DNA of 41,895 bases from Verrucomicrobiia bacterium. GTDB lineage: Bacteria > Verrucomicrobiota > Verrucomicrobiia > Limisphaerales > UBA11358. Below, in pieces: positions 1-41,895 of this stretch. The notes below the pieces were generated by a model. The model was not told where the DNA came from and did not search any database. It saw only the letters and a program-made list of their open reading frames with translations. Positions within the stretch are counted from its first letter, which is position 1. The number at the start of each line of letters is the position of its first letter. The position numbers and the translations under genes are program-made. The stretch lies in assembly GCA_041482195.1 (NCBI GenBank), contig JBGPDH010000002.1, positions 1 through 41,895 on the forward strand. The letters are read 5' to 3'.

Positions 1-68
1 AACCGGGTCAGCACTGTTTTACCGACGCCGGTGTCCGTTCCGGTGATAAAGAATGTGGTTCGCCGCAT
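1..68 (-). CDS. bioD: ATP-dependent dethiobiotin synthetase BioD, first 22 codons only (gene runs off the left edge)
   Basis: The reverse complement of 1-68 reads MRRTTFFITGTDTGVGKTVLTR. F-[IV]-TGTDT-x-VGKT is the BioD N-terminal P-loop signature. The fragment is too short to appear in the ORF track. Confidence 0.6.
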   Translation of the reverse strand, partial: MRRTTFFITGTDTGVGKTVLTR

Positions 69-173
69 TCCGGGCAATATCAAAGCTGAAATGATGTGAA
101 ATCACAATGGCCTTGAAATTAATTGTTGGAAGACTGAGCATGGAAACATAGTCAAATCAGCAAGAACAACGTT

Positions 174-452
174 ATGAACAAGTATTCCAAACGAATCTTT
201 TTATTCACAGCAATCGCACTGACGATATATGTAGGTTCTTATTTTCTGATTTCTCGTATGGCGTTGGGGTACATGAAGGCTGCGGGATCGAACCTGAACT
301 GCTTTTTGTATGTTCCGTGTCCAGTCGAAACAATCGTTAAAAGTCCAACACTTCAGCGGGTTCATTGGTTCGGATATTATTTTTATTATCCGATTTGGTA
401 TGTGGACTATTCATTGGGTGGCCCTGGTGTTTCCGACGTTCCTTCAGGCTGA
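174..452 (+). CDS. hypothetical small membrane-anchored protein (92 aa)
   Basis: Track ORF with an ATG start, one N-terminal hydrophobic helix (IFLFTAIALTIYVGSYFLI) and an aromatic-rich C-terminus. The surrounding DNA (about 69-560) is visibly AT-richer than the rest of the window. No family recognised. Confidence 0.45.
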   Translation: MNKYSKRIFLFTAIALTIYVGSYFLISRMALGYMKAAGSNLNCFLYVPCPVETIVKSPTLQRVHWFGYYFYYPIWYVDYSLGGPGVSDVPSG

Positions 453-561
453 ATGACTGGACCTCAGTCTGGCAAGTAATCAAAGCAGTAAGCCATTAAA
501 ACCGTTGACGTTCCCGGCGGTTCACGTAAGCTGCAGGGCTCGCTGACAATCGAATTTAATT

Positions 562-1896
562 GTGAACGTCACTGTCGAAAATCTGGCCCCGTGCAAAAAA
601 TTGTTGCGGGTGGAAGTGGACGTCAAGGCCGTCGATGAGGCCTTTGATTCCACGACAAAGGAATTTCAAAAACAGGCGTCCCTGCCTGGTTTTCGCCCCG
701 GCAAGGCGCCGCGCACCATGGTGCTCAAAAAATACGAGGCGGACATCAAAGACGAGGTCAAACGCAAGCTCATCGGCGATGCCTACCGTAAGGCAGTGGA
801 CGAAAAGAAAATCGACGTGGTTGGCCAACCGGACATCGAGGAAATCCAGTTTGGCCCTGGCCAACCGCTGCAATTTGCCGCCACGATTGAGACCGCGCCG
901 GAATTCCAGTTGCCGGAGTACAAGGGCCTGCCCGCGAAGCGCGAGGTGAAGTCGGTCACGGACGCGGACGTGGAGCATGCGCTCCAGCTGCTCGCGCAGC
1001 AGCACATCAAGTTCGAAACGGCCGCGCGCGAATTGCGCCTGGGCGACATCGCGGTGGTGAACTACACCGGCACGTATGACGGCAAGCCCATGACGGAAAT
1101 CGCGCCGACGGCCAAAGGGCTGGCGGAACAGAAAAATTTCTGGGTGGATGTCGGGCCGGAAACCTTTCTGCCGGGTTTTGCCGATCAGCTCCTTGGCGCC
1201 AAAGCGGGTGACCGTCGCACGGTCAACACGGATTTTCCCAATGATTTTGCCACCAGGGAACTCGCAGGCAAAAAAGGCGTCTTCGACGTGGAACTGGTCG
1301 AGGTGAAGGAAAAGCTTTTGCCGGCCATGGACGACGCGTTCGCCAAAAAATATGGCGCGGAGGACCTGGAAAAACTACGGGCCGGCGTGCGCCGGGACCT
1401 GGAAAACGAGCTGGCCTACTCGCAGACCCGGACGGTGCGCAACCAGATTGTTCGCGGCCTGCTCGACCGGGTGAATTTTGAACTGCCGGAGACGGCGGTC
1501 GCCCACGAAACGCGCAATGTGGTTTATGACATTGTGCGGGAAAATTCGAAGCGCGGTGTGGCGCGCGATATGATTGAAAAGCAGAAGGACGAAATATATT
1601 CCGCCGCGACGCGGAGTGCGAAGGAACGGGTGAAACTGGCGTTTCTGGTCCAGCGCATTGCCGAGAAGGAAGATATCAAGGTGTTGCAGGAGGACGTGCT
1701 GCGCCGGGCGCAGACGCTGGCGGCGATGTATCAAATCCCGCCGGACAAATTCATCAAGGATTTGCAGAAACGCAATGGCGTGATTGAATTGTACGACCAG
1801 GTGGCGCACGAAAAGGTGCTGGCTTTCCTGGAACAAAACGCCAGAATTGAAGACGTGTCCCCGGCCCCGGTTGGGGCGGGCGCCACGCCGAATTAA
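562..1896 (+). CDS. tig: trigger factor (ribosome-associated chaperone / PPIase)
   Basis: 444 aa with a GTG start. The N-terminus MNVTVENLAPCKKLLRVEVDV...GFRPGKAPRTMV carries the typical trigger-factor ribosome-binding motif (GFRxGxxP). A central FKBP-like segment and a C-terminal helical arm follow. Confidence 0.95.
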   Translation: MNVTVENLAPCKKLLRVEVDVKAVDEAFDSTTKEFQKQASLPGFRPGKAPRTMVLKKYEADIKDEVKRKLIGDAYRKAVDEKKIDVVGQPDIEEIQFGPGQPLQFAATIETAPEFQLPEYKGLPAKREVKSVTDADVEHALQLLAQQHIKFETAARELRLGDIAVVNYTGTYDGKPMTEIAPTAKGLAEQKNFWVDVGPETFLPGFADQLLGAKAGDRRTVNTDFPNDFATRELAGKKGVFDVELVEVKEKLLPAMDDAFAKKYGAEDLEKLRAGVRRDLENELAYSQTRTVRNQIVRGLLDRVNFELPETAVAHETRNVVYDIVRENSKRGVARDMIEKQKDEIYSAATRSAKERVKLAFLVQRIAEKEDIKVLQEDVLRRAQTLAAMYQIPPDKFIKDLQKRNGVIELYDQVAHEKVLAFLEQNARIEDVSPAPVGAGATPN

Positions 1897-2019
1897 CTGA
1901 TTGGTTACCTCCGGCCCTGCCGGAGCGTCTCTGGTTAAGGTGCCCGGCAAAGCTGCAACTTTGACCTTGATGTGGAGTTTATTGAGATGGCGCGGACAAC
2001 CGCGCTTTTTTTTGGCAAG

Positions 2020-3522
2020 ATGAAAAGTTTTAGAGTTTTCTCGTTTTTTTTCTTCGTGGCCCTGACGGCCGCCGCCCAAACCAGCACCGATACGGTCGCC
2101 GGTCGTCCTATGTCCCTGCTGGATTGCATCCGGGAATCGTTGGCGCACAACTTCGACGTGCAAATCGAACGTTATAACCCTCAGATCGCGCTTTATGTTC
2201 TGAATGCAACTTACAGCGGCTACGACCCGACCTTCAACTTCACGGGCCAGCATAACTACAACAATAGCGGTCCCCGATACGAGAACGGCCAACTCATCCT
2301 TGGGTCGGTGTCCGAACAGGACAATTTTAATTCGGGCTTTACCGGCGGAACCCCCTGGGGGATGACCTATAATCTCAGTGGCAACATTTCGGATAGTAAC
2401 ATCGGGACCAACAATAACTTCGGGCTGCATAACAACTTCGGGGCGATCTCGCTCCAAGCCAGCCAGCCGTTGTTGAAGAATTTCTGGATTGATTCCACAC
2501 GCCTGAACATTCGCGTGGCCAAGAACCGGCTGAAATTTTCCGAGCAAGGGCTGCGCCTGCAGCTTATCACCTCCGTCACCGCGATCATCAATGCGTATTT
2601 CGAACTCATCTTTGCGGAGCAAAATGTGCAGGTGCAGCAAGAAGCGTTAAACCTGGCCCAGACGCAGCTCGACCAGGACAAGCAACGCGTGCAGATCGGC
2701 ACACTCGCCATTTTGAGCGTGCAGCAGGACGAGTCGCAATTAGCCCAGAGCAAAGCTGCTTTAATCTCCGCACAAAGCACACTCGACACGGACGAAAACG
2801 CCCTCAAAAACCTGCTGACCGACAGTTATTCCCAATGGCACGATGTAAACATTCAGCCCACGGCCACGCTGGAGGCGACACCACAATCGTTTGATTTGCA
2901 GAACAGCTGGAATGCGGGCCTGAATCAGCGTCCCGACCTGTTGCAGGCCAAGCTGAATGTGGAAGCGCAGGGCATCCAGTTGAAGTACTACCGCAACCAA
3001 CTATTCCCGGAGATTAACCTGATTGGGACCTATGGTTTCAACGGTTCTGGCGGACTATCCAGCGATTACAATGGCACCTTAAACCAGTTCGGACAGGGTA
3101 ATTCGCCGTTTTACAGTTACGGCGCCGCGTTGACGATGCCGTTGAGCAACGTCGGACCGCGCAACCAATATAAATCCACCAAGGCGACGTTGCAGCAGGT
3201 CTTGTTGCAGCTCAAGCAGTTCGAACAAAATGTCATGGTGGAAATTGACAACGCGGTGAAGACGGCGCAATCCAAGTACGAAAGTGTGCAGGCCACGCGG
3301 CAAGCAAGGATTTACGCCGAGATCGCACTCGATGCCCAACAGAAAACCTACGCGGTCGGCAAGGCCACCACCTTCGAGGTGTTGACATATCAAAACAACC
3401 TGACCGCCGCCCGTTCGGCGGAAATCCGGGCGCTCGCTGATTATAACGAGGCGCTCGCCACTCTGGCACAGCAGCAGGGTACGACCCTGGAACAGTACAA
3501 CGTCAATCTCGAGGCGAAGTAA
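2020..3522 (+). CDS. TolC-family outer membrane efflux protein
   Basis: Track ORF 1972-3522. I moved the start to ATG 2020, which gives a classic signal peptide (MKSFRVFSFFFFVALTAAAQ). The two-repeat helical/beta architecture and motifs (LSLLDCIRESLAHNFDV..., ...TFEVLTYQNNLTAARSAEIRALADYN) are typical of outer membrane efflux proteins. Confidence 0.85.
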   Translation: MKSFRVFSFFFFVALTAAAQTSTDTVAGRPMSLLDCIRESLAHNFDVQIERYNPQIALYVLNATYSGYDPTFNFTGQHNYNNSGPRYENGQLILGSVSEQDNFNSGFTGGTPWGMTYNLSGNISDSNIGTNNNFGLHNNFGAISLQASQPLLKNFWIDSTRLNIRVAKNRLKFSEQGLRLQLITSVTAIINAYFELIFAEQNVQVQQEALNLAQTQLDQDKQRVQIGTLAILSVQQDESQLAQSKAALISAQSTLDTDENALKNLLTDSYSQWHDVNIQPTATLEATPQSFDLQNSWNAGLNQRPDLLQAKLNVEAQGIQLKYYRNQLFPEINLIGTYGFNGSGGLSSDYNGTLNQFGQGNSPFYSYGAALTMPLSNVGPRNQYKSTKATLQQVLLQLKQFEQNVMVEIDNAVKTAQSKYESVQATRQARIYAEIALDAQQKTYAVGKATTFEVLTYQNNLTAARSAEIRALADYNEALATLAQQQGTTLEQYNVNLEAK

Positions 3523-3530
3523 TTTTATTT

Positions 3531-3599
3531 TCCTCGTCTTTTCGTCCTCGACCGCGAAAAGTCGAATTCGATAACGAGAACGAGGAGGACGACGAGGAG
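3531..3599. repeat. CTC/GAG triplet-type imperfect inverted repeat (family F2, copy A) between the convergent TolC-like and CPBP genes
   Basis: The left arm is tcctcgtcttttcgtcctcg (3531-3550) and the right arm is cgagaacgaggaggacgacgaggag (3575-3599). The arms are complementary, with mismatches. The same word set (cgtcctcg / gaggacgag / cgagaacgag) recurs at 16743-16806. Confidence 0.7.
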
Positions 3600-3608
3600 T
3601 ATTCGGAA

Positions 3609-4304
3609 TCACCAGAACTGCCACGCCCCGCGCCAGATCACCCAGGCACCCAACAGAAAATTGGTAATCGCGTGCGCCGTCATGGCATCGCCCAGCCGGT
3701 TCTTGCGCAGCACCAGCCATTGATAGGTCATGCCGCACAGGATGCCGGCCAGCCATTGAAAATGGGAAAGGCCGAACACGGCCGCCGTCACCAAAAATGG
3801 TATCGGCAGAAACCGGTTGAGCGGAACGGACAGAAAATCCGGCTTGTTGAGGTAGCGATACAAAAACGAACGGTAAAATGCTTCCTCCAGCGGAGGTACC
3901 ACCAGAGTGGAGCCGAGAATCCGGGTCACAATCATCAGCCACGCCAATTCGGAATTTTGGCCAAATTGCAGGTGAGGATTCCAAACCGCTCCGCTCTTCA
4001 TGAATTTCGGATAAAACGGGTCCAATCCGACCCACATGACAAACACACCTATGCCGACAACGACCGCTTCCCAGCTCAGGGTCCAGCGCATTTCGGAAAC
4101 GAACGGGCGCATTGCCCAAATCAACCAGATGGCGATCAGAGTCTTGGCCAGGTAAAACCAGTACGCTGAGGCTGCGCCGAATTGGCCCTGACAGGATGTC
4201 AAGGCGAGGAAAATGATGAACGGTGCCACCCGGGCCGCCAGAGGCGATTTCCCCAGGAAATTCTTCAGGAATTGCACGCAGTACAATGACCTGAACTCTA
4301 CCAC
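3609..4304 (-). CDS. CPBP (CAAX protease-like) intramembrane metalloprotease, PEP-CTERM-locus type
   Basis: 231 aa and polytopic. All three CPBP motifs are present: EEAFYR (EExxxR), FGLSH (FxxxH) and HAITN (HxxxN). The GTG start overlaps the upstream gene end by 7 nt. Confidence 0.8.
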   Translation of the reverse strand: MVEFRSLYCVQFLKNFLGKSPLAARVAPFIIFLALTSCQGQFGAASAYWFYLAKTLIAIWLIWAMRPFVSEMRWTLSWEAVVVGIGVFVMWVGLDPFYPKFMKSGAVWNPHLQFGQNSELAWLMIVTRILGSTLVVPPLEEAFYRSFLYRYLNKPDFLSVPLNRFLPIPFLVTAAVFGLSHFQWLAGILCGMTYQWLVLRKNRLGDAMTAHAITNFLLGAWVIWRGAWQFW

Positions 4305-4777
4305 CGACTCAAGCTCAGAACTTTTGTTTCCGTGTCACTTCGAAGGGTGACCGAGTTCTTTGATATGGCAACCACCCGCAGCCCGGATACCTGGTCCCCG
4401 ACAAAGACGGTCTTGCCGTCCACAATCGCGCTGGGGCGTGTCGCCGTCAATAAGATGCCCTGCAGCTTAGGCTCCGACCTGGGTGCATCTGTGACGACGG
4501 TATTTGTATTTGACTGCGACGTTTTGGTTGCCACCCGCTGAGAGGTGGTGACCGGTTTCACTTGTGAGACCGCGGCCACGGACAGTGAATGTCGGGACAG
4601 CGATAGTCCAACGAAAATTCCGGTGGCAGCGAATAATAAAATAATCAGCACTGGTGCCAGCCATTTTCCGCCTCCCGACGTGGCCGTCTCGACCAGCGAC
4701 ATCGATGGCGGCTGGGACGGCGGAGTCTGTGGCTGCGATTGTTTGGTTTGTTTGAGGGCGTCGTTAATCAGGCTCAT
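4298..4777 (-). CDS. GspB/ExeB-like single-pass membrane protein (partner of the ExeA-type ATPase)
   Basis: 159 aa. It has an MSLINDALKQ N-terminus, a Pro/Gln-rich linker, one TM helix (WLAPVLIILLFAATGIFVGLSL) and a C-terminal beta domain (ILLTATRPSAIVDGKTVFVGDQVSGLRVVAISKNSVTL). It overlaps the upstream ATPase gene by 4 nt. Confidence 0.55.
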   Translation of the reverse strand: MSLINDALKQTKQSQPQTPPSQPPSMSLVETATSGGGKWLAPVLIILLFAATGIFVGLSLSRHSLSVAAVSQVKPVTTSQRVATKTSQSNTNTVVTDAPRSEPKLQGILLTATRPSAIVDGKTVFVGDQVSGLRVVAISKNSVTLRSDTETKVLSLSRW

Positions 4778-5589
4778 ACATGTATGTCTCCTTCAAGTTC
4801 GCGGATGGCTCGGTTAATCATCCGGTAGTTGATTCGTTCGGTTTGTTCGCAAAAACCGGCCAGGAGCGCTTTGTCACAAACGGCGTTGACCAGCCGTGGG
4901 ATGCCCCCGGTGTAATGGAAGAGGCGCCAGAACGCGGGATGCGTGAATTGCGGGGTGCCATCCGAGCCGGCGAGCTCCAGCCGGTGCTGGACATATTGGC
5001 TGACCTCGGCGCGGGTCAGCGGCGCAAGATGGTAACGCACGGTGATGCGCTGGCGAAGCTGCCGCAGGCGCGGGTTGTTCAGACGGTCGCGCAATTCCGG
5101 CTGACCGAGCAATACAATTTGCAACAGCTTGCGATCGTCCAGTTCGATGTTGGAAAGCAGCCGCACCTGTTCGAGCAGGTCGTCGGTTAAATCCTGTGCC
5201 TCGTCAATGATGAGGACGCAGTCCCGGCCGTTTTGCACCTGTTGCAGTAAATGTTCGTTGATGGTCGCTATGGTTTCCAGACGATCACGGCCCGTTATAT
5301 TCAGGCCGAATTCGGCAGCGACGGCCCGCACCAGTTCTTCCGCGCTCATCACGGGATTCAGAATCAGCGCCGTGGAAAAGCGGTCGTCCAGCTGTTCCAG
5401 CAGCGCGCGACACAATGTCGTCTTGCCGGCACCGACCTCGCCGGTCAGTTGAACGAAACCTTTGCGTTCGCGGATGCCGTAAAGTAAATGATTGATCGCC
5501 TCCTGGTGCTTCGTGCTGTGAAACAGGAACCGTGGGTTCGGGCTAATATCGAACGGCGCCTGTGTCAGACCATAATAATCCAGGTACAT
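4774..5589 (-). CDS. ExeA/GspA-family AAA ATPase (PEP-CTERM-locus secretion ATPase type)
   Basis: 271 aa. The N-terminus MYLDYYGLTQAPFDISPNPRFLFHSTKHQEAINHLLYGI, Walker A (GEVGAGKTT) and Walker B (LIIDEAQDL) closely follow the ExeA/GspA pattern. Confidence 0.85.
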   Translation of the reverse strand: MYLDYYGLTQAPFDISPNPRFLFHSTKHQEAINHLLYGIRERKGFVQLTGEVGAGKTTLCRALLEQLDDRFSTALILNPVMSAEELVRAVAAEFGLNITGRDRLETIATINEHLLQQVQNGRDCVLIIDEAQDLTDDLLEQVRLLSNIELDDRKLLQIVLLGQPELRDRLNNPRLRQLRQRITVRYHLAPLTRAEVSQYVQHRLELAGSDGTPQFTHPAFWRLFHYTGGIPRLVNAVCDKALLAGFCEQTERINYRMINRAIRELEGDIHV

Positions 5590-5649
5590 GCCCGGTTATC
5601 AGCAGAAACCGTGCTCAGCGGGGAACGCGAAATTTAACCTTAAATAAGG

Positions 5650-6795
5650 CTAATTGCGCAAAATTCGACGCACCGCAGCCACCAGGGCAGCCGCCTCTGC
5701 CGGCGTACCAATCGTGATGCGCAGGTAGCTCTTAACCTCCGGGAAATTGAACCAGCGGACGAGGATTTTCTGCCCGCGCAACCGGTGTTGCCACTCGTGC
5801 GCAGGGAAACGCAATGGCTGAACGAGGGTGAAATTGGTCTGGCTCGGAAACGCCCGGAAGCCCGACCTGGTCAGCTCGCGGCTCAACCAGTCGCGCGTGG
5901 CGAGGATCTTTTTGAAATTGGCGCGGTAATATTTCAGGTCGTTCAAAGTGGCCACGGCACCAGCCTGGCCCAGGCCGTTCACGTTGTAACTGTCGCGGAT
6001 TTTATGCAGAGCGGCGATGAGGTCGTGGTGTCCGATAAAATAACCGATGCGCTGGAAGCAAAGCGAGTAGGCCTTGGAAAACGTACGGGCGACGAGTACG
6101 TGAGGGTATTTCAGAGCCAGCCTCATCGCGTTCTCTTTTGCAAAATCAACGTAAGCCTCGTCGAGAATGACCAGGCCCTGCTGTGCGCGACAAAGTTTTT
6201 CCAATTCGGACGTCTGGTAACCACGTCCGCTCGGCGCGTTCGGAGTCGTTACAAAAGTTAACGCGGCGTCGAATTTCCAAATCCCGGTGCGTTTCAGTTC
6301 GGCGACCGTCGGCAGGGAGAAATCCGGTTTGAGCGGCACCCCATTCTTCGCCGCGCCGTGAATATCAGCCAGTACCGGGTACAACGAATAACTCGGTGTG
6401 AAGTATTGAACAACTTCGGGGGGGCGAGCTCTGCAAGTCCCTGACTTTTTTTGAATTGGGACTCGTATAACGCGTCCCTCCGGAACCGGCTCCACAAAAC
6501 ACCGCGTCGCCAGCGCCAATAACTCATCCGAACCGTTGCCCACGATGATGTTATCCGCGTGACAGCCGTGCAGCTTTGCCAGTTTCTCACGCAGCAGCTG
6601 GGCCGTTGGACTGGGGTACAATCGCAGCCGCCCGTCCACAGCCGCCTGGATAGCCGTCAGCACCTTCGGTGATGGCGGATAAGGGTTCTCGTTCGTGTTG
6701 AGCTTGATGAGCCCCTTGATCTTCGGTTGCTCACCATAAACGTAAGGATGCAACTCGCGCACCAGCGGGCGAATCAATCGCTTCGGGCTCTTCAT
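5650..6795 (-). CDS. hisC: histidinol-phosphate aminotransferase
   Basis: 381 aa. It has the LNTNENPYPPSP substrate motif, the PLP-lysine region (RTFSKAYSL) and DEAYVDF. Its start overlaps the hisD stop (ATGA). It carries an extra ~21-aa segment; see the repeat at 6418-6481. Confidence 0.9.
   Translation of the reverse strand: MKSPKRLIRPLVRELHPYVYGEQPKIKGLIKLNTNENPYPPSPKVLTAIQAAVDGRLRLYPSPTAQLLREKLAKLHGCHADNIIVGNGSDELLALATRCFVEPVPEGRVIRVPIQKKSGTCRARPPEVVQYFTPSYSLYPVLADIHGAAKNGVPLKPDFSLPTVAELKRTGIWKFDAALTFVTTPNAPSGRGYQTSELEKLCRAQQGLVILDEAYVDFAKENAMRLALKYPHVLVARTFSKAYSLCFQRIGYFIGHHDLIAALHKIRDSYNVNGLGQAGAVATLNDLKYYRANFKKILATRDWLSRELTRSGFRAFPSQTNFTLVQPLRFPAHEWQHRLRGQKILVRWFNFPEVKSYLRITIGTPAEAAALVAAVRRILRN
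6418..6481 (-). repeat. ~64-68-bp palindromic element (family F1) inserted in-frame in hisC
   Basis: The coding-strand sequence is GGAGGGACGCGTTATACGAGTCCC-AATTCAAAAAAAGTC-AGGGACTTGCAGAGCTCGCCCCCCC. It is homologous to the two prmC copies and translates as EGRVIRVPIQKKSGTCRARPP, at a point where E. coli HisC (recalled from memory) has only ~4 residues. Confidence 0.85.
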
Positions 6796-8087
6796 TTTGC
6801 GGAACGAATTTCGGCAGAACGCCGATGGGCGCCCAGGCCTTCCAGTTCGGCGAATTTTTCCACCGTCGGCAGCGCTTTTTTAAGCGAAGCGCGGTTATAT
6901 TCCACCACGCTGGTGCGGCGTTGGAATTGGTCCACGGTCAGCCCGGCAAACGACGCACCGGCGCCGCCCGTCGGCAACGTGTGGCTCGGTCCGGCCACGT
7001 AATCGCCCAGCACCGTCGGCGACCACGGCCCGAGAAAAATCGCGCCGGCCGTGAGTATGCCTTTGGAAACTTTGCGCGGATTGCGGGTCACGACTTCGCA
7101 GTGCTCCGGCGCGAGCCGGTTGGCCAGCACCACGCCGTCATCCAGCGTCTTCACCTGAATCAGCCACCCATTGTTTTGCAAGGCACGCTGGATGAATTCC
7201 CGCCGGGCGAGCTTCGGCAGTTGCCGCGCCATTTCGCTTTCGACCGTCTTCAATATCTTTGCCGAGGTGGTCACGAGCCAGACGCGCTCGTGACCGGAGC
7301 CGTGCTCGGCCTGGGCGAGCAGGTCGGCGGCAATAAATCCCGAATTCGCGGTGTCGTCGGCCAGCACCAGCAGTTCGCTGGGGCCCGGCAGCAAATCAAT
7401 CGCCACGTGGCCCACGAGCAAACGTTTGGCCGTAACAACATAAACGTTGCCCGGGCCAAATATTTTCTGAACCGGGCGGATGGCGCTTGTGCCGTAGGCC
7501 AGCGCCGCAATCGCCTGCGCCCCGCCGGCTTTGTAAATTTCCGTGGCGCCGGCCGCTCGCGCCGCAAACAACAGGCCGGGGTTGATCCCCCCGTCCCGGC
7601 CGCAGGGTGTACAAACTACGATTTCCGGGCAACCGGCGACCCGAGCCAGCGTGATCGTCATCAAGGCTGTCGAAACCAGCGGCGCGGTGCCGCCGGGGAT
7701 GTAAACACCCACACGCTGGAACGGATCGAATTTTTCGCCCACGCTCGCGCCGTGCGAATTTTTCGTCTGCCAGTCCCGGCGTAGCGATTTTTTGGCAAAG
7801 CTGGCAATGTTATGCTCCGCTTCAGCAATGGCTTTGCGTAACGATTCATCCGCTTTAAGCGACGCGGTCATGAGCTCGGCGTGAGTCACGGCAAGTCGGT
7901 CAGCCGTCAACTTCGCGCCGTCAAATTTTTCGGTGAACTCCAGCAACGCGCTGTCGCCGCGTACATAAACTTCTTGCAGAATGGCACTTGTGCGCGCTTC
8001 GATTTCCGGGTCGAACAGGCTGGAAGCCGCCGTCACGGCACGGAGTTGATCGGCAAAATTCGCGTCGGTGTGGCGAATTACTTTCAT
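6792..8087 (-). CDS. hisD: histidinol dehydrogenase
   Basis: Track ORF 6792-8243, trimmed to ATG 8087 (MKVIRHTDANF...). This gives 431 aa, the normal HisD length. The longer form would overlap the divergent pyrF start. Conserved AGPSE-like and HGSGH-like segments (LLPGPSELLVLAD, AQAEHGSGHE) are present. Confidence 0.92.
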   Translation of the reverse strand: MKVIRHTDANFADQLRAVTAASSLFDPEIEARTSAILQEVYVRGDSALLEFTEKFDGAKLTADRLAVTHAELMTASLKADESLRKAIAEAEHNIASFAKKSLRRDWQTKNSHGASVGEKFDPFQRVGVYIPGGTAPLVSTALMTITLARVAGCPEIVVCTPCGRDGGINPGLLFAARAAGATEIYKAGGAQAIAALAYGTSAIRPVQKIFGPGNVYVVTAKRLLVGHVAIDLLPGPSELLVLADDTANSGFIAADLLAQAEHGSGHERVWLVTTSAKILKTVESEMARQLPKLARREFIQRALQNNGWLIQVKTLDDGVVLANRLAPEHCEVVTRNPRKVSKGILTAGAIFLGPWSPTVLGDYVAGPSHTLPTGGAGASFAGLTVDQFQRRTSVVEYNRASLKKALPTVEKFAELEGLGAHRRSAEIRSAK

Positions 8088-8236
8088 ACCGAAACAGGCT
8101 AGAACAAAGCGAAGAAAGAAGGAAGCAGATTGAACAGGCATGGCATAGCGCCCGGTCGGTTTGTTCAAAAAAATATTCGCTGCCGGAGCAAGAAATTGTT
8201 TTTCTGGGAGTGGAATTAATGTAATCTGTCGCTTGC

Positions 8237-8962
8237 ATGGCACGTAATCCGATCATTGCCGCCCTGGATGTGCCGACGATCGAGGCCGCCCTGGAGCTGG
8301 CCAAGAAAATTGCGCCGGTCGTTGGTGGTTTCAAAATAGGGAGTGAACTGTTCACCGCCGCCGGACCAGAGATTGTCCGCCGGATCCGCGCAACCGGCGC
8401 AGCGGTGTTTCTGGACATGAAATTCCATGACATCCCGAACACGGTGGCCGGAGCCGTGGCTTCAGCCGTACGGCTGGACGTGCAAATGCTCACAGTCCAT
8501 GCCGCCGGCGGGGTGGACATGCTTAAGGCCGCCGAACAATCCGCGCAGGAAACTGCCTGGGAGCTCGGCCACGCCCCACCGCTCGTGCTGGGGGTGACCG
8601 TGTTAACGAGCCTCGACAGCCAGGCGTTAAGCGAGATTGGTCTGGATCCGAATGTCACTCGCCAGGTGCGTCGCCTGGCCAACATGGCCGCCAAATCCGG
8701 TCTGCGCGGCCTGGTCTGTTCGCCGCTGGAAGTGGCCGAGCTCCGTCAAATATTGACCGCTGGCGTGCAACTGGTGACGCCGGGCATCCGGCCCGAGACC
8801 CATGCCGCCGATGATCAAAAGCGCACGCTCACTCCCCGCGAAGCCATTGCGGCCGGTGCCAACTGGCTGGTGATTGGCCGTCCCATTTGCGCCGCTCCCG
8901 ACCCGCGCGCCGCGGCAGAGAAAATTCTGGAATCACTGACGCAGGTCCGGCATCTGGTCTGA
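8237..8962 (+). CDS. pyrF: orotidine 5'-phosphate decarboxylase
   Basis: 241 aa. It has IIAALDV, the catalytic motif FLDMKFHDIPNTV (DxKxxD) and LVIGRPI at the C-terminus. Confidence 0.93.
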   Translation: MARNPIIAALDVPTIEAALELAKKIAPVVGGFKIGSELFTAAGPEIVRRIRATGAAVFLDMKFHDIPNTVAGAVASAVRLDVQMLTVHAAGGVDMLKAAEQSAQETAWELGHAPPLVLGVTVLTSLDSQALSEIGLDPNVTRQVRRLANMAAKSGLRGLVCSPLEVAELRQILTAGVQLVTPGIRPETHAADDQKRTLTPREAIAAGANWLVIGRPICAAPDPRAAAEKILESLTQVRHLV

Positions 8963-8981
8963 CCCAAATTCCGGTGAGGTG

Positions 8982-10241
8982 CTAACCGGCAAATTTCTTG
9001 GCCGCGATGCTGGCGTTGTGGCCGCCGAAACCGAAGGAATTGTTGATGACGGCGTTGATCTTCAACTCGCGCGCCGTGTTGGGCACGTAATCCAGATCGC
9101 ATTCTGGATCGGGCACCTGATAATTGAGGGTCGGCGGGGCAATACTATGTTTGATGGCCAGTGCACAGACGGCCATTTCCACCGCACCCGCCGCGCCGAG
9201 CATGTGGCCGGTCGCACCTTTGGTCGAACTGACGGCGATTTTTTTCGCGCGTTCACCAAAGACGGTCTTGATGGCCTGTGTCTCGCAAACATCACCCTGG
9301 GGCGTGGAAGTGCCGTGGGCGTTGATATAGGAAACGTCCTCGGGCCTTAACCGGCCGTTATTCAAGGCCATCTTCATACAACGCACCGCGCCTTCGCCCT
9401 CCGGTGCCGGCGCGGTCAGATGGTAGGCATCGGCGGTGTTCCCGTAGCCAACGACTTCACAATAGATTTTCGCACTGCGCTTTTTGGCGTGCTCCAATTC
9501 CTCGAGCACGATGACGCCCGCGCCTTCGCCCATGATGAAACCGTCGCGTTCCTTGTCGAACGGGCGGGAGGCATGCTGGGGGTCCTCGTTGCGCCGGCTC
9601 ATCGCCCTCATCGCGCAAAAGCCGCCGATGCCGATGGGCACGATGGCCGCCTCCGCACCGCCGGCGAACATGATCTGCGCGTCGCCCATCTTGATGGCGC
9701 GCCAGGCCTCGCCGATGGCGTGGTTGGCCGTGGCACAGGCGGAGCAGGTGGCAAAGTTGGGACCACGTAAATTGTAATACATCGAGAACAAGCCCGACGC
9801 CATGTTGCTGATGAGCATCGGGATCATGAACGGCGACAGCCGGCCCGCCCCGCGGTCACGCAAAATCTCGAGCTGTCCGGTGGTGGTGGACAGGCCACCG
9901 ATGCCCGAGCCGATAATGACGCCGATTTCGTCGCGGTTTTCCTTTTCCAGGTCAAGGCCGGCATCGAGCAGGGCCTGGTATCCGGCATAAACACCAAATT
10001 GCGAATACCGGTCTGTCCGCCGGATTTCCTTGGGTGAGGGGAATGCGGGTACCGGATCAAAATCCTTCACCTCGCCGGCAATCTGGGTATCGAACGGCGT
10101 CGGATCAAAACTCTTTATCCGGTCAAGGCCACACCGCCCGGCGATGAGGTCTTTCCAGAAAGCGCCGAGTTGATGTCCCAGCGGCGTCACCACGCCCAGG
10201 CCGGTAATGACGACACGGCGGTCTGTCCAGTTATTTGCCAT
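8982..10241 (-). CDS. fabF: beta-ketoacyl-ACP synthase II
   Basis: 419 aa. It has the active-site Cys context ([15 protein letters not shown]), the His motifs ([11 protein letters not shown] and [11 protein letters not shown]) and the C-terminal [10 protein letters not shown]. Confidence 0.95.
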
Positions 10242-10287
10242 AAAATTAAAGGGGGCAGTTCAAGCTGAATTCAGCCGAAACTGCCCC
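10242..10287 (-). terminator. stem-loop with U-rich tail between acpP and fabF (partial terminator / processing hairpin)
   Basis: The stem is ggggcagtt (10252-10260) / aactgcccc (10279-10287), enclosing the perfect 12-bp palindrome gctgaattcagc. On the minus strand the hairpin is followed by CTTTAATTTT, which abuts the fabF ATG. Confidence 0.5.
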
Positions 10288-10306
10288 GAAGCCTTCAAAG
10301 GTGCAA

Positions 10307-10552
10307 CTATTTTTGCTGATGTTCTTCGATGTACTTGACCACGTCGCCGACGGTCAGGAGTTTTTCCGCCTGTTCGTCCGGCACCTCGATGCCGAACTCC
10401 TCCTCCAGCGCCATGATCAGCTCGACCGTGTCGAGCGAATCCGCCCCGAGGTCCTCGATGAATTTGGCCTCCGGGGTGACCTGGTCCGGCTTGACGCCGA
10501 GTTGTTCAACAATAATGTCCCTTACACGTTGGTCTATAGGTTTGTCAGCCAT
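10307..10552 (-). CDS. acpP: acyl carrier protein
   Basis: 81 aa with the phosphopantetheine attachment motif [20 protein letters not shown]. Confidence 0.97.
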
Positions 10553-10657
10553 AATTTAAATTTTGCCCAGTCTCTATGCCATGAATGGCAGAATCGTCAA
10601 GCTCCAATCACAAAATTTTTCTGCGTCAAAATTGTGTAAAAGCGACATTTGAACATT

Positions 10658-11401
10658 TTACATCACCATGCCGCCGTCCACGGCCAGGACCTGGCCCGTG
10701 ATGTAACGGGCCGCCGGGCCGGCCAGGAACACCGCCGCGCCCGCAATGTCGTCGGGCTGCCCGAAATTGCCCAACGGAATTTGCTTCAGCACCGTGGCGC
10801 GAAACTCCTCCTTTAAGCCCGCGGTCATGTCCGTTTCGATAAATCCCGGGGCCAGTGCATTCACCGTGATGCCGCGGGAAGCCATCTCGCGCGCCACCGA
10901 CTTCGTAAAGCCAATCAACCCGGCCTTGCTCGCCGCGTAATTACACTGGCCTGCGTTGCCGATCAAACCGATGACCGAGGCCACATTGATGATGCGTCCG
11001 GAACGCTGCTTGAGCAGCGCCCGGCTGAACGCCTTCGTAAACAGAAAGGCGCCTTTCAAATTCGTGTCCAGCACCGCGTCCCAGTCCGCCTCGCTCATGC
11101 GCATCAGCAAATCATCCCGCGTCACCCCGGCGTTGTTTACCAGGATATCCACCCGGCCGCAGTCGGTCAGGATTTTTTCGGCAGCAGCACTGACGGCAGC
11201 AGCGTCCGCTACATCCACGGCATGCGCCCAGGCTTTGCGGCCCAGGGCGCGGATTTCTCCGGACACCTTTTCGGAGTTTTCCTGCGTGCGCGAAACGGAG
11301 GCGACATCCGCCCCTTCGGCGGCAAATTTCAACGCGATGGCGCGGCCAATGCCCCGGCCCGCGCCGGTGACGACAGCGATTTGGTTGGCAAGTTGACTCA
11401 T
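10658..11401 (-). CDS. fabG: 3-oxoacyl-ACP reductase
   Basis: Track ORF 10658-11476, trimmed to ATG 11401 (MSQLANQIAVVTGAGRGIGRAIA). It has the SDR Rossmann motif TGxxxGIG, the NNAG motif and catalytic YAASKAG. The upstream 25 codons of the track ORF are the intergenic hairpin. Confidence 0.92.
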   Translation of the reverse strand: MSQLANQIAVVTGAGRGIGRAIALKFAAEGADVASVSRTQENSEKVSGEIRALGRKAWAHAVDVADAAAVSAAAEKILTDCGRVDILVNNAGVTRDDLLMRMSEADWDAVLDTNLKGAFLFTKAFSRALLKQRSGRIINVASVIGLIGNAGQCNYAASKAGLIGFTKSVAREMASRGITVNALAPGFIETDMTAGLKEEFRATVLKQIPLGNFGQPDDIAGAAVFLAGPAARYITGQVLAVDGGMVM

Positions 11402-11417
11402 GTTTGAAATTGAGTGA

Positions 11418-11490
11418 GTAGGTTGTAGTGGGGAGTCAGTAGAAAGACCAGACGAAACGCAACCACTACTGACCACTGGCTACAAGCTAC
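11418..11490. repeat. imperfect 25-bp-arm inverted repeat in the fabD-fabG spacer (family F4-like)
   Basis: The left arm is GTAGGTTGTAGTGGGGAGTCAGTAG (11418-11442). The reverse complement of the right arm is GTAGCTTGTAGCCAGTGGTCAGTAG (11466-11490). 19 of 25 positions are complementary, with the mismatches clustered centrally. The right arm abuts the fabD stop. Confidence 0.7.
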
Positions 11491-12419
11491 TAACTTGCCA
11501 ATGCCTTGGCAGTGGCTTCCAAACTCGCCACGTCCGCCACGTTCAACATCTGTACTTTTTTGTCAATCCGCTTCATAAAACCGCTCAACGCCGTGCCGGG
11601 ACCGAGTTCGATGAAGCACGTGAACTCCTGGGCCAGCAGCGTGCGCATCGATTGTTCCCAGAGCACCGGTGACGTGACCTGCTCGACCAATCGCTCCCGG
11701 ATGCCGCTCGGTCGGCCATGCGGCAGCGCGGTCACGTTTGAGATCACCGGCACATTCGGAGCTGCAAGGTTGATTTTCTCCAGTTCGGTTTGCAACTTTG
11801 GCCGGGCGCCGGCCATGAGGGGCGAATGATAAGCACCGGCGACGGGCAGCGGAATCGCGCGCTTGGCACCCCGGGCTTTGGCCAGATCAACGGCTTTGGT
11901 GATTTTGTCTGCTTCGCCTGAGATCACCAGCTGGCCCGGACAATTGAGGTTCGCCAAAACGACACCGGCTTCGGCGCAAACTTCACGTGTCGGCGCCACA
12001 TCCAGGCCGATGACCGCCGCCATGCCGCCGCGCGTGACGTCACAGGCTTCCTGCATAAATTGACCGCGCTGGCGCACCACCCGCAGGCCGTCCTCAAAAC
12101 TCATCGCCCCCGCAGCCGCGAGCGCCGTGAATTCACCGAGCGACAATCCGGCGGTCGCCTCAAATTTCAAATCAGGCACTTGTTCCTTGAGCAGCTCAAA
12201 CGCAATCCAACTGGCGAGAAAAATACCCGGTTGCGCGTTCCCGGTTTTGGTCAGTTCCGGTTCCGGCCCGTTAAAGCAAATACCAGCAAGGTCATAACCC
12301 AGGACGGTGTTGGCGCGGTCGAACCACGCTCGGGCGGAGGGAAATTTTTCCGCAAGGTCCCTGCCCATGCCGACAACCTGCGCGCCCTGTCCGGCAAAGA
12401 GAAGTGCGGTTTTGCTCAT
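11490..12419 (-). CDS. fabD: malonyl-CoA:ACP transacylase
   Basis: 309 aa. It has the FAGQGAQ N-terminus, the active-site nucleophile motif GLSLGEF (GxSxG) and AGAYHSPLM. Confidence 0.92.
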   Translation of the reverse strand: MSKTALLFAGQGAQVVGMGRDLAEKFPSARAWFDRANTVLGYDLAGICFNGPEPELTKTGNAQPGIFLASWIAFELLKEQVPDLKFEATAGLSLGEFTALAAAGAMSFEDGLRVVRQRGQFMQEACDVTRGGMAAVIGLDVAPTREVCAEAGVVLANLNCPGQLVISGEADKITKAVDLAKARGAKRAIPLPVAGAYHSPLMAGARPKLQTELEKINLAAPNVPVISNVTALPHGRPSGIRERLVEQVTSPVLWEQSMRTLLAQEFTCFIELGPGTALSGFMKRIDKKVQMLNVADVASLEATAKALAS

Positions 12420-12481
12420 TGAGTGCGCGAACTAAACACCAATTTGGGTCCCGATGAAAGCAGAGAATATTCGGGATTTGT

Positions 12482-12510
12482 TTGACATTAGTTCAGCTGG
12501 TGATTATTCT
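12482..12510 (+). promoter_or_regulatory. candidate sigma70-type promoter for the 872-aa secreted-protein gene
   Basis: TTGACA (12482-12487), a 17-nt spacer, then TATTCT (12505-12510), about 20 nt upstream of ATG 12530. Pattern match only. Confidence 0.35.
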
Positions 12511-12529
12511 AAATTATTGAATAAGACTT

Positions 12530-15148
12530 ATGATTGTGCGGTCTTATAAATTCGCCCCGGTCGCCAGCTTGTTGATTTTTTTGGCCAACGCCCAGAGTCT
12601 CGCAGCAGACCAGATCGTTCTCCAATACTATCCTGCCGGGTCACAGGGAACGCTTGCCTTGCATTCGACTCTGGATTTGCCGGTGAGCGGGATGTATCCC
12701 GAATACACGATTCTACGCAGTACCAACCTGCAGACCTGGGAATCTGTTGCCGGCCCCGTGAGCGGCGGGGTCGGGGTGTCTGACGAATTACTGCGTTGCG
12801 CGGTGCCGCTGGCTGGCGAGCAGGCGTTCTATCGCGTCGTCGCGAACATAAAAGTCGCCTCACCGGAAAGCAGCCGGCTGGGAGACGTTATTTATGGTTA
12901 TGGCACCGAGTTCGGTCGTCAGATCCAGCAAGTCGGACAGCTTCCGCTCAATGATTTCGTCAGCCTTTACGCGCCAACAAACCTGTATCTTCAACAAATC
13001 TCCTTCGACCCGACCTCCGTGGAGTATTGGACTCCTTTCAATCTCCATTTTCCATTGAACACGAATGAGCTCACCGTTTTTCAAACAAACGGTTTTGTCG
13101 TGAGCGGTCGGTTGGGTACTTATAGTTTCGCGGATTCTTTCTACAAAGTGTTCACCGCTGATCTCCCGGTTTTCTTTTCCGGTGATGCCGCGCTGCATGC
13201 CTGGCACCGATCGTACGAAACAATGCTGGAGGAACTCGAAGAAACGTATCTTGCTCCGACCCTGCAATCGGTCATTGAAGGCATGAGCGGGCAGGTGTCG
13301 AGCCTTTCGTCCCAGTCGTCAGGCACCGCTTTGGACGATGGCGTGTGGTACGCGGATTATTTTCTGGCGGTCGCGCGTTCACTCATCACGGGCACAAACT
13401 ATTACGGGTCGCTTGGTCAAAATGCGGACATCCAGGCGACGCTCACCGCCATCAGCAATCAACTGCCGGCGACTTCTATCCCCCTGTTTGATACCAATCG
13501 CATCGTGGACTGCTCTCAATTCACAGTGCGCGGCCATTACGAAACGTCCCCGCGGCTTCAGAGATATTTTCGGGCGATGATGTGGTGCGGATTGATTGAC
13601 TTCCGTTTCACCGGCTCAACCAACGACAATTCCCTCCGCGAATTGTCCGGCGCGGTGGCCATGCACCTGTTGATGAAAAACTCCGGCCAATTCACCAACT
13701 GGCAGAAGATTGATAACGTTGTCCAGATGTTCGTCGGCCTGCCGGATTCCATGAATTTTGCACAGCTGGGCGACCTGATGACGGCGGCGAACATTCAGTC
13801 GCCCTCCAGCCTGCCGAACACTGCATCGCTGGTGAACCTGCAATCTAATATCATGGCTGGCCAGTTGGGTGTGCAGAACATTCAGAGCGGCTATTTTTTC
13901 TCGCCATGGTCACGGCAGCAAATCAAGCTCCCACGGTCCTTTACCGTTTTGGGCCAGCGTTTTGTGCTGGATGCGTGGGCGATGAACCAGTGTGTTTTCG
14001 ACCGCATCGTCTGGGACACAAACGGCATCCCGGAGTTTGAAGACAAGGTGATGCGGCGCGTGCCCAGCGCTTTGGATATCGCCTTCTCAGTCCTCGGAAA
14101 CGACCAGACCGTGCCGCAGATCACATCGCGCATTGCCAACACCAATGGCCTGCCCTGGCGCGACGGTTATCCGTATCAACATAACCTGACCGCAGTCCGA
14201 CGGGTGATTGACGCGCAAGATCCTTCTGTCTGGACCAACAACATTTACTTTTACTGGCTCGCCAGCTTGCGAGAACTATCCGCACCCACGACCGATCCGG
14301 CTTACCCGGATGCCATGCGCACCACGGCGTGGGCCATGAAAACACTGAATACGCAACTCGCCTCATGGACGGAACTGCGTCATGACACCGTGCTCTACGT
14401 CAAGCAGCCCTACACCGGACAGATTTTGTGTTCTTATCCGGATGGTTTCATTGAACCAAGGGTCAGCTTCTGGCAGCGCATGAGTGATATGGCGCTGCGC
14501 ACGAAGGATTTGATGGCCACCCTTCCCAACACCGGGCAGTTTGTATTCGAACCCAATAATGCCTCTGATACAGCTTTCACGTATTCGATCGGTGACATTT
14601 ACACAAATCGGATGCAATTCCTTGACAACTTCGCGACACAAATGACCATGCTGCGGGGCATATCGGCAAAGGAGTTGAGCCGCCAACCGCTGACCAGCAA
14701 CGAAGTCTTTTTCATTCAAAGCCTGATTGAGAATCCAAACAATTACGGCGGCGCGCGCTCCTTTAGCGGCTGGTATCCACATATTTTTTATTACAACGCC
14801 CGGGCGCAGCGGTCGCTCCTTCCACCGTGCGACATGTGGGATGCGCTGGTCACGGACGTGCATACCGACCCAACGGAGCCTCTGGTCGGCGACCCGGGAT
14901 GCATTCTGCACGAAGGCGTGGGAAATATTAATCTCCTGGTGATTGCCGTGAACTGGGGAACGAACGACGCTGCCGTTTATGCCGGACCGGTGATGAGCCA
15001 CTATGAATTTGAACTCGGCCCGGCCACCCGAGAAACCGATTCGCAATGGAAAACCGATGCCCGCGCCGGGAACCTGCCACCACAACCAGATTGGACCGAT
15101 TCGTATCTGATTCCCGGCACATTTACTTTTCCGCCCGGGATTTACTGA
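12530..15148 (+). CDS. large secreted protein: N-terminal STxLxxW...FYRV beta-module plus a long domain resembling DUF3160 (assignment from memory, uncertain)
   Basis: 872-aa uninterrupted ORF with a signal peptide (MIVRSYKFAPVASLLIFLANAQSLAADQ). The N-terminal module is YTILRSTNLQTWESV...EQAFYRVVA. The central region RGHYETSPRLQRYFRAMMWCG recalls DUF3160 proteins. The coding call is strong and the function is unknown. Confidence 0.7.
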   Translation: MIVRSYKFAPVASLLIFLANAQSLAADQIVLQYYPAGSQGTLALHSTLDLPVSGMYPEYTILRSTNLQTWESVAGPVSGGVGVSDELLRCAVPLAGEQAFYRVVANIKVASPESSRLGDVIYGYGTEFGRQIQQVGQLPLNDFVSLYAPTNLYLQQISFDPTSVEYWTPFNLHFPLNTNELTVFQTNGFVVSGRLGTYSFADSFYKVFTADLPVFFSGDAALHAWHRSYETMLEELEETYLAPTLQSVIEGMSGQVSSLSSQSSGTALDDGVWYADYFLAVARSLITGTNYYGSLGQNADIQATLTAISNQLPATSIPLFDTNRIVDCSQFTVRGHYETSPRLQRYFRAMMWCGLIDFRFTGSTNDNSLRELSGAVAMHLLMKNSGQFTNWQKIDNVVQMFVGLPDSMNFAQLGDLMTAANIQSPSSLPNTASLVNLQSNIMAGQLGVQNIQSGYFFSPWSRQQIKLPRSFTVLGQRFVLDAWAMNQCVFDRIVWDTNGIPEFEDKVMRRVPSALDIAFSVLGNDQTVPQITSRIANTNGLPWRDGYPYQHNLTAVRRVIDAQDPSVWTNNIYFYWLASLRELSAPTTDPAYPDAMRTTAWAMKTLNTQLASWTELRHDTVLYVKQPYTGQILCSYPDGFIEPRVSFWQRMSDMALRTKDLMATLPNTGQFVFEPNNASDTAFTYSIGDIYTNRMQFLDNFATQMTMLRGISAKELSRQPLTSNEVFFIQSLIENPNNYGGARSFSGWYPHIFYYNARAQRSLLPPCDMWDALVTDVHTDPTEPLVGDPGCILHEGVGNINLLVIAVNWGTNDAAVYAGPVMSHYEFELGPATRETDSQWKTDARAGNLPPQPDWTDSYLIPGTFTFPPGIY

Positions 15149-15155
15149 ACCGCAC

Positions 15156-15716
15156 TCATTGCCTCTGATACATGCCCATTAATCGGCCTTCTCCAAGAAC
15201 ATGGCCTTCCATCGCGTTGAGCACCTCTCTTTTGGTCGCGCCGGATTTCAAATTGAGCATCGTGTCGAGCGCGTAGATTTTGAAAAAGTAACGATGGGGC
15301 TTGCCGGGAGGTGGGCAGGGACCGCCGTAACCGGGTTGTCGGAAATCGTTGATGCCCTGTTTCGAGCCGTCTGGAAGTTCCGGCGACGACGGAAAATTCT
15401 CCGCGAGTGCCATCGTGGCCGGAGGCAGGTTGTAAAGCACCCAATGCACCCAGGTACCTGCCGGTGCATCGGGATCATCGGCGATGAGCGCGAAACTTTT
15501 GACGCCGGCGGGTGCGTTGGCCCATTGCAATGGCGTTGAAATGTTCGGTCCGGCACAGGTGTATTTATCGGGAATCGTCCGGCCTTCGGCAAATGCGGTG
15601 CTGGTAACATGCATGTTCATAACTGGCTCCTTGGCGGTTTTGGATTCATCCGCACAACTGGCCGCGACCAGAGAAAACCACGCCGCGGCAAACAAGAAAC
15701 TCATTCGCGTGCTCAT
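15156..15716 (-). CDS. YbhB/YbcL-family PEBP (Raf kinase inhibitor-like) lipoprotein
   Basis: Track ORF 15156-15743, trimmed to ATG 15716. This gives a lipoprotein-like signal (MSTRMSFLFAAAWFSLVAASC). PEBP motifs are present: ALIADDPDAPAGTWVHWVLYN and GYGGPCPPPGKPHRYFFKIYALD. Confidence 0.85.
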   Translation of the reverse strand: MSTRMSFLFAAAWFSLVAASCADESKTAKEPVMNMHVTSTAFAEGRTIPDKYTCAGPNISTPLQWANAPAGVKSFALIADDPDAPAGTWVHWVLYNLPPATMALAENFPSSPELPDGSKQGINDFRQPGYGGPCPPPGKPHRYFFKIYALDTMLNLKSGATKREVLNAMEGHVLGEGRLMGMYQRQ

Positions 15717-15779
15717 GCCTTCATACTGGCGCGCGTGTGACACTTGTTCAAGCGCGCCGTTTCAGTTTAAGCTGGCCGC

Positions 15780-16778
15780 GTGACCGTCCTCGAAGCGATT
15801 CAGAAAAGCACGGAATTTCTGGCCAAAAAAGGCTGCGAATCGCCGCGCCTGCAGACCGAATGGCTGTTGGCACATCTCCTCCAAATGCCGCGCATGAAGT
15901 TGTATCTGAACTTTGAACGCGGGCTGACCGTGGCGGAGACGGACGCGTTGCGTGAACTCGTCAAACGCCGCGGCCAACATGAACCCCTGCAACACCTTAC
16001 CGGTTCAACTTCGTTTTGCGGACTGGAAATTCTCGTGAACCGTCATGCCCTGGTGCCGCGACCGGAAACAGAATTGCTCGCCGAAGAAGGCTGGCAATTC
16101 CTGAATGGTCTATCGGCGGGGCGAGTTACACGAGTTCCTGAAATCCAAAGAGGAGTTGGAGACTCGCAGAGCTCGCCCCTCCGGGTGTTGGACCTCGGCA
16201 CCGGCACCGGGTGCATCGCCATTGCCCTGGCGGTCAAATGTCCCGACACGAAAATTATAGCTACCGACCTCTCGTCGGACGCACTGGCACTGGCCAGGGA
16301 AAACGCGGCACGCCATGGGGTTGCCGGGCGCATTCAGTTCTTACAGGGTGACGGCTTTGCCGCACTTGAATCGGAAGGACGAGTTACACGAGTCCCGGAA
16401 TCAAACCTGGACATTGGGGACTCGCTGAGTTCGTCCCTCCGAAAATATGATCTGATTGTCAGCAATCCACCCTACATTCCGTCCGTTGAAATCAACTCAT
16501 TGCAACCGGAAGTGCGGGATTTTGACCCGCACGCCGCACTGGACGGCGGGGCGGATGGTCTCAATTTTTATCGGATGTTTTCGTCACAGGCGCAATCGTT
16601 TTTAAAGCCGGGTGGCAAGCTCATGCTGGAATTCGGCGACGGCCAGGCGGAAGCCATCCGACGGATTTTTGAGACGGAAAAGTGGATTGTCGAAGCCATG
16701 AAGGAAGACTACTCTCACCGCGCCAGAATCCTGATCGCCAAATCGTCCTCGTCATCGTCCTCGTCATCGGAAGATTGA
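15780..16778 (+). CDS. prmC: peptide chain release factor N5-glutamine methyltransferase
   Basis: 332 aa with a GTG start. It has the SAM motif VLDLGTGTGCIAIALA and the catalytic motif IVSNPPYIP. It contains two 23-aa in-frame inserts (F1 repeats) and a poly-Ser C-terminal tail encoded by an F2 repeat arm. Confidence 0.9.
   Translation: MTVLEAIQKSTEFLAKKGCESPRLQTEWLLAHLLQMPRMKLYLNFERGLTVAETDALRELVKRRGQHEPLQHLTGSTSFCGLEILVNRHALVPRPETELLAEEGWQFLNGLSAGRVTRVPEIQRGVGDSQSSPLRVLDLGTGTGCIAIALAVKCPDTKIIATDLSSDALALARENAARHGVAGRIQFLQGDGFAALESEGRVTRVPESNLDIGDSLSSSLRKYDLIVSNPPYIPSVEINSLQPEVRDFDPHAALDGGADGLNFYRMFSSQAQSFLKPGGKLMLEFGDGQAEAIRRIFETEKWIVEAMKEDYSHRARILIAKSSSSSSSSSED
16115..16182 (+). repeat. 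68-bp palindromic element (family F1), in-frame copy 1 in prmC
   Basis: The sequence is GGCGGGGCGAGTTACACGAGTTCC-TGAAATCCAAAGAGGAGTT-GGAGACTCGCAGAGCTCGCCCCTCC. The terminal arms GGGGCGAG / CTCGCCCC and CGAGT / ACTCG are complementary. It translates as SAGRVTRVPEIQRGVGDSQSSPL, immediately before the LDLGTG SAM motif. Confidence 0.88.
16373..16440 (+). repeat. 68-bp palindromic element (family F1), in-frame copy 2 in prmC
   Basis: The sequence is GGAAGGACGAGTTACACGAGTCCC-GGAATCAAACCTGGACATT-GGGGACTCGCTGAGTTCGTCCCTCC. It translates as EGRVTRVPESNLDIGDSLSSSLR, immediately before the NPPY block. The arm changes relative to copy 1 (GGGGCGAG/CTCGCCCC versus GGACGA/TCGTCC) are compensatory. Confidence 0.88.
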
Positions 16779-16806
16779 AACCGAGGAGGAGGAGGACGAG
16801 AACGAG
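16743..16806. repeat. CTC/GAG triplet-type imperfect inverted repeat (family F2, copy B) spanning the prmC stop and murA leader
   Basis: The left arm is tcgtcctcgtcatcgtcctcgtcatcgg (16743-16770), the loop is aagattgaaa, and the right arm is ccgaggaggaggaggacgagaacgag (16781-16806). The pairing has a mismatch at roughly every third position. The left arm encodes the SSSSSSSSSSED tail of PrmC. Confidence 0.7.
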
Positions 16807-16815
16807 AAATATATC

Positions 16816-18078
16816 ATGGAAAGTTTTTTGATCAAAGGCGGCGTGCCCCTGCACGGTGAAGTCGCCATCAGCGGCAGCAAAAACGCCGCGCTGCCCATCA
16901 TGGCGGCGGCGCTGTTGACCGGCGAACCGTGCGTCATCCGGCGCGTGCCGGATTTGAGCGACACCCGTTTCATGACCCGGATTCTCGAATCCCTGGGCGC
17001 GGAGACCAGGTTTGAACGCGGCACGTTGACGGTGTGCGCACGAAAGATTCGCGGCTACGCGGATTACGAACTGGTCCGCAAAATGCGCGGCTCGATTTGC
17101 ATCATGGGACCGCTGTTGGGGCGGTTAAAAACCGCACGGGTATCCCTTCCAGGCGGCTGTATCATCGGCGCGCGGCCGATCAACCTGCATCGGAAGGGAT
17201 TCGAGGCGTTGGGCGCCAGGATCAAAGTTGAAGGCGGCTATATTGACGCCACGGCAAAGCAACTGGGCGGAACGATTACATTCCTGGGTGGCCGTTCCGG
17301 TTCGACGGTACTCGGCACGGCGAACGTCATGATGGCGGCCACGCTGGCGACCGGGGTAACGGTGATCGAAAGCGCCGCCTGCGAACCGGAGGTCGCGGAC
17401 CTGGCGAAGTTCCTGAATGCCATGGGCGCAAAGATCTCCGGCGCGGGCAGCCCCACCATCACCATCACGGGTGTTTCGAAACTGCATGGAGCAGAACACG
17501 AAGTGATTCCCGACCGGGTTGAAGCGGCCACGTTTGCCATTGCGGCCGCGGCGACGAACGGTGAGGTGATCCTGAAAGGAGCGCGGGCAGATCATCTGCA
17601 TGCCGTAACCGACAAGTTAAGCGAGGCGGGTGTGGCGATCGAACGGCGCGGTGGAAACCTGATGGCGCGCCGCCGCGGGCACTTAAAAGCAGTCGACGTG
17701 ACGACTTTGCCGTATCCCGGTTTTCCCACGGATGTGCAGGCGCAGATGATGTCGCTGCTGACGCTGGCGCCGGGCATCAGCATAATCACCGAGCGGATTT
17801 TTGAATCACGCTTCATGCATGTCAGCGAACTGGCGCGGTTCGGGGCGGACATCGAAATCGAGGGCCCCAGCGCCATCGTGAAGGGCGGGCGGCCCCTGAG
17901 CGGTGCGCCGGTGATGGCGAGCGATTTGCGCGCATCCGCAGCGCTGGTGATTGCCGGACTCGCCGCCAAAGGGACCACGCAGGTAAACCGCATTTACCAT
18001 CTGGACCGCGGTTACGAACGAATGGATGCAAAGCTCCAGAAACTCGGCGCGCGGATTCAGCGCGTCGAGGAAAAGTGA
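16816..18078 (+). CDS. murA: UDP-N-acetylglucosamine 1-carboxyvinyltransferase
   Basis: 420 aa. It has FLIKGGVPLHGEVAISGSKNAALPIM at the N-terminus, the active-site Cys loop LPGGCIIGARPINLH and the C-terminal IYHLDRGYERMDAKLQKLGA. Confidence 0.95.
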   Translation: MESFLIKGGVPLHGEVAISGSKNAALPIMAAALLTGEPCVIRRVPDLSDTRFMTRILESLGAETRFERGTLTVCARKIRGYADYELVRKMRGSICIMGPLLGRLKTARVSLPGGCIIGARPINLHRKGFEALGARIKVEGGYIDATAKQLGGTITFLGGRSGSTVLGTANVMMAATLATGVTVIESAACEPEVADLAKFLNAMGAKISGAGSPTITITGVSKLHGAEHEVIPDRVEAATFAIAAAATNGEVILKGARADHLHAVTDKLSEAGVAIERRGGNLMARRRGHLKAVDVTTLPYPGFPTDVQAQMMSLLTLAPGISIITERIFESRFMHVSELARFGADIEIEGPSAIVKGGRPLSGAPVMASDLRASAALVIAGLAAKGTTQVNRIYHLDRGYERMDAKLQKLGARIQRVEEK

Positions 18079-18143
18079 TTAGAGCCGTTTCAAAAATTCT
18101 GTGACCCCCAAGAGGCTTGATCCCGTGAAACAGCGCCAGCGTC

Positions 18144-18218
18144 CTGGACTGCGGCAGTCCCCTGCCGCTTTCCAACGCGTCGTGATTTCCAAAAGCGGCG
18201 GAGGACCGCCGCAGTCCA
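18144..18218. repeat. inverted pair of GGACTGCGGC...GCCGCTTT hairpin units (family F3, arrangement U-U')
   Basis: The units are TGGACTGCGGCAGTCCCCTGCCGCTTT (18144-18170) and AAAGCGGCGGAGGACCGCCGCAGTCCA (18192-18218). 23 of 27 positions are complementary. Each unit is also a hairpin on its own (GCGGCAG/CTGCCGC and GCGGCGG/CCGCCGC). Confidence 0.8.
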
Positions 18219-18285
18219 AAACCTCGCGGAATTTACTGGCCGCACTTCCGAAGCTGGCTGCGGTTTTATTGAAGATGCTCCAAAA

Positions 18286-18342
18286 GGCGGGAACGGTTGG
18301 CGCGCACCCACAAATTCGGATGCGAACTGCACCGTTCCCGCC
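18286..18342. repeat. 12-bp perfect inverted repeat with 33-nt loop
   Basis: GGCGGGAACGGT (18286-18297) pairs with ACCGTTCCCGCC (18331-18342). On the plus strand it is followed by AGTTTAATTT, so it may contribute to murA termination. Confidence 0.55.
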
Positions 18343-18354
18343 AGTTTAATTTCC

Positions 18355-18443
18355 CCACAAAATAAAAGAGCGCGACGGGCGGCCGTTGACACGGGTGTCC
18401 CGCATTGCGGGATTCACACCGGTGTCAACGGCTGCCCGCGCGC
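18355..18443 (-). terminator. long GC-rich hairpin plus U-tract: intrinsic terminator of the 112-aa minus-strand gene
   Basis: The arms are GCCGTTGACACGGGTGT (18382-18398) and ACACCGGTGTCAACGGC (18416-18432), with 16 of 17 positions paired. An extension pairs 18370-18381 with 18433-18443. The loop contains an inner hairpin, CCCGC-att-GCGGG. On the minus strand the stem is followed by TCTTTTATTTTGTGG. Confidence 0.6.
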
Positions 18444-18474
18444 CCGTGCCCCACTTCAAGCTGATGCGACGGGT

Positions 18475-18813
18475 TCATACGCCGAGCAGTTCGCGGCTGG
18501 CGGCATAAATGCGCGCCTGACGCTCGGTCCGGTGCACCGCCGTCGCGGCTTTCTCCTCGAACAGGACCGGGAACACCAGCAAGGGGTAATACGTGACCCA
18601 GGCGAGCGCCGCGGCTTCGTTGGCCGCGCGCCGCAGCGGCGTGTTCAATTCCGGCTTGGCCAGTCCGGCCAATTGCGTTGTGAGCAACCGGCTTTTAAGC
18701 CGTTCAAACTCATTTTCCTGGGTGGCCCGAAATGGCAACGGCGGTCCGGCCTGTAATTCGAACCGGGTTTCGGGGGCGAACCGGGTCGCCACTCGTGTTT
18801 GATTTTTGTTCAT
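18475..18813 (-). CDS. hypothetical protein (112 aa)
   Basis: Track ORF 18475-18969, trimmed to ATG 18813 (MNKNQTRVATRF...). The longer form would read through a strong terminator hairpin at 18853-18883. GAAAGG lies 7 nt upstream of the ATG. No family recognised. Confidence 0.55.
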   Translation of the reverse strand: MNKNQTRVATRFAPETRFELQAGPPLPFRATQENEFERLKSRLLTTQLAGLAKPELNTPLRRAANEAAALAWVTYYPLLVFPVLFEEKAATAVHRTERQARIYAASRELLGV

Positions 18814-18842
18814 GTTCTGCCTTTCGTTATCAGTTTTGGTCC

Positions 18843-18883
18843 AGCAAACAGAAAACCCGCGATTGACGGGCAATCGCGGGTTT
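18843..18883 (-). terminator. orphan intrinsic terminator / attenuator hairpin in the leader of the 112-aa gene
   Basis: A perfect 13-bp stem, AAACCCGCGATTG (18853-18865) / CAATCGCGGGTTT (18871-18883), with a 5-nt loop. The minus-strand RNA reads ...CAAUCGCGGGUUUUCUGUUUGCUGG. No annotated minus-strand gene ends upstream of it. Confidence 0.65.
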
Positions 18884-19128
18884 CTGGTAAATCGGTTACG
18901 GTTCTTATCTATTGCTTCCCACGATGCCAAAACCAAAGCAATTGCGCTGCCAAATGGACATGCGACCATCGGCCGGCGAATGCTTCAGAGTTGAAACCAT
19001 CGTGGTTTTCATATTCAACGGCAGAAAGAGACACCATTTTGGAACGTTTGTCAAAAGGTTTTTAACCCGGCAAATGCTGATTCTCGAAGCTTGTCGATTG
19101 GCGGGGTGGTGGTAAATTGGCTTCAGGC

Positions 19129-20121
19129 ATGAGCGAACAACTCCGCATGGTCACATGCAGCTGGTGCGAGACGAAGGTATTCATCCCCGGCGATTTGCCC
19201 CCGCTCGGCACCGTGCCCTGCAGCAAATGCGGGCATCCGATCATGATGCCCATGCAGTTGCGGCAGTTTGAGTTACGCGCTGTCATCGGGTCCGGTGGCA
19301 TGGGCAACGTTTATCGTGCCTGGGATACAACGCTGGAACGCATGGTGGCGGTTAAACTGATGAAAAAGGAGCTGCTCGAGGACGCAAAAGCCCTGGAGAG
19401 TTTCTACCGGGAAGCCCGTGCCTGCGCCCGCCTTAACCACACGAACATCGTCCACATCTACACGTTCGACGAGGCGGAAGGCCAATATTATCTGGTCATG
19501 GAACTGGCCGACCGTGGCAGTCTGGACCAGCGCATCGAGAAATTGCGCGCGCTGCCGGAGCTCGATGTGCTCGACATCGGCATCAAAATCGCCTCCGCGC
19601 TCGACATGGCGCTCAAACATGATTTGCTCCACCGCGACATTAAACCGGGCAACATCCTGTTTAATGCCGACCACGAACCCAAGCTGGTGGACTTTGGCCT
19701 CGCGCAAAAAACCGACGCCGAACAGGAATCGGAGGACGTGACCTGGGGCACACCGTATTATGTGGCACCGGAGAAAATCAAACGGGAGCCGGAAACATTT
19801 TTGTCCGACATGTACAGCCTCGGCGCCACACTTTATCATGCACTGATCGGGCGGGTTCCGTTCGACGCCCCGACGGCCGAAGAGGTGGTCGTGGCCCAGG
19901 TGCAAACGCCATTGACGCCGCCCAACCTGGCCGTACCGGAAATTACCCAACCCACGAGCGATGCCCTGGTGCGGGCGCTGGCCAAGAATCCGGCGAACCG
20001 CTTCTTAAGCTACGACGAACTCCGGATGGCACTGGAAGCGGCGCGAAGTCAGCTGCTCGTTAAACAATACCAAGGGATACCGCAAAAAACCAAAAGCCTG
20101 ACCAGCTGGTGGAAACGGTAA
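19129..20121 (+). CDS. Ser/Thr protein kinase with N-terminal CxxC...CxxC zinc-ribbon
   Basis: The track ORF starts at TTG 19117. I prefer ATG 19129 and the choice is uncertain. The zinc ribbon is CSWCETKVFIPGDLPPLGTVPCSKCGH. Hanks motifs are present: GSGGMGNVY, VAVKLM, HRDIKPGNIL, DFGLA and YYVAPE. Confidence 0.88.
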   Translation: MSEQLRMVTCSWCETKVFIPGDLPPLGTVPCSKCGHPIMMPMQLRQFELRAVIGSGGMGNVYRAWDTTLERMVAVKLMKKELLEDAKALESFYREARACARLNHTNIVHIYTFDEAEGQYYLVMELADRGSLDQRIEKLRALPELDVLDIGIKIASALDMALKHDLLHRDIKPGNILFNADHEPKLVDFGLAQKTDAEQESEDVTWGTPYYVAPEKIKREPETFLSDMYSLGATLYHALIGRVPFDAPTAEEVVVAQVQTPLTPPNLAVPEITQPTSDALVRALAKNPANRFLSYDELRMALEAARSQLLVKQYQGIPQKTKSLTSWWKR

Positions 20122-20148
20122 ATAAAAAGGCGGGCGTCACCGCCCGCC
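20121..20148 (-). terminator. GC hairpin plus U-tract shared by the convergent kinase and secreted-protein genes
   Basis: The stem is GGCGGGCG-tcac-CGCCCGCC (20129-20148). On the minus strand it is followed by TTTTTATT, a canonical terminator for the 20172-20582 gene. On the plus strand it lies 7 nt after the kinase stop but has no U-tract. Confidence 0.7.
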
Positions 20149-20171
20149 CGCAACGAGTCCCGTCCGGAGGA

Positions 20172-20582
20172 TTAATTTTCTTTTGACGGTTCCGGCTTCG
20201 GTTTTTCACCGGTCTTGGCGCCAAAATGTACGGTCACGGCCTCCAGTTTTCCGTTTTCGGTTTTCTGATAGGTACCGCGCACCGGTTCCCCCGCCTTGCC
20301 ATCCGACAAAGTTGCCGGTTCGTCGTTATTGAAGATCTTCGTTGTGGCAGTCACTTCAAAAGTACGGGAGCCCACCGTCAGGGTCTTGCCGCTGGTATCG
20401 ACCGCACTCAGTTTGCCATGAAACGGGATCGCCCCATGCGTTTTAGGCTTGGTGGTTGTGGTTTGATCCGAGGCCGGCGGGGCGCCGGTGTTCGCCTCCT
20501 GAGCGCGGACCAGGGCCGGCATGGCCAACAGAGCGGCTGCAAATAAACTCAGGTGGATGACTTTAGAGATATGATTTTTCAT
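20172..20582 (-). CDS. hypothetical secreted protein (136 aa)
   Basis: Track ORF trimmed to ATG 20582, which gives the signal peptide MKNHISKVIHLSLFAAALLAMPALVRAQE. A Thr/Pro-rich linker, a small beta-rich domain and a Lys/Pro/Glu tail follow. No family recognised. Confidence 0.6.
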   Translation of the reverse strand: MKNHISKVIHLSLFAAALLAMPALVRAQEANTGAPPASDQTTTTKPKTHGAIPFHGKLSAVDTSGKTLTVGSRTFEVTATTKIFNNDEPATLSDGKAGEPVRGTYQKTENGKLEAVTVHFGAKTGEKPKPEPSKEN

Positions 20583-20664
20583 TGGTTGATTAGTTTTTAT
20601 TGTTTGTTTACTCCGATGAAACAGGCGTAAGAATACAACTCTGCGGCAACCAAACAACATTTTT

Positions 20665-21180
20665 TTACCACGTTCCTTCGGTCAATAGCCCGGTGATGTT
20701 CCGCGCCAGATCTTGCGCGAGCAACGGAAGCGCCTGCCGTTCCGCGTCTGACAGGTCGCTGGTGACGGGTACGAGCGTCTGGCCGGTTACATTTTTATCG
20801 AGTAACAACTTGCCCGAGGCGCGTTCACGCGCGGTGACGTGCGCGATCACATCAATGCGATAATCCTGCGGCGTGGCGGCATCGGCGCTCAAAAAACTTA
20901 CCCCGCTGCGGCTGTAACTCGTGACGACACCGCTCACCACCACGTCGCCGGGATCGCGCCCGGTGAGACGGAACGTGCCATCGGTCTGCAGCTGTTCCCG
21001 CAACGCCTGGGTCAACGCGTCGCCCAGGCGGGGTTGGAGGGTCTGATTGTTGAAGGGCAGTACTTCGATGGATTTCCCGCCGGCCACCGCACCGTTGGCC
21101 GGCCCCAACTGATATCCGGCGCAGCCGGCGAATAAACACAGGACCAAAACGCAAGCGACGGAAAACAGGATCGGACGCAT
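20665..21180 (-). CDS. LptE-like LPS-assembly lipoprotein
   Basis: Track ORF trimmed to ATG 21180, 1 nt after the upstream gene's stop. The lipobox LFAGC is followed by AGYQLGP...SIEVLPFNNQTLQPRLGDALTQALREQL, the pattern I associate with the LptE family. The assignment is from memory. Confidence 0.6.
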   Translation of the reverse strand: MRPILFSVACVLVLCLFAGCAGYQLGPANGAVAGGKSIEVLPFNNQTLQPRLGDALTQALREQLQTDGTFRLTGRDPGDVVVSGVVTSYSRSGVSFLSADAATPQDYRIDVIAHVTARERASGKLLLDKNVTGQTLVPVTSDLSDAERQALPLLAQDLARNITGLLTEGTW

Positions 21181-21181
21181 C

Positions 21182-22168
21182 TCAGTCGGTGGACGTTTGC
21201 AGGCGGGGCTTGAGGACCTCGATGCGCTGGCGGGCCAAAGTGGCATAATGCGAATTGGGGTCGAGTTGCAGCACTTCATTATAATAAATCACCGCCCCGT
21301 CCCATTTCTTGTAGAATTCATAAAACTGCGCAATCTTGAAATTCCCTTTCACTTGTTGGGCCTTGAGGGCGGCGATGATCCTTTGGGCCTGCGGAGCCCG
21401 CCGGTCGTCCGGATAAAGCGTAATGAAATCGGTGAAGGTCGCGATGGCTTCCGAGGCGGTATTCTGGTCGTATTCGGCCGTTTGGGCCTCTTTCGCGTAC
21501 GAAATACCCTGCCGATAGAGTGCGTCCGCAACAATCACCGGCTGGTCCTGATAACGGTCTGCGGCAACTTCGTAGGCTTTGACTGCCGACGGATAATCTT
21601 TCTGTTGCTCGCGGGCAGCACCGATGCGCAATTGTGCATGCGGAGCGACATCGCTATACGGGCCGCTCTTGACGATTTTGCCGAACATGTCGGCCGGCAG
21701 GTCCATCGAAGGAGGGTAGGGGACGTAACCCCAGAGTTTTGGCCATTCGCCCTTCAGGAAAAGCGTGGCGATGGTGTACTGGCGCCAGAGAACATTCTCG
21801 TACTCCGCGCTTTTGGGATATTGGTCGATCAGCACCTGATACGCATCAAATGCCATCTCGCTCTTGCCCACGGCTTCGAGCGAATGCCCCACCAGATACT
21901 GTGCATGCGGCGCATAATCGGACAGCGGCCACATCCGGACCACGCGGCGCGCGGCGCGAAGCGCCAGCCGATAATTCTGAGTGTCGAAGGCCCGCTGCGC
22001 GACATCCAGCTGGTCTTTGGCGCGCGTCCGCTGCCAACCGGTGTCTTCCCCATAGGGAACGTAGGTCCACCCTTCACCCGGGGTATAAGTCGCCGGCGCC
22101 GGCGACCGGAACGGGAACAACGCCACGGCCGCGGCTGTGACCAGCAATAAAATAATCCGGCGATTCAT
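21182..22168 (-). CDS. TPR-repeat outer-membrane assembly factor, BamD/YfiO-like
   Basis: 328 aa with a signal peptide (MNRRIILLLVTAAAVALF) and repeated TPR-like units (...YAPHAQYLVGHSLEAVGKSEMAFDAYQVLIDQYPKSAEY..., ...APQAQRIIAALKAQ...). It lies immediately upstream of the LptE-like gene. Confidence 0.6.
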   Translation of the reverse strand: MNRRIILLLVTAAAVALFPFRSPAPATYTPGEGWTYVPYGEDTGWQRTRAKDQLDVAQRAFDTQNYRLALRAARRVVRMWPLSDYAPHAQYLVGHSLEAVGKSEMAFDAYQVLIDQYPKSAEYENVLWRQYTIATLFLKGEWPKLWGYVPYPPSMDLPADMFGKIVKSGPYSDVAPHAQLRIGAAREQQKDYPSAVKAYEVAADRYQDQPVIVADALYRQGISYAKEAQTAEYDQNTASEAIATFTDFITLYPDDRRAPQAQRIIAALKAQQVKGNFKIAQFYEFYKKWDGAVIYYNEVLQLDPNSHYATLARQRIEVLKPRLQTSTD

Positions 22169-22225
22169 ACGGCGACACTATCCATCCGAAATCAGCAAGT
22201 CAAGGCACGCTCAGGGGACCGGCCA

Positions 22226-22375
22226 TTAAAGTCCCTCCAGGAATTTTTTGACATAGACAAAGGCCCTGGCCATAACCCCCAGGTAAATGGCCGCCAGAAT
22301 GGAAATAATCAGGATGACGCACAACAATTCCGTGAGACTCCACGCGGTGATTCGGTGAACGGTTTTTATACTCAT
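22226..22375 (-). CDS. 49-aa prepilin-type N-terminal domain mini-protein (below the ORF-track length cutoff)
   Basis: The reverse complement reads MSIKTVHRITAWSLTELLCVILIISILAAIYLGVMARAFVYVKKFLEGL*. AWSLTELLCVILIISILAA matches the class III (prepilin) signal/methylation pattern, with Glu at +5. It replaces the implausible 60-aa track ORF 22200-22382, which is in another frame. Confidence 0.55.
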   Translation of the reverse strand: MSIKTVHRITAWSLTELLCVILIISILAAIYLGVMARAFVYVKKFLEGL

Positions 22376-22388
22376 ACCGCAACCGGGT

Positions 22389-22889
22389 TCAACCGCGGTA
22401 AAGAATCAGCAGGCCAAAATCCGTCAACGTCTTTTGAGAGGCGATGTCCACGTACGTGTAGTTTACGGTATGAATGCCGATGAGATTGGCCTCGCCGACT
22501 TCGGTCAGGAATTCCGTCACCTTGTCGTCGAACCGGTCGTGGCCGGATTCGAAGCAGGTTGCGTGGCGAATGGTGTGGAGGCGGACTTTTTTCGCGGCGC
22601 CCTTGGTCACCACTTCCATCGGCGCATCGGTCTTTTTGATCAGCAGTTCACTCGGTCTATCATGCACCGGTACCTTCAGGTGCTTCTCTATTTTGGCAGC
22701 CGCAGAGGCGGCGATGGGATTGATCGGCTGGCCTCCGGCCGGGACAGCTGCTTCCGACGCCGCCTTGGTGGATTGCCGCGGGATGGTGATGGTTTCGCCA
22801 CAGGCCGGACAGTCAATTTCCGTACCCGCACCGGCGCTGTCCACGACCAGTTCCTGTTGGCAATTGGGGCAGTCAAAGATGATATCCAT
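22389..22889 (-). CDS. zinc-ribbon domain protein (166 aa), function unknown
   Basis: The N-terminal zinc ribbon is CPNCQQELVVDSAGAGTEIDCPACGE. An Ala/Pro-rich linker and a ~90-aa C-terminal alpha/beta-looking domain follow. It ends 13 nt before the mini-prepilin ORF. Confidence 0.7.
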   Translation of the reverse strand: MDIIFDCPNCQQELVVDSAGAGTEIDCPACGETITIPRQSTKAASEAAVPAGGQPINPIAASAAAKIEKHLKVPVHDRPSELLIKKTDAPMEVVTKGAAKKVRLHTIRHATCFESGHDRFDDKVTEFLTEVGEANLIGIHTVNYTYVDIASQKTLTDFGLLILYRG

Positions 22890-22956
22890 AATCGGTAATG
22901 GGTTGACGGCACCATGAGTTTAGCTCCGTGTTACGCTCAAACCAACAAAAAAAATC

Positions 22957-24498
22957 TCACTCCCACTCAATCGTCCCCGGTGGCTTGCTGGTGATGTCGA
23001 ACACGCAACGGTTTACGCCCTTGACTTCGTTGACAATGCGGCTGGCGAGTTTTTCCAACAAGGCATACGGCAGTTTCACCCAGTCCGCCGTCATGCCGTC
23101 CTGGGATTCCACGGCGCGAATGGCAATCGTGTAATCGTAAGTCCGTTCATCGCCCATCACGCCCACGCTGCGCACCGGCAGCAGCACGGCGAAACTCTGC
23201 CAGATTTTGTAGTACCAGCCGGTGCTTTTCATCTCATTGACGACAATGGCATCGGCGTTGCGCAGGATGGCCAGCCGTTCCGGTGTCACCTCGCCCAGGA
23301 TGCGAACGGCCAGGCCGGGACCCGGGAAGGGCTGGCGGAAGACGATTTCCTTCGGCAAACCCAGTTCGAGCCCGAGCTGGCGGACTTCATCCTTGAACAG
23401 ACATTTCAACGGTTCGACCAGCTTAAACTTCATCCGCTTCGGCAGCCCGCCGACATTGTGATGGCTCTTGATCATGGCGGCCGGATTGCCGCCGATGGGC
23501 ACGGATTCGATCACGTCGGGATAGAGCGTGCCCTGCGCGAGGAATCTGGCCTTGCCGACGCGCCGCGTAGCGGCGTTGAAAGCCTCGATGAATGTCCGGC
23601 CGATGACCTTCCGTTTGCGCTCCGGGTCGGTGACGCCTTTCAGCCGGCGCAAAAAAAGTTTCGAGGTGTTTTCATACTGCAATTTGATCCGGAAATGCCG
23701 CCCGAAGACTTCACGCACCACCTCCGCCTCGCGCCCGCGCAGCACACCATTATTAACAAAGATGCAGGTAAGCTGGTCGCCGACCGCTTTATGAATCAGC
23801 GCTGCTGCCACACTCGAATCCACACCACCGCTCAAGCCCAGGATGACCTTTTCCTTCCCGACCTGGGCGCGGATCTGTTCGACGGCCTGGTCGATGTAAC
23901 TCCGCATCGTCCAGCGTTTGCCGCAACCGCAAATCTTATGGACAAAATTGGCAATGATTTCCCGCCCACGCGGTGTATGGGCGACTTCGGGATGAAACTG
24001 AAGGCCGAAGAATCTTCGCGCGCGGTTTTCCACCGCCGCGAATTCGGAATTGTCCGTGACGGCGACGGGTTTAAAATGGCGGGGCAGCCGGGTTAATTTG
24101 TCGCCGTGCGAATTCCAGACCTGCAGTTTCCGGGGTAAATTCCGGAACAAGGCACACGCCGGGTCCTTTACGGTGAGTGTGCCCTTGCCATATTCACGTT
24201 TCCGGCCTTTCTCGACTCTGCCCCCGAGAAATTGCGCGAATAATTGCACCCCGTAACAGATGCCCAGGACGGGAACGCCCAGTTCAAAAATTCTCCGGCC
24301 CGGCAGCGGCGCTTTGGGGTCATAGACACTGTTGGGGCCGCCGGACAAAATCAGGCCGCGGGGCTTGAGCCTCGCCAGTTCGCGCGCCGGAGTGTCGTAA
24401 CGCAGGATTTGTGAATACACGTTGCCTTCGCGAACCCGGCGGGCGATGACCTGGGTGTACTGCGATCCGAAATCAAGAATGATGATTTGCTCGGTCAT
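22957..24498 (-). CDS. guaA: glutamine-hydrolysing GMP synthase
   Basis: 513 aa. It has the GATase domain ([10 protein letters not shown] catalytic Cys), the ATP-PPase P-loop ([13 protein letters not shown]) and the invariant C-terminus KPPGTIEWE. Confidence 0.97.
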
Positions 24499-24551
24499 GA
24501 ATTAAAAATCAAGACTCACGGTTTGCCTGTCGGAATCTGATTTGGCGAGTT

Positions 24552-24587
24552 AAAAACGCAAAAACCGGACGACCCTGGGCCATCCGG
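24552..24587 (-). terminator. intrinsic terminator downstream of the 121-aa lipoprotein gene
   Basis: The minus-strand RNA reads CCGGAUGGCC-CAG-GGUCGUCCGG, a 10-bp stem that includes two G-U pairs. It is followed by UUUUUGCGUUUUU (plus-strand 24552-24564). Confidence 0.7.
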
Positions 24588-24608
24588 CGTAATGGTGGTG
24601 CCTCGATT

Positions 24609-24974
24609 TTATTTAGGAACCACCTTCACCGTGCCGGTGCCCGGATCATAATCCAGCTTTGAACCGTAGGGCGCGTCCGGCACCTTGCCGATATAATTGG
24701 GCACCATTTCCTGCAGGCTTTTGGGATAGCGACCCTCCGAAACGTTGAACTGTTCGATGGCCTGGTGCAGGTAGGCCAGGTCTATCTGTTTGACCGAGTA
24801 TTTCTGCGCCTGCCCGACCACACCGATGTAGTCCGGCACGGCGGTAAGGGGATTACCGTTGGCGAAGTTCGTGGCGGTGTTGGTCGCAGCCGGTTGGTTG
24901 GTGGAACTGGAACCACCACAGCCGGTCAGAAGCAAGCCGCCCCCTATTGCGAATAAGGCTAATATAACTCTCAT
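24609..24974 (-). CDS. hypothetical lipoprotein (121 aa)
   Basis: Track ORF trimmed to ATG 24974, which gives MRVILALFAIGGGLLLTGC (lipobox LTGC). No family recognised. Confidence 0.6.
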   Translation of the reverse strand: MRVILALFAIGGGLLLTGCGGSSSTNQPAATNTATNFANGNPLTAVPDYIGVVGQAQKYSVKQIDLAYLHQAIEQFNVSEGRYPKSLQEMVPNYIGKVPDAPYGSKLDYDPGTGTVKVVPK

Positions 24975-25085
24975 AGCGCAATTTAATCCAAGCCGCAAAA
25001 ATTCCCAGCGCCAATCGCAGATTTGTATATCGGCACTGAAATCAAACCCCTTTGCCGCGCGCGCGCGACAAACCGCACTGCGCGA

Positions 25086-25229
25086 TTACTGCGCGGGTGC
25101 GTTCGTGGAGGGCGCGTTGGTCGACGGCGCTTCCGGCGCAGACGTCGTATCCGACGCTTTCTGGCAACCGGTCAGCAAACCGAAAGAAACGAGCCCCAAT
25201 GCGAGAACCAAATAGACTAATTTTTTCAT
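25086..25229 (-). CDS. small lipoprotein (47 aa) with APSTN repeats
   Basis: Track ORF 25086-25274, trimmed to ATG 25229, which gives MKKLVYLVLALGLVSFGLLTGC (lipobox). The rest is a low-complexity tail, SAPEAPSTNAPSTNAPAQ. Confidence 0.45.
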   Translation of the reverse strand: MKKLVYLVLALGLVSFGLLTGCQKASDTTSAPEAPSTNAPSTNAPAQ

Positions 25230-25277
25230 ACGCGGCTCAACTAACCCGAAAATCGTTCTGTGCCGCAAGCACAATTT

Positions 25278-27371
25278 TTAGATTTTTTCAAACGCGGTGA
25301 CCGGAGTCCGGGTTACCAGGGCCCGCGCCTGGCGGATCAAATCCAGATCGTCTGCCAGGTTGCCGAAACGAAAACGCGGCAAGCCGCTCTGCCGCTGCCC
25401 CAGCAATTCGCCCGGCCCGCGCAACCGCAAATCCATTTCGGCGATGCGAAAGCCGTCCGTGGTCTCCGCCAGCACCCGGAGCCGGGCGCGGGCCTCGTCG
25501 GTTCTGGCATCGGAAATCAAAATGCAAAAGCTCGCGTGGGCACCCCGCCCGATGCGCCCGCGCAACTGATGCAACTGCGCCAGACCGAATTGCTCGGCAT
25601 TTTCAACCAGCAGAAGCGTGGCGTTCGGCACGTCCAGCCCCACCTCAATCAATGCCGTGGCGACCAACGCCTGGACGTGGTTGGTACGGAAGGCCGCCAT
25701 CACTTCCTCCTTTTGCCGGCCAGGCAAACGCCCATGCAACAATCCGGCACGATAGGGGGCAAGCGTGCGTTGGATGTTCTCGAATTCCCGGGTCACTGCC
25801 TTGATGTCGCCGGCTGTGTCCTGTTCCTCAACGCGCGGATAAACCACATAGACCTGACGGCCGGCGGCCAGTTTTTCACGGACAAATTCCCAGACCTGCG
25901 GAAGCTTGTCGGTTCCCCGCACGAACGTCTTCACGCGTCCGCGTCCGGCCGGGAGTTCATCGATTACCGAAACATCCAAATCGCCATACAGCGTCAACCC
26001 CAGCGTGCGTGGAATCGGGGTGGCCGTCAGCACCAGCAGGTGGGGATAATTTCCTTTTCGGAGCAATTGTTCGCGTTGCACCACGCCGAATTTGTGCTGC
26101 TCGTCAATGATGACCAGGCCGAGTCCTGGCAGGACGAAGTCGCCGGTGAGCAATGCATGCGTGCCGATGAAAAGGTTGACCGGTGACGAGTGACGGGTGA
26201 CATGATTTGCCGGTGGGGAGTTCTGGTCACTTGTCACAGGCCACTGGTCATCAGCTGTCTTGTGGCTTCCGGTCTGGAGTTCAACCCGGATCTCCAGCGG
26301 TTCAAACCACTTTTGGAAATTGCGGAAATGCTGTTCGGCCAGGATTTCCGTCGGCGCCATGAGCGCCACGTTGTAACCGCTTTCCAGCGCCATCAAAGCC
26401 GTGCAGCCGGCCACAACGGTCTTCCCCGACCCGACGTCTCCTTGCAGCAGGCGACGCATCGGGTGCGCACCCCTCATGTCCGCGCGGATTTCGCGGAGCA
26501 CGCCCGTCTGCGCACGGGTGAGCTGGAAAGCGAGCCGGGTGAGAAATGGTTTCATCAGGCGGTTATTGCCGCCGCAAGGCAGTCCGCGCGCTTTCGCCTC
26601 AAAATGTTTCCGGCGTGACCGGATTTCGAGTTGTAGCGCGATAAATTCATCCAGCGCCAGGCGTCGCCGCGCGATTTCCAGATCGGTCAATTCTTCGGGA
26701 AAATGCACCATCCGGATCGCGTTGGCGCGGGCGGGAAAAAGCTTCGGGTCGGGCGCCGGTTTCGGTTCGGCAATTTGCGATTGAAATGTTTCCAGCGTCC
26801 GCCAGATGAACCCGCGCAGCCAGCGTTGGGGCAGACCTTCTGTCAGCGGATAAATCGGTGCGATGCGATTGATGTGGATGAAGTTTTCTCCGCCGCCTTC
26901 GACGACTTCGGTTTCGGGGTGATCCATCGTGCGCGGTTTGGTTTCGACGAGCTTGCCGAAAACAAAAACCTCGTCGCCCACCGCGAAAAACTTCTCCATG
27001 AACGGCAGGTTCCACCAGCGGCAATGCAGTCGCGCCGAACCGTCATCGAGAACAAATTCAAAAACGGACTTCCTTCCGCCGCGAAAACGCCTGAGTCCCT
27101 GGGCGACGATCGTGCCGCGGGCCGTGGCCGCTTCCTCGCGGCTCAATTCGGCAATGACGCGGAAATGCCGGCGGTCCTCATAACGTCGGGGGCGGTGCAG
27201 CAGTACATCCTCGATGGTATGAATTTCCAGGCGCGCGAACTGGGCGGCCCGTTCTGCGCCGACGCCCCGGAGCGAAGTGACCGGCCTGCGCAACGCGGGC
27301 GTGGCTTCGTCCCGGCTGGGCGGGACTGCCAGCGGTGCATTTGTGGATTCCAACGGCGCCATCGGACGCAC
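25278..27371 (-). CDS. recG: ATP-dependent DNA helicase RecG
   Basis: 697 aa. It has a wedge domain and SF2 helicase motifs: GDVGSGKTVVA, MAPTEILAEQH, VIIDEQHKFGV, LTATPIPRTL and QLHQLRGRIGRG. It contains an atypical 24-codon palindrome-encoded segment; see 26178-26249. Confidence 0.95.
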   Translation of the reverse strand: MRPMAPLESTNAPLAVPPSRDEATPALRRPVTSLRGVGAERAAQFARLEIHTIEDVLLHRPRRYEDRRHFRVIAELSREEAATARGTIVAQGLRRFRGGRKSVFEFVLDDGSARLHCRWWNLPFMEKFFAVGDEVFVFGKLVETKPRTMDHPETEVVEGGGENFIHINRIAPIYPLTEGLPQRWLRGFIWRTLETFQSQIAEPKPAPDPKLFPARANAIRMVHFPEELTDLEIARRRLALDEFIALQLEIRSRRKHFEAKARGLPCGGNNRLMKPFLTRLAFQLTRAQTGVLREIRADMRGAHPMRRLLQGDVGSGKTVVAGCTALMALESGYNVALMAPTEILAEQHFRNFQKWFEPLEIRVELQTGSHKTADDQWPVTSDQNSPPANHVTRHSSPVNLFIGTHALLTGDFVLPGLGLVIIDEQHKFGVVQREQLLRKGNYPHLLVLTATPIPRTLGLTLYGDLDVSVIDELPAGRGRVKTFVRGTDKLPQVWEFVREKLAAGRQVYVVYPRVEEQDTAGDIKAVTREFENIQRTLAPYRAGLLHGRLPGRQKEEVMAAFRTNHVQALVATALIEVGLDVPNATLLLVENAEQFGLAQLHQLRGRIGRGAHASFCILISDARTDEARARLRVLAETTDGFRIAEMDLRLRGPGELLGQRQSGLPRFRFGNLADDLDLIRQARALVTRTPVTAFEKI
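26178..26249. repeat. 72-bp imperfect palindrome occupying exactly 24 codons of recG
   Basis: The left arm is GACCGGTGACGAGTGACGGGTGAC (26178-26201). The reverse complement of the right arm is GACCAGTGGCCTGTGACAAGTGAC (26226-26249). 18 of 24 positions are complementary and the loop is 24 nt. It translates (minus strand) as DQWPVTSDQNSPPANHVTRHSSPV. Confidence 0.75.
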
Positions 27372-27440
27372 GATACAAACCGTTCAGCGCGGCTTCAACG
27401 GGAAAGGAACAGGCGAACCGGCTGCTCCGCCCGGCCACCA

Positions 27441-28229
27441 TTAAACTTCAATCACGGTGACTTCCGGACGGCAATTAAACCGCAGGTCGAAATAATACCA
27501 GCCGATGCCCGGATTTACATGAAGCGGGCCGGAGGGAGTTTGAAACAGACCAAGATCATACTGGTCCACGCCGTACGGCAGTGCCAGGGCCCCATAAAAC
27601 GGGACGCGCACCTGCCCGCCGTGCGAATGACCGGCCAGCACCAGATCGAACCGGCGGTCACCCTGCTGCTTTATCCATGCCGGATAGTGCATCAGCAAAA
27701 CGGTTTTGGCATCGGGATTCAAGGGTGGAGGAACGTCGTAAATAGTCCGGCAGGTCATGCCCACCAGATTGATTTTCCCGCCGGCCACGGTCTGTTGCTC
27801 ATCGAGTAACCAGGCACCACCGTTAGCCGCAAAGGCCTGGCCGATGGCCGCAAACGACGCGCCGCTCCAGTAATCATGATTCCCGGGCACGCCAAACAGC
27901 GGCGATTGGATGCCGGAAAGAATTTCCAGCGCCTCCGGCAGGAACCGGGCGTTTTCGATTATATCGCCCGTGAAGCAGACCAGGTCCGGCGAGAAGGAGT
28001 TGATGATTTGCACGACCGATTCCGCATAGGCGCGGTCACCCTTGTAATGCAAATCAGTGAAATGAACGAGGCGGACAACGGGCGGGCCGTCGCCAATCCG
28101 CAGGTGCCGGACTTTCAACCAGGTGGGTTCAAGCCAACTGGCATCCGCCACGGTGGCCAACGGCGCCCCGGCGCAGGCCGCACCGAGCGTCAGCAGGAAG
28201 CGGCGGCGGCTGAATCTGGTCAATTTCAT
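27441..28229 (-). CDS. metallophosphoesterase (calcineurin-like) with twin-arginine signal
   Basis: Track ORF trimmed to ATG 28229 (MKLTRFSRRRFLLTLGAACAGAPLA). It has the phosphoesterase motifs HFTDLHY, TGDIIE, GNHD and AGHSHGG. Confidence 0.85.
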   Translation of the reverse strand: MKLTRFSRRRFLLTLGAACAGAPLATVADASWLEPTWLKVRHLRIGDGPPVVRLVHFTDLHYKGDRAYAESVVQIINSFSPDLVCFTGDIIENARFLPEALEILSGIQSPLFGVPGNHDYWSGASFAAIGQAFAANGGAWLLDEQQTVAGGKINLVGMTCRTIYDVPPPLNPDAKTVLLMHYPAWIKQQGDRRFDLVLAGHSHGGQVRVPFYGALALPYGVDQYDLGLFQTPSGPLHVNPGIGWYYFDLRFNCRPEVTVIEV

Positions 28230-28368
28230 TGGTGCTTTTGACGCCTCGACCAAAGTCACCTGTCGGCGGGAATTGCGCCTGGCATCGTTTCGCGTTAGCT
28301 TGGACGCCGTGCCCGGGAATTCCGTTCAACCCAGAACTTCGCCGCTGCTGCTGCTGTTGCGGGTCAAT

Positions 28369-30027
28369 ATGCTTCAAACCTGGCGGCGGCTGTTGTCATT
28401 GCGGAACCAATCGCAGTTGCTCACGAGTGTCATCGTTTTCTTTGTCGTCGGTTATCTCGTGTTGTCGTTCTGGCTGTTTTATCACGCGTTGTGGTTTGTC
28501 GCCCGGTTCCCCGGTTTGGGCGCGGTGCTGACCGAACGTTTGATGTACACCTTGTTCGCCTTTCTCTTCGCGTTGTTGCTGTTGAGCAACCTGGTGATCA
28601 GCTACACCAACCTGTTCCGCAATCGTGAAACCCTCTTCTTGCTCACACTGCCGGTCCCGACCCAGACCATCTTCCGCTGGAAATTTATTGAATCGGTGCT
28701 GTTGGCGTCCTGGGCATTTATCTTTCTGATTGCGCCGTTACTGGTGGCGTTCGGACTGGTACGCGGCGCGCCGTGGCATTTTTATGCCATCACCCTGGTG
28801 CTGATTGTATTGTTCATTGTATTACCGGGGGTCGCCGGTGCCTGGCTGGCAATTCTGGTGGGACGATTTCTGGATCGCCGCAGTTTTCAAATAACGATTG
28901 TGACCACGGGCATCGTCCTGCTGGCGGTGGTTGCGTTCTGGTGGAAGGCGCAACCGGCCACGAATGCCTTGCTCGGGGAGCGGACCCTCGTGGCGTTGGA
29001 TCAATTGCTGGCGAAGACCCGCTTCACCATGTTTCCGTTCCTGCCCAGCTACTGGCTGTCGGCGGCCGTTCTGCAATGGGCGGAAGGCATCCCGCGCGGC
29101 GCCGTGTTCTTCGCACTGGTCCTGTTGAGCTACACCCTCTTCTTCGGCAGCCTGGCTTTCACCCGGCTGGGCGACGTCTTTTACAACACCGCGTCTGCCG
29201 TTCAAAGCCGGGCGCAGCGAGGGAGCCAGGGCGGCTTGGTTCGACTTCAACCCGGATCGGTCAATGCGCCGGGCTGGCTGGAAAAATTGTTGGGCCTGCT
29301 CTTCTGGCTCAGCCGGGACGGCCGTGCCGTGGCCATTAAAGACATCCGCATGTTCTGGCGCGACACAACACAATGGGGGCAATCGGTGATGCTGTTCGGA
29401 CTCCTGGGCGTGTATATTATCAACCTCCGGAATTTTACCCACGAGTTGAACAGCGCCTTTTGGATCAACCTCATCGCCTTCCTGAATCTGGGGGTTTGCG
29501 CGTTAAACCTTGCTTCCGTGACCACCCGGTTTGTATTCCCGCAATTTTCGCTCGAAGGCCGACGCCTTTGGATCGTCGGCATGGCCCCCATGGGCCTGCA
29601 ACGCGTGGTCATTACCAAATTCTGGCTGGCCGGCGCGCTCTCGTTCGTGGTGACCTCGGGCCTGATCATGCTTTCCTGTTATCTGCTGAAAATGAGCTGG
29701 GACCGGGTGGCCTTTTTCGGCGCGGTGGCCACCATCATGACCTTCGCCCTCAACGGCCTGGCGGTCGGATTGGGTGTGTTGTTTCCGAATTTGAAAGAGG
29801 CCAATCCCAACAAGATTGTCAGCGGCTTTGGCGGCACGCTCTGTTTCGTGTTGAGTTCCGTCTATATCCTCGCCTCCGTGCTGTTGCTGGTTTTTGCCGC
29901 CAGCGGCTGGCACGGGCGGGCGATCTGGACCACCGAAGGCATCAGTGCCTTCGTGTTGCTGTCCTTTCTGATCGGCTGGCTCCCGCTGAAATTAGGCCTG
30001 CGGCAACTGAAGAACTTCGAAGTGTGA
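28369..30027 (+). CDS. polytopic membrane protein, putative ABC-exporter-type permease (no ATPase partner nearby)
   Basis: Track ORF 28123-30027, trimmed to ATG 28369 because the upstream part is antisense to the phosphoesterase gene. The protein has about 12 hydrophobic helices in two similar halves (...LFRNRETLFLLTLPVP... and ...IKDIRMFWRDTTQWGQ...). The family assignment is tentative. Confidence 0.6.
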   Translation: MLQTWRRLLSLRNQSQLLTSVIVFFVVGYLVLSFWLFYHALWFVARFPGLGAVLTERLMYTLFAFLFALLLLSNLVISYTNLFRNRETLFLLTLPVPTQTIFRWKFIESVLLASWAFIFLIAPLLVAFGLVRGAPWHFYAITLVLIVLFIVLPGVAGAWLAILVGRFLDRRSFQITIVTTGIVLLAVVAFWWKAQPATNALLGERTLVALDQLLAKTRFTMFPFLPSYWLSAAVLQWAEGIPRGAVFFALVLLSYTLFFGSLAFTRLGDVFYNTASAVQSRAQRGSQGGLVRLQPGSVNAPGWLEKLLGLLFWLSRDGRAVAIKDIRMFWRDTTQWGQSVMLFGLLGVYIINLRNFTHELNSAFWINLIAFLNLGVCALNLASVTTRFVFPQFSLEGRRLWIVGMAPMGLQRVVITKFWLAGALSFVVTSGLIMLSCYLLKMSWDRVAFFGAVATIMTFALNGLAVGLGVLFPNLKEANPNKIVSGFGGTLCFVLSSVYILASVLLLVFAASGWHGRAIWTTEGISAFVLLSFLIGWLPLKLGLRQLKNFEV

Positions 30028-30049
30028 CCGGGTTGCTCAAACGGACCGT

Positions 30050-30697
30050 TCAGGCCAGCGCCAGCTTTTCCAGCGCATCAAACAGCTTCGGCGGGTCCGC
30101 CAGATGCACATGACTGCCGCGGGTGACCAACCCGAAACCTTCCCCGTAGGCCGGGCCGTTCGCCACACACGCATCCGTCAGGCACCGGGTGAGTTGTTGT
30201 TGGGCCGCGCGAACCGCCTCCGGACGCTTGCCGTCCGCTTCAAATTTCCAGCCCACCAGCCGGGCGGACGGGAACCAGGCGCGCAGTTCGGCGATGATTT
30301 TTGGCGTTGGCAGGAGTTCCACCAGCAGCGTGCCTTCCCCGGTGGGAATTTTTTTCGATTTGATCTCCGTCAACTTGCCGTGCGGCGACTTCAATTGAAC
30401 CCGGCCGAAACGAAAGTCGCTGACGGCTGCCGTGTGAAAAAGAGCATTCGTCTTTTTGCCGGACAGCGCCTGCAATTTGTCCCGCAAATTGGTGGTCGTG
30501 GTGAAGACTTCCACCTGCTGGGCCCGGCGTTCGCCGCCGTACGTGGCCTGCGCGCTGAGGAGCAGAACCACCTGGTGACCGCGCGCCACCAGGAAATTGG
30601 CCAGTTCCGTACCCAGGCGGCCGGTTGAAAAATTCGTGAGCCGGCGCACTTCATCGAGCGGTTCATACGTCGGGCCGGCGGTGACAATAAAGTTCAT
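30050..30697 (-). CDS. stand-alone CoaB-like phosphopantothenate-cysteine ligase domain protein
   Basis: 215 aa. The N-terminus MNFIVTAGPTYEPLDEVRRLTNFSTGRLGTELA matches the CoaB signature (TAGPTxExIDxVRxIxNxSSGxxG). No CoaC domain is attached. Confidence 0.7.
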   Translation of the reverse strand: MNFIVTAGPTYEPLDEVRRLTNFSTGRLGTELANFLVARGHQVVLLLSAQATYGGERRAQQVEVFTTTTNLRDKLQALSGKKTNALFHTAAVSDFRFGRVQLKSPHGKLTEIKSKKIPTGEGTLLVELLPTPKIIAELRAWFPSARLVGWKFEADGKRPEAVRAAQQQLTRCLTDACVANGPAYGEGFGLVTRGSHVHLADPPKLFDALEKLALA

Positions 30698-30970
30698 TTC
30701 AAAGTCCCAGCTTTGACCGGTTCAAAGCGGACAGCAAGCCAAAGCCGGACCCATTTTCTCGACACTTTCGTCGGCGTCGGCGTTCAATCAGCAGCTAAAG
30801 CCTCGATTCCGCCGGAAGCGTGTGCCACAATGGGGCATGCGGAGAAGCCGGGATTCAGATTATTACCATTGTTTAGAATTACATTTCCTGCCTGATTTGG
30901 ATACCGTACATGCCTGCCTCAAAACGAGTCACAACCACGTTCGTCGGATGATTTCGCCAGCCCCTATTTT

Positions 30971-32902
30971 ATGAGTAAAATCGTCGGCATCGACCTGGGC
31001 ACCACCAATTCACTCGTCGCCACGGTGGATTCAGGTATCCCGTTCGTCATCGCCGATGCCAATGGACAACGGCTCACGCCGTCCGTAGTCCATTTTCCGG
31101 CAGCGGGTGCGGAGCCATGGGTGGGCCTGGAAGCCCTGCGGGTGCGTGTCCTCAAGCCGGCGGAAACGATTTATTCCGTGAAACGATTCATCGGCCGGCG
31201 TAACGCGGACATTGCCCGGGAAGAAATGCTGGTGACGTATCCGGTCAAAGGCAATGAGGCCGGCGCAGTAACGATCCCGATCCACGGCAGAAACTTTTCG
31301 CCGGAGGAAATTTCCGCCGAGGTCTTGAAAAAATTGAAGCGCGACGCGGAAGCTTATCTGGGCGAACCGGTCGGGCGTGCGGTCATCACCGTGCCGGCGT
31401 ATTTCAACGACGCCCAGCGCAACGCCACCAAGCGGGCCGGGGAACTGGCCGGCTTCACCGTCGAACGCATCCTCAACGAACCAACCGCCGCCGCCCTGGC
31501 GTATGGCCTGGATAAGCTGAAGGAAAAATCCAAAATCGCGGTTTACGATCTGGGCGGTGGCACCTTTGACCTCTCGATCCTGGAACTGCACGAGGGCGTC
31601 TTCCAGGTGCTCGCCACCAACGGCAACACGCGCCTGGGCGGCGAGGACCTGGACCGGAGGCTCGTTGACTTCCTCGTGGAAGCGATAACGCGTTTGAGCG
31701 TTGAAACGGGGCACGCTTCCACGCTTCAACCCTTTAACGCTTCAACGCTGTCCCGAATTCGCGAAGCGGCGGAAGCGGCCAAAATCGGATTATCCACGGA
31801 AACCGAAGTTGAAATCACACTGCCGTTTCTCACGCCGGATTTCAGTTTCAGCTCCAAACTCACGCGTACCGAACTGGAAAATCTCACGCGCGATCTCATT
31901 GCCCGCACCCGGCCGCATTGCCTCCGTGCCCTGGCCGACGCGAAGGTCGAACCCACGGAGCTGGACCAGGTGGTCCTGGTCGGCGGCCAGACGCGGATGC
32001 CGCTGGTCCGCAAATTTGTCAGCGATTTGTTTGGCTGCGCAGAATTCGAGGAAACGCGGGGCGGCATCCGGCTCGGCAGCGATTTTCACAAATCGAAGGG
32101 CCCGCAGCTCAACACCTCCCAAAACCCGGATGAAGCCGTCGCGCTCGGGGCGGCGATCCAGGCTGAAATTCTGGCCGGTGGTTTCAAAAATGTTCTACTG
32201 CTCGATGTCACGCCGCTGTCGCTGGGCCTGGAAACCTTTGGCGGCCTGATGAACGTCCTGATTCCACGCAACTCCACGATTCCGTTGAAGGCCGGCGAGA
32301 TGTTCACGACGGCGGTGGACCACCAGCGTTCGATGCTCATCCATGTGTTGCAAGGCGAACGCGAGCGGGCCAAAGACAACTGGAGCCTGGGCCGGTTCAC
32401 CATTGAGTTCGAGCCGGCTCCGCGCGGGGTGCCGCGGGTGGGGGTACAGTTTGAAATCGACGCCAATGGCATTCTGCATGTACTCGCACGCGACGTCAAA
32501 ACCGGCCGCGAAAAAATCGTGGAAATGAAATCCGCGGTGGACGTGGACGACACGGCCGTACAGCAAATGGTTGAGGAATCCGTCGAACATGCTTTCACGG
32601 ATCTGGCCACGCGCCGCTGGGTTGAGGCCAAATTGCGTGCGACCGAGACGCTCGCCGCCACCCGCAAAGCGCTGACGGACTGTGCCGGCGAAATGGCCGC
32701 CGATTATCGCGCGGAGATTGAAGCCGCCGCGCGCCAGGTGGAATCGGTTCTGGCCACAGAAAAACCGGAGACCGGGTCGGGCGATTTGAAGCAGTTGCAG
32801 GCGGCCCTCGCGGCCCTGGACGATATCACCCGGCCACTGGCGGAAACGTTAATGGACAGAGCGATGGAAGCGATGCTGCGCAAGCGCGGCGTGATTCAGT
32901 GA
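30971..32902 (+). CDS. Hsp70-family chaperone (DnaK paralog, HscA-like)
   Basis: 643 aa. It has [51 protein letters not shown] and [14 protein letters not shown]. No dnaJ, grpE or hscB gene is adjacent. Confidence 0.9.
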
Positions 32903-33639
32903 CCAAACAACCACGCCAGTAACGGAGCGACGGCAAGACCCGGCAGATAATTGGCCAGTTCGACTTTGCGAACCTGAAAAATCACCAGGGCCACGCCACA
33001 GGAGATGAATCCCACGACGATATTGACGGAATTGACCAAATCAGCTCCGCCCGGGGTGTGGCCCGCGAGGAGGGGAACCGCATCAACGCGACACACAAAA
33101 GTAATTGCACTCAGGAAGAGGAAAACCGGAAACGCTGACAGGGCTGCGGGCCAGCCCAAAGTCTTCACGGAACCCAGTGTCGCCAGACCATCCATGGCGG
33201 CTTTGACTGCCAGCAGATAACAGTAGCCGGACATTCCGTCGGCCACCGCCCCAATCAAGCCCAAAGGCGCGACGCAGAAAAGGATGGTGCACGCAGCGAA
33301 GCCATGAGCCAGGTTGCGCGGTGACGGGGACGAGAGGACATTCCCCGCGTAACGGCCCAACTGATTCGAAATCTTCTGCAACCCCAGCAGCTGGCCCAGC
33401 AGCTTGCCGATAATCATCGCGAGCAGGGCGATGAAAATCTGTTTCAATACGGAGGAAAAAGCACCATCGACACTCAGCCAGACAAGATGCAGGCCGATGA
33501 AAACGGTGAGCACACCGAGGATCGAACGGAAGAAAAACTGGGTGCGGAGGGACAGAGGCCGGCGCAAGGCCAGCCCGAATAATGCGCCGATAAGAATACC
33601 CAAAGCATTGAGAAACGCGCCGGTCACACCCCGACTCAA
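32896..33639 (-). CDS. DUF554-family membrane protein
   Basis: 247 aa and polytopic. The N-terminus [18 protein letters not shown] and the overall pattern resemble YdfK/YqgA-type DUF554 proteins. The start is uncertain (TTG 33639 or GTG 33627). Its 3' end overlaps the convergent Hsp70 gene by 7 nt. Confidence 0.65.
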
Positions 33640-33709
33640 TCATCGTCCCCGCAAAGTGCAAGCCGGAAAATTTTTGCGCGCGTGCCTCCGGCCTGCTACT
33701 CAAAGGCCG

Positions 33710-35014
33710 ATGACCGGCACGAAACCGACCTCCCGCAGCCCTTGGTCTTGGATTCCAACGGTGTATTTCGCCGAGGGGATGCCGAATGCACTGGTCGCGA
33801 CCGTATCGGTGCTGCTTTATAGCGACCTCGGCGTCTCGAACGCGGCGACGGCATTCTACACCAGCCTGCTTTACCTGCCCTGGGTGATCAAACCGCTGTG
33901 GAGTCCGGCGGTGGACATTTTGAAGACCCGACGGCACTGGATCTGGACGACGCAATTATTTCTGGGCGCCGTGCTCGCCGGCGTGGCCGCCATGATCCCG
34001 TCACCCCATTTCATCCAATGGACCATCGTCTTTTTTGGGTTGCTGGCGTTCAGCTCCGCCACGCATGACATCGCGGCGGACGGATTTTACATCCTGGCCA
34101 ACACAGAGCATCAGCAGTCGTTTTTCATCGGCTGGCGCAGCATTTTTTTTAACGTCGGAAAAATCGCGGCCCAGGGCGGATTGATTTTCCTCGCCGGCAG
34201 ACTGGCGAGACAGACCGGCAATCCGGCGCTGGCGTGGTCATCCGTGTTCGCCATCGGCGCGTTGATTTTTTTCTGCCTCGCCGCCTACCATCGATTCGTT
34301 TTGCCCCGGCCGGCGGTGGACCAGCCCAAACCCATTCCCGCGAGAGAGAATTTCCTGGATGCATTTCTGGTAACGTTCGCGGCATTTTTTCAAAAGAAAA
34401 AAATCATTTTGCCGCTGCTTTTCATATTGCTGTATCGGCTCGGCGAGGCGCAATTGATAAAAATAATTCCCCTTTTCCTGCATGCCCCGCCAGCCGGCGG
34501 CGGGCTGGGACTCGATGATGAACACATTTCTGAAATTTATGGCACCTCCGGCGTCATCGCCTTCATGGGTGGCGCCTTGCTGGGCGGGTCCGTGGTCGCC
34601 CGGCACGGACTGAAATTCTGGCTCTGGCCGATGTTGCTGGCGATTCATCTGCCGGACGCGGTATTTATCTGGCTGGCGTACGGGCAGCCGGAAAACCTGT
34701 ATACCATCGGTGCGGGGGTTGCCGTGGAACAATTCGGCTACGGATTCGGTTTCACCGCGCTGCTGCTCTACATGATTTATATCGCGCGCGGCGAACATGC
34801 CACGGCGCACTATGCTATTTGCACCGGTTTCATGGCGCTGGGGATGATGCTGCCGGGCCTGTGGAGCGGCCAATTGCAGGAAATTCTGGGTTACAAACAC
34901 TTTTTTATCTGGGTAATTCTGGCGACCATTCCCAGTTTCATCGTGGCGGCCAAAATCCCGCTGGACCCGGAATTTGGACGACGCACACGGGCTGAATCCT
35001 CTGTCAGCTCATGA
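33710..35014 (+). CDS. ampG: AmpG-family muropeptide MFS permease
   Basis: Track ORF 33404-35014, trimmed to ATG 33710 because the upstream part is antisense to the DUF554 gene. PWSWIPTVYFAEGMPNALV...LLYLPWVIKPLWSPAVD is the AmpG N-terminal signature. Confidence 0.8.
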   Translation: MTGTKPTSRSPWSWIPTVYFAEGMPNALVATVSVLLYSDLGVSNAATAFYTSLLYLPWVIKPLWSPAVDILKTRRHWIWTTQLFLGAVLAGVAAMIPSPHFIQWTIVFFGLLAFSSATHDIAADGFYILANTEHQQSFFIGWRSIFFNVGKIAAQGGLIFLAGRLARQTGNPALAWSSVFAIGALIFFCLAAYHRFVLPRPAVDQPKPIPARENFLDAFLVTFAAFFQKKKIILPLLFILLYRLGEAQLIKIIPLFLHAPPAGGGLGLDDEHISEIYGTSGVIAFMGGALLGGSVVARHGLKFWLWPMLLAIHLPDAVFIWLAYGQPENLYTIGAGVAVEQFGYGFGFTALLLYMIYIARGEHATAHYAICTGFMALGMMLPGLWSGQLQEILGYKHFFIWVILATIPSFIVAAKIPLDPEFGRRTRAESSVSS

Positions 35015-35204
35015 AGAGCCTTTTCCAGAAGCACCGGCAGGGACCAGGAGGGTGAAACGCCCGGCCACGGTGAGTTCACCGGTTTATGCGTTCTCGCGTT
35101 TTCTGCTTCTTCACCACCGGGATTTCCACCGTGGAATACTTTGAAATCCGCGTTGAAAAAGAATTGCATTGAACGCCGCAAGTTTTCCAGAATCCAAGTT
35201 TGCA

Positions 35205-36596
35205 ATGACACACATGTGCTGCCACCGTCTTTACCGTCTCCTGCTCGCCGTTGCCATCCTTGGTTTTTCACCGGCGCACGCCCAATCCGTTTCCACCACC
35301 GACACCCATCCGCCCGCGCCGCGTCGGCCTTGCATCATTTTCATTCAATGTGACGGTCTGGGTTACGGTGATTTGAGCTGCTACGGCCAGGCGAAATTTG
35401 GGACGCCCAATCTCGACCGGCTGGCCGCCGGTGGCATCCGGTTTACATGCTATTACGCGGGTAATGCCGCGAGTTCCCCGGCACGGGCCGCCCTGCTGTT
35501 GGGGCAAGCTCCGGCACACCTGAAACAGCACGCCGATGCGGATGTGCCACTGGCCGCAGACGACATCACGGTGGCGCAATGGTTACAGCAATCCGGTTAT
35601 CATACTGGTGTGATTGGCGAATGGTTCCTCGGCGGCGACGACACCACTGGCGCGCCGTGGCGGAAAGGCTTTGATGAATTCGCCGGTTACCTGGATCCGG
35701 GCGCTACGGTGGACTATTACGCCGGTTACTTGTGGCGTTATATGCCGTCCCCAACGGACAGTCGCCAGGTGGCCTTCCAGGGCCGGGAAACGCTTTACGA
35801 CAATGCGGACGGCAAACAAGGACTTTACATTCCGGACCTGCTCGCCAAGGCGGCCAATAATTTCGTCCGGGTTCATCAACCCAACCAAAACAATCATTAT
35901 CAGCCGTTCTTCCTGTTATTGAACTACACCGTCGCGCGACCCGGCGTGGGCAACACCATGCCGGTACCCACGGACGCACCCTATTCCGCCGAACCGTGGC
36001 CGCAACCGGAAAGGAACCGTGCCGCCATGATCGCCCGGCTCGACAATTGTATCAGCCAATTGCTCGGACAATTAAAAGAGCTGGGCAACGAGAGCAACAC
36101 GGTGATTTTCTTTTCCAGCGATACCGGCCCGCAAACCGGTGGCGGGGTGGACCCGAAATTTTTCGATAGCGCGGGACCGTTTCGCGGTCAACGGGGGCAG
36201 CTTTATGAAGGGGGCCTCCGGGTACCGATGATTGTCTACGCGCCGGGCCGGATTCCCGCCGGACAGGTGAGTGATTTCCCCTGGGTCGCCTGGGATTTTC
36301 TGCCAACCGCCCTGCAGATTGCGCTTCGGGAACCTCCCAAAAATATCGACGGCCTTTCCGTGCTGCCGACGTTGCTCGGGAGAACCCAGACCAATCGCCA
36401 CGACCTTCTATCCTGGCAACTCCAGGACCGTGACCTCGCGCAAGCCGCACGCATGGGTGATTGGAAAATCGTTCGCACGAAGGCCGACGGGAAATGGGAA
36501 CTCTACAACCTGAAAGCGGACCCGGGTGAAACGGAAAACGTCGCGGCCAAAAATCCGGAAGTGATTGCCAGGTTTGAGAAACTCCTGAGAAAGTGA
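35205..36596 (+). CDS. sulfatase-family protein (Ser-type active-site motif)
   Basis: Track ORF trimmed to ATG 35205, which gives the signal peptide MTHMCCHRLYRLLLAVAILGFSPAHA. The sulfatase core is IFIQCDGLGYGDLSCYG...TPNLDRLAAGGIRF...AASSPARAALLLG. SSPAR stands where CxPxR is usual. Confidence 0.85.
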   Translation: MTHMCCHRLYRLLLAVAILGFSPAHAQSVSTTDTHPPAPRRPCIIFIQCDGLGYGDLSCYGQAKFGTPNLDRLAAGGIRFTCYYAGNAASSPARAALLLGQAPAHLKQHADADVPLAADDITVAQWLQQSGYHTGVIGEWFLGGDDTTGAPWRKGFDEFAGYLDPGATVDYYAGYLWRYMPSPTDSRQVAFQGRETLYDNADGKQGLYIPDLLAKAANNFVRVHQPNQNNHYQPFFLLLNYTVARPGVGNTMPVPTDAPYSAEPWPQPERNRAAMIARLDNCISQLLGQLKELGNESNTVIFFSSDTGPQTGGGVDPKFFDSAGPFRGQRGQLYEGGLRVPMIVYAPGRIPAGQVSDFPWVAWDFLPTALQIALREPPKNIDGLSVLPTLLGRTQTNRHDLLSWQLQDRDLAQAARMGDWKIVRTKADGKWELYNLKADPGETENVAAKNPEVIARFEKLLRK

Positions 36597-36690
36597 CCAG
36601 GCGGTTGGAGTTCGCGCTTCAGCATGCCTTTGCGCGAGACGATGTTCCGGATGAATGGTTAAGCCAGTGACAACACTGCCGCCGGACCAT

Positions 36691-36787
36691 AGCGGTGCTA
36701 AAGTCACCGCAGTCCAGACGCTACGCGACTGCCGGACCTGGGCGAACCACGCGAAGCGTTTGGACTGCGGCGGTTGACCGCCGCTTT
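36691..36787. repeat. inverted pair of family-F3 hairpin units in the permuted arrangement (U'-U), forming a ~97-nt extended hairpin
   Basis: The units are AGCGGTGCTAAAGTCACCGCAGTCCA (36691-36716) and TGGACTGCGGCGGTTGACCGCCGCTTT (36761-36787). The stem continues through GACGCT / AGCGTT. It uses the same GGACTGCGGCGG / CCGCCGCTTT words as 18144-18218. Confidence 0.8.
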
Positions 36788-36852
36788 CGATTGGCGGCGT
36801 CTGACGCGGCTGCTTCAGCGCCCTTCTGCGGCTATAGGTTTTTGAATCTGCT

Positions 36853-37026
36853 CTAAGGCGCCGGGTTGGTCGTCGACGGCATGTTCAGGTTGCGTTCCTG
36901 TTCGACAGCACGGATGTCGATGAGCATCCACAAAATCGCCAGCATGAGCCCCAGCAAAAAGGCCGCCAGCACAAACCACGGCCACTTGTAACGTCGCGGC
37001 GGATTTTCCTCTAGTCCATCCATCAT
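36853..37026 (-). CDS. candidate 57-aa single-pass membrane protein (below the ORF-track cutoff)
   Basis: The reverse complement reads MMDGLEENPPRRYKWPWFVLAAFLLGLMLAILWMLIDIRAVEQERNLNMPSTTNPAP*. It has a clean TM helix and a positive-inside N-flank. No obvious Shine-Dalgarno sequence. Confidence 0.35.
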   Translation of the reverse strand: MMDGLEENPPRRYKWPWFVLAAFLLGLMLAILWMLIDIRAVEQERNLNMPSTTNPAP

Positions 37027-37165
37027 CGTCTTAATCGTAATCCTAATCTTAATCCATTTCCACAGCGATCAAGTTCATCTTAACCGGGACCTGATACAGA
37101 AATTCTCCCACGCGAAAACTCGACCTGCGACGATTTTCGATTAAGTTCAGCGCGGTTTCTCGTTA

Positions 37166-38491
37166 ATGAACAACGCCGAATCGCCAAATGATTTGAACTC
37201 GCCGCCGGGTGTTGCCGGCGCCGGCCCCTACGCCATTTTTCAGAACCGGGATTTTACGCTTTATCTGACCAGCCGGCTGGTGGGCATTACCGGCCAACAG
37301 ATGTTCACCATCGCCATCCTCTGGGAAATTTACGAGTTAACCCGCTCGGCGCTGGCCCTCGGTCTGGTGGGGCTGGTCCAAATGATCCCGATGTTCTTGT
37401 TCACGCTGCCGGCGGGACATGTCGCGGACAATTACAACCGCAAACGGATTGTGATATTGACGACGGCGGTTATTGCGGTGGCGAGCCTGGAGGTGGCCGT
37501 CATTTCCTGGTATCACGCGCCGGTGGTCTGGATTTATATTTGCCTGTTCCTGAGCAGTGCAGCCAATACCTTCATGCGGGCGGCCAACTCCGCCTATTTA
37601 CCCGCGCTGGTGGCCCGCACCGATTTTCCACGGGCGGTGAACTGGAATGCCGGCGCGTTCCAGCTCTCCTGCATTATCGGGCGGATCGCCGCCGGCGGTC
37701 TGATTGCCTGGATGATGTTGCACTATTTCAACCACCTCACTGATCCGGCGGCGGCAGCGCCGGTTTATGTCATCAACGCGCTGGCCTCGGTGGTTGTTTG
37801 CGTCCTGGTCGGCATGATCCGCCGGCAACATACCGTCAAAACCCGGGAAGCCATGACCCTTCAGGCCCTGTTGACGGGGTTCAAGTTCGTTTACGCGAGC
37901 AAGATTATTTTGGGGCTCATCACGCTCGACATGTTCGCGGTGTTTCTGGGCGGCGCGACGGCGTTGTTGCCCATTTATGCCGCGGATATTTTGTTTGTCG
38001 GACCAACCGGCCTTGGCTTTCTGGCGGCGGCATTGCCCCTGGGCTCCATCCTTTGTGTGTTCATCCTGAACCATCGGCCGCCATTGCAAAGAGCCGGACG
38101 CACGCTGTTGTGGGCCGTAACGATTTTTGGACTGGCCACGATTGCCTTCGGGTTTTCGAAATGGTTCTGGTTTTCGTTTGCCATGATGTTCGTCTGCGGC
38201 GCGGTGGACAACATCAGCGTGGTGGTGCGACACACGCTGGTGCAGATGCTCACGCCCGACGACAAGCGCGGGCGCGTCTCCGCCGTCAACAACCTGTTCA
38301 TCGGCACGTCAAACGAACTCGGCGAGTTCGAGTCCGGCACCGTCGCGCAAATCTTCGGGCCGGCCATCGGGAACACGATGGTCGCCGGCGCGGTGATTTC
38401 TGCCGTCTCCGGTGGAGTGGGGACCGTTTTAACCGTGATCGCCGTGGCGTTCATCTGGCCCGAAATCCGGCGTTACGGTAAACTGGCCTGA
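37166..38491 (+). CDS. MFS transporter (EntS / MFS_3-like)
   Basis: 441 aa with about 12 TM helices. The N-terminal region FQNRDFTLYLTSRLVGITGQQMFTIAILWEIYELT...PAGHVADNYNRKRIV is typical of the MFS_3 (transmembrane secretion effector) group. Confidence 0.8.
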   Translation: MNNAESPNDLNSPPGVAGAGPYAIFQNRDFTLYLTSRLVGITGQQMFTIAILWEIYELTRSALALGLVGLVQMIPMFLFTLPAGHVADNYNRKRIVILTTAVIAVASLEVAVISWYHAPVVWIYICLFLSSAANTFMRAANSAYLPALVARTDFPRAVNWNAGAFQLSCIIGRIAAGGLIAWMMLHYFNHLTDPAAAAPVYVINALASVVVCVLVGMIRRQHTVKTREAMTLQALLTGFKFVYASKIILGLITLDMFAVFLGGATALLPIYAADILFVGPTGLGFLAAALPLGSILCVFILNHRPPLQRAGRTLLWAVTIFGLATIAFGFSKWFWFSFAMMFVCGAVDNISVVVRHTLVQMLTPDDKRGRVSAVNNLFIGTSNELGEFESGTVAQIFGPAIGNTMVAGAVISAVSGGVGTVLTVIAVAFIWPEIRRYGKLA

Positions 38492-38565
38492 GAGCTGTCC
38501 AACGAAGAAAACGTGCAGCCTTTGCTTGAAGAGGTAGCGAGGCCATAATCGGTGTAATTTCATGC

Positions 38566-38594
38566 TAGACAACTATTTCAGCTCACCTTATACT
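38566..38594 (+). promoter_or_regulatory. candidate sigma70-type promoter of the orphan two-gene cassette
   Basis: TAGACA (38566-38571), a 17-nt spacer, then TATACT (38589-38594), about 80 nt upstream of GTG 38672. Pattern match only. Confidence 0.4.
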
Positions 38595-38607
38595 CACTTT
38601 GTGAAAA

Positions 38608-38640
38608 AGGATAGGCTGATCCTGGCACAGGATAGGCTGA
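38608..38640 (+). promoter_or_regulatory. two exact 12-bp direct repeats AGGATAGGCTGA phased 21 bp apart (candidate regulator binding site)
   Basis: The copies lie at 38608-38619 and 38629-38640, between the candidate -10 box and the start codon at 38672. Confidence 0.45.
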
Positions 38641-38671
38641 ATACCCAGCTGCCTACTAACTGTTCGGCAAA

Positions 38672-39139
38672 GTGAACTCTCGCGCAAAGAAAGGAATCAG
38701 ACTCGCTGTGTTCGTGACGCTACTCGTCATAACAAGCGCGGTCATTGGTTCGATAGGGGCCGGGACACTGCGGCACCTACTGGCATTCCTGTTCGCGATG
38801 TTTTGCGGATGTGCGGTGATTGAATTTTTCGCGCCGCTTGGTGCAGACAAACGGCTACTTCCTGACTTGGGTTACGGTCTGCTGCGGCTCATCTTCTTCA
38901 GCCTGCTGATTGGTCTCGGGTTCGCGGCTATTTCATACCTCATGCACTACGAGGACGAGAGCGATAAGGCCGCCATAGTCTACGTTTTATTTATCCCGCC
39001 GGCTGCCGTCGTTGGAAGCATTCTGGGATTCGTCGTGCGCCGATTCGATAATGCTGAAGAAAAGGGGCCGAACAAGGCGCCACATCCAACGCCCATGTCT
39101 GTCACGGATCGTGCTGCGCACGCTCCGCGCCAGCCATAG
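38672..39139 (+). CDS. hypothetical 4-TM membrane protein (155 aa)
   Basis: Track ORF with a GTG start. Four hydrophobic helices are followed by a charged, Pro-rich tail. The DNA is AT-richer than the core genes. No family recognised. Confidence 0.5.
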   Translation: MNSRAKKGIRLAVFVTLLVITSAVIGSIGAGTLRHLLAFLFAMFCGCAVIEFFAPLGADKRLLPDLGYGLLRLIFFSLLIGLGFAAISYLMHYEDESDKAAIVYVLFIPPAAVVGSILGFVVRRFDNAEEKGPNKAPHPTPMSVTDRAAHAPRQP

Positions 39140-39179
39140 GCGTGGCTGATCTTGGACGTTAGCCGTCAGACGGTCGCTT

Positions 39180-39599
39180 ATGATTGCGCGTTTCATTTAT
39201 CTGACTTTGCTTCTCTGCTGGGCAGCCAGAGCGGACGGCGTTCCCGATTTGAAGCGTGTTCATTCGAGTGAAGATTTGGCCAGATTTATTTCCTCGATGG
39301 TCACAAACGATGCCATGCCCAGTGTGGCTCTTGCTGGATTGGATAGCACCAATTCGATTGCTGTCACTCCTTACACGAGCGCGATTCCCATTCGCGAGAT
39401 TTATGGCACCATAGTCGAAGCACGATTTCTGGATACACTTGGAGATGGTTTTTGTGAGCCTGGCAAGAAATACGGCACTCGCGAGATTTGCTCGTTTCAA
39501 GATGACAAGGGCGAGGCGCAGCGGTTTCATATTGGGATTTTTGATGAGAAGCAGTATCGTCTGATGAGAGATTTGCTAAAGCGAAAGCTACAAAAATGA
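39180..39599 (+). CDS. hypothetical secreted protein (139 aa)
   Basis: Track ORF with an ATG start and a signal peptide (MIARFIYLTLLLCWAARADG). It is the most AT-rich coding region in the window by eye. No family recognised. Confidence 0.5.
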   Translation: MIARFIYLTLLLCWAARADGVPDLKRVHSSEDLARFISSMVTNDAMPSVALAGLDSTNSIAVTPYTSAIPIREIYGTIVEARFLDTLGDGFCEPGKKYGTREICSFQDDKGEAQRFHIGIFDEKQYRLMRDLLKRKLQK

Positions 39600-40151
39600 C
39601 GGCTAACACCTATTAAGCCCGATAGGTCAATAGGAAAAAACATTCCCTTGCGGAAAGATTTTTCTTTCCGATTAGCGTCCAGCGAACGAGGTGCTCCGTC
39701 TTAATTTCTCTTTACAGCTCGGCCGCGAGGCGCGCCGGCTAAACATCCGCCGTCGCTCAGAAGCTATGGCGGGACAGGCCTATCCGGACTCAATCGAGCG
39801 GGCCAGAGTCCAGTCACGAATGGCTGAACCCCGTAAAAGGGGCGTGGCCCCCACGGGGGCTTTACGCCCTCAACCCGCTTTCCAGGGACGCGATCCAACG
39901 CCGCGTCCCGGTCCAGAAACTCTATGCAGTACACCCACCCGCTATCCATTCAAGTCGAAGACGGCTGCCCACTTGGGCTCCAGTTTTTTGCGGACGTGCG
40001 GTTGGGGCGGAGTCGCCAAAATTCAATTTCGTTCTGTGGTGATGAGGTACCCGGCAATGATTCCCACAAGGTTCTGGATGTTACCCTGGTCAAAGAGTAA
40101 CCATGCGGCTTCCCGTGAAGGTTGAAGAATCAGGGGTCAAGCGAGTTGGAT

Positions 40152-40194
40152 TGCAAAGAAACAAACCGCCGGAACAATAAATCTGTTCCCGCGG
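40152..40194 (-). terminator. intrinsic terminator of the isomerase gene
   Basis: The minus-strand RNA reads CCGCGGGAACA-GAUUUAU-UGUUCCGGCGG, with 10 of 11 positions paired (plus-strand 40166-40194). It is followed by UUUGUUUCUUUGCAA. Confidence 0.7.
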
Positions 40195-40237
40195 TTGTTT
40201 TGAATTTATGCGACTGGTCTTGCCGGCAGCTTTTGTA

Positions 40238-41272
40238 TCAATACAGGCATTTGGCCAGGTAACCACCGAGCGCCGTGTACTGTTGCGTCGAACGGAACTT
40301 CGCAATCTTCTTCCGGTCAACCTTCACGGCCTTGGCCCAAAGTCGCTGGAGATTGGCCGCGCTGGTGTGCAGGATGTCGGCGATGTCTTCTTCCCGGTCG
40401 GTCCGCGGGGCTTTGACATCGAACGCGAGAATGCCTTCCCATTTCGCATCCTGGAGCACCACGCACAGGGCAAGGTCTTTCAACGGCTCCATGTAACCGA
40501 AGGGCATGTCCTGGTCGTAACGGGTGGTGTCCTGGGAATTTAAATGGATGTGGAACAGTTTCCCCGCTTCGAGGCAGAGTTCCACGTCCCAGACATAATC
40601 GAAACCGGCCATCCGGCTGTGTGCCGTTTCCGGATTCACGCCAAACAGCGGTTGCACGGCGGAATCCAGACGGCTGATGAGATAAAGCACCTCGCCGACG
40701 TTGCTCAAATACATGTTGGCGCGCGGCTCGTTCGGTTTTGGTTCGATGGCAAATAACGGGGACTTCTTCCCGTATTTCTTCAAAGCGTACTGACCGACGG
40801 CGTTGAAGCCGTCCAACATTCGACGGAAGGCATCCTGTCCGCTCTTGGCGAGAACAAAATCAAAGCCCTCACGCCCGTTCCAAAAGACCATGACTTCGGC
40901 GCCCAGTTCCACGGTGGCATCCACCGCCTGCAGAGCATTGCGCAACGCCAGTTTGCGGACGGCGCTGTCGTTGCTGGTCATGGCGCCGTCCTTGAAAACC
41001 GCGTTGGCGAAGAATGACGGCGTGTACATGCCCATCTTCAAATTGTGTTCCTTTAACACTTTTTTCGCCTTCGGTACATCGCTCATGGGAATTTCCACGT
41101 CGTGCGCCTCGATGTACGTAATGCCGGCTTTTGCCAGCAAAGGGATACGGTCCAAAACCGGGATCTCGCGGCGGGTAGGGCCGCCAAACGGGTCGCGACC
41201 TGCTCCCAGGTTCCATACGCCGGCGCCAATGCCCTGTTTTCCTTTCTTCGGTGTAATAATGATCTTGCTCAT
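40238..41272 (-). CDS. class-I (actinobacterial-type) xylose isomerase-like TIM-barrel sugar isomerase
   Basis: 344 aa. It aligns by eye with Streptomyces-type XylA: GRDPFG, FKDGAMTSND, VFWNGREG, AIEPKPNEPR, GVNPETAH..MAG, KLFHIHLNSQ and YDQDMPFG. It is shorter at the C-terminus than canonical XylA (~390 aa). Confidence 0.75.
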   Translation of the reverse strand: MSKIIITPKKGKQGIGAGVWNLGAGRDPFGGPTRREIPVLDRIPLLAKAGITYIEAHDVEIPMSDVPKAKKVLKEHNLKMGMYTPSFFANAVFKDGAMTSNDSAVRKLALRNALQAVDATVELGAEVMVFWNGREGFDFVLAKSGQDAFRRMLDGFNAVGQYALKKYGKKSPLFAIEPKPNEPRANMYLSNVGEVLYLISRLDSAVQPLFGVNPETAHSRMAGFDYVWDVELCLEAGKLFHIHLNSQDTTRYDQDMPFGYMEPLKDLALCVVLQDAKWEGILAFDVKAPRTDREEDIADILHTSAANLQRLWAKAVKVDRKKIAKFRSTQQYTALGGYLAKCLY

Positions 41273-41305
41273 GATCTTGCTGCCAAGGATGTGGTTGTCT
41301 AGGGT

Positions 41306-41895
41306 TTAATGGTTGGTTGAAAATTTATAGAGGATGGTGTTGCGGTAGGTCTGGCCCGGAAGCAATACCACCGGTGGAAAACCCGGTTGATTGGGTGAAT
41401 CCGGGAAATGCTGCGGTTCCAGGCACAACGCCGCGAAACGTTGATAGCCCTGCCCCGCCTTGCCGGTAATGCTGCCGTCCAGATAATTGGACGTGTACAG
41501 CTGCACTCCCGGTTCCGTGCTCAGCACTTCCAGCACGCGGCCGGACGCCGGTTCATGCACGCGCCCGTGCAGACCCAGCTCGCCGGCCGGTTTATCCACG
41601 ACGAAATTCTGATCGTAGCCTTTGGACTGTTTGAGTTGCGGATCATCGGCACGGATGCGGGCGCCAACAGCGGTGGGTTTGCGGAAATCGAACGGCGTGC
41701 CGCCCACGGATTTCAACTCGCCGGTCGGGATGAGCCCGCCATTCGCCGGGGTGAACCGGCTGGCATTAAGATAAACCTCATGGGCGAGCACATCACCCTC
41801 GCCGGCCAGATTGAAATACGAATGGCCCGTGAGATTGCACAGAGTCGGTGCGTCGGTGGTCGCGGTAAAATCGATCCGTAGTTCGTTTTCGTCCG
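41306..41895 (-). CDS. galM: aldose 1-epimerase (galactose mutarotase), C-terminal ~196 codons; gene continues beyond the right edge
   Basis: The reading frame stays open upstream of the track's GTG at 41791 up to the window end (...DENELRIDFTATTDAPTLCNLTGHSYFNLAGEGDVLAHEV...). HSYFNL, YDQNFV and LCLEPQHFPDSPN are mutarotase motifs. Confidence 0.85.
   Translation of the reverse strand, partial: DENELRIDFTATTDAPTLCNLTGHSYFNLAGEGDVLAHEVYLNASRFTPANGGLIPTGELKSVGGTPFDFRKPTAVGARIRADDPQLKQSKGYDQNFVVDKPAGELGLHGRVHEPASGRVLEVLSTEPGVQLYTSNYLDGSITGKAGQGYQRFAALCLEPQHFPDSPNQPGFPPVVLLPGQTYRNTILYKFSTNH

Follow-up and report, generated by a model that had tools for sequence, protein, structure and literature searches.

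In-frame palindromes in hisC and prmC of a Limisphaerales bacterium, probable REPINs of a RAYT-associated repeat family

In-frame palindromes in hisC and prmC

The window, i.e. the whole stretch of 41,895 nucleotides that was analysed from a Verrucomicrobiia bacterium (contig JBGPDH010000002.1), includes two enzyme-encoding genes, hisC and prmC, that harbor three copies of one palindromic repeat (Table 1). The 120 closest homologs of the hisC product, annotated as histidinol-phosphate aminotransferase, are 79-97% identical to it and contain PF00155; its best solved match is the HisC structure PDB 3HDO (E=2e-64). The homologs of the prmC product carry PF17827/PF05175 and are named peptide chain release factor N(5)-glutamine methyltransferase. 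Both reading frames are open, and in 240/240 listed homologs the protein is full length and the frame is kept across the insert region.

Table 1. Coordinates of the two host genes and of the palindromic elements in the window
Feature	Position	Strand	Description
hisC (histidinol-phosphate aminotransferase)	5650..6795	-	381-aa ORF; hosts REPIN copy C
REPIN copy C, 70-nt imperfect palindrome (REP doublet hairpin)	6415..6484	-	in frame in hisC; predicted peptide PEGRVIRVPIQKKSGTCRARPPE
Right REP arm of copy C	6416..6441	-	GGGACTTGCAGAGCTCGCCCCCCCGA
Variable spacer (hairpin loop) of copy C	6442..6457	-	AATTCAAAAAAAGTCA, 16 nt; A7 run at 6446-6452
Left REP arm of copy C	6458..6483	-	CCGGAGGGACGCGTTATACGAGTCCC; itself a small GGGAC...GTCCC palindrome
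prmC (release-factor glutamine methyltransferase)	15780..16778	+	332-aa ORF; hosts copies A and B
REPIN copy A	16113..16184	+	in prmC, directly ahead of the GTGTG SAM-binding motif; predicted peptide SAGRVTRVPEIQRGVGDSQSSPLR
REPIN copy B	16371..16442	+	in prmC, directly ahead of the NPPY motif strand; predicted peptide SEGRVTRVPESNLDIGDSLSSSLR

Around the insert, the hisC ORF reads ...CFVEP VPEGRVIRVPIQKKSGTCRARPPE VVQYFTPSYSLY..., and copy C is therefore predicted to be translated as about 22 extra amino acids in HisC. Residues 102-125 of this protein have no counterpart in 3HDO, whose chain passes from residue 103 to residue 106, in agreement with the short loop that a previous sequence-only reading had ascribed to E. 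coli HisC. The same reading had found the copy at this place, in frame on the minus strand, at 6418-6481; the palindrome proves slightly longer, and the A7 run that it had noticed in the loop is indeed there. The AlphaFold2 model of HisC (61 close homologs) has a mean pLDDT of 60 that falls below 50 in the insert region, where the insert is not placeable. The insert probably forms a surface loop and is presumably neutral for the enzyme.

A gapped pattern derived from the arms has exactly three matches in the window, namely copy C in hisC and copies A and B in prmC, whereas shuffled sequences give an expectation of 0.00; no further copy was found in the window at up to five mismatches per arm. 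This agrees with the earlier claim of one repeated element in three translated copies. On both strands, the three copies form much more stable folds than shuffled sequences do (z -4.3 to -6.5). The folding energy of copy C is -27.1 kcal/mol (z -4.4) for the coding strand and -33.9 kcal/mol (z -4.3) for its complement, and copies A and B reach -39.9 kcal/mol (z -5.0) and -36.9 kcal/mol (z -4.9), respectively. The common reading frame previously attributed to the three copies holds for the left arm, which is read as GRV[TI]RVP in each of them, but not for the right arm: it is read as GTCRARPP in hisC and as GDSQSSPL and GDSLSSSL in prmC, because the spacer lengths differ by a value that is not a multiple of three.

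A repeat family of Limisphaerales

The copies of the window belong to a family whose consensus is (T)TCGGAGGGACGAG-TTACA-CGAGTCCC, a variable spacer of 10-30 nt, then GGGACTCG-CRKAG-CTCGTCCCTCCGA(A). The arms of copy C show 2-3 mismatches with the 24-nt family consensus. An exact-pattern scan identified more than 118 copies among the matches listed, nearly all of them in MAGs of Limisphaerales/Verrucomicrobiota, with at least 7-8 strict-pattern copies per genome among these matches. The metagenome loci centred on hisC (370 kb), in which the hisC copy itself is the sole copy found, are uninformative for density.

The arm boundaries are sharp and most arm positions are at least 90% conserved across the family, the spacer being variable. 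A GGGAC(N11)GTCCC stem lies within each of the 26-nt arms, and the two arms are inverted to one another with a conserved internal mismatch (TTACA vs CRKAG). Solo arms also exist, for instance at 2107-2133 of locus L105. An arm thus has the short imperfect palindrome of a REP, and the inverted pair, with its less conserved spacer and its long hairpin, has the organization of a REPIN. The family arms lack a terminal GTAG or CGTC tag: the consensus ends (T)TCGG...CCGA(A), and CGTC occurs only inside the stem. No Rfam match was obtained for the whole window at gathering thresholds, the best local hit (E<=10) being a chance one to mir-969 (E=0.27). None of the boundaries scanned showed a target-site duplication of at least 4 nt, and the weak 2-3 nt signal that the scan gave is inseparable from the T-rich/A-rich palindromic flanks.

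Association with RAYT genes

Searches for transposases used RAYT and IS200 TnpA seeds, and RAYT matches were then verified independently with NCBIfam and PDB. The RAYT seed alone matched in the loci; the IS200 TnpA seed gave no match there, and no IS with the ends of the family was found in 1.3 Mb of loci. In locus L105, the ORF at 2225-2731 on the minus strand is similar both to the REP-associated tyrosine transposase family NF047646 of NCBIfam (74 bits vs a curated cut-off of 80, E=1e-20) and to TnpArep of PDB 4ER8 (E=1.5e-7). It carries an HUH motif (MPDHLHFF) and the tyrosine motif YVLENPVKA, and its homologs, 60-82% identical, are named RayT by JGI.

The element is present on both flanks of this ORF in inverted orientation, together with a solo arm. 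The homologs of loci L203-L208 have the same arms on both flanks (0-5 mismatches in 24 nt), so that a RAYT with family arms on both sides is seen in five genome contexts (L105, L203-L205, L206, L207 and L208). Since the RAYT is flanked by inverted family arms, the segment found in hisC is very probably a REPIN, i.e. two inverted REPs with a variable spacer, from a Limisphaerales family whose cognate transposase is a RAYT (HUH/Y1 tyrosine transposase). In four of these contexts (L105 and L203-L207), the RAYT gene lies between aroC and trpA, L208 showing another context; this synteny would fit a single-copy, vertically inherited RAYT. The 42-kb window itself has no RAYT gene, the linkage being seen in related loci. 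Furthermore, locus L037 carries a second RAYT with a repeat family of its own.

Insertion sites and reading frames

Placement was studied on 121 copies among the matches listed, which correspond to about 78 distinct sites. Genes were called with our own codon-usage caller (greedy, non-overlapping) and checked against Pfam, whose domains confirm 28 of the 30 host ORFs tested. About 37 of the 78 sites (~47%) are intragenic and 34 are intergenic. Hence, the family is not almost exclusively extragenic, although genes still contain fewer elements than a coding density of about 81% would predict. Host genes include those encoding HisC, PrmC, PrmA, KsgA, ArgRS, ValRS, LigA, IspG, LpxB and Lnt.

The intragenic elements are in sense (~26) or antisense (~11) orientation. 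Their frames are sense0 (15), antisense1 (10), sense2 (9), sense1 (2) and antisense2 (1), so that five of six are in use. Therefore, the all-sense, single-frame arrangement that the sequence-only reading had proposed from the window does not extend to the family, and the coincidence of "1 in 36" that it had calculated reflects a sample of three. Its explanation of frame bias by stop codons accounts for part of the pattern. The consensus has a stop in one frame only, an antisense TAA originating from the TTACA internal loop, and this frame is never used; moreover, stops borne by spacers reduce the use of sense1. However, an excess of sense0 and a deficit of antisense2 persist unexplained after correction for stops (chi-square 19.5, df 4, p ~6e-4, on small numbers and our own gene calls). 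Spacer length modulo 3 did not separate intragenic from intergenic copies, and the frame is therefore not kept by one fixed element length.

Turnover and conservation at the hisC and prmC sites

At the three positions occupied in the window, the HisC and PrmC orthologs differ from one another: some carry the family element, others one of at least 10 further palindromes, and still others heptamer repeats or just a short loop. Since filled, empty and differently filled alleles exist at all three sites, these are not ordinary variable loops. Many of the other palindromes are of the GTAG...CTAC type, including several at the hisC site that start with GTAG and end with CTAC. At least 10 palindrome families are seen at the hisC site, and for two or more of them a RAYT with the repeat on its flanks is documented at other loci. 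The length of this position varies in all HisC homologs; the insert is kept in orthologs down to about 76% identity, and other orthologs swap it for an unrelated sequence or a short loop while the remaining protein is about 80% identical. The comparison of orthologs, proposed earlier as a way to recover an empty site and a target-site duplication, yielded this range of alleles but no duplication. No clean empty site from a close relative was recovered: in prmC, empty and filled alleles come from genomes that are only ~73-77% identical, their loop residues differ and no junction is readable.

Orthologous hisC copies carry a common spacer, which indicates that copy C is vertically inherited. Among them, identity is 0.84 in the arms vs 0.65 at flanking third codon positions. 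Codon periodicity is present in the spacer (0.55 at position 3) and absent from the arms (0.83-0.85 at position 3). The arms are therefore conserved at the nucleotide level within coding sequence.

Origin of the element and alternative explanations

RAYTs are believed to work on hairpins in single-stranded form, and the lack of a target-site duplication is expected from IS200/RAYT-type chemistry. By such a transposition mechanism, a copy would have entered hisC of an ancestor between the end of the FVEP helix and the VQYFTPSYSLYP strand. It would have survived there because its frame was stop-free and the length added was a multiple of three. The enzyme would have gained a loop of about 22 residues and nothing more, and the hisC copy would later have been transmitted vertically.

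Being a short, non-coding and palindromic sequence whose 26-nt ends are inverted, with a variable middle and many dispersed copies, the element could also be a MITE, i.e. a deletion derivative of an IS encoding a DDE transposase, moved in trans via its terminal inverted repeats. However, no target-site duplication of at least 4 nt accompanies the copies, the sole transposase-like genes beside them are RAYTs, with arms on both flanks in the five genome contexts, and each arm is itself a small palindrome that also occurs alone, as in REPs; a MITE origin is very unlikely. The conservation of third codon positions in the arms, well above the flanking synonymous level, and the high stability of the predicted RNA hairpins (-27 to -60 kcal/mol) might rather suggest that the hairpin is kept in hisC and prmC for a role in the mRNA, such as pausing of translation, a barrier to RNases or regulation by a stem-loop. 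We consider this very unlikely, since both orientations are found among the copies inside genes, nearly half of the sites lie between genes, Rfam gave no match and orthologs have different, unrelated palindromes at this position. Moreover, where the stem departs from Watson-Crick pairing, G.U is not favored on the mRNA strand (on the element strand, GT 30 vs AC 35 for sense copies and GT 19 vs AC 12 for antisense ones).

Selection of the insert as a peptide, i.e. as a functional loop recruited by the enzymes, is extremely unlikely: in unrelated enzymes, this DNA is read in either orientation and in five different frames, its arms lack codon periodicity, and orthologs replace it although the rest of the protein is about 80% identical. 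These observations outweigh the over-representation of the sense0 frame (EGRVTRVP) among intragenic sites and the retention of the insert in HisC orthologs to ~76% identity. Finally, the variable length of this position across HisC homologs is what an ordinary hypervariable surface loop, alike in prmC by coincidence, would show; this explanation is refuted by the three matches where shuffles give 0.00, by the more than 118 further copies among the matches listed and by the strong inverted symmetry.

The REPIN origin leaves room for a more speculative proposal, which we put forward as possible but doubtful: certain loops of Limisphaerales housekeeping enzymes, such as the HisC position and the two PrmC positions, may be long-lived REPIN nests, in which REPINs of different RAYT systems replace each other and whose arms are held at the nucleotide level. 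If so, RAYTs may be directed to hairpins already present or to a common site, or the intragenic hairpin DNA may have a role at the host level; either way, the elements would not be inert passengers.

Selfish DNA within a protein-coding gene is of a kind already known, though uncommon. What is unusual in the Limisphaerales family is the high intragenic share, the repeated use of the same sites and the nucleotide-level conservation of the arms. The REPIN family and its RAYT were previously undescribed, and their hosts are uncultured, abundant soil/peat bacteria. Hence, the recurrent peptides EGRVTRVP, RRDELHES and GTRVTRPSE in predicted proteins are best read as translated selfish DNA and not as protein motifs. 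Furthermore, the occurrence of different REPIN families in the same protein loops, depending on the lineage, can be viewed as a natural experiment on the choice and retention of sites by hairpin repeats, and this turnover lets one study the tolerance of enzymes to inserts of 20-30 residues.

Comparison with known systems

REPIN-RAYT systems are reportedly known in Pseudomonas fluorescens and E. coli, from the work of Bertels and Rainey, Nunvar, and Ton-Hoang. Like them, the Limisphaerales family has an inverted pair of short-palindrome REPs, a less conserved spacer, many copies dispersed across MAGs and no target-site duplication of at least 4 nt, as well as an HUH and Tyr RAYT gene flanked by the repeats, at a conserved chromosomal position in four of the five contexts. 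Bacterial MITEs such as Correia/NEMIS, Nezha, RUP and ERIC end in inverted repeats derived from an IS and are accompanied by target-site duplications. The elements described here are likewise small, non-autonomous, hairpin-forming, dispersed and occasionally in frame in ORFs, but neither IS-derived ends nor target-site duplications were found for them.

Classical REPINs were described as almost exclusively extragenic (10.1101/2021.07.10.451892), whereas about half of the sampled sites of the Limisphaerales family are inside protein-coding genes, essential ones, where the elements are predicted to be translated. The family also differs from classical REPINs by its arms, which end TCGG...CCGA instead of GTAG, and by its host phylum, Verrucomicrobiota. 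In Opitutus terrae and others, GTAG REPs were found to be intragenic (Di Nocera, De Gregorio & Rocco 2013, PMC3733652). These REPs, as singles or dimers, are located wholly in ORFs of known enzymes, where they encode 20-30 aa and sometimes occur twice per ORF (PMC3733652). O. terrae belongs to the same phylum, and DNA ligase and tRNA synthetase genes are hosts in both cases, but the repeats of Limisphaerales, another order, are a different family devoid of the GTAG tag. Neither the turnover of families at one codon position in orthologs, the nearest remark being on Xanthomonas recB, nor the third-position conservation of REP arms is described in that study (PMC3733652).

Rickettsia palindromic elements (RPEs) are in-frame palindromes of housekeeping genes that add a peptide and leave the genes functional (Ogata et al. 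2000, 2002, cited in PMC3733652). They are old, vertically inherited copies, 100-150 bp long or CGTC-tagged, in an obligate intracellular alphaproteobacterium (cited in PMC3733652). The two kinds of elements share their in-frame, read-through palindromes, a resemblance that is functional only. Unlike RPEs, which have no dedicated transposase, the Limisphaerales family has a cognate RAYT.

A palindromic repeat translated within hisC and prmC

The minus strand of window 6300-6600, read directly, contains ...TGTTTTGTGGAGCCGGTTCCGGAGGGACGCGTTATACGAGTCCCAATTCAAAAAAAGTCAGGGACTTGCAGAGCTCGCCCCCCCGAAGTTGTTCAATACTTC..., and the hisC ORF stays open across it. The sequence-only reading had proposed here a third translated copy of an element present twice in prmC, which was borne out: a gapped pattern derived from the arms has exactly three matches in the window (hisC and twice prmC) versus 0.00 expected from shuffles, and a scan of the whole window at up to five mismatches per arm gives no fourth copy. 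The three copies can be aligned over ~70 nt, with conservation in both arms, and for each of them a long hairpin is predicted on both strands (z -4.3 to -6.5 versus dinucleotide shuffles). The A7 run assigned to the loop of the hisC copy does lie in its spacer.

Both host genes are real and intact. Among the matches listed, the hisC product has 120 homologs (79-97% identity, mostly from Verrucomicrobiota MAGs), all with PF00155 and named histidinol-phosphate aminotransferase; the second host ORF is PrmC. Residues 102-125 of HisC have no counterpart in 3HDO, the best solved HisC (chain residue 103, then 106), hence an insert of ~22 residues beyond a normal HisC, in agreement with the extra segment noticed earlier. 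The claim of one shared reading frame holds for the left arm only: since the length difference between spacers is no multiple of three, translation of the right arm gives GTCRARPP in hisC and GDSQSSPL or GDSLSSSL in prmC.

Features of the window and of loci fetched from other genomes (L-numbers)
Feature	Locus	Position	Strand	Details
hisC ORF, 381 aa	window	5650-6795	-	product reads ...CFVEP-VPEGRVIRVPIQKKSGTCRARPPE-VVQYFTPSYSLYP...
hisC element	window	6415-6484	-	A7 run at 6446-6452
prmC ORF, 332 aa	window	15780-16778	+	houses both related copies
Related copy, PrmC site 1	window	16113-16184	+	aligned with hisC element
Related copy, PrmC site 2	window	16371-16442	+	aligned with hisC element
First RAYT	L105	2225-2731	-	74 bits, slightly under the cut-off of 80 (E=1.1e-20), against NCBIfam NF047646 "REP-associated tyrosine transposase"
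Full family copy	L105	2141-2218	+	inverted relative to next
Full family copy	L105	2719-2797	-	inverted relative to previous
Solo left arm	L105	2107-2133
RAYT between aroC and trpA	L203-L207	2001-2492
Second RAYT	L037	4611-5432		89 bits to NF047646; GGAGCGCGGGCGGCTCGCCCGCG...CGCGGGCGGGCCGCCCGCGCTCC on both flanks
Other hairpin repeat	window	18145-18218		TGGACTGCGGC...GCCGCTTT
Other hairpin repeat	window	36707-36787		AAAGCGGC...GCCGCAGTCCA
Inverted repeat, 30 nt	window	11413-11495		AGTGAGTAGGTTGTAGTGGGGAGTCAGTAG / CTACTGACCACTGGCTACAAGCTACTAACT
Inverted repeat, 23 nt	window	18376-18438		CGGGCGGCCGTTGACACGGGTGT / ACACCGGTGTCAACGGCTGCCCG
GAG/GAC-rich prmC end	window	16743-16806		encodes SSSSSSSSSSED
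Similar GAG/GAC-rich stretch	window	3570-3599

The window also carries other repeats. A different hairpin repeat with 27-nt arms (89% complementary) occurs after murA, where it is apparently intergenic, and in a related copy ~18.5 kb away; it is probably another REP-like family. The GTAG/CTAC-rich inverted repeat at 11413-11495 lies at a gene boundary and is possibly a GTAG-type REP dimer. The 23-nt inverted repeat is 91% complementary with a 17-nt spacer. Moreover, PrmC ends in a poly-Ser/Glu/Asp tail, and the corresponding DNA, at the end of prmC and the start of the murA region, is also one half of an inverted repeat whose other half is TCGTC-rich.

The repeat family and its RAYT

Scanning for the exact pattern, with each species represented by a single genome, gave at least 118 stretches that match the family. 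Among the matches listed, nearly all are in peat and soil MAGs assigned to Verrucomicrobiota, Verrucomicrobiae or Limisphaerales. When 121 copies are profiled position by position, the consensus is (T)TCGGAGGGACGAG-TTACA-CGAGTCCC for the left arm and GGGACTCG-CRKAG-CTCGTCCCTCCGA(A) for the right, with 10-30 nt of spacer between them; the ends are sharp, information content being at background 1-2 bases outside. The arms are mutually inverted, each contains its own GGGAC...GTCCC mini-palindrome, and a conserved internal mismatch of 3-5 nt (TTACA versus CRKAG) confers polarity on the element. No Rfam family matches the repeat, and no paper was found on it or on Limisphaerales REPINs.

In one copy (L060:1452-1531), the left-arm GAGTTACAC segment is tandemly duplicated (GGGACGAGTTACACGAGTTACACGAGTCCC), giving the translation GRVTRVTRVP. 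Nine repeat-bearing contigs (L009, L039, L052, L060, L082, L089, L091, L096 and L113) come from MAGs labelled Sulfopaludibacter, Bifidobacteriaceae, Limnocylindrales, Acidoferrum, Sulfotelmatobacter or Aquilonibacter. These are probably mis-binned, and the Verrucomicrobial repeat could be used as a lineage marker.

The terms REPIN (two inverted REP units and a variable spacer) and RAYT (REP-associated tyrosine transposase) are used here as by Bertels and Rainey (10.1101/2021.07.10.451892). A RAYT seed searched against six-frame ORFs of the window and of all fetched loci gave two matches in total, both in fetched loci (L105 and L037), and none in the 42-kb window. The L105 protein also matches the E. 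coli TnpArep structure 4ER8 (E=1.5e-7), and the alignment covers both motifs, HUH as MPDHLHFF and tyrosine as YVLENPVKA. Many homologs of the L105 protein (60-82% identity, ~163 aa) are named RayT by JGI. Full family copies flank this gene, and in four further RAYT contexts (L203-205, L206, L207 and L208) family arms occur on both flanks with 0-5 mismatches per 24 nt. Such flanking argues for a REPIN of a RAYT system and against a MITE. The MITE identity was also rejected on the target-site duplication that ortholog comparison had been meant to recover: none of at least 4 nt appears at any boundary definition tried. Judging from these loci of related genomes, the hisC element is very probably a REPIN of a RAYT system. 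Furthermore, the position of the RAYT is conserved in L105 and L203-L207, with aroC (chorismate synthase) on one side and trpA (tryptophan synthase alpha) on the other. RAYTs are described as single-copy, fixed in position and vertically inherited (10.1101/2021.07.10.451892), and the placement looks like this behaviour. The second RAYT is flanked by a different hairpin family.

Alternative fillings of the same sites

The same comparison did yield filled, short-loop and differently filled sites. At the HisC site, between FVEP and VQYFTPSYSLYP, some homologs carry the same element as the window and others a diverged form (EGGVPRRP...). At least ten other palindromes occur there. Most fold into strong hairpins (z -4 to -10), and many carry the classical REP tag, with GTAG at the start and CTAC at the end, for instance GTAGGACAGGC-TTCCA-GCCTGTCTC...GAGACAGGC-AAGAT-GCCTGTCCTAC. 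Non-hairpin alleles of 33-39 nt encode KPNPKLAEATV or SPKSKVQSPKSLV, the latter being an (AGTCCAA)n heptamer repeat; in L168, L163, L154, L185 and L144, (AGTCCAA)4-5 is read in frame as SPKSKVQSPKS. In L151, the site is filled by GGAGCGCGGGC...GCCCGCGCTCC, of the same family as the flanks of the L037 RAYT. Hence, at least two RAYT-linked REPIN families occupy one hisC position in different lineages.

In L130, L176, L138, L173 and L174, the left arm is matched base for base by the right (TTACA with TGTAA, or TTCCA with TGGAA), and the conserved internal mismatch is lost. These perfect palindromes suggest hairpin-templated correction or conversion between arms.

PrmC site 1 holds the same element as the window, STLNPQPS encoded by an in-frame (TCAACCC)3 (L199:1118-2056), or other palindromes; site 2 holds the same element, a 5-residue loop (PVDAR or PVEVS, L200 and L201), or other palindromes. 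The exact prmC junction is unreadable because the compared genomes are only ~73-77% identical in PrmC.

Age, constraint and distribution

Across 22 distinct sequences, the spacer of the hairpin-bearing hisC copies is recognisably the same (AAATCAAAAGAAGTCA or a variant of it), and the copies therefore go back to one old insertion. Their pairwise identity is 0.84 over the 52 nt of arms and 0.83-0.85 at codon position 3 of the arms, versus 0.88 at positions 1+2 and 0.65 at position 3 of the flanks; in the spacer, it is 0.89, 0.73 and 0.55 at positions 1, 2 and 3. The spacer thus follows a normal coding pattern, and position 3 of the arms is conserved equally with positions 1 and 2, which indicates constraint or homogenisation as nucleic acid, not as peptide. 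Stem mismatches on the mRNA strand are A.C as often as G.T and so give no pointer to an RNA-level over a DNA-level cause.

Merging orthologs by flank similarity reduced the 121 copies to ~78 distinct sites. With a home-made codon-usage gene caller (81-85% of sequence covered) and a pattern-biased sample, which make the figures indicative only, 70 copies are intragenic (~37 sites), 40 intergenic (34 sites), nine overlap a gene end (six sites) and two lie upstream of the first start codon (one site). The family is far more intragenic than REPINs described as "almost exclusively extragenic", though gene-depleted (47% of distinct sites versus ~81% coding density, p=3e-11). Pfam confirms 28 of 30 representative host ORFs, which include TsaB-like, NUDIX/HAD, TlyA-like, PrmA, NadC, several aminotransferases, PurM-like, ArgRS (two sites), ValRS, LigA, IspG, LpxB, Lnt, KsgA and CinA.

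Reading frames at intragenic sites (indicative), with open-frame rates estimated from intergenic copies
Frame	Translation	Sites	Open-frame rate
sense0	EGRVTRVP	15	0.56
sense1	GGTSYTSP	2	0.38
sense2	RRDELHES	9	0.79
antisense0		0	0
antisense1	...GTRVTRPSE	10	0.76
antisense2		1	0.74

Sense orientation in a single frame, seen in all three window copies, does not extend to the family: five frames are used and the sense bias is modest (26 versus 11 sites, indicative). Stop codons had been suspected behind the frame bias. They fit the unused antisense0, where the consensus TAA lies, but are not enough by themselves to account for the distribution (chi-square 19.5, df 4, p=6e-4, indicative).

Comparison with known systems

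The notion behind the sequence-only reading, a mobile palindrome that a gene tolerates in frame, was right; the element is of a kind already known, in a family for which no earlier description was found. Di Nocera et al. (2013, PMC3733652) reported REPs wholly within ORFs of known proteins, with the highest count in the verrucomicrobium Opitutus terrae. Their intragenic dimers encode 20-30 aa, sometimes occur twice per ORF, have hosts including DNA ligase and tRNA synthetases, and were linked to Rickettsia palindromic elements (PMC3733652). For specialists, the interest lies in the high intragenic share of this REPIN family, in different REPIN families recurrently filling the same three loop positions and in arms conserved at the nucleotide level within coding sequence. 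The family differs from GTAG- and CGTC-tagged REPs in carrying neither tag; it shares the structure and RAYT association of REPIN-RAYT systems but departs from them in not being almost exclusively extragenic.

Follow-up and report, generated by a model that had tools for sequence, protein, structure and literature searches.

[quoted passage not shown] In the REP survey of Di Nocera 2013, most REPs are intergenic and intragenic ones are the exception, the highest GTAG count (~70 entries) being that of the verrucomicrobium Opitutus terrae; the intragenic REP dimers encode 20-30 amino acids, double insertions are found in uvrA, flexible loops are given as the explanation, and occupation of the same site by different REPs is given for recB of Xanthomonas only (PMC3733652). 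A further precedent is offered by the palindromic elements of Rickettsia, which are ~100-150 bp long, belong to Rickettsiales, and are inserted without loss of frame in many housekeeping genes that are unrelated to each other, where the fold of the protein allows it, each family being described as encoding a conserved peptide (Ogata et al. 2000, summarized in PMC10969869).

Here, we report a palindromic repeat, the type-1 element, of which the window (i.e., the whole stretch of DNA analyzed, 41,895 nucleotides) holds three copies in 42 kb, all three inside genes. We consider it probable that these inserts are REPIN-like copies, non-autonomous, most likely copied in trans by a RAYT, and kept in frame as tolerated loops. 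The type-1 element resembles REPINs in its inverted conserved arms around a less conserved spacer, its overall hairpin, its many copies, and its missing target-site duplication; its arms also flank a RAYT-family gene, and its copies are vertically inherited at orthologous sites across species. It differs in that ~72% of the family is intragenic and in frame, in contrast to the almost exclusively extragenic REPINs, in that it has GGAG in place of the GTAG tag, a weak 5-bp stem per arm, and a short length of 64-90 nt, and in its verrucomicrobial hosts, whereas the well-studied REPIN systems are those of Gammaproteobacteria. The GTAG/CGTC REPs of Opitutus terrae are similar in another way, as in-frame singles or dimers in verrucomicrobial genes that encode 20-30 residues and include double insertions, and inserts of the form GTAG...CTAC are found at the same PrmC sites in relatives; the type-1 element differs from the REPs of that survey by having no GTAG/CGTC tag and by being mostly intragenic rather than mostly intergenic. 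The suspicion raised in a first-pass annotation of this DNA, that such an element is undescribed for a PVC-type genome, was therefore wrong for the kind, because the intragenic REPs of Opitutus terrae had already been catalogued as in-frame insertions (PMC3733652).

The same annotation named the Rickettsia elements as its precedent. The likeness stands as far as in-frame palindromic repeats in many unrelated genes are concerned, and the PrmC inserts are modeled as low-confidence coils outside the core of the protein; the REP/REPIN-RAYT system is nevertheless the closer one, and going by the published descriptions the type-1 element is set apart from the Rickettsia families by its length, its Verrucomicrobiota hosts, and its use of all frames and orientations. 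Small non-autonomous inverted-repeat elements with occasional in-frame fusions are also known as MITEs (Correia/NEMIS, Nezha), which originate from DDE-type IS and make target-site duplications. The type-1 element is likewise small, non-autonomous, and built of inverted repeats, but it has no such duplication and its partner enzyme is an HUH/Y1 protein, not a DDE-type one.

Copies in prmC and hisC

The gene prmC, which encodes the release-factor glutamine methyltransferase (15780..16778, plus strand; 332-aa ORF; TIGR03534 match 3.4e-76), hosts copies A and B. Copy A (16113..16184, plus strand; 72 nt, residues S112-R135) lies directly before strand β1 (VLDLGTG) and is divided into a 5' arm at 16113-16138, a loop at 16139-16158, and a 3' arm at 16159-16184. 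Copy B (16371..16442, plus strand; 72 nt, residues S198-R221) lies directly before strand β4 and the NPPY motif, with its 5' arm at 16371-16396, its loop at 16397-16416, and its 3' arm at 16417-16442. In both copies, two inverted 26-nt arms thus enclose a 20-nt loop; the copies align with each other without a gap, their arms are almost identical, and each is free of stop codons in the prmC frame. The first-pass annotation had placed two homologous, in-frame, stop-free palindromes just before LDLGTG and NPPY at 16115-16182 and 16373-16440, and these coordinates are exact for the GG...CC span; with the terminal YC and GR, each copy is 72 nt, i.e., 24 codons. RNA folding agrees with its description of both as imperfect hairpins, giving -39.9 kcal/mol (z -4.7) for copy A and -36.9 kcal/mol (z -4.5) for copy B.

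A third copy, C (6416..6483, minus strand; 68 nt), sits in frame inside hisC, the gene for histidinol-phosphate aminotransferase (5650..6795, minus strand; 381-aa ORF; TIGR01141 match 2.8e-86), where the minus strand reads ...PEGRVIRVPIQKKSGTCRARPP... and the TIGR01141 match falls into two stretches, broken at the insert. The 5' arm of copy C shares its frame with copies A and B, the 3' arm is in another frame, and its RNA folds at -33.9 kcal/mol (z -3.4). This third member, which the annotation had counted, was recovered both by the arm pattern and by a covariance model. The 5'-arm pattern has three matches in the window against 0.12 expected, a number reached by none of 100 shuffles, and the covariance model, constructed from 50 copies that all come from other genomes, returned only copies A, B, and C from the window (E 8e-11, 2e-12, and 8e-11, respectively). 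An Rfam search of the region gave no family matches.

Architecture of the family and its place in coding sequence

A pattern scan with one genome per species yielded at least 120 matching stretches, nearly all of them in Verrucomicrobiota MAGs; three matches are due to chance and lack the arms. The type-1 element is abundant in Verrucomicrobiota/Limisphaerales MAGs (at least 120 loci), with no more than 5 of 80 listed loci stemming from any one MAG. Two 26-nt arms (YCGGAGGGACGAGTTACACGAGTCCC) in inverted orientation enclose a variable loop of 9-35 nt, with the family consensus (tt)YC-GGAGGGACGAGTTACACGAGTCCC - loop 9-35 nt - GGGACTCGTGTAACTCGTCCCTCC-GR(aa). Its ends are conserved as YC-GGAGGG...CCCTCC-GR, the conservation decaying across ~4 nt, and there are two main arm variants with the cores TTACA and CTCTG. 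Among the matches listed, the element is 64-90 nt long, 122 inverted pairs of arms stand against 17 unpaired arms, and the target-site duplication has length 0 in 116 of 122 copies. At the REP end the GTAG tag is absent, GGAG being there instead, and CGTC occurs inside the stem only. We conclude that the type-1 element has the architecture of a REP doublet (REPIN).

The long hairpin is 90.8% paired across the family. The first-pass annotation had read the stem differences between the two prmC copies as compensatory; the exchange of G-C for A-U between these copies is real, but across the family the two arms show no excess of covariation over shuffle controls. Significant covariation is limited to the 5-bp stem within each arm (GGGRC...GYCCC), with 17 doubly changed cells against 4.8 expected, a result reached in 0 of 500 shuffles. 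Folding of single arms as DNA is weak, at -3.8 to -5.1 kcal/mol, and no better than that of shuffled arms.

Element lengths span all three classes modulo 3, each with robust examples deep inside ORFs, which a unit cut and pasted at fixed ends cannot account for. We considered two simple sources of these classes. A single arm as the mobile unit, which would stay in frame with any loop length, is ruled out because the arms are almost always paired, and ragged ends as the cause are unsupported, since the terminal YC and GR are about equally conserved in all three classes.

Among the matches listed, 109 copies lie far enough from locus ends to be judged. Seventy-eight of them (72%) are in frame within an ORF of at least 150 aa and have 30 or more of its codons on either side; 11 are in a long open frame near one end, 13 are intergenic-like, and 7 are frameshift-like. 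Random 72-nt windows of the same loci fall into long ORFs at a rate of 78.7%, indicating that the family essentially does not avoid coding sequence. All three reading frames are used, in either orientation: the 5' arm reads EGRVTRVP, RRDELHES, or GGTSYTSP, and the 3' arm as GDSQSSSLR, GTRVTRPSE, or QGLAELVPP. The consensus arm V1 is stop-free in five of six frames (one TAA in one frame) and V2 in all six. The idea that the arms evolved to be stop-free is unsupported, as 18% of shuffled arms likewise contain no stop in any of the six frames. The orientation of V1/V2 heterodimers relative to the host gene (24 versus 12) shows no significant bias.

Ribosome bypassing has precedents in T4 gene 60 and in the mitochondrial "byp" elements. 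If the ribosome skipped the type-1 elements in the same manner, or if they were cut out of the mRNA, they would not be translated at all, and the great stability of the hairpins as RNA (-37 to -40 kcal/mol) lends itself to such a reading; we regard it as very unlikely, however. Bypassing or excision would leave frame and stop codons unconstrained, and the excess of copies in frame, deep in long ORFs or near an ORF end, over the few frameshift-like ones therefore counts against it. Orthologous copies differ in loop length by multiples of 3 in 10 of 11 pairs, while the one compared orthologous set outside long ORFs differs by a single nucleotide (53 nt in L036, 54 nt in L045 and L119), and the best 120 PrmC homologs are all intact, full-length ORFs with in-frame inserts, in which both arms keep the same frame and the loop length varies by whole codons. 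As the frame has been preserved in evolution, we infer from these sequence comparisons that the prmC and hisC inserts are translated; a peptide predicted to run across a junction of insert and host is, for example, VTRVPESNLDIGDSLSSSLR.

RAYT genes bordered by the arms

All ORFs in ~1 Mb of loci were screened for RAYT genes with approximate queries that served as leads only, and the matches were re-verified with curated models. The screen pointed to three RAYT-like genes. At locus L057, ~550 nt with a 163-aa ORF lie between a complete 5' arm and a complete 3' arm (4030-4057 and 4614-4641). With 83.6 bits, the ORF product passes the curated NCBIfam cutoff of 80 for NF047646 ("REP-associated tyrosine transposase"), and it aligns with E. 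coli TnpA-REP (4ER8, E 2.7e-7) through the HUH and Y..NP motifs. At L098, a 162-aa RAYT homolog with 78.4 bits, just under the cutoff of 80, is framed by two complete type-1 hairpins, one to its left and one to its right. For these two arm-flanked RAYTs, the match to Pfam Y1_Tnp is weak or missing. The third gene, at L042 (89.4 bits), is flanked by a different REP that translates to ERGQLVRE, a peptide family that other species have at PrmC site B and the HisC site. The clade thus harbors several coexisting RAYT/REP systems, and more than one of them has colonized the same protein loops.

The substrates of RAYT/IS200-type enzymes are single-stranded hairpins, and no target-site duplication is left by these enzymes, in keeping with the absence of such a duplication in type-1 copies. 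TnpA-REP cleaves single-stranded DNA at C|T sites with limited specificity, variable linkers included, and its authors propose that variation is coupled to integration (PMC3333891). Given this published biochemistry and the RAYT genes flanked by the arms, the type-1 element is most likely a non-autonomous repeat mobilized in trans. The proposed mechanism would be as follows. Each insert would be a pair of inverted 26-nt REP-type arms with a poorly conserved spacer, which a RAYT (HUH/Y1) may copy in trans by acting on the single-stranded hairpin DNA. Because the arms are nearly free of stop codons in any frame, an insertion that keeps the frame would add ~22-27 residues; other insertions would be purged by selection, and the survivors would be those at places where the protein tolerates a floppy loop, in PrmC presumably the two loops that lead into strands β1 and β4. 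The three length classes could plausibly result from cleavage of limited specificity that extends to the linkers, with selection keeping the in-frame outcomes (PMC3333891).

Recombination, gene conversion between copies, or replication errors caused by the hairpins might instead account for most of the spread and turnover of the element, the RAYT link being incidental or historical. Soft ends and varying lengths, the missing target-site duplication, and arms homogenized across species would all fit such a process, as would the nested and partial copies that adjoin full ones at six loci (L092, L064, L019, L011, L106, and L090) and a ~95-nt direct duplication of host sequence that flanks the RAYT unit of L057. 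We give this alternative a slim chance. New insertions at many unrelated sites require a transposition-like step, and RAYT genes flanked by exactly type-1 arms turned up at two loci in only ~1 Mb sampled; the missing duplication is equally what IS200/RAYT-type enzymes leave behind, and linker variation is made by TnpA-REP as well (PMC3333891).

Occupancy of the PrmC and HisC loops

E. coli HemK (1T43/2B3T) aligns on either side of each PrmC segment and contains neither copy A nor copy B (for copy B, query residues 198-221 are unmatched), in agreement with the first-pass annotation, which gave E. coli PrmC no corresponding residues. Among 150 diverse PrmC representatives of 50%-identity clusters, most are 280-300 aa long and lack both segments, the alignments breaking at query positions ~102-133 and ~197-222. 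The closer set consists of the best 120 homologs (70-94% identity), of which the named ones are from Limisphaerales or Verrucomicrobiota MAGs. Within this set both sites are polymorphic, holding a short sequence (e.g., P0009 and P0012 at site A, P0074 and P0092 at site B), a type-1 element, or an unrelated peptide, with the type-1 element in the majority. The hisC site behaves in the same way: its orthologs at 79% identity or more have the type-1 element, at least eight other families, or the short GPKSKVQNPKS. We therefore regard the PrmC and HisC segments as lineage-specific insertions at hotspots, and the lineage specificity expected at first pass is confirmed. It is hardly conceivable that the segments are ancestral, lineage-specific loops of verrucomicrobial PrmC whose likeness arose by internal duplication or convergence. 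Their presence in most close relatives would suit that reading, but some close relatives are short or different at each site, neither segment is found in E. coli HemK or in most of the diverse PrmCs, and the same nucleotide element, conserved at the DNA level and in all reading frames, is found at at least 120 loci in unrelated genes and intergenic DNA. The large family, the arms that flank RAYT genes, the site polymorphism, and the preservation of the frame bear out the initial notion of a small non-autonomous palindromic repeat that persists in frame in essential genes.

The structure of PrmC with its inserts was modeled by AlphaFold with a diverse alignment of 78 sequences, which gave a pLDDT of 91.8 and a pTM of 0.89; a shallow alignment of 36 close homologs gave an unusable model (pLDDT 44). 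The former model matches E. coli PrmC in the RF1 complex (2B3T) with a target-normalized TM of 0.92. Besides the extreme C-terminus, a poly-Ser tail, its only low-confidence parts are ~112-132 and ~199-222, so that both inserts come out as low-confidence coils. The copy A segment (pLDDT 58-73) is largely coil, with a 3-residue helical turn predicted at 121-123 and otherwise no regular secondary structure, and the copy B segment (pLDDT 50-56) is coil. The two segments are directly N-terminal to strand β1 (134-139, VLDLG) and strand β4 (223-228, DLIVSN), respectively. Strands β1 and β4 are neighbors in class I methyltransferases, and SAM and substrate are bound at the C-terminal ends of the strands. 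From this topology, both inserts, being N-terminal to β1 and β4, would exit from the face of the Rossmann sheet opposite to the SAM/NPPY site. Judged by the model, they are apparently tolerated as floppy surface loops, and we infer that they are neutral for the host protein.

The arms could also be kept because they serve the host, as mRNA hairpins that tune translation or decay, as DNA sites bound by a protein, or as useful peptide loops. In the 11 orthologous pairs the arms are 91% identical, better conserved than the flanking coding sequence (84%), with the loops down to 68%, and most relatives at 70-78% protein identity have kept both prmC copies; in addition, the REPIN literature favors long-term, possibly beneficial persistence (10.1101/2021.07.10.451892). 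A host function nonetheless seems unlikely to us, though we would not give it negligible weight. These arms are scattered over unrelated genes, with every frame and either orientation in use, and are present between genes too, which makes a common peptide or a gene-specific role unlikely; the sites are short or refilled by unrelated families in close relatives, the inserts are low-confidence coil in the model, and conservation of the arms would also follow from RAYT recognition or from gene conversion among many copies. We thus prefer the reading of the inserts as tolerated copies of a mobile repeat.

The other occupants of the PrmC sites comprise about ten unrelated peptide families (count by eye), e.g., EGRRVGDP..TAARRPSQ, GRADLPVGQDAQQRVPT, GQASCLSPS..ETGGTPVL, WGERPREP..GSPGVSPH, SERGQLVRE..RTGCPRS, and FGVRRRVGA..DMSPHSK. 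For three of these alternative occupants the DNA was folded, and all three are strong hairpins (-40 to -53 kcal/mol); two of the three have the REP-dimer form GTAG...CTAC/CTGC, namely L123 at site A and, approximately, L121 at site B (GTAG...CTGC). As different REP families have occupied the same loops again and again, the PrmC loops act as landing pads, or safe havens, for them.

Three features appear to go beyond the earlier record: the family is linked to a RAYT, lacks GTAG, and has most of its copies inside genes; all frames and both orientations are used; and many families have replaced each other repeatedly in a small number of loops of housekeeping enzymes. More tentatively, coding sequence may be the main habitat of the Limisphaerales-type REPIN-RAYT, with several coexisting families that insert into, and displace one another from, a small number of permissive surface loops of housekeeping enzymes (PrmC, HisC, RecG, and others), a proposal that we hold to be quite possible, if a little short of probable. 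If true, translated loops of ~24 aa derived from hairpins would be present in a sizeable part of the proteome, and this would run against the textbook "extragenic" definition of REPs and REPINs and would suggest structure-targeted insertion, with existing hairpins as landing pads. REPs and REPINs are defined and modeled as extragenic, and their population biology has been argued from a scarce non-coding "niche space"; coding loops can belong to this niche, since a RAYT-partnered family of the REPIN type occupies coding sequence about as often as random positions do.

The two PrmC loops and the one HisC loop, with their ~ten hairpin families, show in nature which sites of essential enzymes tolerate insertions, and they offer a tractable system for asking whether RAYT-type enzymes target pre-existing hairpins. 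For the annotation and phylogenomics of Verrucomicrobiota MAGs, it matters that such inserts inflate protein lengths, yield spurious "conserved" peptides, and can mislead alignments.

An intragenic palindrome in the RecG gene

Besides the type-1 element (two inverted 26-nt arms around a variable loop), which is inserted in-frame twice in prmC and once in hisC, a fourth intragenic palindrome of the window was found at 26176-26251, inside the minus-strand ORF 25278..27371 of RecG (fold -43 kcal/mol in an 80-nt scan window). It belongs to a family different from type-1, with arms of the (GTGACNN)n type, and encodes DDQWPVTSDQNSPPANHVTRHSSPV immediately ahead of the IGTHAL helicase motif. Among the loci from other genomes (L-numbers, mostly Verrucomicrobiota MAGs), L028 and L110 hold related hairpins, and PrmC site A of L022, i.e., the insert site before strand beta1, carries a short version of the RecG-type element, reading VTRHLSLVT.

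Palindromes at and beyond the prmC-murA junction

PrmC ends in a poly-Ser tail, SSSSSSSSSED, coded by a TCGTCC-type repeat, which is complementary to a GAGGAGGAGGACGAG tract lying right past the prmC stop codon, and the two therefore give a hairpin across the prmC-murA junction (window 16748-16806). A GAGGAGGACGA tract at 3570-3599 resembles the one after prmC. The roughly 400-nt intergenic region 3' of murA contains at least three further palindromic elements (window 18142-18441), at 18145-18218, 18283-18345 and 18373-18441, the last folding at -65 kcal/mol; ordinary extragenic REP-like repeats are thus also present in this genome. The first of them has a relative at 36759-36788 (within 36704-36788). 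An inverted repeat with 30-nt arms and many GTAG/CTAC motifs (window 11413-11495), located at the junction of the minus-strand ORFs 10658..11476 and 11490..12419, may represent another REP family.

Transposase genes near the repeats

In L057, the unit made up of the 163-aa REP-associated tyrosine transposase (RAYT) ORF and its bracketing type-1 arms has on both sides a direct duplication of about 95 nt, about 85% identical (3937-4032 and 4640-4735), which repeats the terminal part, stop codon included, of the host gene lying upstream. L042 encodes a RAYT of another type (222 aa, 89.4 bits), flanked by a non-type-1 REP at 1425-1453 and 2202-2230 whose arms are 97% complementary. This REP translates to ERGQLVRE and so matches inserts found in other species at PrmC site B (before beta4/NPPY) and at the HisC site, which ties a further insert family to a transposase of its own. 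Canonical IS200-type Y1 transposase genes were also seen in L035 (~5001-5453) and L083 (~4950-5459), with Pfam Y1_Tnp scores of 90 and 84 bits, respectively, 1.2-2.5 kb from type-1 copies.

Type-1 copies in other genomes

Arm fragments (e.g., TTTCGGAGGGACGAGTT ... AACTCGTCCCTCCGAAA) directly adjoin full type-1 copies in L092 (3763-3845) and in L064, L019, L011, L106 and L090, which suggests either insertion into or beside an older copy, or palindrome extension. True copies were located on eleven contigs labeled Bifidobacteriaceae, Sulfopaludibacter, Sulfotelmatobacter, Aquilonibacter or Akkermansia muciniphila (L023, L029, L032, L037, L047, L077, L028, L041, L003, L031 and L073), which are probably Verrucomicrobiota MAGs filed under the wrong taxon. 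The matches in L051, L116 and L079 lacked arms and were due to chance. In the relative L121, hisC and murA are each annotated as two pieces (2329-3574 and 10993-12425), either because errors in a long-read assembly introduced frameshifts or because the genes are truly disrupted; in hisC, the break is close to the region of the type-1 element site.
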